In this document: positions 1 through 64,000 of the stretch, in pieces
Layout: every line of letters starts with the position of its first letter
Position numbering within the stretch: the first letter of the stretch is position 1
Assembly: GCA_021613535.1 (NCBI GenBank)
Contig: CP075496.1
Location: forward strand, 6,510,001-6,574,000
Length of the DNA stretch: 64,000 nucleotides
Direction: 5' to 3'
Origin: Adineta vaga
Taxonomy: Eukaryota > Animalia > Rotifera
Translations under genes and position numbers: made by a program
Notes under the pieces: generated by a model
Told to the model about the DNA's origin: nothing
Databases searched by the model: none
The model's input: the letters and a program-made list of their open reading frames with translations, nothing else

Positions 1-56
1 GTCGTAATGGCAAATGCATAAGTTCTTGTTTTAATATCATCACACAAAATAAACAT
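1..56 (-). CDS. Possible first coding segment of a gene running off the left edge
   Basis: Minus strand: pyrimidine-rich acceptor (...attctgacag), then ATG at 56 opening MFILCDDIKTRTYAFAITT..., open to the window edge. Too short to identify. Confidence 0.3.
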   Translation of the reverse strand, partial: MFILCDDIKTRTYAFAIT

Positions 57-2542
57 TGAGACGACTATCCTGTCAGAATAGGAATAAAAAGAAAAGAAAA
101 TAGATTTCTTCTAACTTCCTTCGATTTGCTTGTTATGAACTATAAAAATGAAGTTTCAATCATAAAAATTTGCCTTCGTGTATGATAGTATTTAGACAAG
201 TGATTGACTCTACTTTGGAACGATTGTATCAAAAAATAATTTAATGAAATACTGAAAATACGGCATCTATTGAATGTAAATATATCAATCGTTTGCAATC
301 AAAACGGACTAATGTTTGCAATCGATGGAAAAATCTATTGTTTTTCTGTATCTTTGTAAAAAGTAACAAAAATTTTGTTGAATAAATCTAAGAAAAAGTA
401 AAATACACTATGAGAAATGGAGATCATCGATGATGCAATACATGTGATAAAGAAAATTCGAAATAATTCTACATATAGAGTTTAACATAGATAAATGGAT
501 AAAACTGATAGTAGAAAGTCATGGATTAGAAAGTATTCATTTACTTTTTCCGTTTATTTAATTTTTCACATGAGAGATTGATCAATCAGCTGACCATTCG
601 ATTTTCTATTACGAAAAGACAATAGAATTGGAGAGAATCTATATAAGTAAATGAACAAGTGCTTTTGACAAGAATGATTAGTGATAATGGACGCGTTAAC
701 ATATTTTTCTTTTTGTCCAAAAGAAAACAGAATATGTAGAATGTACATAATCAATCAATGAATTCAATTAATTGTGTCTATTCATCCGATGTTGTACTTG
801 CCATTACTAATTAGACTTTTTCTACAGAAAATATGTGTTGAGAGATCGACTCTATAGAATGCCTTGGTCTGAAACACGATCGAGATGACACCACCACTTT
901 ATGTCTCATTTACTTTTTCTTAGCGCAAACAAACAAGGCACATTGCATTATTCTTAGCTTCTTTACCAGTCAAATAAGCAAACAAAACGAACATCTATCT
1001 GAAGCAAAGATGGCAATCAAGCAAAAGATCTGACAACTATCCTCCTATAGACAATTGATTTTTTAAGATAGATCACATACGAATAGATATAGATTTTTAT
1101 AGTTTAAGAAAGAAAGGCAAAGAATGTGAATGACCTTAGATGAAAAGTTATTATTAAGAAGAAGAAGAAGAATAGGAAGGTTCTTTTCCCATCAAGTCAA
1201 TTTAGTGAATAATGTTTATATCAAACTATTAATGAACGTTCACAAAGATAAAATGCATTATTAGATTCAACATTATGTATGCGAATATAGATTCATATAA
1301 CATAAAAGAAAATGATTGACTATTAACAGATAATGAAGCGAAAGAATAAAGAAATAGTACTATTATGACAATAGTAATGCTATTAAGATTGCCTCCTAAA
1401 TAAGATCGATTCATTTAACAAACTAATTTTGTTGTTACTTACATTGTTTAATGAATGATGATTGATATAGAAAGGAATGCTTTACTCGATATATTCTTTT
1501 TGCGATAGTTTTATCGACGTTTCTTATCCTCAACTTTATTACTTTGATAGATTACAATGTCCTTCATTTTGCTTGAATCTCAAAGGCAAAGAATGCACAT
1601 ATCCATCTTATAATCCATTGAGATCTAAGAAACATTCTTTTGTCAAAGTGTACATCTCATTATTCATTCGTATGATGATAAGTAAATATAATTTACTAAT
1701 GCTTTACCGTTCATTTATTGGAACTTGACTATGTAATGGTAATAGAAGTACGCGACTTAATCGTCGCACAACTGCATATCGACTTGCACTCATCTTGGTT
1801 GATTTTGAATCATTCACTAAACTGGTTCTTTGCCAACGAGAAAAAGAGTACAAATGATTATATAAATAAAATCGTTCGATTCCTTCCTCTCGTATCTCTC
1901 ATCTCCATTTTCTTCTTTCTCTGCTTCTTTTTCTTCTTTTACCAATGATGAGAGAAAGATTTTCTTCGAAATACTTACGTTAATGATGTTTTTTTGTCTT
2001 TTGTTTTTCTTCCTATAGATTATACGAGCCTAGCACTCTCCATGCTCGTCATCAAGCAATGATCAATTAATATCCTTGGTCATATGTGTCAATGAAGATA
2101 TGTAGAGAGAATTATTATTTATGCAACATTAAAACATATGATTATGTCGATAGAACTGCGAGATTCAAAGACATTGACTTGTTTCCGCAACACAGCAGTC
2201 ATATTTAACTATTGGATTATTACAGCTCAGTGTCTTTTTTTATTGAAAAATGATGGAAAACGACTACATTCTTAATATTCATAAGAAGAGAAAAAGGATC
2301 CAGTAGTCGTTTGATTTCTTCTGTTTTGTTTGACATGCATGAAACATTATCTTTCGAATACATGTACAGAATGAAATTTTTTCATAAGATGAAAAACCGG
2401 AGACGAAAAGACAAGCGAGAGAATTATTATTACAAAAAAAAAATAAAGAAATAAATATTCATGAAAGACTTTGTTATAAATTTGTATTTATATATATGGA
2501 TTTAGAAAATGACTAAGTTTTAAAAAGAAAAAGAAAACATTT

Positions 2543-5500
2543 TTATGTAATTCGATCATTTTCTTGTGAAATATTTGTCGGTGTATTACTTCGATTGGAT
2601 GAAGTAAGACTACTAAAAAGAAAAAAAAAGATAATCATTGTTTCGTTTAGATTCAAGGATAAAATTATATCAATGTTGTTTTCTTAAGATGTAAGAAGAA
2701 ACTCCTATAAGCTTGATGCCAAGTCTTGATCTATGTCATTAGTTAGAGTAGTATTACAAAGTCTGTATGATAAACAAAGAATTGGACGGTTACTAATGCT
2801 AGACGATTCAGTGTTTGTTTGATCAAACTCTTATGGAAATAAAGAAAGAATCAGATATGACGAGGACAACTGGTTTTCTGTCTATATGGAGAATGAAGGA
2901 CATTAATCAACTAGTAAATTTCTATCGAAATTACGTTTGAATCAAGACATCGTATCAATTATAATTTACAGTATAGAAAATTGCTCAATAGAGTTGAGTT
3001 TTTCTTGTTCAAGGCTAGAGAAATTTCTATCTATTCATTGACTTTGACGGTAAAAAAAGAAAATGAGTTATCGAACCTTGACTAGACATTTAGATTCCAT
3101 TGTTTTGTCTCGATTTGAGGAGAACATCAGCCACCATGTCCAGAAATCATGCATGGCCTGATTTCTCATGACATTAATCGATCTTAATATGTCATATTAA
3201 GGAAAATTTACTCGAGAAAAGAATTCAAAAGGTCTTCTTCTATTAATTATAAATACTTCTATATGATCAACGTTTCTTCTTAATCGACTACATTTTACAA
3301 ATAACTCATTTAGTTTATGGCCTCTTCTTCTAATTGAACACATAGTCTTTTCAATGATCAATTCATATATAAAGTATTTTAACACTTTTTATAACGTTCA
3401 AAATATCGAACGGATCTATTTTCAAGGGAAATCTATCTCTAAATGAAAATGAGAATACAAAAAAAGACGATTCAACTGCCACTATCCTGATTATCTTTAT
3501 CAGTATCAAAGCTAATTACCTTCTAGTTTTATTTCTTTGACATTTTGGACAATGAAATTTTTTATATTCTCGACATTGATAATGAAAACATGATTGACAT
3601 ACTAAAATCGACGAGAGATTTTTCATATTATTTTTCAAAGAAATTCATATTTTACCTTGACAAACACTAGTTGTTTCTATATCAAATGGAAAAATAATGT
3701 CTTTTTCATTCATACATATTTCACATATAAATCCTTTCGCATGACACAATGCACATGTCATAACATGTTCACGTAAATTGACTACTATGGGTTCTAGCAC
3801 CTTAATTAAATCACCTGATTTAGTCTGTAGAAAAAATATACAAAGCTATATCGAAATATTTCGATTTTATATGGAGTTTACTTTAAATAAATCTTGAATT
3901 GAATACATTTGTGGATCAGAATAAATATATGTCGATAATTTTTGAAAAATTTGTTGAGAACTAATGAGAAACAAATGATGATGATGATTGGTTTGAAAAT
4001 GTACTTTACCCTTTTTCTTTGGCAAAACGGCATGTTAGAATATAATGACGAAGATAAAATAATGACCAACGTAGTTCACCTACTAATCTTAATTGTTTAC
4101 TTTTTTCAAATAATTTTACATTAAGATCATGAATATTAAATGATGGTTCACTACAAATACGATTTAAATAATCAAAAGCGAAATTTGATACACTATGTTT
4201 ATTGGAAAAATCCCATCGAGTTATGATATACGATGGTAGAAATGAACGTTTATCTGAATGACAACTACGACAAAAGTATTTCCCTATGAGAGAGAGAGAT
4301 AGAATATCTTGATTTATATTTGGAAAGAAAGAAGTCAGTTTACCAGTGTATTCACAATAACGATAACGATGAGCATAACCTTTCTCAACATGACGACCAC
4401 AACCAGCACATAGATAACTTTGTTTTTTTAATTGAATTTCACGACTAAGAAGAAAAGATTTATAGATAAGATCTAATTTTCCTTTGAAAGAGAATCTACA
4501 AGTCATACTTTGCAGGTTGATGAATGTGAAAGATCAATTGTTCGCGAGGTGGTGCCCATTGACTATTACCACGGCATAAAATCTTTAATATACGAAGTTT
4601 TAATCACTATAGACAATGAAATCTTTGATTTTACCCTTTGACCATCTTCGTTTGAAAGATAATCTTCACTAGGATCAACTGATATACCATCAGGCAAAGG
4701 TAATAACTTCAAATAAAAAAAACATATTTCAATTCAATAAAAAAACATAGCTCAAATAAGAATATTTACTTGTTGTGGTAAATCTTCATCATGTGGAATC
4801 ATCCAAAAGAGTTCAGGTGCAGTTGGAACTTTATAATTTTTCCATGTTTCCATTAATGATAAAGCTAAATAGTATACAAATACAAATAATTCAGAAAAGA
4901 AATAACATGTTTAGACAAGTACCAATGGATTCTGCAGAAGATTCTTGCAAACTAAAAGTAGATAAATTGAATTAAAGAATATTATCAATAGTTCTATTAC
5001 TTTAAACTTAAGAGAGAACTACGAACAGACCAATCGAAATTGTTCGGTGCTTCAGCTACAATGATCAATGTAGTTAAGGTGGATTTTTTGAAAAGAAGAA
5101 AACGATCACTAACTTGACTCTGTTATTTCCGGATTTTGATCGTGCTGCGATATTTCCATTGTAGAATTCTGAAAATTCATTCACATACACAATAAATTCA
5201 GACAGAACACTATTTTACTTTAGATTCATTATTTGTTAATAATTTTGAATTACAAGGAATATGGCGTTGTGTTGGTGGTGATGAACTACTATTTGACGAA
5301 GACGCATGTGTAGTTTCACACGGTGAACATAAACTAGTCATCGATGATGAAGACCATGATTGACCAAAAACTTTATTACATTGCTGAGTAAATTTCATTT
5401 GTTCAATAGCGGATATAATCGCTTCACTGAAGTAAAAATGAGCATTTTCCTGAAAGAGAAAAGATTTTTCTCTTCTCTGGAAGAATCATTAAAAAAAAGT

Positions 5501-8500
5501 TTACTTTTTCGACATCTGTCCGAGTTTTTAAATCACATTCGCGTATGTAATTATCCAATGTTTGGCCTTTTCGAGGCCACAGCAACGAGGAATGTGGAAG
5601 ACGAGAAGCTATAAAAAGAGAGTACTTTAATTATGTTATTCGAGACGAAAAAAAATGGATAAAATCAGGATTAAATTTTGTACTTATAAAATAATCAGAG
5701 TTCCATGACAAACGATATGCAGCTGTATGTTTTAAATTAATAAGTATGGATAGCGTAGGTGTGAAGAAAAACGAGAACATTTCATTTAGATAAACCGTCA
5801 TTCAATATAATAGAGTCATTTTTATTAGAATTCATGATATAGCTGTAAATGTCCTTCACTTTATATCCTTGAGTTTTACTAGCTTTCCATAAGGAAAAAG
5901 CACTATCCACTCCTTTACAAATTTTAAATTATTAAATCATGAACAGATTGAGTATTATAATAACTTTGTCATGTTGTCAATTATAATCTGTTAAATATAT
6001 TTCCGTTAGAACAAAGTGCGTAGGAAATTCATTCATAAACATACTTTTTCTCTTCAAACACTCCTACGAACTTTTACAATGTTTATAATTGAATTCATTA
6101 TACACTAGTTAATTGCACCTTAAATAAACGACCGAGTTAATTTAAAAGGTTTTCTTTTGTGTTTTAAGCAATGATTTTGTTCAGAAAAATTCCGGTAGTA
6201 ATGTGTGTATATTGTGAATATTTGTATTAATCTTTGTCTTTCTAGTATTATACTACGATAGGATCAAATAGTTTGTATTTCCTAGTAATATTGACCATTC
6301 TTTCTCCTTAAATAACCGATTGAAAGATAAATCTGAGATTTTATAATTTTGTTGGAAATATGCGAATTTCAGTACCAATTTTTTTATAAAAGAGCTTATA
6401 TGTGACTTTCTATTCATTAGTAAAATGTCTTTCTGTAAGTAATTTTTGTTAATATCGTAGAAATGAATCAAAACTTCCGTCAGAACCCTAGAGACATCCA
6501 CTTGAATCGATAATATGTTTCAGTATATTTATAAAAAGTTTTTCCAATAATGAATTCAGGTGTACTTCTACTTCTGACATTCTAGGAAAAAAATTCAATT
6601 ACATAAAGTGTGTTCTATTAAATCTAATGAAGCATTTCTTCTCTTCCTTTTTAACGTTCTTCTTTCAGTAATAGTAGTAGTAGTAGTAGTAGGAGAGTAT
6701 TTTCTCTGGCAGAATGTAAGTAACATATTACACCTCATATTCATATAGCTTTTCTTAACAATGAATTAGTATAAACTTGAAAGATAAAGAACTATCTCCT
6801 AAAGATTACCTCGTATTGGACTATCATTTGTAGTAAATGTTGTAAAACTTTGATCCATTGGTGAGGTTGAATTAGTAGATAATGCTGTTTCTTCATTGTT
6901 AATTACAGATGATGATGATTGATTGTTCTGATCTTTTTCATCAATCAATGTTATTTCACTTGATATTGATTGACGATTAGTTCGAAGATTTGTTGCTTGT
7001 CCTAAAGTTAAGCGTGTTTGTTTATTTTGATCGCATATATCTCCACGAGAATCGTAACTTGATCCATATGAACCGCACTCATCCGATTGAAAATAGGATA
7101 TGCTTGGAATGTTTTTATTCTCATCATGCATAGGAATAGATGGTGGGGGCGGTGAAGTGACACGTAAACGATTTAAATTAAGAGAATCTTTAGGAAGAGA
7201 AAATATGGGATCACTATGAATACGACGATGAAGAATACGTTGTTGAGCAAGAGGATCTAGAAAAAAAAACATGAGAAATTCTCTTTGAAATCGAATATTG
7301 TTGCTTCTTACGGAGTTTTTGTCGACTATCATCTTTAGTTGTATCGTTTGAGACTATAATCGGTGAGAAGATTTTTGAAGGTGGTGATGGAAGATTATTT
7401 GAAGGACTTGTTAGATCATTGATTATTACGATTGGATTGTATCCCGTAATAGACTAGAAACACATAAAGTACTTAGATGTGAAAAGAGTGTATCCTTTTT
7501 TCTCTTCTTATTTTACCAATTTAGGATCAATATCAATAAGTAATGACGGATCACTGTGTTCAACAGCTCGTATACATAGAAGAAATGCTTGATAAAATAC
7601 GGATGTACGCATAAAAGCATAACCTTAAAAAAAAAGAACATCTTGTGTTTTAATATTTTCCCAGAAAAAAAAAAACTTTTTCCAATGAATATCCGACGGC
7701 AAGCATACTCGATTGAAATTAGTTGTTATTTCATTAAATTCAATCGTTATAAACTTGAGTAGTATTTATTCCTGATCATATCCGATTAGAATCATTACAG
7801 TCACAACGCCTACACATATTCTTTTATTTTCCTTTGCATTCAACATCCGGTAGTTGACTCTATTCTTTTCTTTTGTCTTCTAATTCTAATCTGTCATAGC
7901 TATTCAATCATCCGTATTACTATAATTTTCTCCATTCACCAGTTGAAACTTCATAGCTGGCCTTGGTGCCAATCATTGTATAATTAATTTTGTTTTCTAC
8001 GTGATTAGAAGACGGAGAGAAGAATGTTAAAGTATTGAAATAGTCTGTTTGTCTTCTTTTTCTTTTTATTCTTATGTTCGAGGAAAAATGATATACATAA
8101 AGATATTATTTGTCTCGATTGCTAACAAATGATTTCCTCTTTCTGTCATGATTTTCTCCTGATATTTTAGAATTTTTCTAGAAAGAAAGACACTTTTTCA
8201 TTTTGTCCTACTAATTACAAAAATTATGGCACTTTGTTCACCATTATAATACTATGTAAGTATACATACATTCATCTTTGTTCATTCCATGGAAAGAATT
8301 ACAAAACAAGTCTTTTATTTTAATGAGTAGTTCATAATAAAGATTAAAAGCTTCATCGAAATTTATATAACTTCATCTATTCATACAAATTTTTCCTTTA
8401 TCTCACCTTTGCATGTCATGGTGGGTGTTAAATTTCTCTCTTTTGTCAATTCACAATTGATTCTCAAAGGAAAACTAAAATCAGTTGAAAACTTGTTCGT

Positions 8501-11085
8501 ATTTAATTAGTCAATACTTCATATCTATCATCTATTATTTCTATTCTTTTTCTATTTATCTATCTATTTCATTCTATATCTTTTTTTTTCTCTCCATTTT
8601 GTTAGTATAGAATAAAGAAACACAGAACGACAATACAATATAGTGTAATAACTATCAAGAACAAAGAAGAAGAAGAAGAGTTGTTCAGTATCAATCAATG
8701 CTCTTCTTCTTCCATTCAACGATTAACCAAACTTCTTCGTCGCCTAATCGCGTCGCATCTCTCCTATTATTTGTTGTACTTGTCTGCTGTATATTACCAT
8801 CTAATATATCCAATGCTTATCCTCTATCTTCGTCTTTATTAGCAAGTTTTAACAATGACAACGGGATTACGAATATTATTCATCGACGACAGTTAATATT
8901 CGATAGACAATTTTCGAATGATCAATACATTGATCGAAATAAACGTGGTACTGGCTTCTATATTGTACGTCAAGGAGATTATATTGTTCTCATTCCCGAT
9001 TCAAATCATCATTTTACAAAAAATATACGTCATTATATCGGTCGTCGACGTTAGATGAATTTATATCTATTTCATTTTTCGATAGTTATCATCTGAAAAA
9101 ATTGTTTATTCCAAACAGCAGAAAATAAAATAAAAAAAGAACACTTTAAAAATAAACACTAAAACACTTACTATAATAATAGTTTGGAAGTAAATCATTA
9201 TCATTAATAGCACAAGATAATTGTTGAGATAAACATTGACTAATCACTGATTGATCAATCCATTGTTCGACTGATAAGCGAATATTTTCTTTAGAATAGA
9301 TATCTTGCAGTAAGCGAATATAACGTTGAGAATTAGCATTCAAACGAACAATTAATTGCCATAATTGTTCATATATATCTCCGGTATTCTATAAAACAAA
9401 ACGATTCGTAAGAATTTTCTATAGTTTTCATTTCTAGTACTCATTTCATATTTAAGAATTAATCATTATTTTCGATATTAATACGGAAACATCTAATCTC
9501 TACCTGAATTTTTATATATTAATTAAAAAGAATAACAAATGACAATGAGCTTTATATAGTCTAATACAAAAACTACGAGTAATCATATTGCATCATTTAA
9601 ATACAATATTAGCAGACATCTAGTTTATATTTCTATATGCACTGCATCGAGTAGTAGAAATTCGAACAATGAACTAGTCGATCGTGTCAGATTTTAGACG
9701 TAGGTGTATGAGAATGTTTTCAATTAAATTAACAATTTTTTCGTATCTCTTCACACTCATAATCAATGATAAACAGAAATTAGTTAAATATAGAATTAAT
9801 ATAAAAATTACATAGACACACATTGAAAGATCTATCAAAAAATAGATCATATAATGAGATCATCAAACAATTCATGCGAAGCACTTAGAAGTTTTTATGT
9901 AGGATTACTTGACGTAATAGAAAGAGAGAAACAAAAAAATAGTTACAGTGAAATCCCCATAGAATTCGTTATAAAATACTATCTACTGTCAATGAAAGTT
10001 TCATGATGAAAAAAAGATGTGAACTGTGATCTGTCACGATTGGTATAGGGCGGGAGTGACAAAACAGTTTTCTTTCATGTCTTTTCCGTGTTCAATTGTT
10101 GAATGAATGCCAGAAGCTATCCACTCAACTAGTACATTGAAGTTGCAATGAAGAATGTCATTAACTATGAAGATTATACAAGAAAAATTAATTGAAATGT
10201 TCAATTGACTTGACACTTTTGGAAGTTTATTCTAAACAAAATGTCAATCACATAAGCACTTTTTCTATCTACATATGTCTTAGAAATTACCATTGACTTA
10301 CTTATTTTCAGTAACAGAAAGAGATTATGAATCAATCTATTTCTAAACATGAATTTTCTTCTCATTATATATTGTCACTAATTTACTTTTCAAATCCAGC
10401 ATGATCTTTACGTAATTTTCACTATTTAAGAAATGTCTACTATTATAAAACTGTCCTAAACATGAACAGATGTTTTGAATAAGAATAACCTTAACTTATC
10501 ATTCCATATTAGACTGTCTATGAAATGAATTTATGCCTATCCATCTTTACTTGATAGAATTAATTAATACATAATGAAAAAGAAGCGATGTTTAATCCTT
10601 TTATAATTACTGAAGATAATTGATAGATATTTGTTAATACTTTAAGATAGACTGAAATTTTACTTCATATTACATTAGTCATATCGATAATGAAAATTTT
10701 CATATAATCAATATCTCGATTCCAGTACCTTAAGCTTCTTTTAAGCTTTAATTAGTATTTTTTATCAGAAAATAAAAACTTAACCGACAAATAAAATTCT
10801 TTCTAAGTACTTCTTCAACTCTTATTTCATGTTTAATCGATTAGTAAGAAATTTCAACAAATGATATACCTCTTTAAGACCATGTGATAGAATTGCTAGA
10901 ATAGCCAATCGAAGTCGTTCAATAGCGCCATATTTTGTTGTTAACGAATCACCTCGAAATTGAATCAATAATTCAACTGTTGATTTGATATTTGATAGAA
11001 GATTATTCACAGATGGAAGTCTAAATAATTGAATATTTAATTAATAACATCAAATTGATATTAAACAAACTTACGATGTATTCAT
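2543..11085 (-). CDS. RUBCN: Rubicon (RUN domain plus C-terminal Cys-rich Rubicon-homology domain), multi-exon
   Basis: Spliced exons give RUN-like LLSNIKSTVELLIQFRGDSLTTKYGAIERL..ILSHGLK and YAFMRTSVFYQAFLLCIRAVEHSDPSLLIDIDPKL, the Rubicon motif ENAHFYFSEAIISAIEQMK (~5400-5448), and RH domain QSYLCAGCG..RYCEYTGKYFCRSCH..WDF..VSNFA. ATG at 11085; probable last exon 2612-2543. Confidence 0.9.
8698..9054 (+). CDS. Secreted neuropeptide/peptide-hormone precursor nested antisense in a Rubicon intron
   Basis: 118-aa intronless ORF with hydrophobic signal segment (SLLLFVVLVCCIL...SNA), dibasic RR and KR sites and terminal G-RRR-stop amidation signal. AATAAA at ~9124. Confidence 0.8.
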   Translation: MLFFFHSTINQTSSSPNRVASLLLFVVLVCCILPSNISNAYPLSSSLLASFNNDNGITNIIHRRQLIFDRQFSNDQYIDRNKRGTGFYIVRQGDYIVLIPDSNHHFTKNIRHYIGRRR

Positions 11086-11931
11086 TCTTTAAAAAAACCA
11101 TAAAAATTCGAAAATTGTTTCTAAATCATATTGATAAATTTTATTCAATCTAAAGAAGGAAAAGATAAGTCCATGAATTAGTTCATACTATTTCGATTTA
11201 TATCGAAAGCAAACAAAGATATATGAAGATGATATTCTAAGTAAGAAAAACACAAAGATCATATCTGGATACGATCAATAAAGAAAATATCATCTCCTTC
11301 GTTTTCCAAAGTTAATTGTTGTAAATAAAGAATCGTTTATGAATTGATTGGAACATTTGTTTCTATATTTTATTGCAAAACTAAACTGAACTTGACAAGA
11401 TAAATAATCTATATGTATTTAAAACTTTTAAGAAAATATCTGGAATAGAAAAATGTCGTGTTTTTTTTCAGTAAAACATCAACTTTGTCGTACAATTTCT
11501 TTCAATATCATCTATATTTATCGTTTAATAAAGAGTTTCATATTTTTTTCCAATACAATTTTTAATTTATTCCAAAATTTTCCTTTTATTTTATTCTTCA
11601 ATAAAAACAATCTGTTTAGATTATTTTCCTCGGAAATTTTCAATTAGTCGAAAGTAGAAAAATAAACATCATGTGTGTCGATCCATGTTTTACCCATCCT
11701 ATTTTTCTTTCCTCCAATCTGTTTGGAGAGGAGCACGAGCAAACATGTTTGTCTGTCAAAATATAAACTTACATTTATTTTCATGATCTACATGAAATGA
11801 TTACAATTCTATTTATTGTTGGATTTTTCTTTATAGATGTAAAAAGAACTTTCTGAATAGTTCCCAAAATCCTCCTTTTCTTCTCTTCTTCCATCCGTCC
11901 CTATTTTTTGATTATTATCATCATCCACAAA

Positions 11932-14593
11932 ATGTCGACCAGCATCAACAGATACCTACGAAAGTCCTAGATGATTTATGCAGGTAAAATTAATGACATG
12001 AATGAAAATTGATGGAATCTATTGATTTTATTTTAGTCGTTTTATTATAAATATTCCTGCTGAACAACGTGAAGATCTTGTTCGTGTCTTATTCGCTGTA
12101 GAATTAGCTCATTGGTTTTTTATTGATTTTTATTGTGAAGATTATAATGATTTACGTGTTTGCAATATTCGAGAATTTGCCCAACAGAGTAAAAATTACA
12201 TTTTAAAAGTAATTGTTGTATTTTTGTTTCTATTTGAAACTTTAGTTTTTCAACATTGTCCATTTTTACGTGATTATGCTTATAATCTCGATCCTATTCT
12301 GTCACGTTGGCGTGGCTATAAATTAAGTGTTCCTACTTATGGAGCCGTTCTACTTGATCCAACTTATGAACATGTTTTACTTGTTCGAGGATTTTATAAT
12401 CGCGAAAGTTGGGGTTTTCCAAAAGGAAAAGTACAAGAAAATGAGAGTCCACTGAAATGTGCTATACGAGAGGTATGTATATATAATTAATATTTTTCTA
12501 AGAGAAATACAAGAAAGAAACTTGTTTTTCCCGTTTTTTTAGGTTATGGAAGAAGTCGGTTTTGATATGAAAGATCGAGCATTTGATGATCAATATTTAG
12601 AACGTGATCTAAATGGACAACTTATCAGATTGTATATTGTTAAACAAGTACCAATGGATACAAAATTTGCAGCTAAAACAAAGAATGAAATAAAAGTAAT
12701 TTTGATGATTTATTTATTTATTTATTGAAATAAAATTATCGTATGTCATTGATTTCAAACTAATTTCTTTCTTTAGGAAATGCGTTGGTTTCGTCTTGCT
12801 GATTTACCTTGTCATCGACGTGATACTACACCTCAGATGACATTGGGACTCAATCCAAAAGCTTTTTTTATGGTTATACCATTCATTAAGTAAGATACAG
12901 ATCAGTTAAATCAGTTTCGCAGAAGATTAACAATATTTTTATTTTTATTTTAGAGATTTACGTCGTTGGATTAATCAAGAACGTGGAATTTATTCTTCAT
13001 CGAATGGTGATTCAGATAATGCGAATGAATATATCAAACGACGTGAACAAGCCCATTTACAGCATCATCAATATACTCAACGACGTCGAACAACAACCTA
13101 TCATGGAGGTGGTACATGTCCACCACCACCTGCTCCTACTCGTCAGCCGACGATTTTACAGAAACTTTTCGGTGTTGATCATCAAACATCTTCGTACAGT
13201 AAGTCAAAGAAAATGATTTGTCACGATGATGAAATTCTATTCTTGATCGATTCAATGAAAATCTATTAAATATGCTAAGAAGTTCTGAGTGACAAATTAA
13301 CTTTACTTTCTATACATTTCAACATGATCTATGTTTTTTCAAGTTCGTGATAATACATCTAATTATGATCAACGAAAAAACTCAAGTAAGATCATTGCTA
13401 ATCTTACAACACAAAGTGCTGATGAACAACAAATATCAACAATAACATCCCAAAAACTACAAACTCAACGTAGTGTACAAGATACAATTCAACGACATTT
13501 TTGTCAAATATTGAAAAATGATTCACTCACTGTTACTGACAATACGTCAATGACGGAAACATTACTCATGCGAGAAAATAGCTCGACTGGCATTGCTCCT
13601 GTATCTACATTAAGTATGTTAGCACGTAGGAGTTAAAAATTGAAATCTATTTCGAACATGATAAGAACTAAGTCCTTGAATGAATCGACCTACACATTAT
13701 TTGAGAGACCTTCGAGATTAATAGACGAACAAAATAGAAACAGATGGATGTAATTTAATGGAGAAATCTATTTGTTTTTCTTAGAATAATTTATTCAAAT
13801 ATTGAATAGAAGTCTGGCTGATTGTTTCTTCCTGGTCGTCTTCTAATGCAAGAAAAGAACAGAGATCTTGAGTTCCATTAATTTCTGTGTCTGCTTTCCG
13901 TATTCTTGTCATTTGCTGGAAAAATATCTCAAGAGAGAATAATGATTAATATTCGTTGCATGATGGATACCTTCAGCAGTAATAGAAAATTGTATACCAA
14001 GAAAAAACGAAGAGAGAAAAAGAAATCTGATCTGTTCGTATATAAACGAATTAATCGAAGCAAAATGTTTTATTTAGATGTAAATCAATTAACACCACCA
14101 ATGTCCAATGATGACGAAAATAAACGTCCAATCACTAGTAAAAATCGCTCAACTAATAAAGAATTCTCGTCACAAAAAGAGAAAAAATCTTTGAACGCAA
14201 CAAGTCAAATTCAATATCGAATTTTACAACGTGGTGAACCAGATGATTCAATTTCTGCGCCGAAAAAATCTCAAATACAAACTGAAGTCAATACTTTAGA
14301 AAATAGTACGAATGCTAAATCTCAACGTAATCGACGTATGTTCAAAAAATTAGAATAATAATCAAAAGATCATGTCAATTTCTTTCTCCTTTGTTCATAT
14401 AGGTCGTACTGATCGACGTGTAAATAATGAAACAAATCGTAAGCAACAAAATCAACAACAACCATTTTCTAATTTAACAAATAATAATTCTTCCAATGGT
14501 TCAAATACTCAAACATTTCGTTATGGTGGTCCACGTTGTTGGACACAATTTCGTTTGAATCGTTCTGAAGTCTTTCGTTGTCTTCGAGAATAA
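11932..14593 (+). CDS. DCP2: mRNA decapping enzyme 2 (Box A plus Nudix domain); start codon ambiguous
   Basis: [30 protein letters not shown] (Box A), [14 protein letters not shown], Nudix box [34 protein letters not shown], and Phe-rich C-terminus [16 protein letters not shown]. Alternative start at 11685 (see findings). Confidence 0.93.
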
Positions 14594-16135
14594 TTCAAGG
14601 AATACTTTCATTTTTACTTTCGTTTCTTTTTCAGTCATTAAGATCGAAGTTCTTCTTTCTATATTCATGTACATAGGACAGTCAAAACTTCTTCTTTTTT
14701 CTCGTTCTCCCTATCTCATAGATGTGCATGTGTATATCGAATGATGGTGTTTGGACACACAACACACTAACTATCTATCTATGTATTTATCTGTATGACT
14801 TTATTTGTTCGTTTCTCTGAATGATCAATTTGTTTTCTTCTTTTTTTTCTCGTTACATTCCCGTTTCGTTTGTCTTCGTCTTCCGATGATCGGTTTTTGT
14901 CCTCTTCTTGTCATATGTCAAAGACAAAACCTGTGTCATATGTGCCAAACTTGATGGTATTACTCAAGTTTTCGTTGGTTTCTCTTTTTTCTTCTATTTG
15001 CATTTAGTTTTGTGCTATATGAAAAGGAAAATGCTGAAGCACGAGCAACAGTTTGTTGTAGTAGTTGTATATCAATCTCATCTCGTTGTTTTTCTTTTCT
15101 CATAGACGACCAAAGCAAATGTGATGAGTGTTCGTCTATGTTTCATCTTGAAATCTTTTTTTCTTGTTCGTCTGTACTCGATAATGGTTTTCTCAGTCTT
15201 TTTGTTCTCTCTCTCACTCTCTTTCCCAACAAACGAATGTGACATGCATACATGTCGTTTTCCTATGTGTATGTGTGATCATCATTAGTGTCTCCTGTCA
15301 TTTTTCGTTTTTTCTGTTTGTTGATCTATATCGATCAGTTCTAAATAAGTGTTTCTGTGTGCATGCGTGCTTTTTTCTTCTTTCTTGTCTCGGCAAATAT
15401 CTATGTATGTCTTTGTGCGTCTATATATATATATATATACATATTATATCAGAAGTAAAATAAACGAACCATCAAGAGAATCATCTTAGCTCACTTATGT
15501 TCAATGTCATTCAAAGATGAATACATATATATATATATATATATACATTCGATCGGAGATAAACGAATAAGTGGAATTACATCATTGAATGAGTGTTTAG
15601 TTTGTCGATGTCAACTTTTGTTGTTTTTTTTTCTTTTGATAATGGTAATTATCAAATAAGAAAAAAAGAAAAGAAAGTTCTTTAGTCGTTTCCTCAATTC
15701 TTTTTTCATATTGCCTTCCATCTGTCTTGCTTGCGCGATTCTATGTCATTAACAAACGAGACAAGTAAATTCGCTTTCTCCGGTTCTTTTGCTTCTTCTT
15801 CTTCTTCTTCTTCTTCTCCTCTCTGTTTCTGTAATTCTTGCTAGCAAAATGAATGACATTTGTGCAAGAATGATGGTAATGGCAAACAAGAAGCTAGTCA
15901 TCTGCACACCCGAGAGAGCAATAGAAAGAGAGAAAGAAAGAAAGAGGGAGAGAAAACTTGAGTCTCTTTCTTAGTAGTCGCTCTTACAGAGAGAGAGAGA
16001 GAGAAAAGAATGTCAAGTCTAATAACGATAACAAAACTCATCATTCATTTTGTCAAATGATTTTGGAATCTTAAACACGCAAATATTATATATATACATA
16101 TCTTAAAACACTCATTTTGTTGAAAACTACATCTA

Positions 16136-17947
16136 ATGGAAGAGCAATTGAGAGACAGTGATACATATCAAAGATTCCTTCGAATGTTGACTAAACAGAA
16201 GGATGATGATGATGATCAGAGCACTACTCTTACAATACAATCATCGAATATAAATAGTATGTATGAAAATTTTGATCGGAAATATTCGTTTTTTTCTAAT
16301 AGATAAAGTTATCGAATCCATGTAGAAGTGCATTGTGTAGTAAAACATTCATTTATCAAGGGATTTTCTCGGATAATTATAGAATTACTTTGTTGATCAG
16401 TTTTTTTCCTTTTTCTCTATCATAAAGATTTATTTTTATCTGATGTGATCCTCTGTTCTACTCTAATATATTCTATCATTAGACGAGCATCCATTCCCAT
16501 TGACAATGTTTGTTGCAATAATTTCATCATTGATGATTGTTGGATTTCTGCTTGGATTAGTTGCTACTCGGTATTTTACATATTTTAAACGACGTCAAAA
16601 TGATTCAAAGAATTTACCTTACAATCTCTCGAATTATGATCGTCGAAAATTTGCATCTACATCTTTCGATAGTCTTACACCATCACCTTCAGTAAAATCC
16701 AATCTTCATGCTAATGCTGAAATTAATGAAACGAGTCGAATCATTAAAAGTTCATTTTCATGGCCTGAAGGAGCCCTACTGCATCATGATCAACAACAAC
16801 AAAAACAGCAGCAAGAAAAAGATGAATGTTTATCAACGATGTCAAATTCATCAACAATGGAACATATTTATGAGCCAGCATCATTAACATTCGCTGTACG
16901 ATGGGATGATAATCTTCGATCATTATTTGTTCGAATTATGAATGCACGAGATCTTCTTGTTTATCGTCGAAATCGCCAATCAATATTGATCGATTCTTAT
17001 GTTCGAATCGAACTTATCTTAACGAAATCTGATCAAACACGAGGTAAATAATCAAATATTTTGAATAATGTTTATTTTTTCTTTGATTTCTAAAGAACCT
17101 TTACAATCCATGCGTACTCATATCATCAAGAAAAATTCTCATCCAATTTATAATGAACTATTTGAATTTTCAAATATTCATTCAACGAATCTTTCTTTAC
17201 TTTTTACAATATTAACATACGATACATTTACGCGAGATGAAATTCTTGGTGAAGTTACATTTCCTATTATTTTACCGGATGGAATAACAACAAATGGTCT
17301 TGAAACAACGGAAACAACATTTACGCAAGATATTATACCACGATATAAACAGGTAAAAAGAAATAGGAATATTTTATCAAAATTGAATTTTCAAACTCAT
17401 CAGTACATTGTATTCACAAAATGTCCTTTGATATATTTAGTTGAGCAATCAACAACTTGGTCAGATGCTTATCTCACTATGTTATCAACCCGTAGATAGT
17501 ACAATAACATTAATTGTTTTAAAAGCATCAAATTTACCACGTATAAGTACGACGAGATTAATTAGTGAGTCATATAGAAAATGATTTCATCGAATAAATG
17601 TCAATAATATTCTATATTTTTTAGATCCTTATTTTAAAATCTATATGTTTTATAAAGGACAACGGATTGTTAAAAAACGAAGTAGTATCAAACGAACAAC
17701 ACAATGTCCTGTTTATAATGAATGTTTTACATTTCATATACCAGAGAATGATCTACAAAACATTTATTTCGATATTATTCTATTTGATTATGATCATCAT
17801 ATGAAACATGAACCAATTGGAATATTTTCAATTGGAAATCATACAAATGAAAGAAATCAACATTGGCATGATGTATGTCATCGACAAATTAGCAAACAAA
17901 TAGCTCAATGGTATGAATTAAAACCATTCAATGTATCGAATTATTGA
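16136..17947 (+). CDS. Synaptotagmin-4/11-like protein (N-terminal TM, C2A, C2B)
   Basis: TM FVAIISSLMIVGFLLGLVA; C2A ..DSYVRI..HPIYNELFEF..TYDTFTRDEILGEV; C2B LGQMLISLCYQP..DPYFKIYMFYKGQRIVKKRSSIKR..PVYNECFTF..IAQWYEL. Exon 1 (16136-16256) splices in phase to 16483. Confidence 0.85.
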
Positions 17948-20900
17948 GAGAACTATTGTTCTTTCTTTCTTTTTTGTATGGATGTCACATATCATCACGA
18001 CTATTATATAGCCAATGATTTACTACGTGTTGTTGTTATTGTCAATATCATTTTATTATCTGATAAATAAATAAATAAATCTCGACGAAGAAGAAGGTGT
18101 ATTGTCATTTATTTTTCGAAAGAATAAGTTCCATAGTTATTTGAAGATCTTTGTTTTGTTTTGTTTTTCTTCAAACTAATATTTATCTTGGTATTCATAG
18201 AATTTTCTGAGAAGACAAATTGACAATTTGGTAAAACGGAAGGATTTTTGTTTCATATCCGTTATGTTAGTAGCCTAACACAGTTGAATTCAATGTATGA
18301 TTTCTATGAAAAATACATTGAAAATAACAGAAAGAAGCATCAAAGAAAGTACTTTTTTGTTAACTTGATTTTACAAAAATTAAAGACGATATATCATATT
18401 ATCTTACTTGAAAGACAACTTATAGATATATCAACAAAGTTTAGTCATCAAATTGATTTCATATCTCTACAAATACGATAGACCATTTGACTATAACCAC
18501 AAATTCTTGATTTCTTCGTACAATTTTCAATTGCCAGATGAAATTACATTGCACTAATCATATCCATCTCTGACTATTCATGTCAGTTTAAAGTCACAGT
18601 TCTATCAAACTAGTATCTTATTTTCCAATGCGTAAAGAAAGACTTTCCAATGTTAGTATTACCAACTCTGTCTGATAGATTCTTTCAATTCTTCGTTAAC
18701 CAATTCTTATGAAAACAATTCTGCAAACGAGTATTGATCGACGACTAAGATTTATTCTTATCATTCGCTGCTAAAAAATCAACAATCTTCAATTGCATCA
18801 ATAAACTTCATGTTAATTCTCTTGTGTGATTAAGATCAAACTCTGCATCGTATATATATTGACATAATCAAATATCGGAAATAAATAAAATATACATTAT
18901 AAAATCTCATCTAGCTAAATTTCTCTTTTTTTCTTCATTTTAAAAATAATCAATGAAACCTCGTAAAATCTAATGATTTTCTAAGAATTAAATAAAAAGA
19001 TTTAATTTTCACTATCATTTCTCATATATCAATTAGATTTTCCAACAAGAATTCAGACATTTAAATCAGTTGATTTGAAAGAAAGTTATTTCCGTACAAT
19101 ATTTCTTTTTCAGTTCTTTAAATCATAAAATAATCATTGACAAACAAAACCAATGTTCACTCAATCATCTTTTCTCGTTTTTTTTTCTTCACCACATATA
19201 TAAATATATATTTGTCCGTTTCGAGCGCCACAATCACTCAGCATCACAATATATATATTCTCCTTTTTTTTTAAGCAAGTGTATATATATGTACACACAC
19301 ACATATATATATTCATTCTTCTTTGTCTTTCTTATTGAATACATCTATCTCGATAAAACTAAAGCTGAAGGTGGAGATTATATTACAAAAATAGCAAATC
19401 TTTTATGAATAAATTACAACAAAAAGAAAAACGGTTAGTTATTTTATAAGACTATATGAGTCTTTCTTCTTTTTTTTTTCTTTTCTCAGATTTTTTTCTT
19501 GTATTATGTCTGTCTTATTTAACATTCGTCGTCAGTAACAGAAACATCGTCGTCATCGGGTTTGTTGTTTTTATTACCTATTCCTTTAAAAAACTTTCGT
19601 CGTCTTTTTTTTGTGATAATATTCTTATACAATGAACGATTGGAAGATTGATCTTATTTTACCAATGGATCGATGCCCTTGACCTCGACCTTTTCTCTGA
19701 TCATTATAACCTTTTTTTTTATAGTAAAGAAAGAAACGACACGATTGAATATGTGTATTATAGAAATGACCATTACCACCTGTTCAATAAAAAGTAATTA
19801 TTCAAAGAGAAAAGAGATTCTGTTCAGAGAAACAGAGAAAATAATTATTGATGATAGTGTTAAGTTGATCGTGATTTGTATTAATTATTTATTCGAACTT
19901 TTCCTTCTATTTTGTTTTGTTTACGATTATGTTGATTAAAAGACATTCATATGTTATTTCATGACTTTAAATTTATAATTGTATTGTCTTTCTTTCATTC
20001 GCTCTTCTTATTCTTAACCGACGTATCTTGTCCTTCGAATCGACTTGCGATTTTCACATTTTTTTTCTTCGTCCCGTTGTGTGATTTTCATGTGTACAAA
20101 AGAGACTGAGAGATTGTGTACGTATGTCTGCTGTTGACTATTTGCACAATTACATTCGCTCGTTCTTAGGTGCAATGTGTTCAAATGCATTTTATCGTTT
20201 GAAAGTAAAATGACAGGAAGAATATTTGTAATTTTTTTTTCTCTTATTCCTTGAATATATTTCTCTTTTAAAAAAAAACATCGACTGATGCATTGAGTAC
20301 ATATGCATGATATCGATATTAGACCAAACACTATTGTTGCGAATGAAGAGAAGAGAGTAGGATAAAATGTAAAGAGAGAAATGACGACTTATTTATTTGT
20401 TTACGAATAGAGCGCTGCGACCGCCTACTCTTAATGACATTCTCTGCAAAAAAATGCGAAGGAGAATAGTGGAGAGATGAAAAATAGAATATGGTTGAGT
20501 CGCCGCCATAGTGTGTATGTTGTTCGAGGAAGGTTAGTTAAAGCATAAATGTATAGTTCTTTCTCTATGGTTGTGTGTGTCGACGTCTCTTTTTCCTTCT
20601 TCTTTTTTTCTTTATCGCGAGCGTCCATGTTTGTCTTCACTGCTTCAATGGATGATTGTTGGATTCGTTGTTCGCATCATCAACATCATGTACATATGCA
20701 TCTTCAACTGAGCTAGACAAGAAAAAAATCTGGACATTGAACTATTTCACTTTTTTTTCTCGTTCTCTCATTTCTTCTTCTTTTTTTCTCTCTTCTCGAA
20801 CTTGTTCATATTTGTCACTACCTATATTTAGAAAAGTAATCACATAAGATATTCGATAAAGCGAGATATTACGATCGACATACTCTCTTTCAATGATAGA

Positions 20901-21577
20901 ATATTGACAATATCATTAAATTGAATTTTTCTTTTTTTGAATTCAATATAAATTTGATTTGATAGGTTGATTGAAAGTTATGTTATTGCATAAGCGTCTC
21001 ATTCAAATAGATTCTATAATACGCTGAATAACGGCGATGGCGATAAAACATCAACCCTTCCCATCAACAAAAAAAATAGAAGAATGGAAAAAAAACTGGA
21101 ATATAAGGGTAAGTCGTGTTCGTCGAGCAAAATGAGAGAGAGAGAGTAGACACATGATAGCGATGAATAACCCTTTTCCGCTACGTCCAACACTGCCGGT
21201 AAACAAAACACATCAACATGTATAGGATGGAATTGCATGAAGACGCGAAGGTTCTTTTCCTCACCTGTCTCTTCGTCATTTACACTGTGCGCTCTTATTA
21301 TTATTATTGTTGTTGTTGTTATTATTGTTCTTTTTTTATTCTTCGTCAGTTCTTTTACTTCCATTTCTCAAACAATTCGGTGCATTGAATATTGTATTTA
21401 CTCACATATGTCATTCATTTGATAGAGTTGTTTCTCTATCAATCATGTATTCAGTTTACTTCTATTTTTCCCTCTTTCTCTCTCTCAATTCTAGATACCT
21501 ATCATATTGTCAATCAAATCATTCATATACATACAAATATATATATATATATCTATATATAAATAGAAAATCTTATA

Positions 21578-24300
21578 ATGATATCAAATAATGGCCTGAA
21601 ACGTAAATCATCATCATTATCATTAGATAATAGTAATGTCACAACAACACCTCATCAAAATCCAATATCAACATTAACAAAACGATTCCGTACTAATGCT
21701 TATGACGAGTAAGTTAAAAAATAAATAAAAAATGAGAAACATTGCGGGCGAGTTGCCCGCTGCCTTATTCGTTCGTTCAGTCATCATCCTATATTTCTCC
21801 TTCTTTTTCTATCCGAATATGATGATTGTCGTGGTAACGTTCAATTGGACGTCCTCGTCGACGACGTTTGTAGTGGCGTTCCACCATCACCCTCACACCA
21901 GATAGATATTTTCATCCCTTCTTTTTCTTCGTTTTTCTTTCTTTTCTCTCTTCTTGTTTCTCGTCCCACCTTCCGCCATTCACTGCTTCCGAACATTAAA
22001 TCGAACCTCGCCACCGTTGTTACTTACTCGTCGTATACATCTTGTTTCGTTCTTTTTCTTTTCCTTTATCCTGAACGAACAAAAATAACAAATAACAACA
22101 ATATTAACAACAATGATCATCATTCTCTTTCATTGAAATGAATTCATCGAGTATTTTGTCTTTCAGAAAAATCAATCAGAATGAACATCGAATGTCATTG
22201 TTGTCAACAAAAATTAAAAATGAACATGATTCGAAAAAGATGACAATTACTAACGGTGAACAAAGAAATACTTTTAAACGATTAGATGAATCTGAAATGA
22301 CTCCAACAATGCTCGTTGAATATCGTCGACTTCAACATGAATTACAATGTCAAGAAGCTCTTCTTGTGCTTATGCAAAAACTAAAAGCAAACCAACGGCT
22401 AGCATCACAAACTAATAATAACACTAGTAATGGTATAAAACAACGATCATCAACAGGAATCCCATCGACGGCTACAAAATTAAATCAGCAATTACCGAAT
22501 TCAGATGGAAAAACTCCAATTACAGCAACAAAACAACAATCTGTAGATACTTCTTGGTTTAAAAATAAAACTATTCTTTTTTCGTTTGTTTTAGAATATT
22601 TCGAATCGATCAACACCAACAAAAACACCACATCCTAATCAATATACAGTTAATCGTTCGAATAATAATGCACAAATTTCACAACAACAATCATCAAAAC
22701 ATTCTCTATCAACACCTCAGGCAACACGTCAGTCAAATAATACTACAAATAATAATAGTACGTTGCCAGCAGCCGCAACGCGTATATCATCGACAGTACC
22801 AACATCGGCGACGAAAAATTCTTCGGTGACATCAAATACAAGCAGTTTATCAAAAAGTATATTTCCGATACAAATCAGATTTCAAAATAAATCAGTCAGA
22901 GAAGGAATTTTCAAATACTTCTTTTACCGATATAAAGTTGATGTTTTCCAACTCCTTTTTTACTAGCTGACTACGAAAATGATTGTCAGATGAGACGGTT
23001 ATCCTATAAATTTGTTTATAGTATGAAAAGATGATTCAATAGAATCTGAGATGACTATTACAAGCTCGTTCTCCTATCAACTCTGATTCACGTGTCTGAA
23101 AAGTAATAGAGTATATATAATTTTTAAAAGAGTCAATGAGCTGATGAATTTACTTTATCCGTTCGACACATAGATTCATACAAATGTAGTTTCTATACCT
23201 TATTGCACTTTATAGATACGATCCATTTGATATATTTATTTTTCATAGGTAATGGTATTGCTGCTGAACAACATTTATTAAATGCAAAATTAGCATTACG
23301 TAAACAACTTGAACAAACTTTATTACAAATTCCAACACCTAAACCGTCCACATGTGATTTAACATTTATTCCTGGTGTTAATGGTTGGTCTGAATTTCTT
23401 GCTTATCTTGGTCTCGAACAAGCAATTAATACTTATACAGATATTGTTATACGTCGTGCTCCACCAGATTTTACAATGACTCTACCACATGTATGTGCCC
23501 AATGTGGTACAGATTGGACTGTCACATGGCATGAAGTCGTATCAACTAATGAGACAAATTCCGATGAAAAAATTCTTTGTGATCGTTGTTCGAAATCATC
23601 ACAAAAGAAATTACTTAAACAAGATCATTCAAATCGTTTACGACAAGCATTTATCAAAGCATTACAACAAGAAAAAGAACTTGATGCAAAATTTCAACAT
23701 CAAACACCTCCATCATCAACATCCACTACACCCACTACAAATTCATCAACAGCAATTAAACAATCGTCATCTTCTCATCAACATAGTAAACATTCGACTA
23801 AATCACTATCGACTAAAACAAGTTCAAATCATCATTCTCATCATCATAATAATAATAGTTCACATAATAATAATAATAATAATAATCATCATCATCATCA
23901 TTCGCATTCGCATCATCATCATCATGGTGGGAAAAGTCATAATAGTTCATCGAAAAGTCATAGTAGTTCGTCGAAAAGTCATAGTACAAATCTTTCAACA
24001 TTAGCACCATCACCTGCTGAAACATTAGCATCAACTTTAGCTGCTTTACAAACAAATGAGCAAATGGAATTTTTTCAAAAACATTTCCTTTCCAACATGC
24101 TTCCATATGCTGTTGCTAATCAAGCAGCAGCACTTGCAGCAAAATCGAGTCATCAACAACAACAACAACAAGCAGCTTTAGCCGCCTTACCCGCTATGGC
24201 TGCTTCACTTATGCGCCAACCTAATCCAGCTCAATATTTACTCGATATGATCCCACAAGCAGCTAAACAACAGCATCATCATCATCATCATTCGAAATGA
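21578..24300 (+). CDS. GATAD2: Transcriptional repressor p66 / GATAD2 (NuRD subunit)
   Basis: CR1 coiled coil RRLQHELQCQEALLVLMQKLKANQ; CR2 AKLALRKQLEQTLLQIPTPKP..FIP..EFLAYLGLE; GATA-type finger CAQCGTDWTVTW..LCDRC; RLRQAFIKALQQEKE. Four exons join in phase. Confidence 0.92.
23828..23990 (+). repeat. Coding low-complexity (CAT)n/(AAT)n tract plus short KSHxSSS repeats in GATAD2
   Basis: Encodes poly-His/poly-Asn and GKSHNSSSKSHSSSSKSHST. Confidence 0.85.
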
Positions 24301-25612
24301 TTTCTTCTTTTGTATAGTTTCTCTTTTCTCGTCGCTTGAAGTCATAACGAAGAAGAAGAAGAAGAAGCAGATCTTCTGTTGTTTCTGTTTCTGTTTCTCT
24401 CTCTCACTTGTTGTATGTGTGTAGACTGCAATATGATTTTATCTTTATTTGTTTATTGCGACATTCTTTACAATTTTCTTGTGTATAAAAAAAACAAAGA
24501 TCAAGATTATTTCGATAAAGAAAGTGTTCTTTTCTTTTTGTTTTGATAATTATTGAATATTTTTTTGTTTGCAAAAATCGAATTAGAAAAGATATGTTTT
24601 TCCTTTTTCTTTTTCGTCGCACTGTTCGTGTTGCTGTTCTGTTTACTTTCATTTTCAAACCTCCAAATATTTCAATTTTGATCTCAATCATGGCAGTGCC
24701 ATGAAAGGAAAGATTCAGTTTTTGAAAACACTTGCTTCTTTGTGTTGTTGGCTTTTTTCTCATTTTTGAAATGAAATTTATGAAAAGAAATAAATATCTG
24801 AAAGAGAAAAGGATAATACTATCGATTGTCATTTTCGAATATGTACAAACATTTTGATCTTTTTCTATTTTCTATCAAAATTCAATTGAATATACGTTGT
24901 ATTAGAAACACAAAAAGTGATAACTATCGAACAGTGATGCACATGTGTTCGTATATGCAAAAAGGTTATCATAACAAAAGAGACTAAAATGAAGTGTTTA
25001 CTACTATTTAGGAATAGTGAAATGTTTTTATAAGCAAGAAGAAATTAACAGTCGTGATTCCTTTGTGGAAAGTGTGTGTATCACTAATTCGTTAGCGTCT
25101 ATTCCCTTCTCGACTGGTGTATGTATGTCTATGTTTCATATTGAACTAATTATCGAAGTTTGTTATAGCAGTTAATATGGTGTATGTTTCATATCGTCTG
25201 ACATGTTGCAGTTTGAATTAAGTGAAAGCTTCTGGCACAAGTCTCTATGTTTCGAATAAAATGAATAAAATCTTCTTTGTCTCTACTGTTTTTCTGTTTA
25301 TCTACGTCATCTGTACTAATTTTGAATAGATGGAGTAATGTGACAGAAACTATTTCTAAATGGTTACCACTCTTTACCACAATGAAAACAATGATGTATT
25401 CACGTTTTTTCTTTTCTCGTGCTGTGTTGTGATTGTGATATATTGAAACGAAATATTAAATACGGAAATTAATAATTATTATGATGGCTCTAGAATTGAA
25501 TCTTTGTTGTTGAGTTGTTTTATAGATTGATAAGAAAAGCTATGCTGTTTGATCGACAATTATAAATAGAATTTCGATCATTTTCATGCTTTTATTTTAG
25601 ATCATTGAAAAA

Positions 25613-26766
25613 ATGTCATTTATTGAAGGGATTGGTGATGATTTTCTTTATGCATTTGGATTCTTAGTTTTTATCAGTATTGTTATTCTTGCTTGGTTTT
25701 CAACACATGTTAATTATATTCATTTTCCAGCGACATTATTCATCATTGAACGACGTTCACGAACAAGAAATGGTAATTTTAAATATATTGAATTGTAATA
25801 AATTTCATTTGAAAATTTTCAGACGAAGAAGAATCCGAAAGAGCAAGTTCAACTTCACCATCGAGATTAACTCCACCAAATGATCAAACTATATCCCCAT
25901 CATCTGGCAATGATACACAAACAGAACATGAATCAGACAATGAGTAAAATTTCTATATAATTTCTATATCTATATCATTGTTTGAGTATATTTAGATCCA
26001 GTGAAACAGAAGAGTTTATTTGTGAACAGAGATCCACAGAAAATCAATCGATTAATCCAACCATATCAGAACAATCATGTAGTAATACAAATTCAATTGA
26101 AGAAAGCAATCATCAACAAACAACATCGGATGAACAAGAAAATCAATCATTAAAAATTATTATTAAATTTCTTAATGAAACACGAAAAGAAATATCAGCA
26201 AATCCAAATGATACAATATCAAAAATAAAACAGTAAGATATTTTCATGAAATTAATTCGATTGAAGATTTAATTAATCCTTATTTTAGATTATATTTTGC
26301 CGATGAATTAACCAACAATAAAATGATTCGTTTCATTTATCAAGGTCGAGAATTACAAGATCGTGAGACTCTTCGTACGTATAATATTCGTGATCAAACC
26401 GTTATACATTGTCAAATAAGCACTCGACGTCCGGATTCATCAAATCAAAGATCGAATGGTACATCATCTGGATCACATATGAATACAAATCGATTCGATA
26501 CATCTGCATTTATTGATGCACCACCAGTGAATGTTTCATCACATTTCGTTCTTATATTGACCGTAATTCTTGGTCTCGTTTGGTATTTACGTATTAATTA
26601 TCGAATGTTATTTTCACCTATTTCGACTGTTATCCTTATTTTGATTACAGTTATATTTCTCATATTTACATTAGGCTCTTTACTTACAAGACGTCAACAA
26701 GTATCCAATACTAGACAAACATCGATTACAGTAACACCACCAATTCAACATGTTCATTCTGATTGA
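25613..26766 (+). CDS. TMUB: Transmembrane and ubiquitin-like domain-containing protein (TMUB1/2 family)
   Basis: N-terminal FIEGIGDD..ILAWFSTHV, UBL IKFLNET..IRFIYQGRELQD..TLRTYNIRDQTVIHCQI, two C-terminal TM segments. Confidence 0.9.
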
Positions 26767-27183
26767 ATGTTTCAAATTTCTTTCAGCCTTTTCTTTTGTT
26801 GTTGATACAATCTACCTATATATATAAATATTTTTCTTTCGTATGTCTATATGTTCGTTTGAACAGTTTTGATTTGTAATCTATGTCTTTTAGTTTGTTT
26901 TTTTTTCCTCTCGAATTATTTAAATAGCATAACGATCTGTCAATATCAATATGTTTTGCCGTTTATTTTCGAAAAAAACCTTACTTTTAAAACCATCAAT
27001 GGTCTCATAGTCGGTTTCAATGAAATAAAGTGCTTTTCTCCGATTTAGAAGTTGATTAAGCAAGACGGCAGGGGATTGGAAGTAGGATAAAAATACTTAC
27101 TATTTATAAAAAATGTTAAGAATGTGTTTTTATTTTCTATATTTGGTATCATACCGATATATTTTTTCATATTTTATATTTAG

Positions 27184-28294
27184 ATGTCTTACTATTCCAA
27201 TACAGATCCTTGTGTTGAACTTCGTAATGTTCTTCATCGATCACTTCTATCACTTGGTTGTCCACATGTACCAAGTTTACCGACGTCAACATTTTTAATG
27301 ACAACTAATAGCAATCTTAAAGTTGTTGTTTGGTTACTTGGTGAAGTTGATTCAGATCTTGCTCATCGTCTTCATGCCACACGTTCAACAAATTCCATTG
27401 CCTTTATAAAAGAATTCTTTCTTGAAATTGCGATGTTTCCACGTTCATTTATTTTACGTCTTGATGACATTTTCAATTCGTCATCCTTAGTCGACCTTCA
27501 TCAATTATCAAATATTTTATCATACTATGTACATAAACCAATTCCAGGTCATAATGTTCAATTAGGTTTAATCGAATATCTTAGTGAATTAGTTGTATGC
27601 TTACGAAATCCACCAATGACAATTCATCATGATATGTGGGGAAATCGTGAAGTTTTAAATATGTTTGAACAATTACCCATCGATGATACTAATCTTGCCA
27701 TTGATTCTCGTATATTTGAATATACAGATAATGAACAACAACAACAACCATCAGGTGATGATGAACAAACAAGTGCAGATTTAAAAGATGTTTTTGGACA
27801 AGTTCGAACTGAATTATTAGCACAAACAACAACGGATATGAATGAAACAGAATTTGAAACTATATTTACAAATGAACAAATTATTGATATTGAAAAACAA
27901 TTACAACATGCTTTAGCTGATACACATCAATTTTTCAAACGTTTAGAAACGGGTTTGTTTTGCAATCGGTACTAAGATGTTTCTTACAGTTATTAATTTA
28001 GGTACACCCAATTTATCTACATCTATTGATCATCAATCAACACCTTTATTATCCAATGAAACATTGCAAAAAATCAGTTCAATTAATCATTTAAATGAAA
28101 TTTATAACCAAGTTCGTTCGAATGATAAACTATTTCTCGATAAAATTCAATATTTACTAAATGATATTGATAAAGAAAATGATAATCAATCGAAACAAAC
28201 AAATCCTTCTGCTCTTACTCTTCAATCTCAAGTCATGTTAGCACAGAATCTTGCTCATACATTAAACAATAATGATCAAATAGTAAAGAAATGA
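27184..28294 (+). CDS. Uncharacterised protein (~350 aa), helical N-terminus and coiled-coil C-terminus; weak resemblance to HAUS7
   Basis: 263-aa ORF joined through a short intron (27953-28001) to the 105-aa ORF. LLSLGCP..LKVVVWLLGEV recalls the HAUS7 N-terminus only weakly. Confidence 0.7.
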
Positions 28295-28433
28295 TATCGT
28301 TAGTTTTTTTTTCGACTATAATTAACATATAAATATTAAAAAAAAAGAAAGAGAGAAAATGTTAATAAAATATTAATAAATAAAAAAAGCACTTCCAGTC
28401 AGATTGAAATTTGACTTTGTTATTCTTTTTCGT

Positions 28434-29374
28434 TTAATAATTACAACAATAAGATGTGTTAGGTTTCTTTTTCGTATGATTCTCTAGTAATTGTTTCGTT
28501 ATATTATCAATAGGAGGTTTTTTATTTGGATTTTTGAATGTTTGATTTTGTTCTAAACGATCTATAACAGAATCAAGTAATAATTCCACGGATTCACCAA
28601 CATTAATATTATTTATAGCACTTGTTTCAATATAATCCACATTATTTTGTGAAGCAAATTCTAATGCACGAGCTTTCGTTATAATTCGTTGATTTTCTAA
28701 ATCGGATTTATTTCCAACAAGAATCATATCAACATTTTCGGAATAAGCATTTGTTTGAATTTCACCGATCCAATTTCGAACATTTATAAATGATGTTTCA
28801 TTTGTTAAATCAAATACAAGTAAAAATCCCATTGCATCACGAAAAAATGAAGAAGTTAAACTACGAAAACGTTCTTGTCCAGCTGTATCCCTACAATAAC
28901 AAAAAACAAATCTTAGTTGATTCATTATTAAAACTATATAATCGATGATTTCATGTCTAAACAGGATGTTTTTAACTATCTGATAATGAATAGCATATTT
29001 CCGGTAATCGGTTTATCATTAAATCTTAATTGGTGTCTCATTGTAATTAGATATGAAATCATAAACACGAACTTAATCGAAACCATACTTCCTCAAAGAT
29101 TAATATTTAATTATATATATATATTTACCATAATTGCAAATGAACATTGAATGATTTGTTTGTTTTATTCGATTTGTATAATAAATTCTTATCGCGAATA
29201 TCAATTCCAACAGTTGGTGCTAATTTTTCATTGAAATTACCTTCAACATATTGATTGAGTAGACTTGTCTAGGAATAAAAAATAACAGTAATTACATATC
29301 AAAATCTCATCAATTACTTTGCCAACGCCCGAATCACCAATAGCCAAAAATTTCAAATCTAAATCATTATCCAT
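28434..29374 (-). CDS. RAB27: Rab27-like small GTPase
   Basis: [80 protein letters not shown], C-terminal CCNY prenylation motif. Three coding exons. Confidence 0.92.
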
Positions 29375-31217
29375 CGCACGTGTTACCTGAATATACAACT
29401 TCAGTTGTCACTAAATAACATTTATGTATATGTATTTAATATTCATACGCTGCACATGTATAAAGCAAAAGAAAAAGCGAAAGAAATGACGTCAATATGT
29501 GACACAAAACTTTATATTTTTCTCTCTTCGTCGTTTCTTTTTTCTGTTATTTTTTCATGGTAGAAACTTGTTCACACATGTGTGTTGATAAATTGCTTTT
29601 TGTTGATATTCTTCTGTCGTTCTAGATGATTGATGAATCGAGAGAAACTTTTGCAGCAAAAAAAAAGAAAATTTATCGGATCAAGAATCATTAAATGATA
29701 ATAATTATGTTTTACAAACGATAGAAAAAAATTCATCAATTATTAACGATAAAAAAGATTGAAATAATTGCGTCACTAGTAACAAAGTAATATCCTATTA
29801 AAAGATGAATAAAAATGCAACCAGAATTTTAGTCATATAGATGGACATTTTGGCTTAAACTGACCTTGAAATATATACAGATCTACAAAAACGAAATGGT
29901 TATTCGCAGATATTAAGAATGAAACTATATATGAATTAGAATATTCCAGGTAAAATCGTTAACCACTTTGGAAGGATAAAGAAAATATTCGAGATTATTC
30001 CATTGATCTTATCAAATAATGAAGTTATAAAATATCAAAACGTATCTCATTTCAAAGAATCCCTATTGAAAATGTAGTGTAGCGTATTTAATGAATAGGA
30101 TTGTACTCAAAAGATCTCTTTATTCTATAGCTGAAGAAAACATTCAGTTATAGAATAGATTCTCCTAAGCACAAAATATCGAGATCCTATGTAATGCCCT
30201 TCATGCGTCATTATTTATGAAGGTCATGAGTCATATTTTTTTTGTTCATATTACCAAAAAAAACTGATTTTTATTGATGATTTGATTAATAGAAATGATC
30301 TTGATATTCACATGTGAAGATATTTGATAGTTTATATTTTATTCGCTTGGGGCATACATTAGGAAAGAACTCTCTTGATCATTTATATAAACAAATCATT
30401 GCTTTTATTATCGAAAAAAATATGAAATTAATAAAGATCATGTCTTTTTCCAATAAAAAACTAACATATACAAATTATTTCCAGTAGTGAAATTTGTACT
30501 TATTGGCGTTCAAAAGAAAAAACAAATCTTGCTTCGATCAAAAAGCGCATTAATAATAATGATGTTGTTGTTGGTAATCGAGTTCAATCACATGATATTC
30601 CTCATATTATAGTACAAGTTTGGAATTGCAATCGAAGTGGAAAAGCACAATGAACTATAGATGACAAAAAATCCTTGAAATTATTTCCTGATTTGATGTT
30701 TTTCATGAAATTTTATACAGCCGATTGTTTACATATTAATTTTGCAGTTAAAACGTCGACTGAAAAAGGCAAACTTTGTTCTGTACATTTTTGTTTGTTA
30801 ACTGATTGTTTTATCAGTTAGAAATGCATATGTAGCTGTTTTCTTCTTTCTCTTATCAATTAAATGCAAATTTCGATATCATAGATCGTCTATTTATTAC
30901 AATAATTCAATCTTATCGAAAGTCCAATGAAAGAAGAAAGGACTAGATCAACGCACACGCGTTCAATTACATCCGGAATAAGTAGAGAAGGAAGAATAGC
31001 ATAGATAAAATAAAGATTTTGTCAAATCATCGCACACACACACACACAAATGCATATATATGATATTGCTTCCAATCAACCGCTATGTTCCGTCATTTCT
31101 TGTTCGAATGCTAATCTGAACAGTGATTATTGACTTGCAACGATCGTTTTTTCTTTGTTTCTTGTCGTATATAAAATACTATAAATGCACGATTGTCAAT
31201 CATTATCACTTGTTGAA

Positions 31218-31275
31218 ATGAGTAATGCAAGTTTTAGCAATAATACAGCTGCTCTTGAAACAACATCATCAACAA
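31218..31275 (+). CDS. Candidate alternative first coding exon of the SLC4A11-like gene
   Basis: aaATG opens MSNASFSNNTAALETTSST, then a phase-1 GTAAGT donor compatible with the acceptor at ~33751. Confidence 0.55.
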
Positions 31276-32443
31276 GTAAGTCTAAATTGATAGATTTTTA
31301 TACTCAAGAGATAAAATTGCTGTGTCGGCAATTATAGAAAAAATAAACAAATAACAACATGAATATCAAGACATCTGATCTATTTGTCGCAGAGCGAATA
31401 GGACAATAAGGGAAAAGTTATGCATATTTTTTATTATCTACGTTATCGTTTATTTTAATAGAATAGAAAATAAGAAAGAAGGAACAAGAGAAAATGCATC
31501 TGATATTGATTCGAAACCCTTGACATCTATAATTTCGTCTCTAAAATTATGTATAAATATTAAATGAATTATTAAATAATTGATGAGTGTTTTATTAGGT
31601 AAAGTTTTTAATAAGTTAATATTAACTTTCTTAGAGCGAAGGAAATAAATATTCTTATAACATTCTAATAAAGTTCTTATTATAATGTTTATTATTATCA
31701 TTCGGTATAAATGGATGTCTGAATATATAGACGTGTATGTGTGTGCGTTTTTTTGTTGTTAAGCTATTTCAAAAAATAATGATGAGCACTTCAAATGAAA
31801 TATGAGAAAATTGTCACCCTTGACTTCATGATGAGATGTCAAGGAAGAAATAAAATGAGTACTTGGTATTTTATTCTAGTATAAATATAAACATGCGATA
31901 GCCATGCACTTTCAATCAACGTATGCATTATCATAGCTGACTCAAGCACGCGCAGTGCAATGACGAATTAGAGACACTTTATCTGGCAGTTGCTGTTTCT
32001 TGTGACATAAAGACTTCATCATCATCTTCATCTCCGTCGTCGTCGTCTTTGTCGCCGTTTTCTTGAGAAAATGATGAGAGATCGAGAACAAGAGAGAGAG
32101 AAAAACGATGAGAAAACGGTTGTCGTCGTTTTCTCATAAACAACTATCCATCTCTCTCTCTCTCTCTCTCTCACTCCCTCCTACAGTTCTGATTCCCTTC
32201 TTCTTTTTAGCAGTCTCCTTCACTCTTCATGTCAATTGTGTCTTTTTTTCTCGATAGTTTTGATTAGTAGTCGGGCGTGCTACTAACAACGTTTTGCAAT
32301 GGTCCTACAACTAACCCTCATCCTATCATCATCATCGTCGTTAACATCACATGAACAACATCTTATCCTAAAGAAAAAGATCTGAATACACATACAGATT
32401 GTCTCGAGATACAGAAAAATAGCAATTGATTCATTCTTTCTCA

Positions 32444-35400
32444 ATGCATCGATCTGATTCCTCTTTTCGACGTCATCCAGGTGGTGGCAGTTTACGTAGA
32501 TTTAGTTTTCGTCGAAAACCTACCCGAGAATCAGTAAATGAACCAACATCAACGTGGTCATTCAACAACGATACGCATGAATGGCAATTACTTCGAGGTA
32601 ATCTTTTTCTATTCTATCATCAATGAGAAAGAACGTTGAATTTAAGCATCGATGCGTATATTACCATTCGCATTTCATATTCTCTTAATGCATCATTCAC
32701 ACACGGTGTCTTTCCTCTCTTTTATTCATATTAAAGTTATTGTATATATCTATATACATTGAGATCCTATTCGAGTATGTTTCCGGAATATTATGGTCCC
32801 GGACAGATCTGTTAGTTCCGAGTGAGATGAGACACAAAACATACAAGAAATTTAAACAGATACCATCATGTATGTCATGCACTAACTAACAGTTAGTAGA
32901 TTAGTTAAAGCGTACGATGAATAAATAAAATAGTATGAATGTTTTCATCTTAATAAAAAGAAGTAATGAAAATTGATCTAGGTTGTTTTCTTTTTCCAGC
33001 AGAGCCGAAACCCGAGATGTTTTATATTAAAAAAGAAAGGAATAGGTATGCAATCTATATTTTCTTCCAAAGAACATATCACTACGTACATATAATTTAA
33101 GTAATGTGAACTGATTATTACCTCTTTCTCTTCATTGATGTATTCAATGATAAATATGGAAGAAAATAGTTTGGATTTAATAACTAATCGAACTGTTTCT
33201 ATTGTTAATGATTATGATTAGTTTCTTCTTATTTCAATAATCTAGAAAGTACATTAATTAACATCATTATTCTTTTCGTTACGATTAATCTTGTTATTGA
33301 GATTTATCAATCTTTCCTATTATTCATATTTCATTGATTAGTAAAAAACAGAAAAGAAATGATAATTTGATGTGAAAGGCAATAACAAGTAAAAGAAAGT
33401 AACTCTTTATGATTGTTAGTTTGTAAACGTCCTTTGGGAAAACTGACTTTCTATTATCCTTGTGCACGATTCGTCTGCAAAAATACTTGTTAAGAAAGCA
33501 ATTCTCATGTAATTTAAGGCAAATATAGAATGTTTATGTCTCGGATTTACAGTTCTAGCTAACAATTTAATTAAGTAACTTGCTTATAAAGATGTAAAGA
33601 ATCGTTGTTCTTAGAAAGTCGTCTTTAAGGAATGAATGATTGAGACATATTAAAAGTACAAATTACTCTTTTATTTTCTTTCATAAACATTTTTTTATTG
33701 AAAAAAAAAACCCAGAAATATATATCAAACTAATGAATTCTATTTTTGTAGAAGATGGTGCTCATATTCAACTGGTTTACAATAAATCTGAAGTATGTAT
33801 AGATAATAAACATGAGAGACAATTTATTTTTGTTCTTTTTATAGCATATACCTTTGAAAGATTTTGCAGCAGAAATTCGTGGTGGAAAAGATATAAAAGA
33901 ATTTATACTCAGTGCTCTCGTGCTTCTTGATGTGCAAGATACATCCATATGGGATTTAATGGAAATAATCCTTCGACGGATCAAACAAACAAGTGTTCCG
34001 AATAATGGTGGAACGTCATCAACACAAGCGACTTCTATACCAGCAGCAACTACAACAATGATAAGTAATACAGTCATAGGTAGTGGCGTTGGTGCTGGTG
34101 CTGGTGGTAGTAATAGTGGACATCGAGAAAATTTAAATATAGAAGAAATTAAACAAGCTTTATTTGTTAATGATCGAGGTAGAAAAGTCAGATCATTGTT
34201 TGTTTCTTCTTTTCTATTGTTGTTCTTTTCATTAGTTCAAATCTTAGCAAAAACTCTTCAAGCAACAACAGCTACTGAAACAAATTGGACTTATGATCAA
34301 TCATGGCTTGCAATCATGTGTACATCTCCTTCAATACTTAAACGTCATGTAGCAATTGCACGTCTGAAAAATCCATGTAATTTAGGACGAAATTGTCAAG
34401 AAGCACGTTTCATTGTCTTTATTTTATCACCAACGAAAGAAAAAGGTACAAAAAATTTCCTTGAAACAGGTCGAACATTTGCAACAATCTTTGCTGATAT
34501 TGAATTACGTGCTAAATTATTAAAAGCAACTACTCAACAAGAATTTATATCTATTATTGATGTAAGTTTGTTCATCTTTTATTTATTTTCCTATAGAAGA
34601 TTGTTTTCCTATAGAAACATACAGATAATCTAATGGAACAGCAAACGACAATAGCACGAAATTCATTACCTGATCCATTTGATGATAATACAAATAATTC
34701 CGACGTAAGAAGAAATGAAAATAAATTGAATTTGTTCTTTTATCATTGATTTTTCTTATAAAAAAGTTGTTAAAGGTTAAAACATATTATTGTCCAATAC
34801 TTTCTGATATTTGTATGGATTTATCACGCCGTTTACCACATTATTTTTCAGATTATTATGATGGTAAATTTTTCTTTTAATTCTAATGCAAAAATAAATT
34901 TCAATGGAATTATTTAGTTTTTAAAACTCATCAAGGTCCAAATAAAGTCTTATCAACATCTGTATTTCTCTATTTTGCATGTCTTTTACCAAGTATTGCA
35001 TTTGGTGTATTAAATTCTCAAGTTACAAATGATCAAATAAGTGTGTCAAAAGCTGTAGCATCTCAATGTTTAGGTGGATTATTTTTCTCAATATTTGCTG
35101 GTCAACCATTGATTGTCGTGATGACGACAGCACCGTTAACATTGTATGTAAAAGGTAATGAGAAAAGAGAGAGAAGAAAGTCTTTGCTTATAGAAATGAA
35201 TTGATATATTTTTTATAAAATAGTTATTTTTATATTGTGTACATGGTATCGGATGGATTTTCGAGATACATATGCATTAGTGGGATTATGGAATTCCTTT
35301 TTTCTTATTCTTTTCTCGTTTTTTGGTGTATCAAAAATAATGAAATGGTCAACAAGGTAAACATTTACTAATCAATATTTTTCATCATTAATAATCTGCG

Positions 35401-36964
35401 TTTTATTTATTACAAAGATCTACAGAAGAAATCTTTGCTCTTTTTGTCTCAATTGCATTTTTGGTTGATGCCAGTGCTCATGTTTATCACAGTAAATTCA
35501 TTATTGATGTTTTCCCGAAATGAAAACTAATAGGAATTATTTCTTCTATTAGATTTTGCACGAAATTATTCAACTGTAGCTTGTCAACAATATGATGAAT
35601 ATTGGAAATTACGTCAAACGAATAAAACAATCTCGGTTAATGTAACAGGAGATATTCTTGATGTGCCATGTTCGCGTGACTCAAGTTTGCTCTATATTCT
35701 TTTAACTCTTGGAACAGTATGGTTGGGTACTTTCTTATTTAAGTTTAAACAAACCCCATATTTAACATCAGCAAAACGAGAATTATTAGCAGATTATGCT
35801 TTACCGGTGGCTGTTATAATTATGTCATTAATTGGAAGTCTTTTATTTAAACAAATTAATTGTAAGTCAAATAAATTTGAATTGAATAGGACAGTTTTTA
35901 TTGATGAGCGATCATTTAGTACAATCGTTTCCTGTTGATCATGAAGATCTTTTTGTATTAGTTCGATTTAAAAATGTTACTTTCAAGCAAATTCTTGCAA
36001 CGGGTTGTCTAGGTTTTTCATTATCATTATTAATGTTTCTTGTATGTATTCTGAAGAAGAAAAAAGCTAGTACAATCTGAATTTTAAAATTCTTCTCTAG
36101 GATCAAAACATAGCCGGTGCTATTGTCAATTCGCCGGCGAATAAGTAGGAAATTTAGTTGAATTCGAAGTGCATATTTACTCAACTGATTTTCTTTAGAT
36201 TAAAAAAAGGTAAAGCATTTCATATTGATTTGTTTGTCATTGCGATACTCAATGGTTGGCTTTCTTTATTTGGATTGACATGGATGCATGGTATGTTTTC
36301 ATGTTGATGAAAAGAAATTAATTAAACTTCCGTTTGATGTTCTAGGCGCTTTACCTCTTTCGCCTTTACATGTCAAAGCACTTGCCGATACAGAAGAACG
36401 TGTGGAACAAGGTCATATACAATCCGTGTAAGTGATGAAATAAAAACGAAGAAGTCATATGATTTCTTTTCGATCGATTTAGTATTGTCAAAGTTCGAGA
36501 AACTCGTCTAACAGTATTGTTATCTCATATATTCATTGGTCTATCATTGTTTATGCGTGATATTCTCAAACAAATTCCACTGCCAGTATTAGATGGATTA
36601 TTTCTTTATTTGGCATTAACATCACTCGATGGTAATCAATTTTTTGAACGTGTTACCTTATTTTTTACGGAACAAGTAACTACTTTTCACTTGAAATGTT
36701 ATTTGCATTTCTCTTTTTCATTTCTATTAGGCTGCTTACCCACCGAATCATTATATTCGTCAAGTCCCACAACGTAAAATACATCTCTTTACTTTCTTAC
36801 AAATTCTTCAACTATTAATCTTATGTTTTCTGGGTTTTTCACCCATACTTTATACAAAATTAGTATTACCAATATGGCTTGTAGCTATGGTTGCTTTTCG
36901 ATATCGAATCCTACCAAAGATAATTGCAACAAAATACTTACGAGCATTAGATCAACGATTGTAG
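32444..36964 (+). CDS. SLC4A11: SLC4A11-like (bicarbonate transporter family) membrane protein
   Basis: IPLKDFAAEIR, ETGRTFATIFADIELR, FLYFACLLPSIAFG, AGQPLIVVMTTAPL, STRSTEEIFALF, LADYALPVAV, SPLHVKALA..EERVEQGH..VKVRETR, VLDGLFLYLALTSLDGNQFFERV, AAYPPNHYIRQVPQRKIHLFT. Stop at 36962-36964. Confidence 0.93.
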
Positions 36965-38247
36965 ATTTGCTTTATTTTTTGAAAATTATTGTTTTTCTTC
37001 ATTTATAAACAATTATTTTTGTATTAAAAAAACCAATACGAAGAAAATTATTACGATTGAGAATAAAATTATATTTGATAGGATATCCGAAAATAGTTTT
37101 CAATTTTAGTCAAGAATACCTGAAAAAACTGTATATCATTTTCTCAATATCTTATTGCATTATTGAGAGTTCAGTAAAATGAGAAAATCATACGTATTAA
37201 CAATGAAAGTAAATCACACTTTTTTTGTTAGAAGAAAATTAATATCTGTATTTGATAGTTGAAAAACCTCATTTATTCATCAAGAAGTCCTATGCAAAAG
37301 GTTGACTTCTGTGCATTGATTACTTAGTTCTATTCTCGTTTTCTTCCATATAATGAACTAAGAGATAGAATCGAGGTAATGAATATAACTCATGCAAAAA
37401 GTTTCTTTCATTCTTCTGCTTTCAATTACGACCAGTTTGTTTCGATGAATAGAAACAATAGTTCATTAATAACATTGACAGTATATTCTTATCGAACTAA
37501 ACGATTTCTTTCTTTTTTTTTATAGTTTTCTAAATTCGATTAGAGATTTCGTTACATATTTGTATGCTGAAAAATTGCAGATCGGAACATTGAATTGAAT
37601 TATAAATAATTAAATCAGAAACGAACTTTTTTCCGAGAGAAAACAAATCAATTATCGAAATGACTTTTTTTCTCATCATAGACCATGACTAAATATAGCA
37701 AAAGTCAGTTTGACATCTAATAAAGAACATATCTATAACATTAATGTTATTATATTTGTTCTGGAAAAAAATCAGTTTCTTCCTTGATTCATAGAAATTC
37801 AATAACGATCTTTCACAAGTTCGAATCGATATAATTCAATTAATAGAGAATCAACTGAGGCTTTGTACTATTTATCTGGTGTTTAAGCAGATGGAATTTG
37901 ATATAGGATATGAAAAGCAAATATATTAGTAGGAACATATAGCGATTATTTTTTCAAAACAATGCAATCGGTAGATAATAATTCCGAACGCAAAATAAAT
38001 ATCAAAATATAATAAGAAATGAAATTCAACATGAAATTAATAAATTGATTTTATTAATAAAATAAAAACATCGTTTCGAAGATACAAACAAAAATACCCA
38101 TTAAAAATCGGTTTCGTTGTTTTTTTTTAAACATATATTTCATTACTTATTACTAATAACAAGATAATCTCTACTGGAATGATATATGTCTGAAAGATAA
38201 GATGTCACAAATGATGAAATTTCGTATGTATATACAGAACTAAAAGA

Positions 38248-40093
38248 TTATTTCACAAATATTGCCGGTGGTAATTGACGATTAGGTAAAACTTCACGGT
38301 GAAGATATTCATATTGATTACGTGTTTCAGTAATCTAGAAGAAAGAGGAAAGAATAATAATGTAAAAGTTCATTAGAAATCAAAATATACTTGTTGTTGA
38401 TAGAATTTTCGTCGTTGTTCTAAATCATGTCTAACACGTTTAAGTTCATCAACTTCTTCAAGTAATGATTCAACACTAACTGCTTTGCGTTTTCGACAAT
38501 TTTGAGCTGCAATCTAAAAGAATCAAATATATATATATAGATATAGATATCGATCTATCTTTGAAATGAAAATAATTACTTTATTCTTTCCTCGACGACG
38601 AATATCTTTAATAATATGTGTTTGTTCTGGACTTAAATAATTAAGACGTGCTAAATGAAGATTATATTCTTCTGTACTTGATTGTGTTATTTCATACAAT
38701 GCCAATGGAATATTATATCGACGTAAAGTTTCTTCATCTTGTTGCCCTTGATAATTTGCACGTGTATTTAATCGACGTGTAAACATCGATGGAATTAGAT
38801 GTTCATCATGTTCAGTCTAAAGATAAGAGATATTCAAATCGCTTTATTTTCTTTTAGAAAAATACTTTTTCTAATTTTGCTTCAACTAAATTTCCATCAA
38901 ATATGAAATCACTATCACGTGTTGTCGAATCACTCTAAAATCAAACGAAAGAATAGAACATTCATCTTCTTTCAAAAGTCTATTTACTTCAAATGATGAA
39001 GATAATCTTTGTTGTCGACTACCGTTACTAATACTACTCATGGAACGTTCATCATCAAATGAAGCACGTAATAAATTCATTGATAAATCTTGTGATGGTT
39101 TATTAGATAATGGCATGCACATTAGTGGTTTTCTTTGAAGCGAATTTTCAATATGTTCATCGATAACTTGACCGGGAAGAAATGGTTCGGAGAACATCGT
39201 TTGATTCGGTGATTCGTCAAGCGATATATAATTTGAAAGCCAATTCGAAACTGGTTGTTCTTCACTATATGGAATACTTTCAAAGAATAAATCACTGTTT
39301 GTTGAAATAGATTGATTAATTGATTTCGTTGACGATTCAATATGGGATAAATATTCTTCAACCCACTTCTATCAAATACGAAAAAAACACAAAACAAACA
39401 TTCGTTATTTCATCATATTCAGTAAGAATAGATAAATAAGAAGAACTTACATGGTTTGTTATTGAAAACGATGGAGTAGTTGCGAGAGATGCTTCACCAA
39501 AGATTTTCTCACCTGAAAATACCGAAAGAAAAAAGAACAGCTAAATAAATATTGACGTGTATGACGACGATGATAACACTATGTTGATAGAGATATGATA
39601 CGAAAAAATAGCTTTTTTTTCTTCTTTTTCTCGAAAGGAATCGACTTATCTCTATCATTTAATTGTCTCTGATGAAGTGTAGTCCAGATTACGGCCTATA
39701 TTTTATGACTAACTTCGCATAACAAACTAGGTCATTATAATGAGAGGAACATCGAAAAATCTCTTAAGTCAATAAAATGAAAATAAATAACTACTTTTTT
39801 GTTTTTCTCTTTTCGACAATGTTTTCAACTTTTTAAATAAAAATGAAAATCTTCTTCTTACCAGTTTCGGGATCAATTTCATAATTAGAATCATCTTCAT
39901 CCCCCATTGTTTCATCATTTGCTAATTTCTTTCCATCAGTTATCAATTGTAATTCATGAAGGTTTTTCTTATAAAAATATCCATCGGTTGTATCATCCAA
40001 ATCGATATTACTTTCATCAGTCCAGTTCGATGGACGAATACCTAATTCATCAAAATCAACACATGATAAGTCTTGACTCTTGATAAAATCCAT
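38248..40093 (-). CDS. Cap'n'collar / Nrf-family bZIP transcription factor with ETGE motif
   Basis: CNC basic region IKDIRRRGKNKIAAQNCRKRK plus zipper; N-terminal EIDPETG|EK spans intron 1. Seven exons join in phase. Confidence 0.9.
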
Positions 40094-40460
40094 TTTAGGT
40101 ACTCAGTTTTGTTAGAATATAAATTGTAATGAAGAAAATATACGACTGGACTTTAGCTATTTCTACAAAAGAAAAAGAGAAAGAGAGAAGATTTAGTTTT
40201 TCACCAGAAAGAGAGAGAGAGAGAGAGAAAAAGAAAGAAAAAGAAAAACAAGTTACATTTTTTTCGTTCTCTGAAAAGAAGAAGCGACGAAAAAAAGGTT
40301 GAAAAAAAAACAAGATCATTCAACATGTATGCACTTTATTCGGCCTTTGAACTTAACATCGCAGAAAAATGATTTAGTTTTTCTTTCCTAATTGATATTT
40401 TGAAATCTATCTGAACTTAACAAAATTAATTGATTTTAACTTCTTCATGTCGACTAGTTG

Positions 40461-41751
40461 CTACATGAAACCAATAGTTCTGTCTGCCAGCACGTTGTCC
40501 AAGCATAACTTCTCGTTTGGGTAATTCTTCAGGAGGAACAACACGAACGAATTTATCTCGATCAAGATCGTCAAGAACTAAATCTTTCGGCCTAGAAGAA
40601 AACAAAAAGTTCTAAATAGAGAAAAACTGAAATTCTTTCAAACCATTTAAACAATTGAGGAAAATTGTTCACATCATCTGTTTTCAAATCATCAAGACGT
40701 TTTGGTACAACGCGTGAACCACGTATTTGATCGCATACATTTCGTAGTAGATGAGCAGGTACAGCCTAAAATAATTTTCAATTCTTTTGTTGCGAAAAAA
40801 TCAAACTTTACATCATCTGGAAATGTATATAATCGTGCCATATCATATCTTCGATTCTTATCATTTGGCATACAATTTAAGACACATAAATGAAGAACCT
40901 ACATGAAATCAGATAATCTAGATGAACAAGTTCAATCATGATTATTTACTTTCGTTGCATCAAGTTCATGTAGTTTAAATAGAGGTATATCATATCTTGT
41001 TTTGGCATATTCACGTCGAACATGTAATGCTTCAGAACGCCATGCATCATTACGTAGAGCAACATGTCGAGTATTTATAGCCACTACGCAATCACCTGTT
41101 GCTTCTATTTTAATTAAAGAAGAAACAATTTGAAAGAATTATCTAATTTTACGATATAAAAGTATTCTCTCCTAGAAATTAAAGAAAATGATGACTATCA
41201 TTATGAACGAAATTGTCATTCATAAAACGTCGAAATAGTAAATACTTTCATGTTGTTTGTGGGAAAATCAAAACAACATTGTATTAAAGTCCAAGGTGAA
41301 TAAACATATTTACAACGAACCATTTCGGTGAGAAAATTGTCAACTGCAGATACATTTATTAATAAAACAAAAGCTTGCTGTATTTTTATCAGTATTGTCT
41401 TTATTCTACCTGGAAACTTTTTGTTTTATCTCTACTATTCGAAGAACTTCTGTCTTTTCCCCCCTCTGCATATGACAGTTAGGACGTATTGACATCTGTA
41501 GCAATGTCATTCATTATAAATTTTCTTCATATATGAGATAATTTACCTCCAGGATAATAAATTGGTTTATGTTCACCACGAAGAATACGAGCAATTCGTT
41601 CACCTGATAGATGTGGACATTGCCATTTAGCATCAAATAAGTACCATACACGAGAAAATGTTGCTAATTGCTGAATGAGATTAAATTTTATTAATAAATA
41701 ACAAATCTCCAAATTGTATTTGACACTTACTTTTGCTTTATTGAATGACAT
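40461..41751 (-). CDS. MRPL13: Mitochondrial ribosomal protein L13
   Basis: ATFSRVWYLFDAKWQCP..IARILRGEHKPIYYP..GDCVVAINTRHVA..MARLYTFPDD..VPKRLDD..FPQL. Confidence 0.9.
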
Positions 41752-42192
41752 AGTTAGTTATTAGATATATCTCATCTAAAAATGATAAGATCTAATTATT
41801 AGAGAATAATTATTTTAATAAAACCGAAACTAAATACAATTGATTTTACGGTCAAATCTTTAATGTTACAGTTGTATTGTTTTTTTCATACATGAATTGT
41901 TCTTAAACTAAAGTACAATTTCAACACTTCTTACTTAACATTGAATAAACTTTTCAATATATTAATTAATCTATCAGTATCAATTGCAAATGTAGGAGAT
42001 CAGATTCGATCCAGTCCAGATCAGATCAGCACTTTTTTAAAGGAACATATTTTATTCGTTCGATTCATTTAACCAATCCAAATGTCGTATAGAAAGCGAG
42101 ACGTCATAATGAAGGAATATCCAAGTATAGGAAGCAGAATATGGTGATGATCTTCTGTTGGTTTATTAGTGTATGTTAAGTATTTTGATAAA
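41752..42192. promoter_or_regulatory. Probable bidirectional promoter between MRPL13 and CDK20
   Basis: Divergent start codons ~440 bp apart; clustered (C)AGATC motifs at ~41997-42030. Confidence 0.55.
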
Positions 42193-44076
42193 ATGGACAA
42201 ATATATTAAATTAAATCGTATTGGTAAAGGAGCTTACGGGTAAATCTTGTTTTATTAACAATACTTAATCTTGAGAGATTTTCAGTACAAATTAATCATC
42301 AGAGAATATTGACTTTTGATAGTTGGTTGTTATAGCACAGATATATATCAAGCATTTTGTAAACTACTTTATCTATTTAATTTCATCACCTATGTGAAAG
42401 AACAAGATAGATACAAGTTCTTCAGTTAGTAATCATAGATGTCATATCTTTCGATATGTAAATAAAACTTGGTGTGACTAAGACTGCTATTTCTTACGAG
42501 TAATTTTCAAGATAAGCGAAAGATGATGTAAATGATTTCTATAATTCTAGGAGATTTCGTTAATAATTAAATGATAGAATAAAAAATGAAATTCATTTTT
42601 TTAGAACTGTCTATAAATGCAAACATGTCCAGGTAAGTTTTCTAAAAATCATTTTTTAAAAAAATGTCATTTCTTCATTTATCTAGAGTAATGAAACCGT
42701 TGCACTTAAACGTGTTCATTTACATATGAAATCTCCATTTGAAGAAGGTGTTCCTAATAATATCATTCGGTACGATAATATAATTGATTTTCACTATTTC
42801 TACTCTTTTTCTTCTTCTATAGTGAAACCAAAGCATTACAAGAAATTGAAGATCATGAAAATGTTTGTAGAATAACATATGATTTTCATTCTATGATGCT
42901 TTGTTTTTTTTCTCTTCAGATTGTTAAATTACTTGATGTTTTTCCACATGGTATGGGTTATATATTCGTTTTTGAATATATGTTAAATGATTTAACTGAA
43001 GTTATTCGGAATGTCAATCAACCATTGACAACTTCTCAAATAAAAAGTTATATGAGAATGTTATTGAATGGAGTTTCATTTTGTCATGAAAATCGAATAA
43101 TGCATCGGGTAAATTGTTTTGATGAACAGGAAAGCATTTCATTTGATTTCATTTTTTAGGATTTAAAACCAGCAAATTTATTGATAAGTACAACTGGTCA
43201 TTTAAAAATCGCAGATTTTGGTCTTGCAAGAATATTTGATAAAGCTCAACCACAACGACAATATAGTCATCAAGTTGCAACTAGGTATATAATTGAAAGT
43301 TAGATAATACGAATGCGACAGTTCGTCATGTTTAAATGCATTTGTTTGTTTTTTTGTATTTAGATGGTATCGAGCACCAGAACTTCTCTATGGTTCGCGT
43401 AGTTATGATGAAGGTGTTGATCTATGGTAAATTAATATTGATAGTTATTTCTGGTCTATAAATCGAGTGTTTTATTATTAAGGGCAATTGGTTGTATATT
43501 TGGAGAATTAATCAATCGTAGTCCATTGTTTCCAGTAAGAAGAATTGCAATAGGAAAGTGAAGATTACGATTACTTTTATTTAGGGTGAAAGTGATATTC
43601 ATCAATTATGTTGTGTATGTAAACTTCTTGGAACACCTACCGAAGCTCAATGGCCGGTAAACTCAAACAATTATTTAAGTTTCTTAATTTTCATTTTTGA
43701 ATTATTCAAGGAAATGAAAAAATTGCCTGATTATGGCAAAATCAGTTTTGATGATTTCGAAGGAATGAAATTCGAAGATATCGTTCCAGAAGCTTGTCCC
43801 GATGCTATTGATCTATTAAAAAAATTTCTCGTCTATCCATCAAAACAACGTATCAGTGCTCAACAAGTATACACATAATCGATAATGTCATTTTTCTTAA
43901 TTTATTCTTGTTTCGTCTAGGCACTTCTACATGTTTATTTCTATACATCACCATTACCTTGTCATCATACAAATCTACCAGTTCCTGCTCGACGAAAAAA
44001 CCGACATGTTTACGAATTTGATGTTAAACGAAGTATAACCGATAGTATCATAGATCATGATATGATTATTTCATGA
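42193..44076 (+). CDS. CDK20: Cyclin-dependent kinase 20 (CCRK)
   Basis: [93 protein letters not shown]. Confidence 0.93.
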
Positions 44077-46507
44077 AATACTAATTAAACATTCTTTTGT
44101 TTTCTTATGAATGTCAGATCGATATGTAAAGAATAAAGTTTGTTTTAAAAAATCTGAAATTCATGATGAGATATATCAAAATGATAATCAATTAACTTAA
44201 AATTGTTTTTTCAAGAAGACACATTTTTCACTTAAGAACAGCGATTGCTCTTAACTCCATACACTAACCCTATAGAGATTACGCTGACTGATTTTCATAT
44301 AATTGCATATACGATCGACTAAATGTCGCACTGATTTCTAGTTCTTTATTATCCATCGTCTTCTTTTATGATCAATGTAAAATCATAATGAATACAAAGA
44401 CGATTTAAAAACTGCAATAGAAAGAAAATAATACAAACGTGTCTTCAAGCACATCATTCTGATTTAATCATTTTCTTTCTGTTAGAATATGAATCTTGCA
44501 TGGGTTAACTTGATAATGACATATTATTCGTTAATCGCTTCAACAACTATCAAAATATGACGAACAGATAATTTCTCAGTCTTAATTATAATGAAAAGCA
44601 CAATAATTCTCTTTTATCATTTCTGTTTGTACTGAAATGTCGAAAGAAAAGTAACAAAATTAATTGAAAATGTTTTCATCAAAAATTACTCTTATGAATA
44701 ACATAAGAATGCTTTCAAAAAGCATTAGATCTATTAGAGACAATATTTCAAGTTCTTTCCTTTTTTTTGCGTTGTTCTTTTTATTAATGATTGGAAAATC
44801 ATATTTGCGAAATTTTCCCATAAAACAACTTGTAAATGAACAATAACTATAAATCAACATTTATTATAATTGATGTTTAATATTCTACTTGAAATATTAT
44901 GATTGTGAATAGTCATAATGCATTCAGTGTATCGAATTTTGTCCTTCCTTTTATTCAGAAATGTAAATAAATGTTAGATCGGATTCAATTCTCAATATAT
45001 TTATCAGTTTACTTTTGTATCGGGTAAAAATGAGAATTTGGACTACGAAATGAGTTCAGATCGTTCGTTTGTTGTTTCATCTATCTATCATCGATCATTC
45101 TATCCATCCATCTTAAAGCTTTTACTCACTCACTCACTCATTCACTTATTTAATTCCGTCCAATGTCATTATCATTTCTTCAGCTCTGTATGTTAGTCTT
45201 TTTTTCGATTTATTCTTAGACTGGAGAGAATTGAATGAAGGAAAAAAAGCAGAAAAGCATCGGCACTAAAGCGATGTCGGTTGGTGGGCGGAGAAAAGGG
45301 AAAAAGAAAGCTTGACAAACTTGATTATATTTATCCTCAGATTCGTCGCATCCGTTCGGTCACTATCAAAGCGTAACAACAGACGACAGCAAAACAGTAA
45401 ACGTTATTTCTTTAATAAGCATTAACAAGATCTGTTTGCACTAGTGAATGAGTAGAATTCATCATTTCCGTCAGTTATTTACAATCTTAACATCATCTTC
45501 ATCTTTTTCTTATCAACGAAAGAAAACTAAAATCTTTCTATATATATATATATATTATTTATAGAAAATGAACTAGATACTAGTAAGTAGTTTGAATTGT
45601 AAGATTTATAGTAAATCATGATGAGAGAAAAATTCGAGCATTTTGTTTCTTTTTACCGTTTGCATGTGGTTGTATGTCGATTTTTTATCCATCTGCCGTC
45701 TAAATTCAAAGTGATGTTTGGTTTAGAGTATGGGTTGTGTCACGAAACTAATTACGGCTAAGTAGAAAAAGCCTCTCGATCGTGCAATTATCGACGATTC
45801 AACATATGTATTTCATTGTTTTCCTTCTTGTAAAAAAAGGAGAGAAAACTACTTGATGAGACTTGTTCAATGAATTTCGGCCTCGTTATCATACATTCTT
45901 CATGTTTCCCACTTTCCACTTTAACATATGATTTTTCATAAGTACCTTTCATTTACTTTCTTTTAGGTTAAGAAAGAAAAACCAACTCATATAAACACTT
46001 ATATATCTTGAAAGAAAAGAGAATGAGTAGAAGGATTAAACATCAGAAACGTTTTCTCTTGAAGATTATATGTAACCACTGATGTTGTTTAGAATAAATC
46101 TCTCTCTCTCTCTCTTTTTAGTTGACTAACTAGCAATCTGTCAGAATAGGAAATATATTTGCGTGTATGTATTATCAATAGTTTAGTTATTATTGTTAAT
46201 TGAATTCATCTTCAGCTGTTTTTAATAATGATAAATGAGAAAAGGAAACAAAATAGAATATTTGTTAGAGAAATAATAATGTAATCAAACGAGAGAGAAA
46301 GGGGGAAGATTTTTTTCTCTCGTTGCTTCATTCAAACACGCTAGGAAATATTCTCGTGCAATCTTTTATATACAAAGGTTAAAAGTGCTCTATTGCCATT
46401 AAATATATAGATATATATATATATATATATGAAAATGAACGTGTTTAGAATTGTTAATAAATTATAATTAAGTATTTTATTTTTAGTTTGAATATTTTTA
46501 ATTTTCA

Positions 46508-47404
46508 ATGAAAAATAATACACAATCGACATATGTAAATATGTCTGCCTATGTAGCATTATCATGTCTAATTGCATTTGTTATCGTGATAACAATATGT
46601 CTTGTAAAACAATTTATTTGGGATCCACTATTATCAAGACGTTTTGAAGATCTTCGACCAGTTCTATCTGAATCTGTTCGAAAATTTTCAATAACCTTTT
46701 ATCGTCCACAATCGACTATAGCATCAAATTTTTCTTTAAACAAATCAACATCCGATTCTTGTGTTAAACCAACTGACCCACCTGAAATAACCGATAAAAA
46801 TTCGATTACTATCCCACAAAATCCACCTTCAACAAATACTCAAATAAATCCAATCAATAAATCATTACCACGTCGTTCATATGGTTCATCATTATTGAAT
46901 CCATTTGTTTATACTAACTTCGGTACTGAAGATATAACAGATGATAAAACACCACCGTCATATCCAGTATTACATTTCAGTTGTGAATATAATCCATCAA
47001 CATTTAGTATTCGATTAAATGTCCAAAATTTACGTCACATGAATTCATTACTATCAGCATCGAATTATACAATTACAAAAGATGCATATATATTTCTTCG
47101 ATTTACCTTATTTTCAACGACGATAACTGGTGAACCATATGAAACATCATTACAACATTTCCAAGATTTTATACGTTTTGGTGAAACATTTAATATTTTG
47201 AGTAATATTCGAGCTGGAGATTTACTTAATTATGATATTAAGTTTTTTCTTATGTTATTAACGGAGAAAAATATGTATGAATTAGGTGAAGCAAATTATT
47301 CAACAAAAGATGATCAACTTACACATATTTTATATATTGAACGAATTTTACCGATTCGTTTAAGTAAAAAAATAAAATCAGCAACGAGCGAAGACAATGA
47401 ATAG
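46508..47404 (+). CDS. Single-pass membrane protein with a degenerate C2-like domain
   Basis: 298-aa uninterrupted ORF: N-terminal TM (VALSCLIAFVIVITICLV), S/T/P linker, then LHFSCEYN..IRLNV..DAYIFLRF..FGETF..LGEA, resembling a synaptotagmin C2 strand pattern. Confidence 0.7.
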   Translation: MKNNTQSTYVNMSAYVALSCLIAFVIVITICLVKQFIWDPLLSRRFEDLRPVLSESVRKFSITFYRPQSTIASNFSLNKSTSDSCVKPTDPPEITDKNSITIPQNPPSTNTQINPINKSLPRRSYGSSLLNPFVYTNFGTEDITDDKTPPSYPVLHFSCEYNPSTFSIRLNVQNLRHMNSLLSASNYTITKDAYIFLRFTLFSTTITGEPYETSLQHFQDFIRFGETFNILSNIRAGDLLNYDIKFFLMLLTEKNMYELGEANYSTKDDQLTHILYIERILPIRLSKKIKSATSEDNE

Positions 47405-48079
47405 ATAGATACAGTTTGTCAAAGATGTTTTATTTATATAAATATATATTTCTTATTGTTGTTCTTGTCCGGTTGATGTTGTCTCCAAATAGCCAATGTT
47501 AATTTTTTTTGTAGAATAAAAAACTGAAGAAAACTTCTGTCGAAACAGTGGTAAGATTTGCTTTTTTAGATAATGATTTGATTAATTTTGACTACATCGA
47601 ATAAACAATTAATAATTATCGTATTGATAAACATCAACACTTCGAGATTTTTGTATATATAGTGAATTATATTATATACAAGTTCTTTGGGTATAACATT
47701 TTCTGATTAATTCTTTTGATCATAAAGTTCAGAGGGCAATTTTCCGGTAATGACGCTTACTTTCAACCTTAAAATCAAAATGTCTTTTGTCGTTATTCAA
47801 AAAAGAAAAAGCCTATGAATGATATTAATTATAGATATACATTTATCCTTGCTCAAAATTAGCTTTTCTTCCAAATTTTTCACGAACTGATTCGAATTCG
47901 AATAATAGATATGCATTTCCTCTTATTTATAATGTTTTATTTTGGTTATTATGATTTATAATTCTTAAATATACGCATACACACGCTTGTGTATGAATTA
48001 TATCTGTGAGCAACAACAAATACCAAATCTTTTCCTGTCAACAATCGCTTTTATAGGTGCTTTTTCGAATTCATCATTC

Positions 48080-48793
48080 ATATTAGAGCTCGAAATGGGT
48101 AGCTGCTTGTTTTCATAGTCCTACAGAATTCATTTATTATTTCGAAATCAAAACCAAATAGTCATTCCGTAATCTCCTTCCTCAACAACAATTACAGGAT
48201 TTATATGAAATGATAAACTTAAAATACGATGATGTATTTCTTCGATAGATGTTCGAAACATATTGATGATTGATTCCAAATCAGTGAATACAAAGTATGA
48301 AAGAGAACTATGAAATATTATTTGAAAGGTTTTAACAAGTAGGTGAATCATAAAATGATAAATGAACTGTATTAATACGATTTAATTGAATAGCAGGAAG
48401 CATTGAAATAATTGATTGTAAAGAAGTCTTTTATGATGTAAATAGTGCACGAAGTCGAGATGGATAATTCTTGAATAGAATGCATTGTAAGGAAGCAATT
48501 GTTTCTACTTTCGTTACACATAGGAATCGAGATTCGTCGATATTCTCCTTCCAACCAACTTGTTGTAAATGAAAACAATTACCATCAGGTATCTGTGCTT
48601 TATGTGTTGCAAAAGTATACGAAGATAATTAAAAGAACATTCTAATGGTATAATATACCCTAGTGGAAGACCTCATTCAACATCTTGATCTTAATTGAGT
48701 GAACCAAGTATGTTTAAATGCGGTAAACATTCTCCATGAATGTCTAAAGACGCTTTGTTGGATGTAAAACAGATCCTACATACAAAACTCTCC
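48080..48793 (-). pseudogene. Possible decayed coding fragment
   Basis: After a ttttcag acceptor the frame reads ESFVCRICFTSNKASLDIHGECLPHLNILGSLN*DQDVE*GLPLGYIIPLECSFNYL, protein-like but broken by stops. Family not established. Confidence 0.3.
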
Positions 48794-49677
48794 TGAAAAA
48801 AACACAAAGAATCAATTAAATGAAAGCTTTAGTTAAAAGAAACGATTTTTACATAAACTTATGTATCAGTCTATTAGAATTGTTTATGAATTCTTCATTG
48901 CTTATCTCCTCGAAATATGACATTGATCTTCTACCATGGATGTGAATTAGCACCTTCTCCTCCTCAATAAATATTATTCATTACCTATCGTCTTTTTGTT
49001 TTTTTCCATGGTGTTGTCCTCGTACTGTAGTTTTGTATTGTTTTTATTCGTAGTCCTCTTGGCTTTAACAACTTAAATTAAATTAAATTAAATCCTAACC
49101 AAATCTTTTCTTTTATTTCTTGAGAAAATATCCAAACTGGTGAATATAATCTTCATGGTTTAACATCAAATTTGCATTTTCAAGATATTTGGCAGAAGTT
49201 TATTCGACATTTTCAGTTAATTGATTATATGAAGTCAGTTTTTAATTTGAGAAAGAATAAAAATCATTTATTTTTATCACTTTAAAGTTCAACATGGACA
49301 AATTGTACAATGACTCCAAATAATTTACTTAAAATTGATTCATTAAAAAGTAAAGAATCAACAATCGACCAACATTTCATTCTATAACAATAACGGGGTT
49401 GTTCAATGAGCAAGCGACATCTGTTTAGAAGAAATCATTTTAGCTATATGTGGTTTATGAAAAATATAGACTTTTAAATAAAATTATTTTCAAGATTAGG
49501 TTTGTTTTTATTTAAAAATAAAATATCACATCCGTGCGCCAACTGTAGGCATTGCCGCGTCTTTGTTCTTATACTCTGCCTCTGAGTGTCAATCAACTCT
49601 TCTTTGTTTCAAATTTGCCACTCCAATTTTCGTTGTTATATTGTATCAGCAAAAAAGAAAATCTCTATTCTATCATT

Positions 49678-51182
49678 ATGTCTGAAGAAACTATGGATGA
49701 TCAGCAAGTAATTAAACTAAATTTGATGTTTTTGTTTTTCACTTTCACTTTGATTTGATTTGATTATATTGTAGTTATATGCAGATATCGAAGCTGTAAA
49801 GATTTCATTTGATGTTGCACAATGTGATGGTGATTCTCTCTATACTTATCTACCAAATTGGTTAAATAATTTAACTGATGAACAAATTCGAGCTCCACCA
49901 ACATCTGGAAATGTGTTTCAACAATACATTCGTCAATCTCATCTTGAAACTACCATGGCAAATAGTATACGTAAAATGGCATTAAAGTAAATTAGTTTTA
50001 AAGAGAAGATAATTCTATTTCTTTCTTGTAGCGAAGATCGTTTATTTACTATTGATGATTTTGAATTTGGGCGACCACTTGGTAAAGGTGCATTCGGTAT
50101 TGTCTATTTAGCACGATTAAAAAAAACGAAATTTATCTGTGCATTGAAAGTAAATTAATATTTTTGTTTGTATTTCGTGATTTTAAAAGTTGTTGTCTGT
50201 TTTAGATGCTTCATAAGAGTAAAATCAATGAATATTCAATGGCTGAACAAGTCAAAATCGAAACGGAATCGGGTTTTAAATTAAATCATCCATTAATTTT
50301 AACAATGTATGATGTATTTCATGATGAAAAACGTTTTTATTTCATGCTTGAATATGCTCCACATGGTCAACTTTATCGTTTCTTACAAAAATTACGTCGT
50401 TTTACTGATCGTTTAGCCGCTAGTGTAAGAAATATCTTATTGACTATTTATTTCATATATTTTAAAAGAATTTTGTTTCTTCTAGTATATTTATCAGATT
50501 AGTCATGCATTAGAATATTGTCATAGTAAAAGTATTATTCATCGAGATTTAAAACCAGAAAATAGTAAGTCTACTCTTTCTAAAGAATGATTTCGATGAA
50601 ATTTTCTAACGTGTTTAGTTCTGGTGGATTGTTGTGGAAATATAAAGTTGGCTGATTTTGGTTGGTCTACAAAAATTCGTCATGCTGATACGATGTAAAT
50701 TGAACATATATATTCTTTTTTAGAAAAGAAAAGGATTAATTTATCAATGAATATTTTAGGAATACAACTGCATGTGGTACATTAGATTATTTAGCACCGG
50801 AAATTGTTGGTCATAAACAATATCAATATCATGTCGATAATTGGTGTGTTGGAGTTCTTGCCTATGAATTATTATCTGGACATGCACCATTTGAAGGCAC
50901 AGATGATGAAACAAAAGTTAAAATTGCAAATATTAATTATACATTTCCAGATTATTTCTCACCTCTTGCAAGACGATTTATTGATAATGTAAGATTCAAT
51001 ATAAAAATCATTGAAATTAGATATTATGTTTATTTCTTTACTTTTAGCTTTTACAAAAAGATCCTAAACGACGTATGCAACTTTTAGATTGTATTGCACA
51101 TGATTGGTTACAAATAAATGCATATAAATATATGTTTGGTCCTTATAAATGTCCGATATATGTAAATATGGATGAACAATAA
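49678..51182 (+). CDS. Aurora-family Ser/Thr kinase (divergent)
   Basis: [80 protein letters not shown]. Confidence 0.9.
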
Positions 51183-54030
51183 TAATCTTCCAATGTTTAT
51201 TTTCAAATTGTTTATAATGTAAAGAAATAAAAGATTGTTTATAAAAAATTATTACAGAAGATATATTTGTATGTAAGCAAGAAATTTATTCATAATAAAA
51301 TAATTGATCGAACGTACTTGGTCTGATTGATTTGTTAGACGGTATGTCTGAAGCAGACAGTGCACTTGAATATGGAACTAAGGATGAGAATAGAAATGAT
51401 TATTATGACTATTTACATCTCAAACATGTTCGAATGATTCCGAAGGTCACAAGAAAAATGTTGTAATCTAGTCAAAAGAAAAGACTATATATTCTGTGAC
51501 AACTAAATTAAAAGAATTAAATCTCTTTGAATGGACCTTGAATCTTCGATTCGTCTGATCTATAATTCTATTCGAATATTTATCTTCTTTATTAAAACAA
51601 TATTTGTAAAAAATGTTTTTTTATGAAATTATCTTTCGAGTATTCAAGCCGAGAAACAAATTTGGTGATAATCAATAATCATGATAAGATGTTAAGCGTT
51701 TCTCGTATTGGCATCGATCGATCTTATTATTATTATTCGATAATCTCGGATAGACAAAAAAAAGAATTGTGTATATGTACATTGGAAATAAATGTTTCTT
51801 TTACCTAACTCATAGCGTATGTTTAAACGTCGAGATTTTGTAATTAATTTTTCGAGCATTTGTTCTAGGTCACTGAATAATTACGTGAGCACGTTGTTAC
51901 CACTTGTTCTAGTACAAATGAAAAGGATTTAACACTTCTTTCAAAAATTGTCAATAGATTGTCTACATTTAGCCAAGGAAGAAGAATCTCAAATTGGTTT
52001 GAACATTCTTTGTCTACTATCTATCTATCTGTCTGTCTATCATTTATATTAAACCGGAGATGACATTTCCCTTTTTTGTCACATACTTTATTCAATAACA
52101 ATAGATAAAGACAGTTACAAGTCAATCCTACATGACAATAAGAAGAATGATTCTTGTTAACGAAGATAATATGTCTAAATATTAAGTCACTCAATTAGTT
52201 TCAAGTTTTCTTTGTTGTTTTGTTTCTTTAATGAAAAAGAAAACGTTGAATTGATCTCAGACATTTGATGCCTTGAAGATACAATGTCTATGTGACAATC
52301 CTATAACATATATAAACAAAAAAAGTATTTAAGATTGTTTCGATAAAGTTATATTGACGATACACTTGTGACATTCAGCTGTCGTATTGCATCACTTTTG
52401 TATACATAATACATATATTGAAAGAGTTAAATCATAACAGTTAGTAAGATTGTTATCATCATTAGTTAATAGTCACATTTTATAAATATAGATAAAGAGA
52501 ATAAAAAAAAGAAAGAAAGAAAGAAAGGAACTTATTGGTATATACATTTGAACAAGAGAAAAATAATTAGAGCGGCATTATACATACATATTATAAAGAA
52601 AGAAAAAGAAAAAAAGAAAGCTTTTAGCTTCGTTTTATTGAATGATATCTATCATTCGTTTATTCATTGATTGAATTGAGATAGAAAGAGTCACATATAC
52701 AATATATAAAAGAACATCTCATCCAGATGCGTTGTTAGGTCCTCAAACGAGTTGAACAAACAAGCAACTATTCGATTAGGAATGAACAGGTGGTGAAGAA
52801 CAATTAGACTTTTATTCTCTTTCGAATACAAATATACGCGCGCGCGTGTGTGTATGTTGTTATTGCATCATATTGTTTCGCACGCGTTCGTATAGACCTG
52901 TATATAGTAGTATGTCTGTATGGTGCCTTAAGTGGACCCTTCGGTAAAGAGTAAGAGCCCAACCATTAGGCCAATACTGTCCTTGTGTTACTATTCAATA
53001 GTGATGAGTGACACATTGACACTTGCACTATTCATATTTCATTCCTTTATTTAGTTACTCATATGTCCTATACAAATTTTCAATTGATCATATCTGCTAT
53101 GAGAATGTAAAAGAATAACATTTTTGTCGAATATATATGTATATGTTCGAATAGATTATTGCCAGGCGCTTCGTCCCCATTTTTCAAATGGTACATATAT
53201 ATATATATATACATACATACTTACATGAGAGACAACTAACATCGATATTGTTTATAGAAAGTAAATGCGTGTATCTATGTACATGCAGGTATTAATTCAT
53301 TTGTTCATTAGCTTAGACGGAACTTAAAGTATATGTCGAATTAATAACAATAGTAATGTTGTTCTGCCTGTTCTAGTCTTGATGAACACCATGGATTGTC
53401 AATGAGATCATTAGTATATGAACATGTATTGATTTCTTTTTTTCTCTTCGTTGCGTTAGTTAGTTAGTTAGAAGAAATTCAACATATAGGTATGAGTAGT
53501 TATGATTTCATTCAAAAAAATATAATCACATACATCCACTTACACATACTAGTCAAATCGTCTTATGTCACAAGATTTAAAATATATACATTTCATTCAC
53601 TTTTCTCAATTAGTTCTGACCATATAAATAATATGGCTTTCTTAGTTTCTATTTCTTGTCATATATGTACAACAAGCGAGAAAGGAAGATTAGAAAGAGA
53701 AGAGGAAGAAGAAGAAGAAGAAGGAGGAGGAGTGAGTGTTATTTTTTCAGGAATCAGGCGTACGCTCTTTCTCTTCTTCTTCTTCTTCGCTCTATTCTCC
53801 TCTTCAATTGTTCAATAGACGAACGACTTTATACACGCATGTAGACATATATTCTTTCATTTTTTTTTGTTCCGTAGCGTGGTATATGGCAATTTATTAA
53901 TCATTGAACGACAGAAACAAAATTAAAGAAAAAGAAAACTTCTCACTTGTTTTGTCTAATATTTCATCGTGTCAATTCAACTTTTTCATTTCACAACATT
54001 TTCAATTTGTCGATAACAACACATCTTGCT

Positions 54031-54068
54031 ATGCCACCATGAATATATTTGATCATTTACTATCATGA
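54031..54068 (+). promoter_or_regulatory. Two chained uORFs with ATGA stop-start overlaps before the Ig gene
   Basis: ATG CCA CCA TGA (54031-54042) overlaps ATG 54039. That ORF (MNIFDHLLS*) ends at TGA 54066-54068, overlapping the main ATG at 54065. Confidence 0.55.
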
Positions 54069-55675
54069 TTATTCAATTTCTTCTATTTATTATTTCTACT
54101 ACCGGTAATTAGTCCTACTAGATTTTGATTTTTTTCATCACTTATATCTTTGTTCATATTTCGATTTTCGTAATAAGCATGAGTATGCCTTTAGAGATAG
54201 GAAACATATATCTATACATCTAATATAAACAATGAAATCATTCAATTAGAGACACTTTTCTCATTTTTTTTGTTTGGTTGCGCGTGCTCTACCGGTTAAG
54301 GCAAGGTATGTTTAGCTAATTAATCTCCCGTGTGTATAACAACAATATTTGTGTGATGAAAAAGTAAAAGAGACAAAATATAAGAAATTTCTTCATTGTT
54401 ATTTACCAAAGGTTGTATATATTGAGAAAATGTTAAGAAAACAGTAACGATGTCTTCGTCATTGTAGAAATTAACTCTTCTATTATCAAGACCATTTCGT
54501 TTGATTTGATCAAGAAATCATATTGAGCATCTCAATTGAAAGAACAGTTGGAAAAGATGAAAGACTTCTTTTTTATTAATGTGATAGTGGCAAAACAGCA
54601 AAACATAATAGATTCGCTCTATGACTAGTCATTAAATTGAACAGCAGGAGAAGAAATATATATATATATATATATGTATGTCAATAGGAAGAATAAGAAA
54701 GAAATTTATTCCTTTTTTTTCTATCGATTAATTAACTATTTCAAGGTATTGTCGATTCGTCAAACACCCGACATATAAGTGGAGAACTTGATTCCACCGT
54801 TTCACTTCGATGTGAAATCGCTCAATTACCTTCAAATGCCGTTGTATGTCTTCATTCTTTGTTTGTTGGTACCTTTCATCTCTCTATTTGTAATTCAATC
54901 TTAGATTACATGGGTCTATCGACCAAGAATTCCTACGAGCAATGGAATCAAATGGTTACCATTATATGCAAATGCACGTCGTTTAACACAAAATAATCAA
55001 CGTTTTATTGTTGATTATAGTGGTTATCATCTTCAAACCGAAAAACACTTATCTGTCTTAACTATCAATCAATTGAATTTATCTGATGAAGGAATCTACA
55101 TGTGTAAATCCAATCAACATCAATATCTAGCAAATATTTTCAATATAACTGTCCTTCGTATGAGAGAAAAAAACAAACATTTGTTTGATTATTCCAATGA
55201 ATCTATTTCTATTTAGCTTCCATGAAAATCTTTCCAAATGATGGAATTCTTGAATTACATCCTTCTCAACGTTCATTCAATTTATCATGTACTGTACGAG
55301 AATTACATATAAATTCAATGGATCCATTGAATATCATATGGTATCACAATAAACATGTAATAAATCATCAACGAAATTCTCATTTAATTAATAAATATTC
55401 TCATAATAATCAAGCAACATTAATATTATATATACATAATTTATCATTGAATGATTCAGGTCTATTTACATGTGACTATAATAATGGATTAATTAGCAAA
55501 AATGTACAAATCTTATATACATCTTCGAGTAAATCTGATTTTTTGATCTAATCATCATCAAACTTTGTCCTTTTTCTTTCTAGTACTTGAATATTCAAAA
55601 TCGATGAGTAGTAAACCGATGTCTACATGGTCATCATTAGTTTTCATCATGAACATCATTTTTATTCTGCGATGA
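54065..55675 (+). CDS. Two-Ig-domain cell-surface protein, probably GPI-anchored (Dpr-like architecture)
   Basis: Signal MIIQFLLFIISTTG; Ig1 VSLRCEI..ITW..LTINQLNLSDEGIYMC; Ig2 NLSCTV..IIWY..LYIHNLSLNDSGLFTC; Ser-rich then hydrophobic terminus SSLVFIMNIIFILR*. Confidence 0.85.
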
Positions 55676-56372
55676 ATAATTATCTTTCCTTTGTCTTATG
55701 ATCATCTATTTCTTTTCTCGTTTTTCATGCATGTGTGTTACACAGTGTTTGTTATCATGTTCGTTCTTGCTTTCTTTTTTCTGTTCATCGATCCAAATTA
55801 CAAATGAAGATGACAGTTGACTCTCGATATAAGACCTTGTCACTAGATTCATAGGGAATGTTTTCTCAGGAGAATATCTGAGAGAAAAAGTCAAACGATG
55901 AATTTTATGTATATATATATATATCGATGTATGTTTCTATCATCGTCAATTGGCCTTGGAAATTTGTCGCTCGACATGTTTCCAATTATAGTTGTATTAG
56001 AAAAGAAGGGAAAAAAAGGATCTGAGGAAATTTATCCTGAAAAGAATTAATGACAAATATTGAACAAAAGCAAGAGTGAAACAATTTTCTATCGGTCTCG
56101 TTAATGTTGTAGTTCTCATGTTCCACTCACTTACTTATTATTACATCATCAACATCATCTTATCTAGAAATAATCATCCTTCTCTATCTCTCCCTTTCGT
56201 ACATTACTCATCCGGGAAATAAGTATAGAACGGATTAGTCGTTACACCACTGCTGGCAATAGATATATTCTGAAAATGAATTCATTATCAAACTACAAGG
56301 CCGAGATTGACTTAAATTCATACAATCCTTTAACCATAATCTTATTAAAACGATGCAAAATACAATTTATTA

Positions 56373-57011
56373 TTACAAATCAAAACTTTGTTCATCATCA
56401 CTTTCATATCGTCTCAAACGAACACGACTGCGCAACAATTCCACGTCACAAACATATTCACAGGGTACTTTTGAACACACCAAATCATTTGATATCACTG
56501 TCACAAGACCATTCTTCTTTGTCAATGATGATTTCCGTTCTTCATCATACATCACCACATAACTACCTTCTTCCATCGAAAAACGGCAGCCACATTCACA
56601 TTGATAACTGTTGAGAACAAGAAGTAGACGATAACTTTGACAGAGTTTAGCAAAATATTCTTGTTGGAACAATGAAGTGGAAAGTTTCGATCGAGTCGAT
56701 AGTGGAAGAGGTGATGTTGATGAAGACATGCAAGTACGAAAGAGATGACGACATTTATCGATCGATTTGTTTGTTGATAGTTGTTGTGATCGACGGCGTG
56801 GTGGTCTTGGTGGTGGAGGTGGTGAAGGTAAGGGTCGTGGTGAGAGAAGTGTATATCCGTCATCATCTTCGAGAAAAGCTACGATTGAAGACCGACATCG
56901 AGGTGCAGCATACGGAAGATCTCGTGTTTCGAGAATCGTTCTAGAACCATACGTTGACGAGTTACTGGATGTGGTTGATGAAAGTGAATGTAGAGATGGA
57001 TAAGACTGCAT
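56373..57011 (-). CDS. Proline-rich protein with degenerate Cys-rich SH3-like C-terminal domain, copy 1
   Basis: 212-aa ORF; PRPLPSPPPPPRPPRRR; LLVLNSY..FSMEEGSYVV..VPCEYV follows SH3 spacing. Probable 5'UTR intron at ~57019-57146. The ORF is conserved in the duplicate. Confidence 0.75.
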   Translation of the reverse strand: MQSYPSLHSLSSTTSSNSSTYGSRTILETRDLPYAAPRCRSSIVAFLEDDDGYTLLSPRPLPSPPPPPRPPRRRSQQLSTNKSIDKCRHLFRTCMSSSTSPLPLSTRSKLSTSLFQQEYFAKLCQSYRLLLVLNSYQCECGCRFSMEEGSYVVMYDEERKSSLTKKNGLVTVISNDLVCSKVPCEYVCDVELLRSRVRLRRYESDDEQSFDL

Positions 57012-59291
57012 TGTATGCTGAAATAAAAATGAGAATGATTATGAATGTTGTCAGATTATTTTATCAGTGTGATATTTCAATTAGAGAAAAGATGCATCTT
57101 ATATCGATCGATTCATCCAATCAATGATTCAAGTAGCTATTCTTACCGAGATGAATGTATGTGCTTTATTTTGAAATCGAAATGTTTGAGTGAAGGTTGA
57201 GGATATGAATGTGATTGTGCGTATATTTATATAAATGTTGAAAGAATGAGAGGAGAGAGAGAGGATATTGCTTAATGTTAATGAATACTAAACGACTTAC
57301 ATCAATTGAATCCAATCAATTAACCACTCACTAATTTGCACACTCACATGCGTATACAACAGAATGAAGATGTTTTTCTTCTCTTCTTTTCGTATTCAGT
57401 TTCGTTCATAAAAGCTATCATATGATGAGATCAAAATTGACTGAGAGAAGAAAAAGAACTTGTTGTTTATAGTCAATATTGTGAATGCCTGAAGGTACAG
57501 ATGAATCCATCTATAGAATATTGTTAAATATGAAAGAAATAAAGTGCAGGTGAAAATGATTGAGCAGCAGGGAGTGCTATCGTATCACGTGTGATTATTA
57601 GATAACTAACCAATTTATATTAATCTAACGATTGGCTTTGGAAATTTGAACTAACGTAAGAATCCTATGAAAAAAATCGTTTATACATGTAATTATAATG
57701 TGTGTTATTAATTGATCTATAAGATTATTACCAAGTATTTTCTCTAGGCTAAAAACTGCAATGAGTTGCATGTTCAGTTGGTATCTTCGAATACAATTTG
57801 TTCATGAAAAAAAAACTTTGAAATTAATAATATCTTTCAAAAAAGACGATGAACTATGCTGACTATGACTTTGTCATATTAGAATTGTATTTGGATGTTT
57901 TAGATCGCTTGTGATGATGTCTCAGTGTGAAAAGACTTATTCAGATTAGTATTTGACGCATTCTAATAAGTAAAACCGTACAGTCAAGAAAAGTTCTGTT
58001 GACACGAAACAATAATCCTCATATGTATCACCTATAGAAAATGTACGACACAAATGTTTTTATGAAAGGAATAATTAATATTTAGCAGAATGTTCATTAT
58101 CATCGATAACCTCTACCGGCAACATCAGCAGTTATGCATTGATGTCTGATATCAACTTTATCCTATGTTTTATCTCTCTTATTTTACTCTGTTTGGCTCA
58201 ATCATCTTTTAACAGTATTTCTTCCAATTATCCTAGGAATCTTTACCGATGGTTCTGTTGGCGTCGACAAATACTCTTGTTTTTTGTTAGCACATCTATT
58301 CTGAATCAATTAGTTTGCGCAACTGCATGTCGACCAATCGAATTCTTCTACGACCTACAACATATATTGATGTTTACAGTACAATTATGAAGCTTTCTTA
58401 TCTGCATTGGTTTCGCTTTTTTTCTCGGTGTTCAACTTGCATCAATCAGACCTGCACATCGACTATAGGAGCATACGCAAAAGAGTTATTACATCTTTTG
58501 ATGCCAGATTGACCAGCATCGTGATTGTAAAAACTTTAAAGAATAAACGATGATAAGACATTTTCTGTGAATATATAACTAGATTATCGAAAATATATGA
58601 ATAAAGTTTACTTTTGCATGAATTTTTTGTTTTGATATTAAACTAATATAGACATATTAAATAAATGGTTCTTGTCATTATTATGCACAAAATGCATACG
58701 AGATACGACATACTTCAATGTAAATATACTGTAAAAAGCATTATTTTATTGAGAAATGTGCATTTACTATGAATAAAGAAAGGTTATCAGGATTTGTGAC
58801 GAAAAATATTTTAAAGTGAATTGGAACTCCGAATGCGAGTATTTCTTATTCACCGAAAGTCATATACTTTCATACTCTAATTATCAATTTATATTCGAAA
58901 TGTTCTTATAAAATTGAGAAATCTATTCTAAACTATATTTATTCCGTTTACTCTGAATAATAAAAATATTTTTTTTATATTACAGTTTATTGTACCATAA
59001 ATATTGATGACGCAACAAAGAATTTCTCTTTCTCTACGGTTCGTCGAATAATTGTAAGTGAGCTCTTAAACACGAACATACATATATATATATTGCACGT
59101 TCATAGACGTCAAGTTGACTGACAAATTTGTTTTAAATGAATTGAGCAACGGATTGGTCTGTTATGAATTAAAGCATTTTCTGTTTGTTTATTCAATTTT
59201 AATTTGTCGAATATCTTATTTTAAGGTCATACATCTACATCTACATTTATATTAGGAGAAAAATGGAAACATAGGATATAGATCAAATAGA

Positions 59292-62200
59292 ATGACGAAC
59301 AAGAAAACTACATTTGATTCAATACCAAATGAACTTTTACTCATTATATTTTCTTATTTATCTTCATTCGATCTTTGTCAAGCTTTTCTTGATTTGAAGA
59401 ATGCTCGTATTCAATATCTTCTCACTTCAATTCAACATTCATTAAATTTTAGTTTAATGCATTACAAACAATTATATCATTGGTTAAGTAGTAATCAAGA
59501 TGACATAAATCGTTTTACTGCTTTGATAAATACTGTAATACTTGATGAGTCATGTGCTTGTAGGAAGTTGTATCGACATTGGCAAAAGACTTTTCATCAA
59601 AGTGAACGATCCAATGTACTTTTTGTATCAATAAAAAAGATTTTCATATTACACGCAGACTATTATATGTATGATTTGATTCAATCAATGTTAAAACATT
59701 TAGTTTTCGACAATAATACATTACAATATTTACATATTATCTTTAAAGAACTTACACATAATTATTCATTAGTACTCTGAACTTGTTCATCACTGTATTT
59801 CGGTTCATACTATGATATTAGAAGTTGAACAGGGTATGTTATTAAAAATATTAAATAATCTCTTTGGATACAGGAATATATTTGAGATAAATATAACATC
59901 TTTAATACGAATCTCATCCTATATGATATTATCTATGTATATACACCATGATCACGTTGATTTTGACCGTGTTGCTTAGTTTGCTGTATTTAGGGAGAAC
60001 ATCTGATACTTTTTATTTCGGTATAGCCTGATAGAGCATCGTCTACTCTATCGAACTATACAGTTTTTATTTTGTTTGTTTTAAACCTCGTTCTAAAGTC
60101 TAATAGTATTTGAGAAGCCCTGATTTTGAACTTTTGCAAACCTATATTTCACTTCGATTGAAATCATCGCTAATAAAAATTGTTTTAAATGGAAAAAAAG
60201 TACATTAATGGTCTTCGGGATTATTAATTACTCCATTTTGAGGAGAAAATAACTTTTTTTGGTAAGATTTGGCCCTTTTCTGCACATGTGAAAAACTGAC
60301 TTTATTAACGTTTTTGCGCAAATTTATCCGTAAGATCGGACGTAAAGCTAATTAAAAGTATACAAAGTAATAGAGGAGTCGATGCTTTATTCAGCTACAT
60401 GTTATATATTAAAGTAGAGATCTAAATGCTCAAAGAACTTAGACTTGTTCGAAGAAAAGTGCAAAAAGCATTTACAAAAATAGTTCAAAACTAGTTCTTG
60501 AAAAGTTCCTCAAGCTTATAGCAAAAATAAATGCTTAGCTTGACAGAGAGAAGTATGATCTGTTATTCTATATAACAATAAAAAGTGTTAATACTCTCTA
60601 CAAATTAATCATTAAGAGGTATTACCTGAAACAGGGTTCGAAAATTGCTAGTTTTAAAACATTTTCAATGACTATTTTTATGAATGCACAGAATTTGGGG
60701 ACAAGGTTTAAAATAAACAAAATAAAAACTGTATAGTTCGATAGAGTAGACGATGCTCTATCACGCTATGTCAAAATAAAAAGTATCTGATGCTCTCCCT
60801 AAATACAGCAAACTAAGCAAAACGGTCAAAATCAACGTGATCATGGTGTATAATATATAGTCATTTAATTTCATATTTATCGTGCTTATAAGAATTGTAC
60901 ATTGCTATAATTATTTTTATTTTTATTCGTTGTAGGTCAGAAATATTCTTGGCAAGATCCGATAAAGGATTTACACAGTATGGAACCACTATCTTGGCCG
61001 AACACTGTTCAACTGACATTAAGTATTCAACAGCCAAGTGAATTAAAACTTTTATTTCAACATAATGCTTTACCTGTAATTGAACAATTGAATGTTATTA
61101 ATGAGAATCAATATATCGCTTTACTGTTTCATACAAGTAAATCAATACAAGATAATCTAAGAGAAAAATCTAATGATACTATTTATCTGAAATGTTTAAT
61201 CTTACGTTATATGATACTCCATGGTGTTGTCTCATTGATTGGTTCGTTAAATATGCCTTTACTTGAGAAATTGATACTTATTGAGATGTATGATGATAGT
61301 ACGTTATTACTTCATATTTCTTTATTAATTATTTCAATATAATCAAATGTAATCATTTCACAATTAAGAATATTTGTTTTTATTTAATTTATTTTAGCAT
61401 TAGATTGTATTGGTGAATTTCAAGAACTTTGTAGTTCTACACATTTACCTTGTTTGAAAAATCTTCATTTCTCACTTTGTTTTCCTCAGGAAATGGAACC
61501 TATGTGGCAAATGAGTTCATTTAATTACAATCGTCAATGGCCTTTTAACAATATTGATTGTTATTTAGATGATTGTTATATTCGTACACAGAAAGAATCA
61601 GATTTAATTCCAAAAACACTATTTGTTATCTACACTCATCCGATTAATGTGCTCTTTCGTTACAAACGAACTTTTTACAATTATGGTTTTACAACACATA
61701 TCTACACGTCCCATTCGTACAATTCGGCGACGATTGATTCAATGGACTTGTGATCAAAAATATGATATTGATCAATGCAACAAAACTCTACGAATAATTG
61801 CAAGTGGTCATGTTAATGAACTTCATTTAACATATTTAAATGAACGAGTAAGTCATATTAGTTTTTTCTTCCCAAAATTAAACAAATTTTGAAAATTAAG
61901 TAGTTTTTATTTTTGCGTAGTTCAACTTTGATGTGAATAGTTGAAACAATTCGAAATTTTAGAGTTACTAGAGATTGTTCTTTATAAGTATATAAATTAA
62001 TCTATTTCAGCACTTTTTAAAATGTGTATAGTTATAGAAAAAAAGAAGATTCGATATACTTTTAGGCGAATATATCAATAGCATCAAATTGTCTTTCAAA
62101 TTGGAATTTAACTTTTAATTATGTACGATCTATTATATTGAATATTGAATCAAATTCAATGAAGAGATATGAGCGTATCGCCATAATGGAACGAATTCTT

Positions 62201-62623
62201 GATGCATCATCAAATCTTTCACATCTTGTCGTGTCATGGAAAGATTTTCGTCATACCAGACGACAATATTCAAATATAAGACATCTAAATATTATGTTAG
62301 ATAAAGGTTATTATGAAGATTTCAAAGATTATTTTAATTTTCATCGAATAATTGAAATAACACCACATTTAAATTCTCTTAAGATGGAAAATTCAATTAT
62401 GATGTTAAATGAAAATCTTATTGAATTTATTTTGAATATTATTCGACAATTTGATGAATTAATACATTTAATATTAAATAAAAAATGTCATTATGGATCT
62501 AAATATAGTAAAAAAGTCATATTTAGAGATAAATTATTTGCAACTCTTCATAATCAATTATTTGATTGGAATAAAAGTCAATTTGAATTTGGTGGAAATA
62601 ACGAATTACGTATTTGGCTTTAA
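59292..62623 (+). pseudogene. F-box domain gene with two apparent frameshifts
   Basis: F-box TFDSIPNELLLIIFSYLSSFDLCQAF. Exons join in phase only if 2 nt are restored at ~59776 and at ~61700. Confidence 0.75.
59944..60848. mobile_element. MITE / non-autonomous DNA transposon, 905 bp, TA target duplication (Tc1/mariner-type)
   Basis: TIRs 59944-60088 and 60704-60848 (CACCATGATCACGTTGATTTTGACCG...), about 8 mismatches in 145 nt by hand count, TA on both flanks, no internal ORF. Confidence 0.92.
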
Positions 62624-63638
62624 TATCATTACATATGGGTTCATATTCATACCGATGTTTATCGTATGAAAGTAATTTAGACAAACTGAATAAATCTATG
62701 AATTATCTTGTTATAGAATTCGAAATTGAGAGATGTTATTACATTCGTTCGTTAATTGTTTAATATGATGTCAATACTAATGCTTTTTCTACTATCACAT
62801 GTGAATTTATAAAAATTAATTTTTAATAATAAATATTCGTTTTCATTTTCGAATATTAAGAAAAACAGATTGATAATAAAATGCATAGAGTAAATCATAA
62901 TTTTGAACATAAAAATAAAAAATTAATTTCATTTGAAAACATTAATGAAAATGTAAATATTGATCTTTATTCAAAACTAAAAGTATCGATTGATTAGCTT
63001 TCAAAACATTGAAATTGTTTATTTGGAAAGATGATCTATTGGTGTCAGTTCGCATTGAATTAATCCAAGAGAAATCTGTAAATGAAACTATATTTCGATT
63101 GACTAATAGATGATTATTATGAAGAGTTTTTGAATTATATCGTTGTTGAAAATAAAACTTTCACTAGACACGAACGATCTATTCATACATGCGACGTTGG
63201 AAGACTTACGATCGCAGAATCAATGACGGATACGTGTTACTTCTTTGATCGTATGATTTTTCAACAACTCCGCTTTTTTCCTATCGTCAGAATTGATATT
63301 GCATAATGAATTCTTCAGTTACTCATTAATGCATCTTTTTTATGTATCACTAGATGAATATTGTAATGAATACGAAATACTGTACTTTTTTCATCATCGC
63401 TCAAGTACTCTAAATCAATTTCAACTACGATAGAAAAATTGTGATCGATCACATCACATAAATTATGCACAAGGCGTACTACACATTCTTAAATGAATCA
63501 CAAGTATACAAAGCCTTAGTTTTCTATGAGAAGTTAGATGCTGATGGTTATTTCATCACTCCTGTAAAGTTAACATTGTTTTAGCTGATTAACAAGTTAA
63601 TATTTATTATAAATAAAAATGTAAAATACAATTCATGA

Positions 63639-64000
63639 TTACAAATCAAAACTTTGTTCATCATCACTTTCATATCGTCTCAAACGAACACGACTGCGCA
63701 ACAATTCCACGTCACAGACAAATTCACACGGTACTTTTGAACACACCAAATCATTTGATATCACTGTCACAAGACCATTCTTCTTTGTCAATGATGATTT
63801 CTGTTCTTCATCATACAACACCACATAACTACCTTCTTGCATCGAAAAACGGCAGCCACATTCACATTGATAACTGTTGAGAACAAGAAGTAGACGATGA
63901 CTTTGACAGAGTTTAGCAAAATATTCTTGTTGGAACAATGATGTGGAAAGTTTCGACTGAGTCGATAGTGGAAGAGGTGATGTTGATGAAGACATGCAAG
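63639..64000 (-). CDS. Second copy of the SH3-like gene (5' part beyond the window)
   Basis: About 10 substitutions in 362 nt versus 56373-56734, with no indels or stops. Confidence 0.8.
   Translation of the reverse strand, partial: CMSSSTSPLPLSTQSKLSTSLFQQEYFAKLCQSHRLLLVLNSYQCECGCRFSMQEGSYVVLYDEEQKSSLTKKNGLVTVISNDLVCSKVPCEFVCDVELLRSRVRLRRYESDDEQSFDL

Follow-up and report, generated by a model that had tools for sequence, protein, structure and literature searches.

A small bdelloid rotifer gene nested in a Rubicon-like intron encodes a predicted amidated 31-residue peptide of an apparently undescribed family

Introduction

Does a short open reading frame (ORF) lying antisense within an intron of the bdelloid rotifer Adineta vaga encode the precursor of a secreted, amidated peptide, and does that peptide belong to a known family? 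The question arose from a prediction made from sequence alone in a 64,000-nucleotide stretch of A. vaga DNA (GenBank contig CP075496.1, positions 6,510,001 to 6,574,000; here called the window, whose numbering we use throughout). The original prediction described an amidated neuropeptide precursor with a signal-like segment, a spacer, a 17-residue peptide starting with pyroglutamate (pGlu) between two dibasic sites, and a C-terminal 31-mer. Peptide signalling has been sampled less in rotifers, and in gnathiferans generally, than in any other spiralians. Gnathiferans have been called the next frontier (Thiel et al. 2021), and the NP-HMMer preprint could detect only families with arthropod models.

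Results

The peptide ORF at 8698-9054 on the plus strand is a genuine transcribed small gene of A. vaga. This coding sequence, delimited by the ORF, alignment and dN/dS, runs from ATG to TAG (118 codons plus TAG), and its translation agrees with every segment originally quoted: RR at residues 63-64, the 17-mer at 65-81, KR at 82-83, the 31-mer at 84-114 and GRRR at 115-118, followed by the stop. Among whole-animal cDNA contigs from four studies, we found a plus-strand polyadenylated mRNA at 8642-9164, consisting of a 56-nt 5' untranslated region (UTR), the coding sequence and a 110-nt 3' UTR. Two contigs define it, one from run X6 (8642-9168) and one from run X7 (8672-9152). A polyadenylation signal, AATAAA, lies at 9151-9156, and poly(A) starts after 9164. 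Loose ends carrying SMART cDNA adapter before 8642, 8669 and 8672, together with one carrying poly(A) behind 9164, fix both the ends and the strand of the mRNA. The transcript is capped, polyadenylated and plus-strand; the lack of a plus-strand transcript was one of three observations named beforehand as speaking against the prediction, and none of the three came out against it. A transcript of the A. vaga ohnologue was likewise present among the cDNA contigs.

An alternative, non-coding 5' exon lies upstream on the plus strand, with a minimum extent of 8208-8255. It is spliced GT..AG through the joint 8255>8606 (acceptor 8605/8606), which was seen in a single contig of run X1 at a depth of 118, with 48 letters on the short side. 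The exon contains a short upstream ORF starting at ATG 8227. An Rfam search of 8200-9200 gave sub-threshold matches only.

The whole peptide gene is enclosed antisense in an intron of a host gene (7622-9169, minus strand), delimited by the joint 7621>9170 with CT..AC ends in two runs. The host, searched exon by exon, is a minus-strand Rubicon-like gene with a RUN domain. Both the A. vaga ohnologue and Didymodactylos carnosus show the same antisense nesting in a Rubicon-like intron. The suspicion that a short nested single-exon gene had escaped annotation proved right: the gene lies inside an intron, a single exon holds all of its coding sequence, and the exact protein is missing from a collection of 15 billion proteins. 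The ohnologue protein is annotated in that collection, and the current A. vaga gene set thus lacks one of the two ohnologous copies.

We collected 35 family members, all of them bdelloid or environmental, from Adineta steineri, Rotaria socialis, Rotaria sp. Silwood1, Rotaria sp. Silwood2, D. carnosus, A. vaga chromosome 1 and environmental contigs. They share one layout: a hydrophobic leader (where the N-terminus is present), an indel-bearing spacer, R-x-x-R, 31 residues and Tyr-Ile-Gly-Arg-Arg. The mature peptide measures exactly 31 residues in 35/35. Column identity was 0.80 in the mature part, without gaps, 0.54 in the spacer, with 31% gaps, and 0.98 at the GRR end; the last 11 peptide residues form the most conserved stretch. 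Eleven positions (R80, R83, G93, P100, D101, H104, R111, Y113, I114, G115 and R117) were invariant in a 25-sequence alignment. Against A. steineri, dN/dS was 0.05 for the mature part, 0.76 for the spacer (range, 0.74-0.80) and 0.98 for the leader. Purifying selection is therefore concentrated on R-x-x-R, the following 31 residues and the terminal Gly-Arg-Arg, and the greater conservation of the mature peptide and GRR relative to the spacer is what the original prediction had anticipated. The gene is conserved across Bdelloidea in two ohnologous lineages, with one copy per subgenome and no tandem expansion.

These data also bear on whether the locus codes for protein at all. The position antisense in an intron and the absence of the window copy from the protein collection would suit a non-coding antisense intronic transcript carrying a chance ORF. 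We regard this explanation as practically untenable, and the data already contradict it: the frame is intact across the 35 homologues, including the ohnologue at a dS of about 1, the mature part has the low dN/dS given above, and an equally long ORF arose in 4 of 2,000 composition-matched shuffles of the 1548-nt host intron. The ORF is not a chance product, because it is both conserved and transcribed.

The precursor starts with a predicted signal peptide (residues 1-40; 8698-8817, plus strand). Its core is strongly hydrophobic (best 12-residue Kyte-Doolittle mean of 3.66, residues 22-33), its n-region is unusually long at about 20 residues, and AlphaFold2 places a helix at residues 16-40. By these two measures, hydrophobicity and modelled helix, the signal-like segment was confirmed as a hydrophobic leader, and all 21 full-length family members have a strong hydrophobic core. 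All 13 sequences in alignment A1 start with Met-Leu-Phe-Phe, whereas a few remoter members do not. At the leader end, a conserved Ser-Asn-Ala precedes Tyr-Pro, and from this motif we infer that cleavage would fall after Ser-Asn-Ala, between A40 and Y41.

The leader is followed by a variable spacer (residues 41-79; 8818-8934, plus strand), recognized by its identity, gaps and dN/dS and modelled as disordered, with a pLDDT below 50. The spacer overlaps most of the RR site (8884-8889) and the 17-mer (8890-8940) of the original prediction. The proposed pGlu 17-mer did not hold up: it is not conserved (column identity, 0.52, with indels), many members have R-H or R-Q in place of the RR before it, some lack that site altogether, and the segment is best read as spacer. 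One might then ask whether the precursor is simply a small secreted protein of about 78 residues, uncleaved internally, with its basic C-terminus serving as a binding tail. This is very improbable given a near-neutral spacer with many indels and predicted disorder, and given the invariance of R80, R83 and Gly-Arg-Arg.

Behind the spacer lies Arg-Asn-Lys-Arg (8935-8946, plus strand), a putative convertase site of the conserved R-x-x-R type. The original prediction had placed a KR cleavage site here. A basic site before the 31-mer is indeed conserved, with R-x-x-R present in 35/35 members; the dibasic pair is not (KR or RR in only 8/35), and the KR of the window copy is one instance of R-x-x-R.

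The predicted mature peptide (residues 84-114; 8947-9039, plus strand), delimited by its fixed length, conservation and dN/dS, has a predicted beta-hairpin at residues 87-100 and ends in Arg-His-Tyr-Ile, predicted to be an Ile-amide. AlphaFold2 contrasted a structured peptide with the disordered spacer in a model of low overall confidence (mean pLDDT, 57.6), of which some 25 residues are ordered. Gly-Arg-Arg-Arg and the stop (9040-9054, plus strand) complete the precursor, offering a predicted amidation donor Gly and basic residues for carboxypeptidase trimming. After the invariant Tyr-Ile-Gly, almost every member continues with Arg-Arg; one continues with Gly-Arg-Arg. As a predicted product, the 31-mer amide is well supported; the RHYI-amide end proposed for it applies to the window copy, where His112 is a rare variant of the family end, Arg-Pro-Tyr-Ile (predicted amide, 32/35 members).

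We searched the A. vaga genome for the enzymes that such processing would use. A PHM-type exon at C6:11965627-11965929, found solely via Cu2_monoox_C, had PAM as its best PDB match (5e-20). The two loci that scored best for Cu2_monooxygen proved DBH-like and were rejected as PHM, and one weak multi-exon locus had no PDB match. For convertases, the genome gave 11 P_proprotein matches, and PCSK1, PCSK2 and furin2 paralogues have been reported in A. vaga (preprint 10.1101/802215).

Taken together, the locus probably encodes a prepro-peptide of the classical regulated-secretion type, releasing one amidated 31-mer that acts as a neuropeptide or hormone. The leader would be removed after Ser-Asn-Ala, a furin/PC-type convertase would cut after Arg83, a carboxypeptidase would trim the three terminal Arg residues, and PHM/PAL would turn Ile-Gly into Ile-amide. 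The product would be a single secreted, Cys-free 31-mer whose N-half forms a beta-hairpin and whose basic C-terminal tail ends in Arg-(Pro/His)-Tyr-Ile-amide, and it may act on a receptor as a neuropeptide or hormone; the upstream 17-mer would be a spacer by-product. The label "neuropeptide" is one that we infer from the sequence. One point against this reading is the cleavage motif: an R-x-x-R site that lacks a basic residue at P2 fits constitutive, furin-type processing better than it fits the dibasic sites of PC1/PC2.

The active product could also be shorter, namely, an 11-residue C-terminal amide (His-His-Phe...Tyr-Ile-amide) released by a second cut at basic residues 102-103, with the beta-hairpin half remaining as a fragment of its own or serving as a chaperone. 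Of the 35 members, 28 carry Lys or Arg at position 103, and in the B lineage, to which the A. vaga ohnologue belongs, this site reads Arg-Arg or Arg-Lys; such members could thus yield a shorter product. The 11-mer would also coincide with the most conserved stretch. We nevertheless consider it unlikely as the family's product: the window copy and six others have Asn103 and no possible cut, convertases would cut poorly at a lone Lys preceded by Ser, and the N-half is itself strongly constrained and never varies in length.

Furin-type R-x-x-R processing and amidation occur in defence peptides too. We also weighed a role outside signalling, in which the peptide would be secreted and processed but serve in defence, as an antimicrobial or as a gland product. 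The RNA contig depth of the peptide gene is high compared with the host gene in the same runs, in keeping with such a role, although depth is ill suited to ranking genes. Selection against change is very strong and the length is entirely fixed, which sets the peptide apart from fast-evolving defence peptides; the gene has not expanded in tandem beyond one copy per subgenome, the peptide carries a modest net charge, and the model shows no amphipathic helix. A non-signalling role thus appears quite improbable, and we retain the amidated 31-mer acting as a neuropeptide or hormone as the preferred reading.

An unexpected feature of the mRNA was an inverted repeat at 8666-8717 (plus strand), which we read as a hairpin of 13-16 bp from its folding energy and conservation. 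A 5' UTR purine tract pairs with the start codon and codons 2-6, a feature conserved in Adineta and Rotaria. The arms in the window are the purine tract 8666-8681 and 8700-8717 (the G of ATG plus codons 2-6); in relatives, the whole AUG lies within the stem. Across eight genes, the minimum free energy was -17 to -24 kcal/mol (z, -2.5 to -7.5). Between about -35 and +17 the DNA hardly varies, 96% of cells are paired, and the changes are one-sided, from A-U to G-U only. With a 3' arm that never changes, a covariation test of the hairpin could show no double compensatory change and showed none; the evidence for the RNA reading is thus conservation and folding energy. Such a hairpin, burying the start codon, may gate translation. 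On a more speculative view, it would also fix the odd invariant N-terminus, Met-Leu-Phe-Phe-Phe, and the abundant mRNA would stay untranslated until some trigger opened the hairpin.

To place the family, we compared it with known proteins and peptides. Pfam searches with 13 members (E up to 10) found no hormone family; weak ETRAMP-type matches concerned the leader or low-complexity part only. When 1.84 billion representatives were searched exhaustively by profile, only 13 proteins came back, all clearly family members, and a word search with the mature part (E up to 10) gave 22 candidates, again all family members, with no weak outliers. In the literature searched, there was no RPYIamide or variant (RPYIG matches were unrelated isopod armadillidins), and the rotifer neuropeptidome literature searched held nothing on a Tyr-Ile-Gly-Arg-Arg family. 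The NP-HMMer supplements, which include bdelloid neuropeptidomes, contained no Pro-Tyr-Ile-Gly-Arg-Arg and no accessions of the Rotaria or Didymodactylos members. The proposed novelty was thus borne out in Pfam, profile and literature searches: the 31-mer family is apparently undescribed and restricted so far to bdelloid rotifers, although the kind of gene is ordinary. Named ESM-Atlas neighbours of the precursor (0.86-0.90) were mostly neuropeptide or hormone precursors (DH31, PDH, NPFF, NPF, gastrin and PrRP), with an unnamed bacterial cluster and C11orf94/Frey in the top two rows. We take these look-alikes as weak evidence for a hormone precursor.

Discussion

The gene adds a well-supported, lineage-restricted candidate hormone with a synthesisable 31-residue product, kept in two ohnologous forms since the bdelloid genome doubling. 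Its presence in the same Rubicon intron in Adineta and Didymodactylos makes it a microsynteny marker and shows where to look in monogononts, seisonids and acanthocephalans. With its start-codon hairpin, the mRNA offers a small, experimentally tractable example of how a prohormone message might be controlled at translation. As a speculative extension, put forward with considerable doubt, the family might supply the ligand for a peptide-receptor system that is specific to bdelloids (or so far unrecognised in gnathiferans), with its output gated post-transcriptionally by the AUG hairpin.

Several named peptide systems invite comparison. The family sequence Thr-Lys-Asn-Met/Ile-Arg-Pro-Tyr-Ile-Gly loosely recalls the tails of arthropod ETH, Lys-Asn-Val-Pro-Arg-Ile/Leu-Gly (NP-HMMer supplement). 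The PRXamides (ETH, pyrokinin, CAPA and neuromedin U) were rejected, as their defining Pro-Arg-X-amide is absent and the family has a predicted Arg-Pro-Tyr-Ile-amide. NPY/NPF (Hormone_3) was likewise rejected: the end is Arg-Pro/His-Tyr-Ile, not Arg-X-Arg-Phe/Tyr-amide, and there is no PF00159 match (ESM, 0.87).

Peptides of the neurotensin, neuromedin N and xenin family end in Arg-Pro-Tyr-Ile-Leu. The consensus end of the bdelloid family equals the tetrapeptide before the final Leu of neurotensin, a four-residue match that is within chance. In the bdelloid peptide, the amidation Gly comes next, giving a predicted Ile-amide rather than Leu with a free carboxylate; it has 31 residues, compared with 13 in neurotensin, and the window copy has His for Pro. 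With Tyr-Ile-Gly-Arg-Arg-Arg at the window end and no Pfam hormone family among 13 members (E up to 10), neurotensin/neuromedin N was set aside.

CRF/DH44-type and calcitonin/DH31-type hormones come from single-copy amidated hormone precursors with the peptide at the precursor's C-terminal end. We found no sequence or profile similarity between them and the window family, whose peptide is predicted to form a beta-hairpin and short helix, not a long helix, and has neither a Pro-amide end nor a disulfide. Calcitonin/DH31 was rejected as an assignment: it had no Pfam match, and its only link is the ESM value of 0.90, with recognition below the guide value, by which DH31 precursor clusters stand among the nearest ESM-Atlas neighbours of the window precursor. 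The likeness to both systems lies in the layout of the precursor: a leader, a long non-conserved spacer and a basic site come before a single peptide (about 30-40 residues), which is followed by Gly, basic residues and then a stop or short tail.

A family of putative amidated prohormones

Translation of window positions 8698 to 9054 (+) gave an open reading frame (ORF) of 118 codons, from ATG to TAG, with all the elements of the original prediction: a hydrophobic leader in its N-terminal part, RR (residues 63 and 64), a 17-mer (65 to 81), KR (82 and 83), a 31-mer (84 to 114), and GRRR (115 to 118). The window has a G+C content of 29%, and an equally long ORF arose by chance in 4 of 2,000 shuffles of the intron that encloses the gene. 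The AlphaFold2 model of the precursor had low overall confidence (pLDDT of 57.6), with a helix in the leader (residues 16 to 40), disorder at residues 41 to 83, a beta-hairpin (87 to 92 and 95 to 100; pLDDT of 62 to 75), and a short helix (106 to 109).

We searched for relatives with word-based searches, an exhaustive profile search against 1.84 billion representatives, and searches with the mature part only. Both Adineta vaga copies (see below) counted, there were 35 distinct members, from Adineta steineri, Rotaria socialis, Rotaria sp. Silwood1 and Silwood2, Didymodactylos carnosus, and environmental contigs. No relatives beyond this family were returned at E values up to 10. In all members (35/35), an R-x-x-R site is followed by exactly 31 residues and then Gly. 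Residues R80, R83, G93, P100, D101, H104, R111, Y113, I114, G115, and R117 were invariant in a 25-sequence alignment. In one family member from an environmental bdelloid (P0024), the profile match stops where the mature peptide begins, and an unrelated tail follows; a frameshift or an error in gene calling is the probable cause.

As predicted, the 31-mer and GRR are more conserved than the spacer (residues 41 to 79). Column identity was 0.80 in the 31-mer (no gaps) and 0.98 in GRRR, versus 0.54 in the spacer (31% gaps). Compared with A. steineri, dN/dS was 0.05 for residues 80 to 118 (9 synonymous versus 2 nonsynonymous differences); the spacer gave 0.76 and the leader 0.98. For the mature part, dN/dS was 0.26 against the second A. 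vaga copy and 0.23 against D. carnosus, with dS near saturation in both. The 17-mer with N-terminal Gln that had been proposed as a further product is unconserved (identity of 0.52, with gaps and indels in the segment). Upstream of it, Arg63 occurs widely, unlike the second Arg: many members have Arg-His or Arg-Gln, and some lack the site. The proposed KR site is present in the window copy, but the conserved signal is RxxR, with a basic P2 residue in only 8 of the 35 members. The precursor combines a disposable spacer with a cleavage site that never varies, a peptide of locked length, and a Gly-basic end that is likewise invariant, which is a prohormone signature.

The window corresponds to C4:6510001-6574000 in the 100.8-Mb A. 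vaga genome of six pieces. A second, intact copy lies at C1:6474394-6474705; it encodes 104 amino acids with 42% identity to the window copy (BLASTP) and exactly matches UJR15103.1, "hypothetical protein [Adineta vaga]." Bdelloid genomes have a tetraploid structure, with ohnologue pairs on separate chromosomes, and the similar positions of the C4 and C1 copies on their two chromosomes are what such a pair would show. The window-copy protein had no entry among the 15 billion proteins of the collection searched, which suggests that this copy is unannotated. It belongs to an A type (30 members; Arg-Gln-Gly-Asp-Tyr ... Pro-Asp-Ser-Lys) and the ohnologue to a B type (5 members; Arg-Lys-Gly-Glu-Tyr ... 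Pro-Asp-Arg-Arg/Lys). Two residues of the window copy, Asn103 and His112, are derived; 32 of the 35 members have Pro at position 112.

Transcription and antisense nesting

RNA contigs from four runs (four studies) were aligned to window positions 6501 to 12000. Many CT..AC joints, the SMART template-switch adapter, and poly(A) identify them as cDNA. A polyadenylated plus-strand mRNA, from 8642 to 9164, spans the ORF, as the original prediction required. SMART adapter sequence adjoins 8642, 8669, and 8672, an AATAAA lies at 9151 to 9156, and 13 nontemplated A residues directly follow 9164. Contigs 8642-9168 (run X6) and 8672-9152 (run X7) cover the entire ORF. In one run only, an alternative noncoding 5' leader exon (8208 to 8255, +) is joined GT..AG to 8606, a splice over 350 nt, and carries a 7-codon upstream ORF starting at ATG 8227. 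A subthreshold Rfam match to U6atac within this intron (8385 to 8454, -; 20.6 bits versus a gathering score of 33; E = 0.011) is probably due to chance. Loose contig ends at 8690 match the 5' untranslated region (5'UTR) of the ohnologue, indicating that it is expressed too. Three of the four runs have a synonymous T>C change at 8790 (Cys31), where the contigs of the fourth break; this is probably an allelic or strain polymorphism. About 140 nt at 7973 to 8113 are covered by RNA contigs of two runs that run on into sequence mapping to C6:2124920, probably a short repeat common to another locus rather than an exon of the peptide gene.

The cDNA contigs also delimit minus-strand exons of a host gene at 11149-11075, 11020-10870, 9388-9170, 7621-7517, 7453-7312, and 7256-6823. 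Its intron 9169-7622 holds the whole peptide gene in antisense orientation, with the poly(A) site 5 nt from a host exon. The host (6823 to 11149, -) is Rubicon-like: its exons, searched one by one and unjoined, gave a weak RUN-domain match, the counterpart in D. carnosus has RUBC_PIKBD and RH_dom, and the A. steineri neighbor has RUN. By tblastn with the flanking host exons, the ohnologue and the D. carnosus gene are nested antisense between the same two exons, so this arrangement is ancestral to the sampled bdelloids.

A predicted hairpin across the start codon

The N-terminal Met-Leu-Phe-Phe-Phe is invariant or nearly so, and the rest of the leader evolves freely. Its codons include CUC and UUC, in an AT-rich genome. 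A 5'UTR purine tract, (GAA)n at 8666 to 8681, is complementary to the G of AUG plus codons 2 to 6 (8700 to 8717). We folded eight genes (both A. vaga copies, A. steineri, R. socialis, and four environmental bdelloids, including one B type). Complementarity and the minimum-energy fold place a hairpin at 8666 to 8717 (+), with 13 to 16 bp in 8/8 genes, energies of -17 to -24 kcal/mol, and z-scores of -2.5 to -7.5; in most, AUG lies fully within the stem. D. carnosus has neither the hairpin nor the Phe run, and an Rfam search gave no match above threshold.

Conserved pairing across AUG and codons 2 to 6 would account for the invariant protein start. By pair counting, 96% of cells were paired (slid controls, 50 to 81%), with five one-sided A-U to G-U changes and no double compensatory change, as the 3' arm is invariant. 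The DNA from about -35 to +17 around the start codon is almost invariant. The reading we prefer is that the hairpin may be a translational control element that sequesters AUG; the rival is a palindrome that would act at the DNA level.

Predicted processing and comparison with known peptides

The analysis shows that the gene exists, that it is transcribed, and how selection acts along it; we infer each processing step and the signaling role. The leader would be removed, the precursor cut after Arg83, Arg116 to Arg118 trimmed off, and Ile114 amidated; the resulting 31-residue Ile-amide peptide would be secreted and signal via a receptor. The A. vaga genome appears to encode the machinery for amidated peptides: the best PDB matches of a Cu2_monoox_C exon at C6:11965627-11965929 are PAM/PHM (5e-20), there are 11 P_proprotein matches, and PCSK1, PCSK2, and furin2 paralogues have been reported (preprint 10.1101/802215). 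The genome also has two DBH-like copper monooxygenase genes (C6:4738412-4739323 and C2:12936002-12936832). Some 10 further loci on C1, C3, C5, and C6 have weak multiexon Cu2_monooxygen matches with a common exon boundary near profile position 97/98; one had no PDB match, and they may be an expanded divergent family.

The original prediction had recognized no peptide family, in agreement with our searches: Pfam gave no family match, the literature search found no RPYI-amide peptide, and the family is absent from the NP-HMMer bdelloid neuropeptidomes. The top two ESM-Atlas rows were an unnamed bacterial cluster and C11orf94/Frey. Most of the named neighbors (0.86 to 0.90) were precursors of neuropeptides or hormones (DH31, PDH, NPFF, NPF, urotensin-2B, gastrin/CCK, galanin, and PrRP), which weakly favors the peptide-precursor class and no particular family. 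Judged from sequence, the gene seems to represent an orphan, bdelloid-restricted family of putative amidated prohormones. The likeness to neurotensin is a short Arg-Pro-Tyr-Ile, and the tail resemblance to ETH is also short; the bdelloid peptide lacks the defining C-terminal feature of each. Closest in layout are single-copy precursors with a C-terminal peptide.
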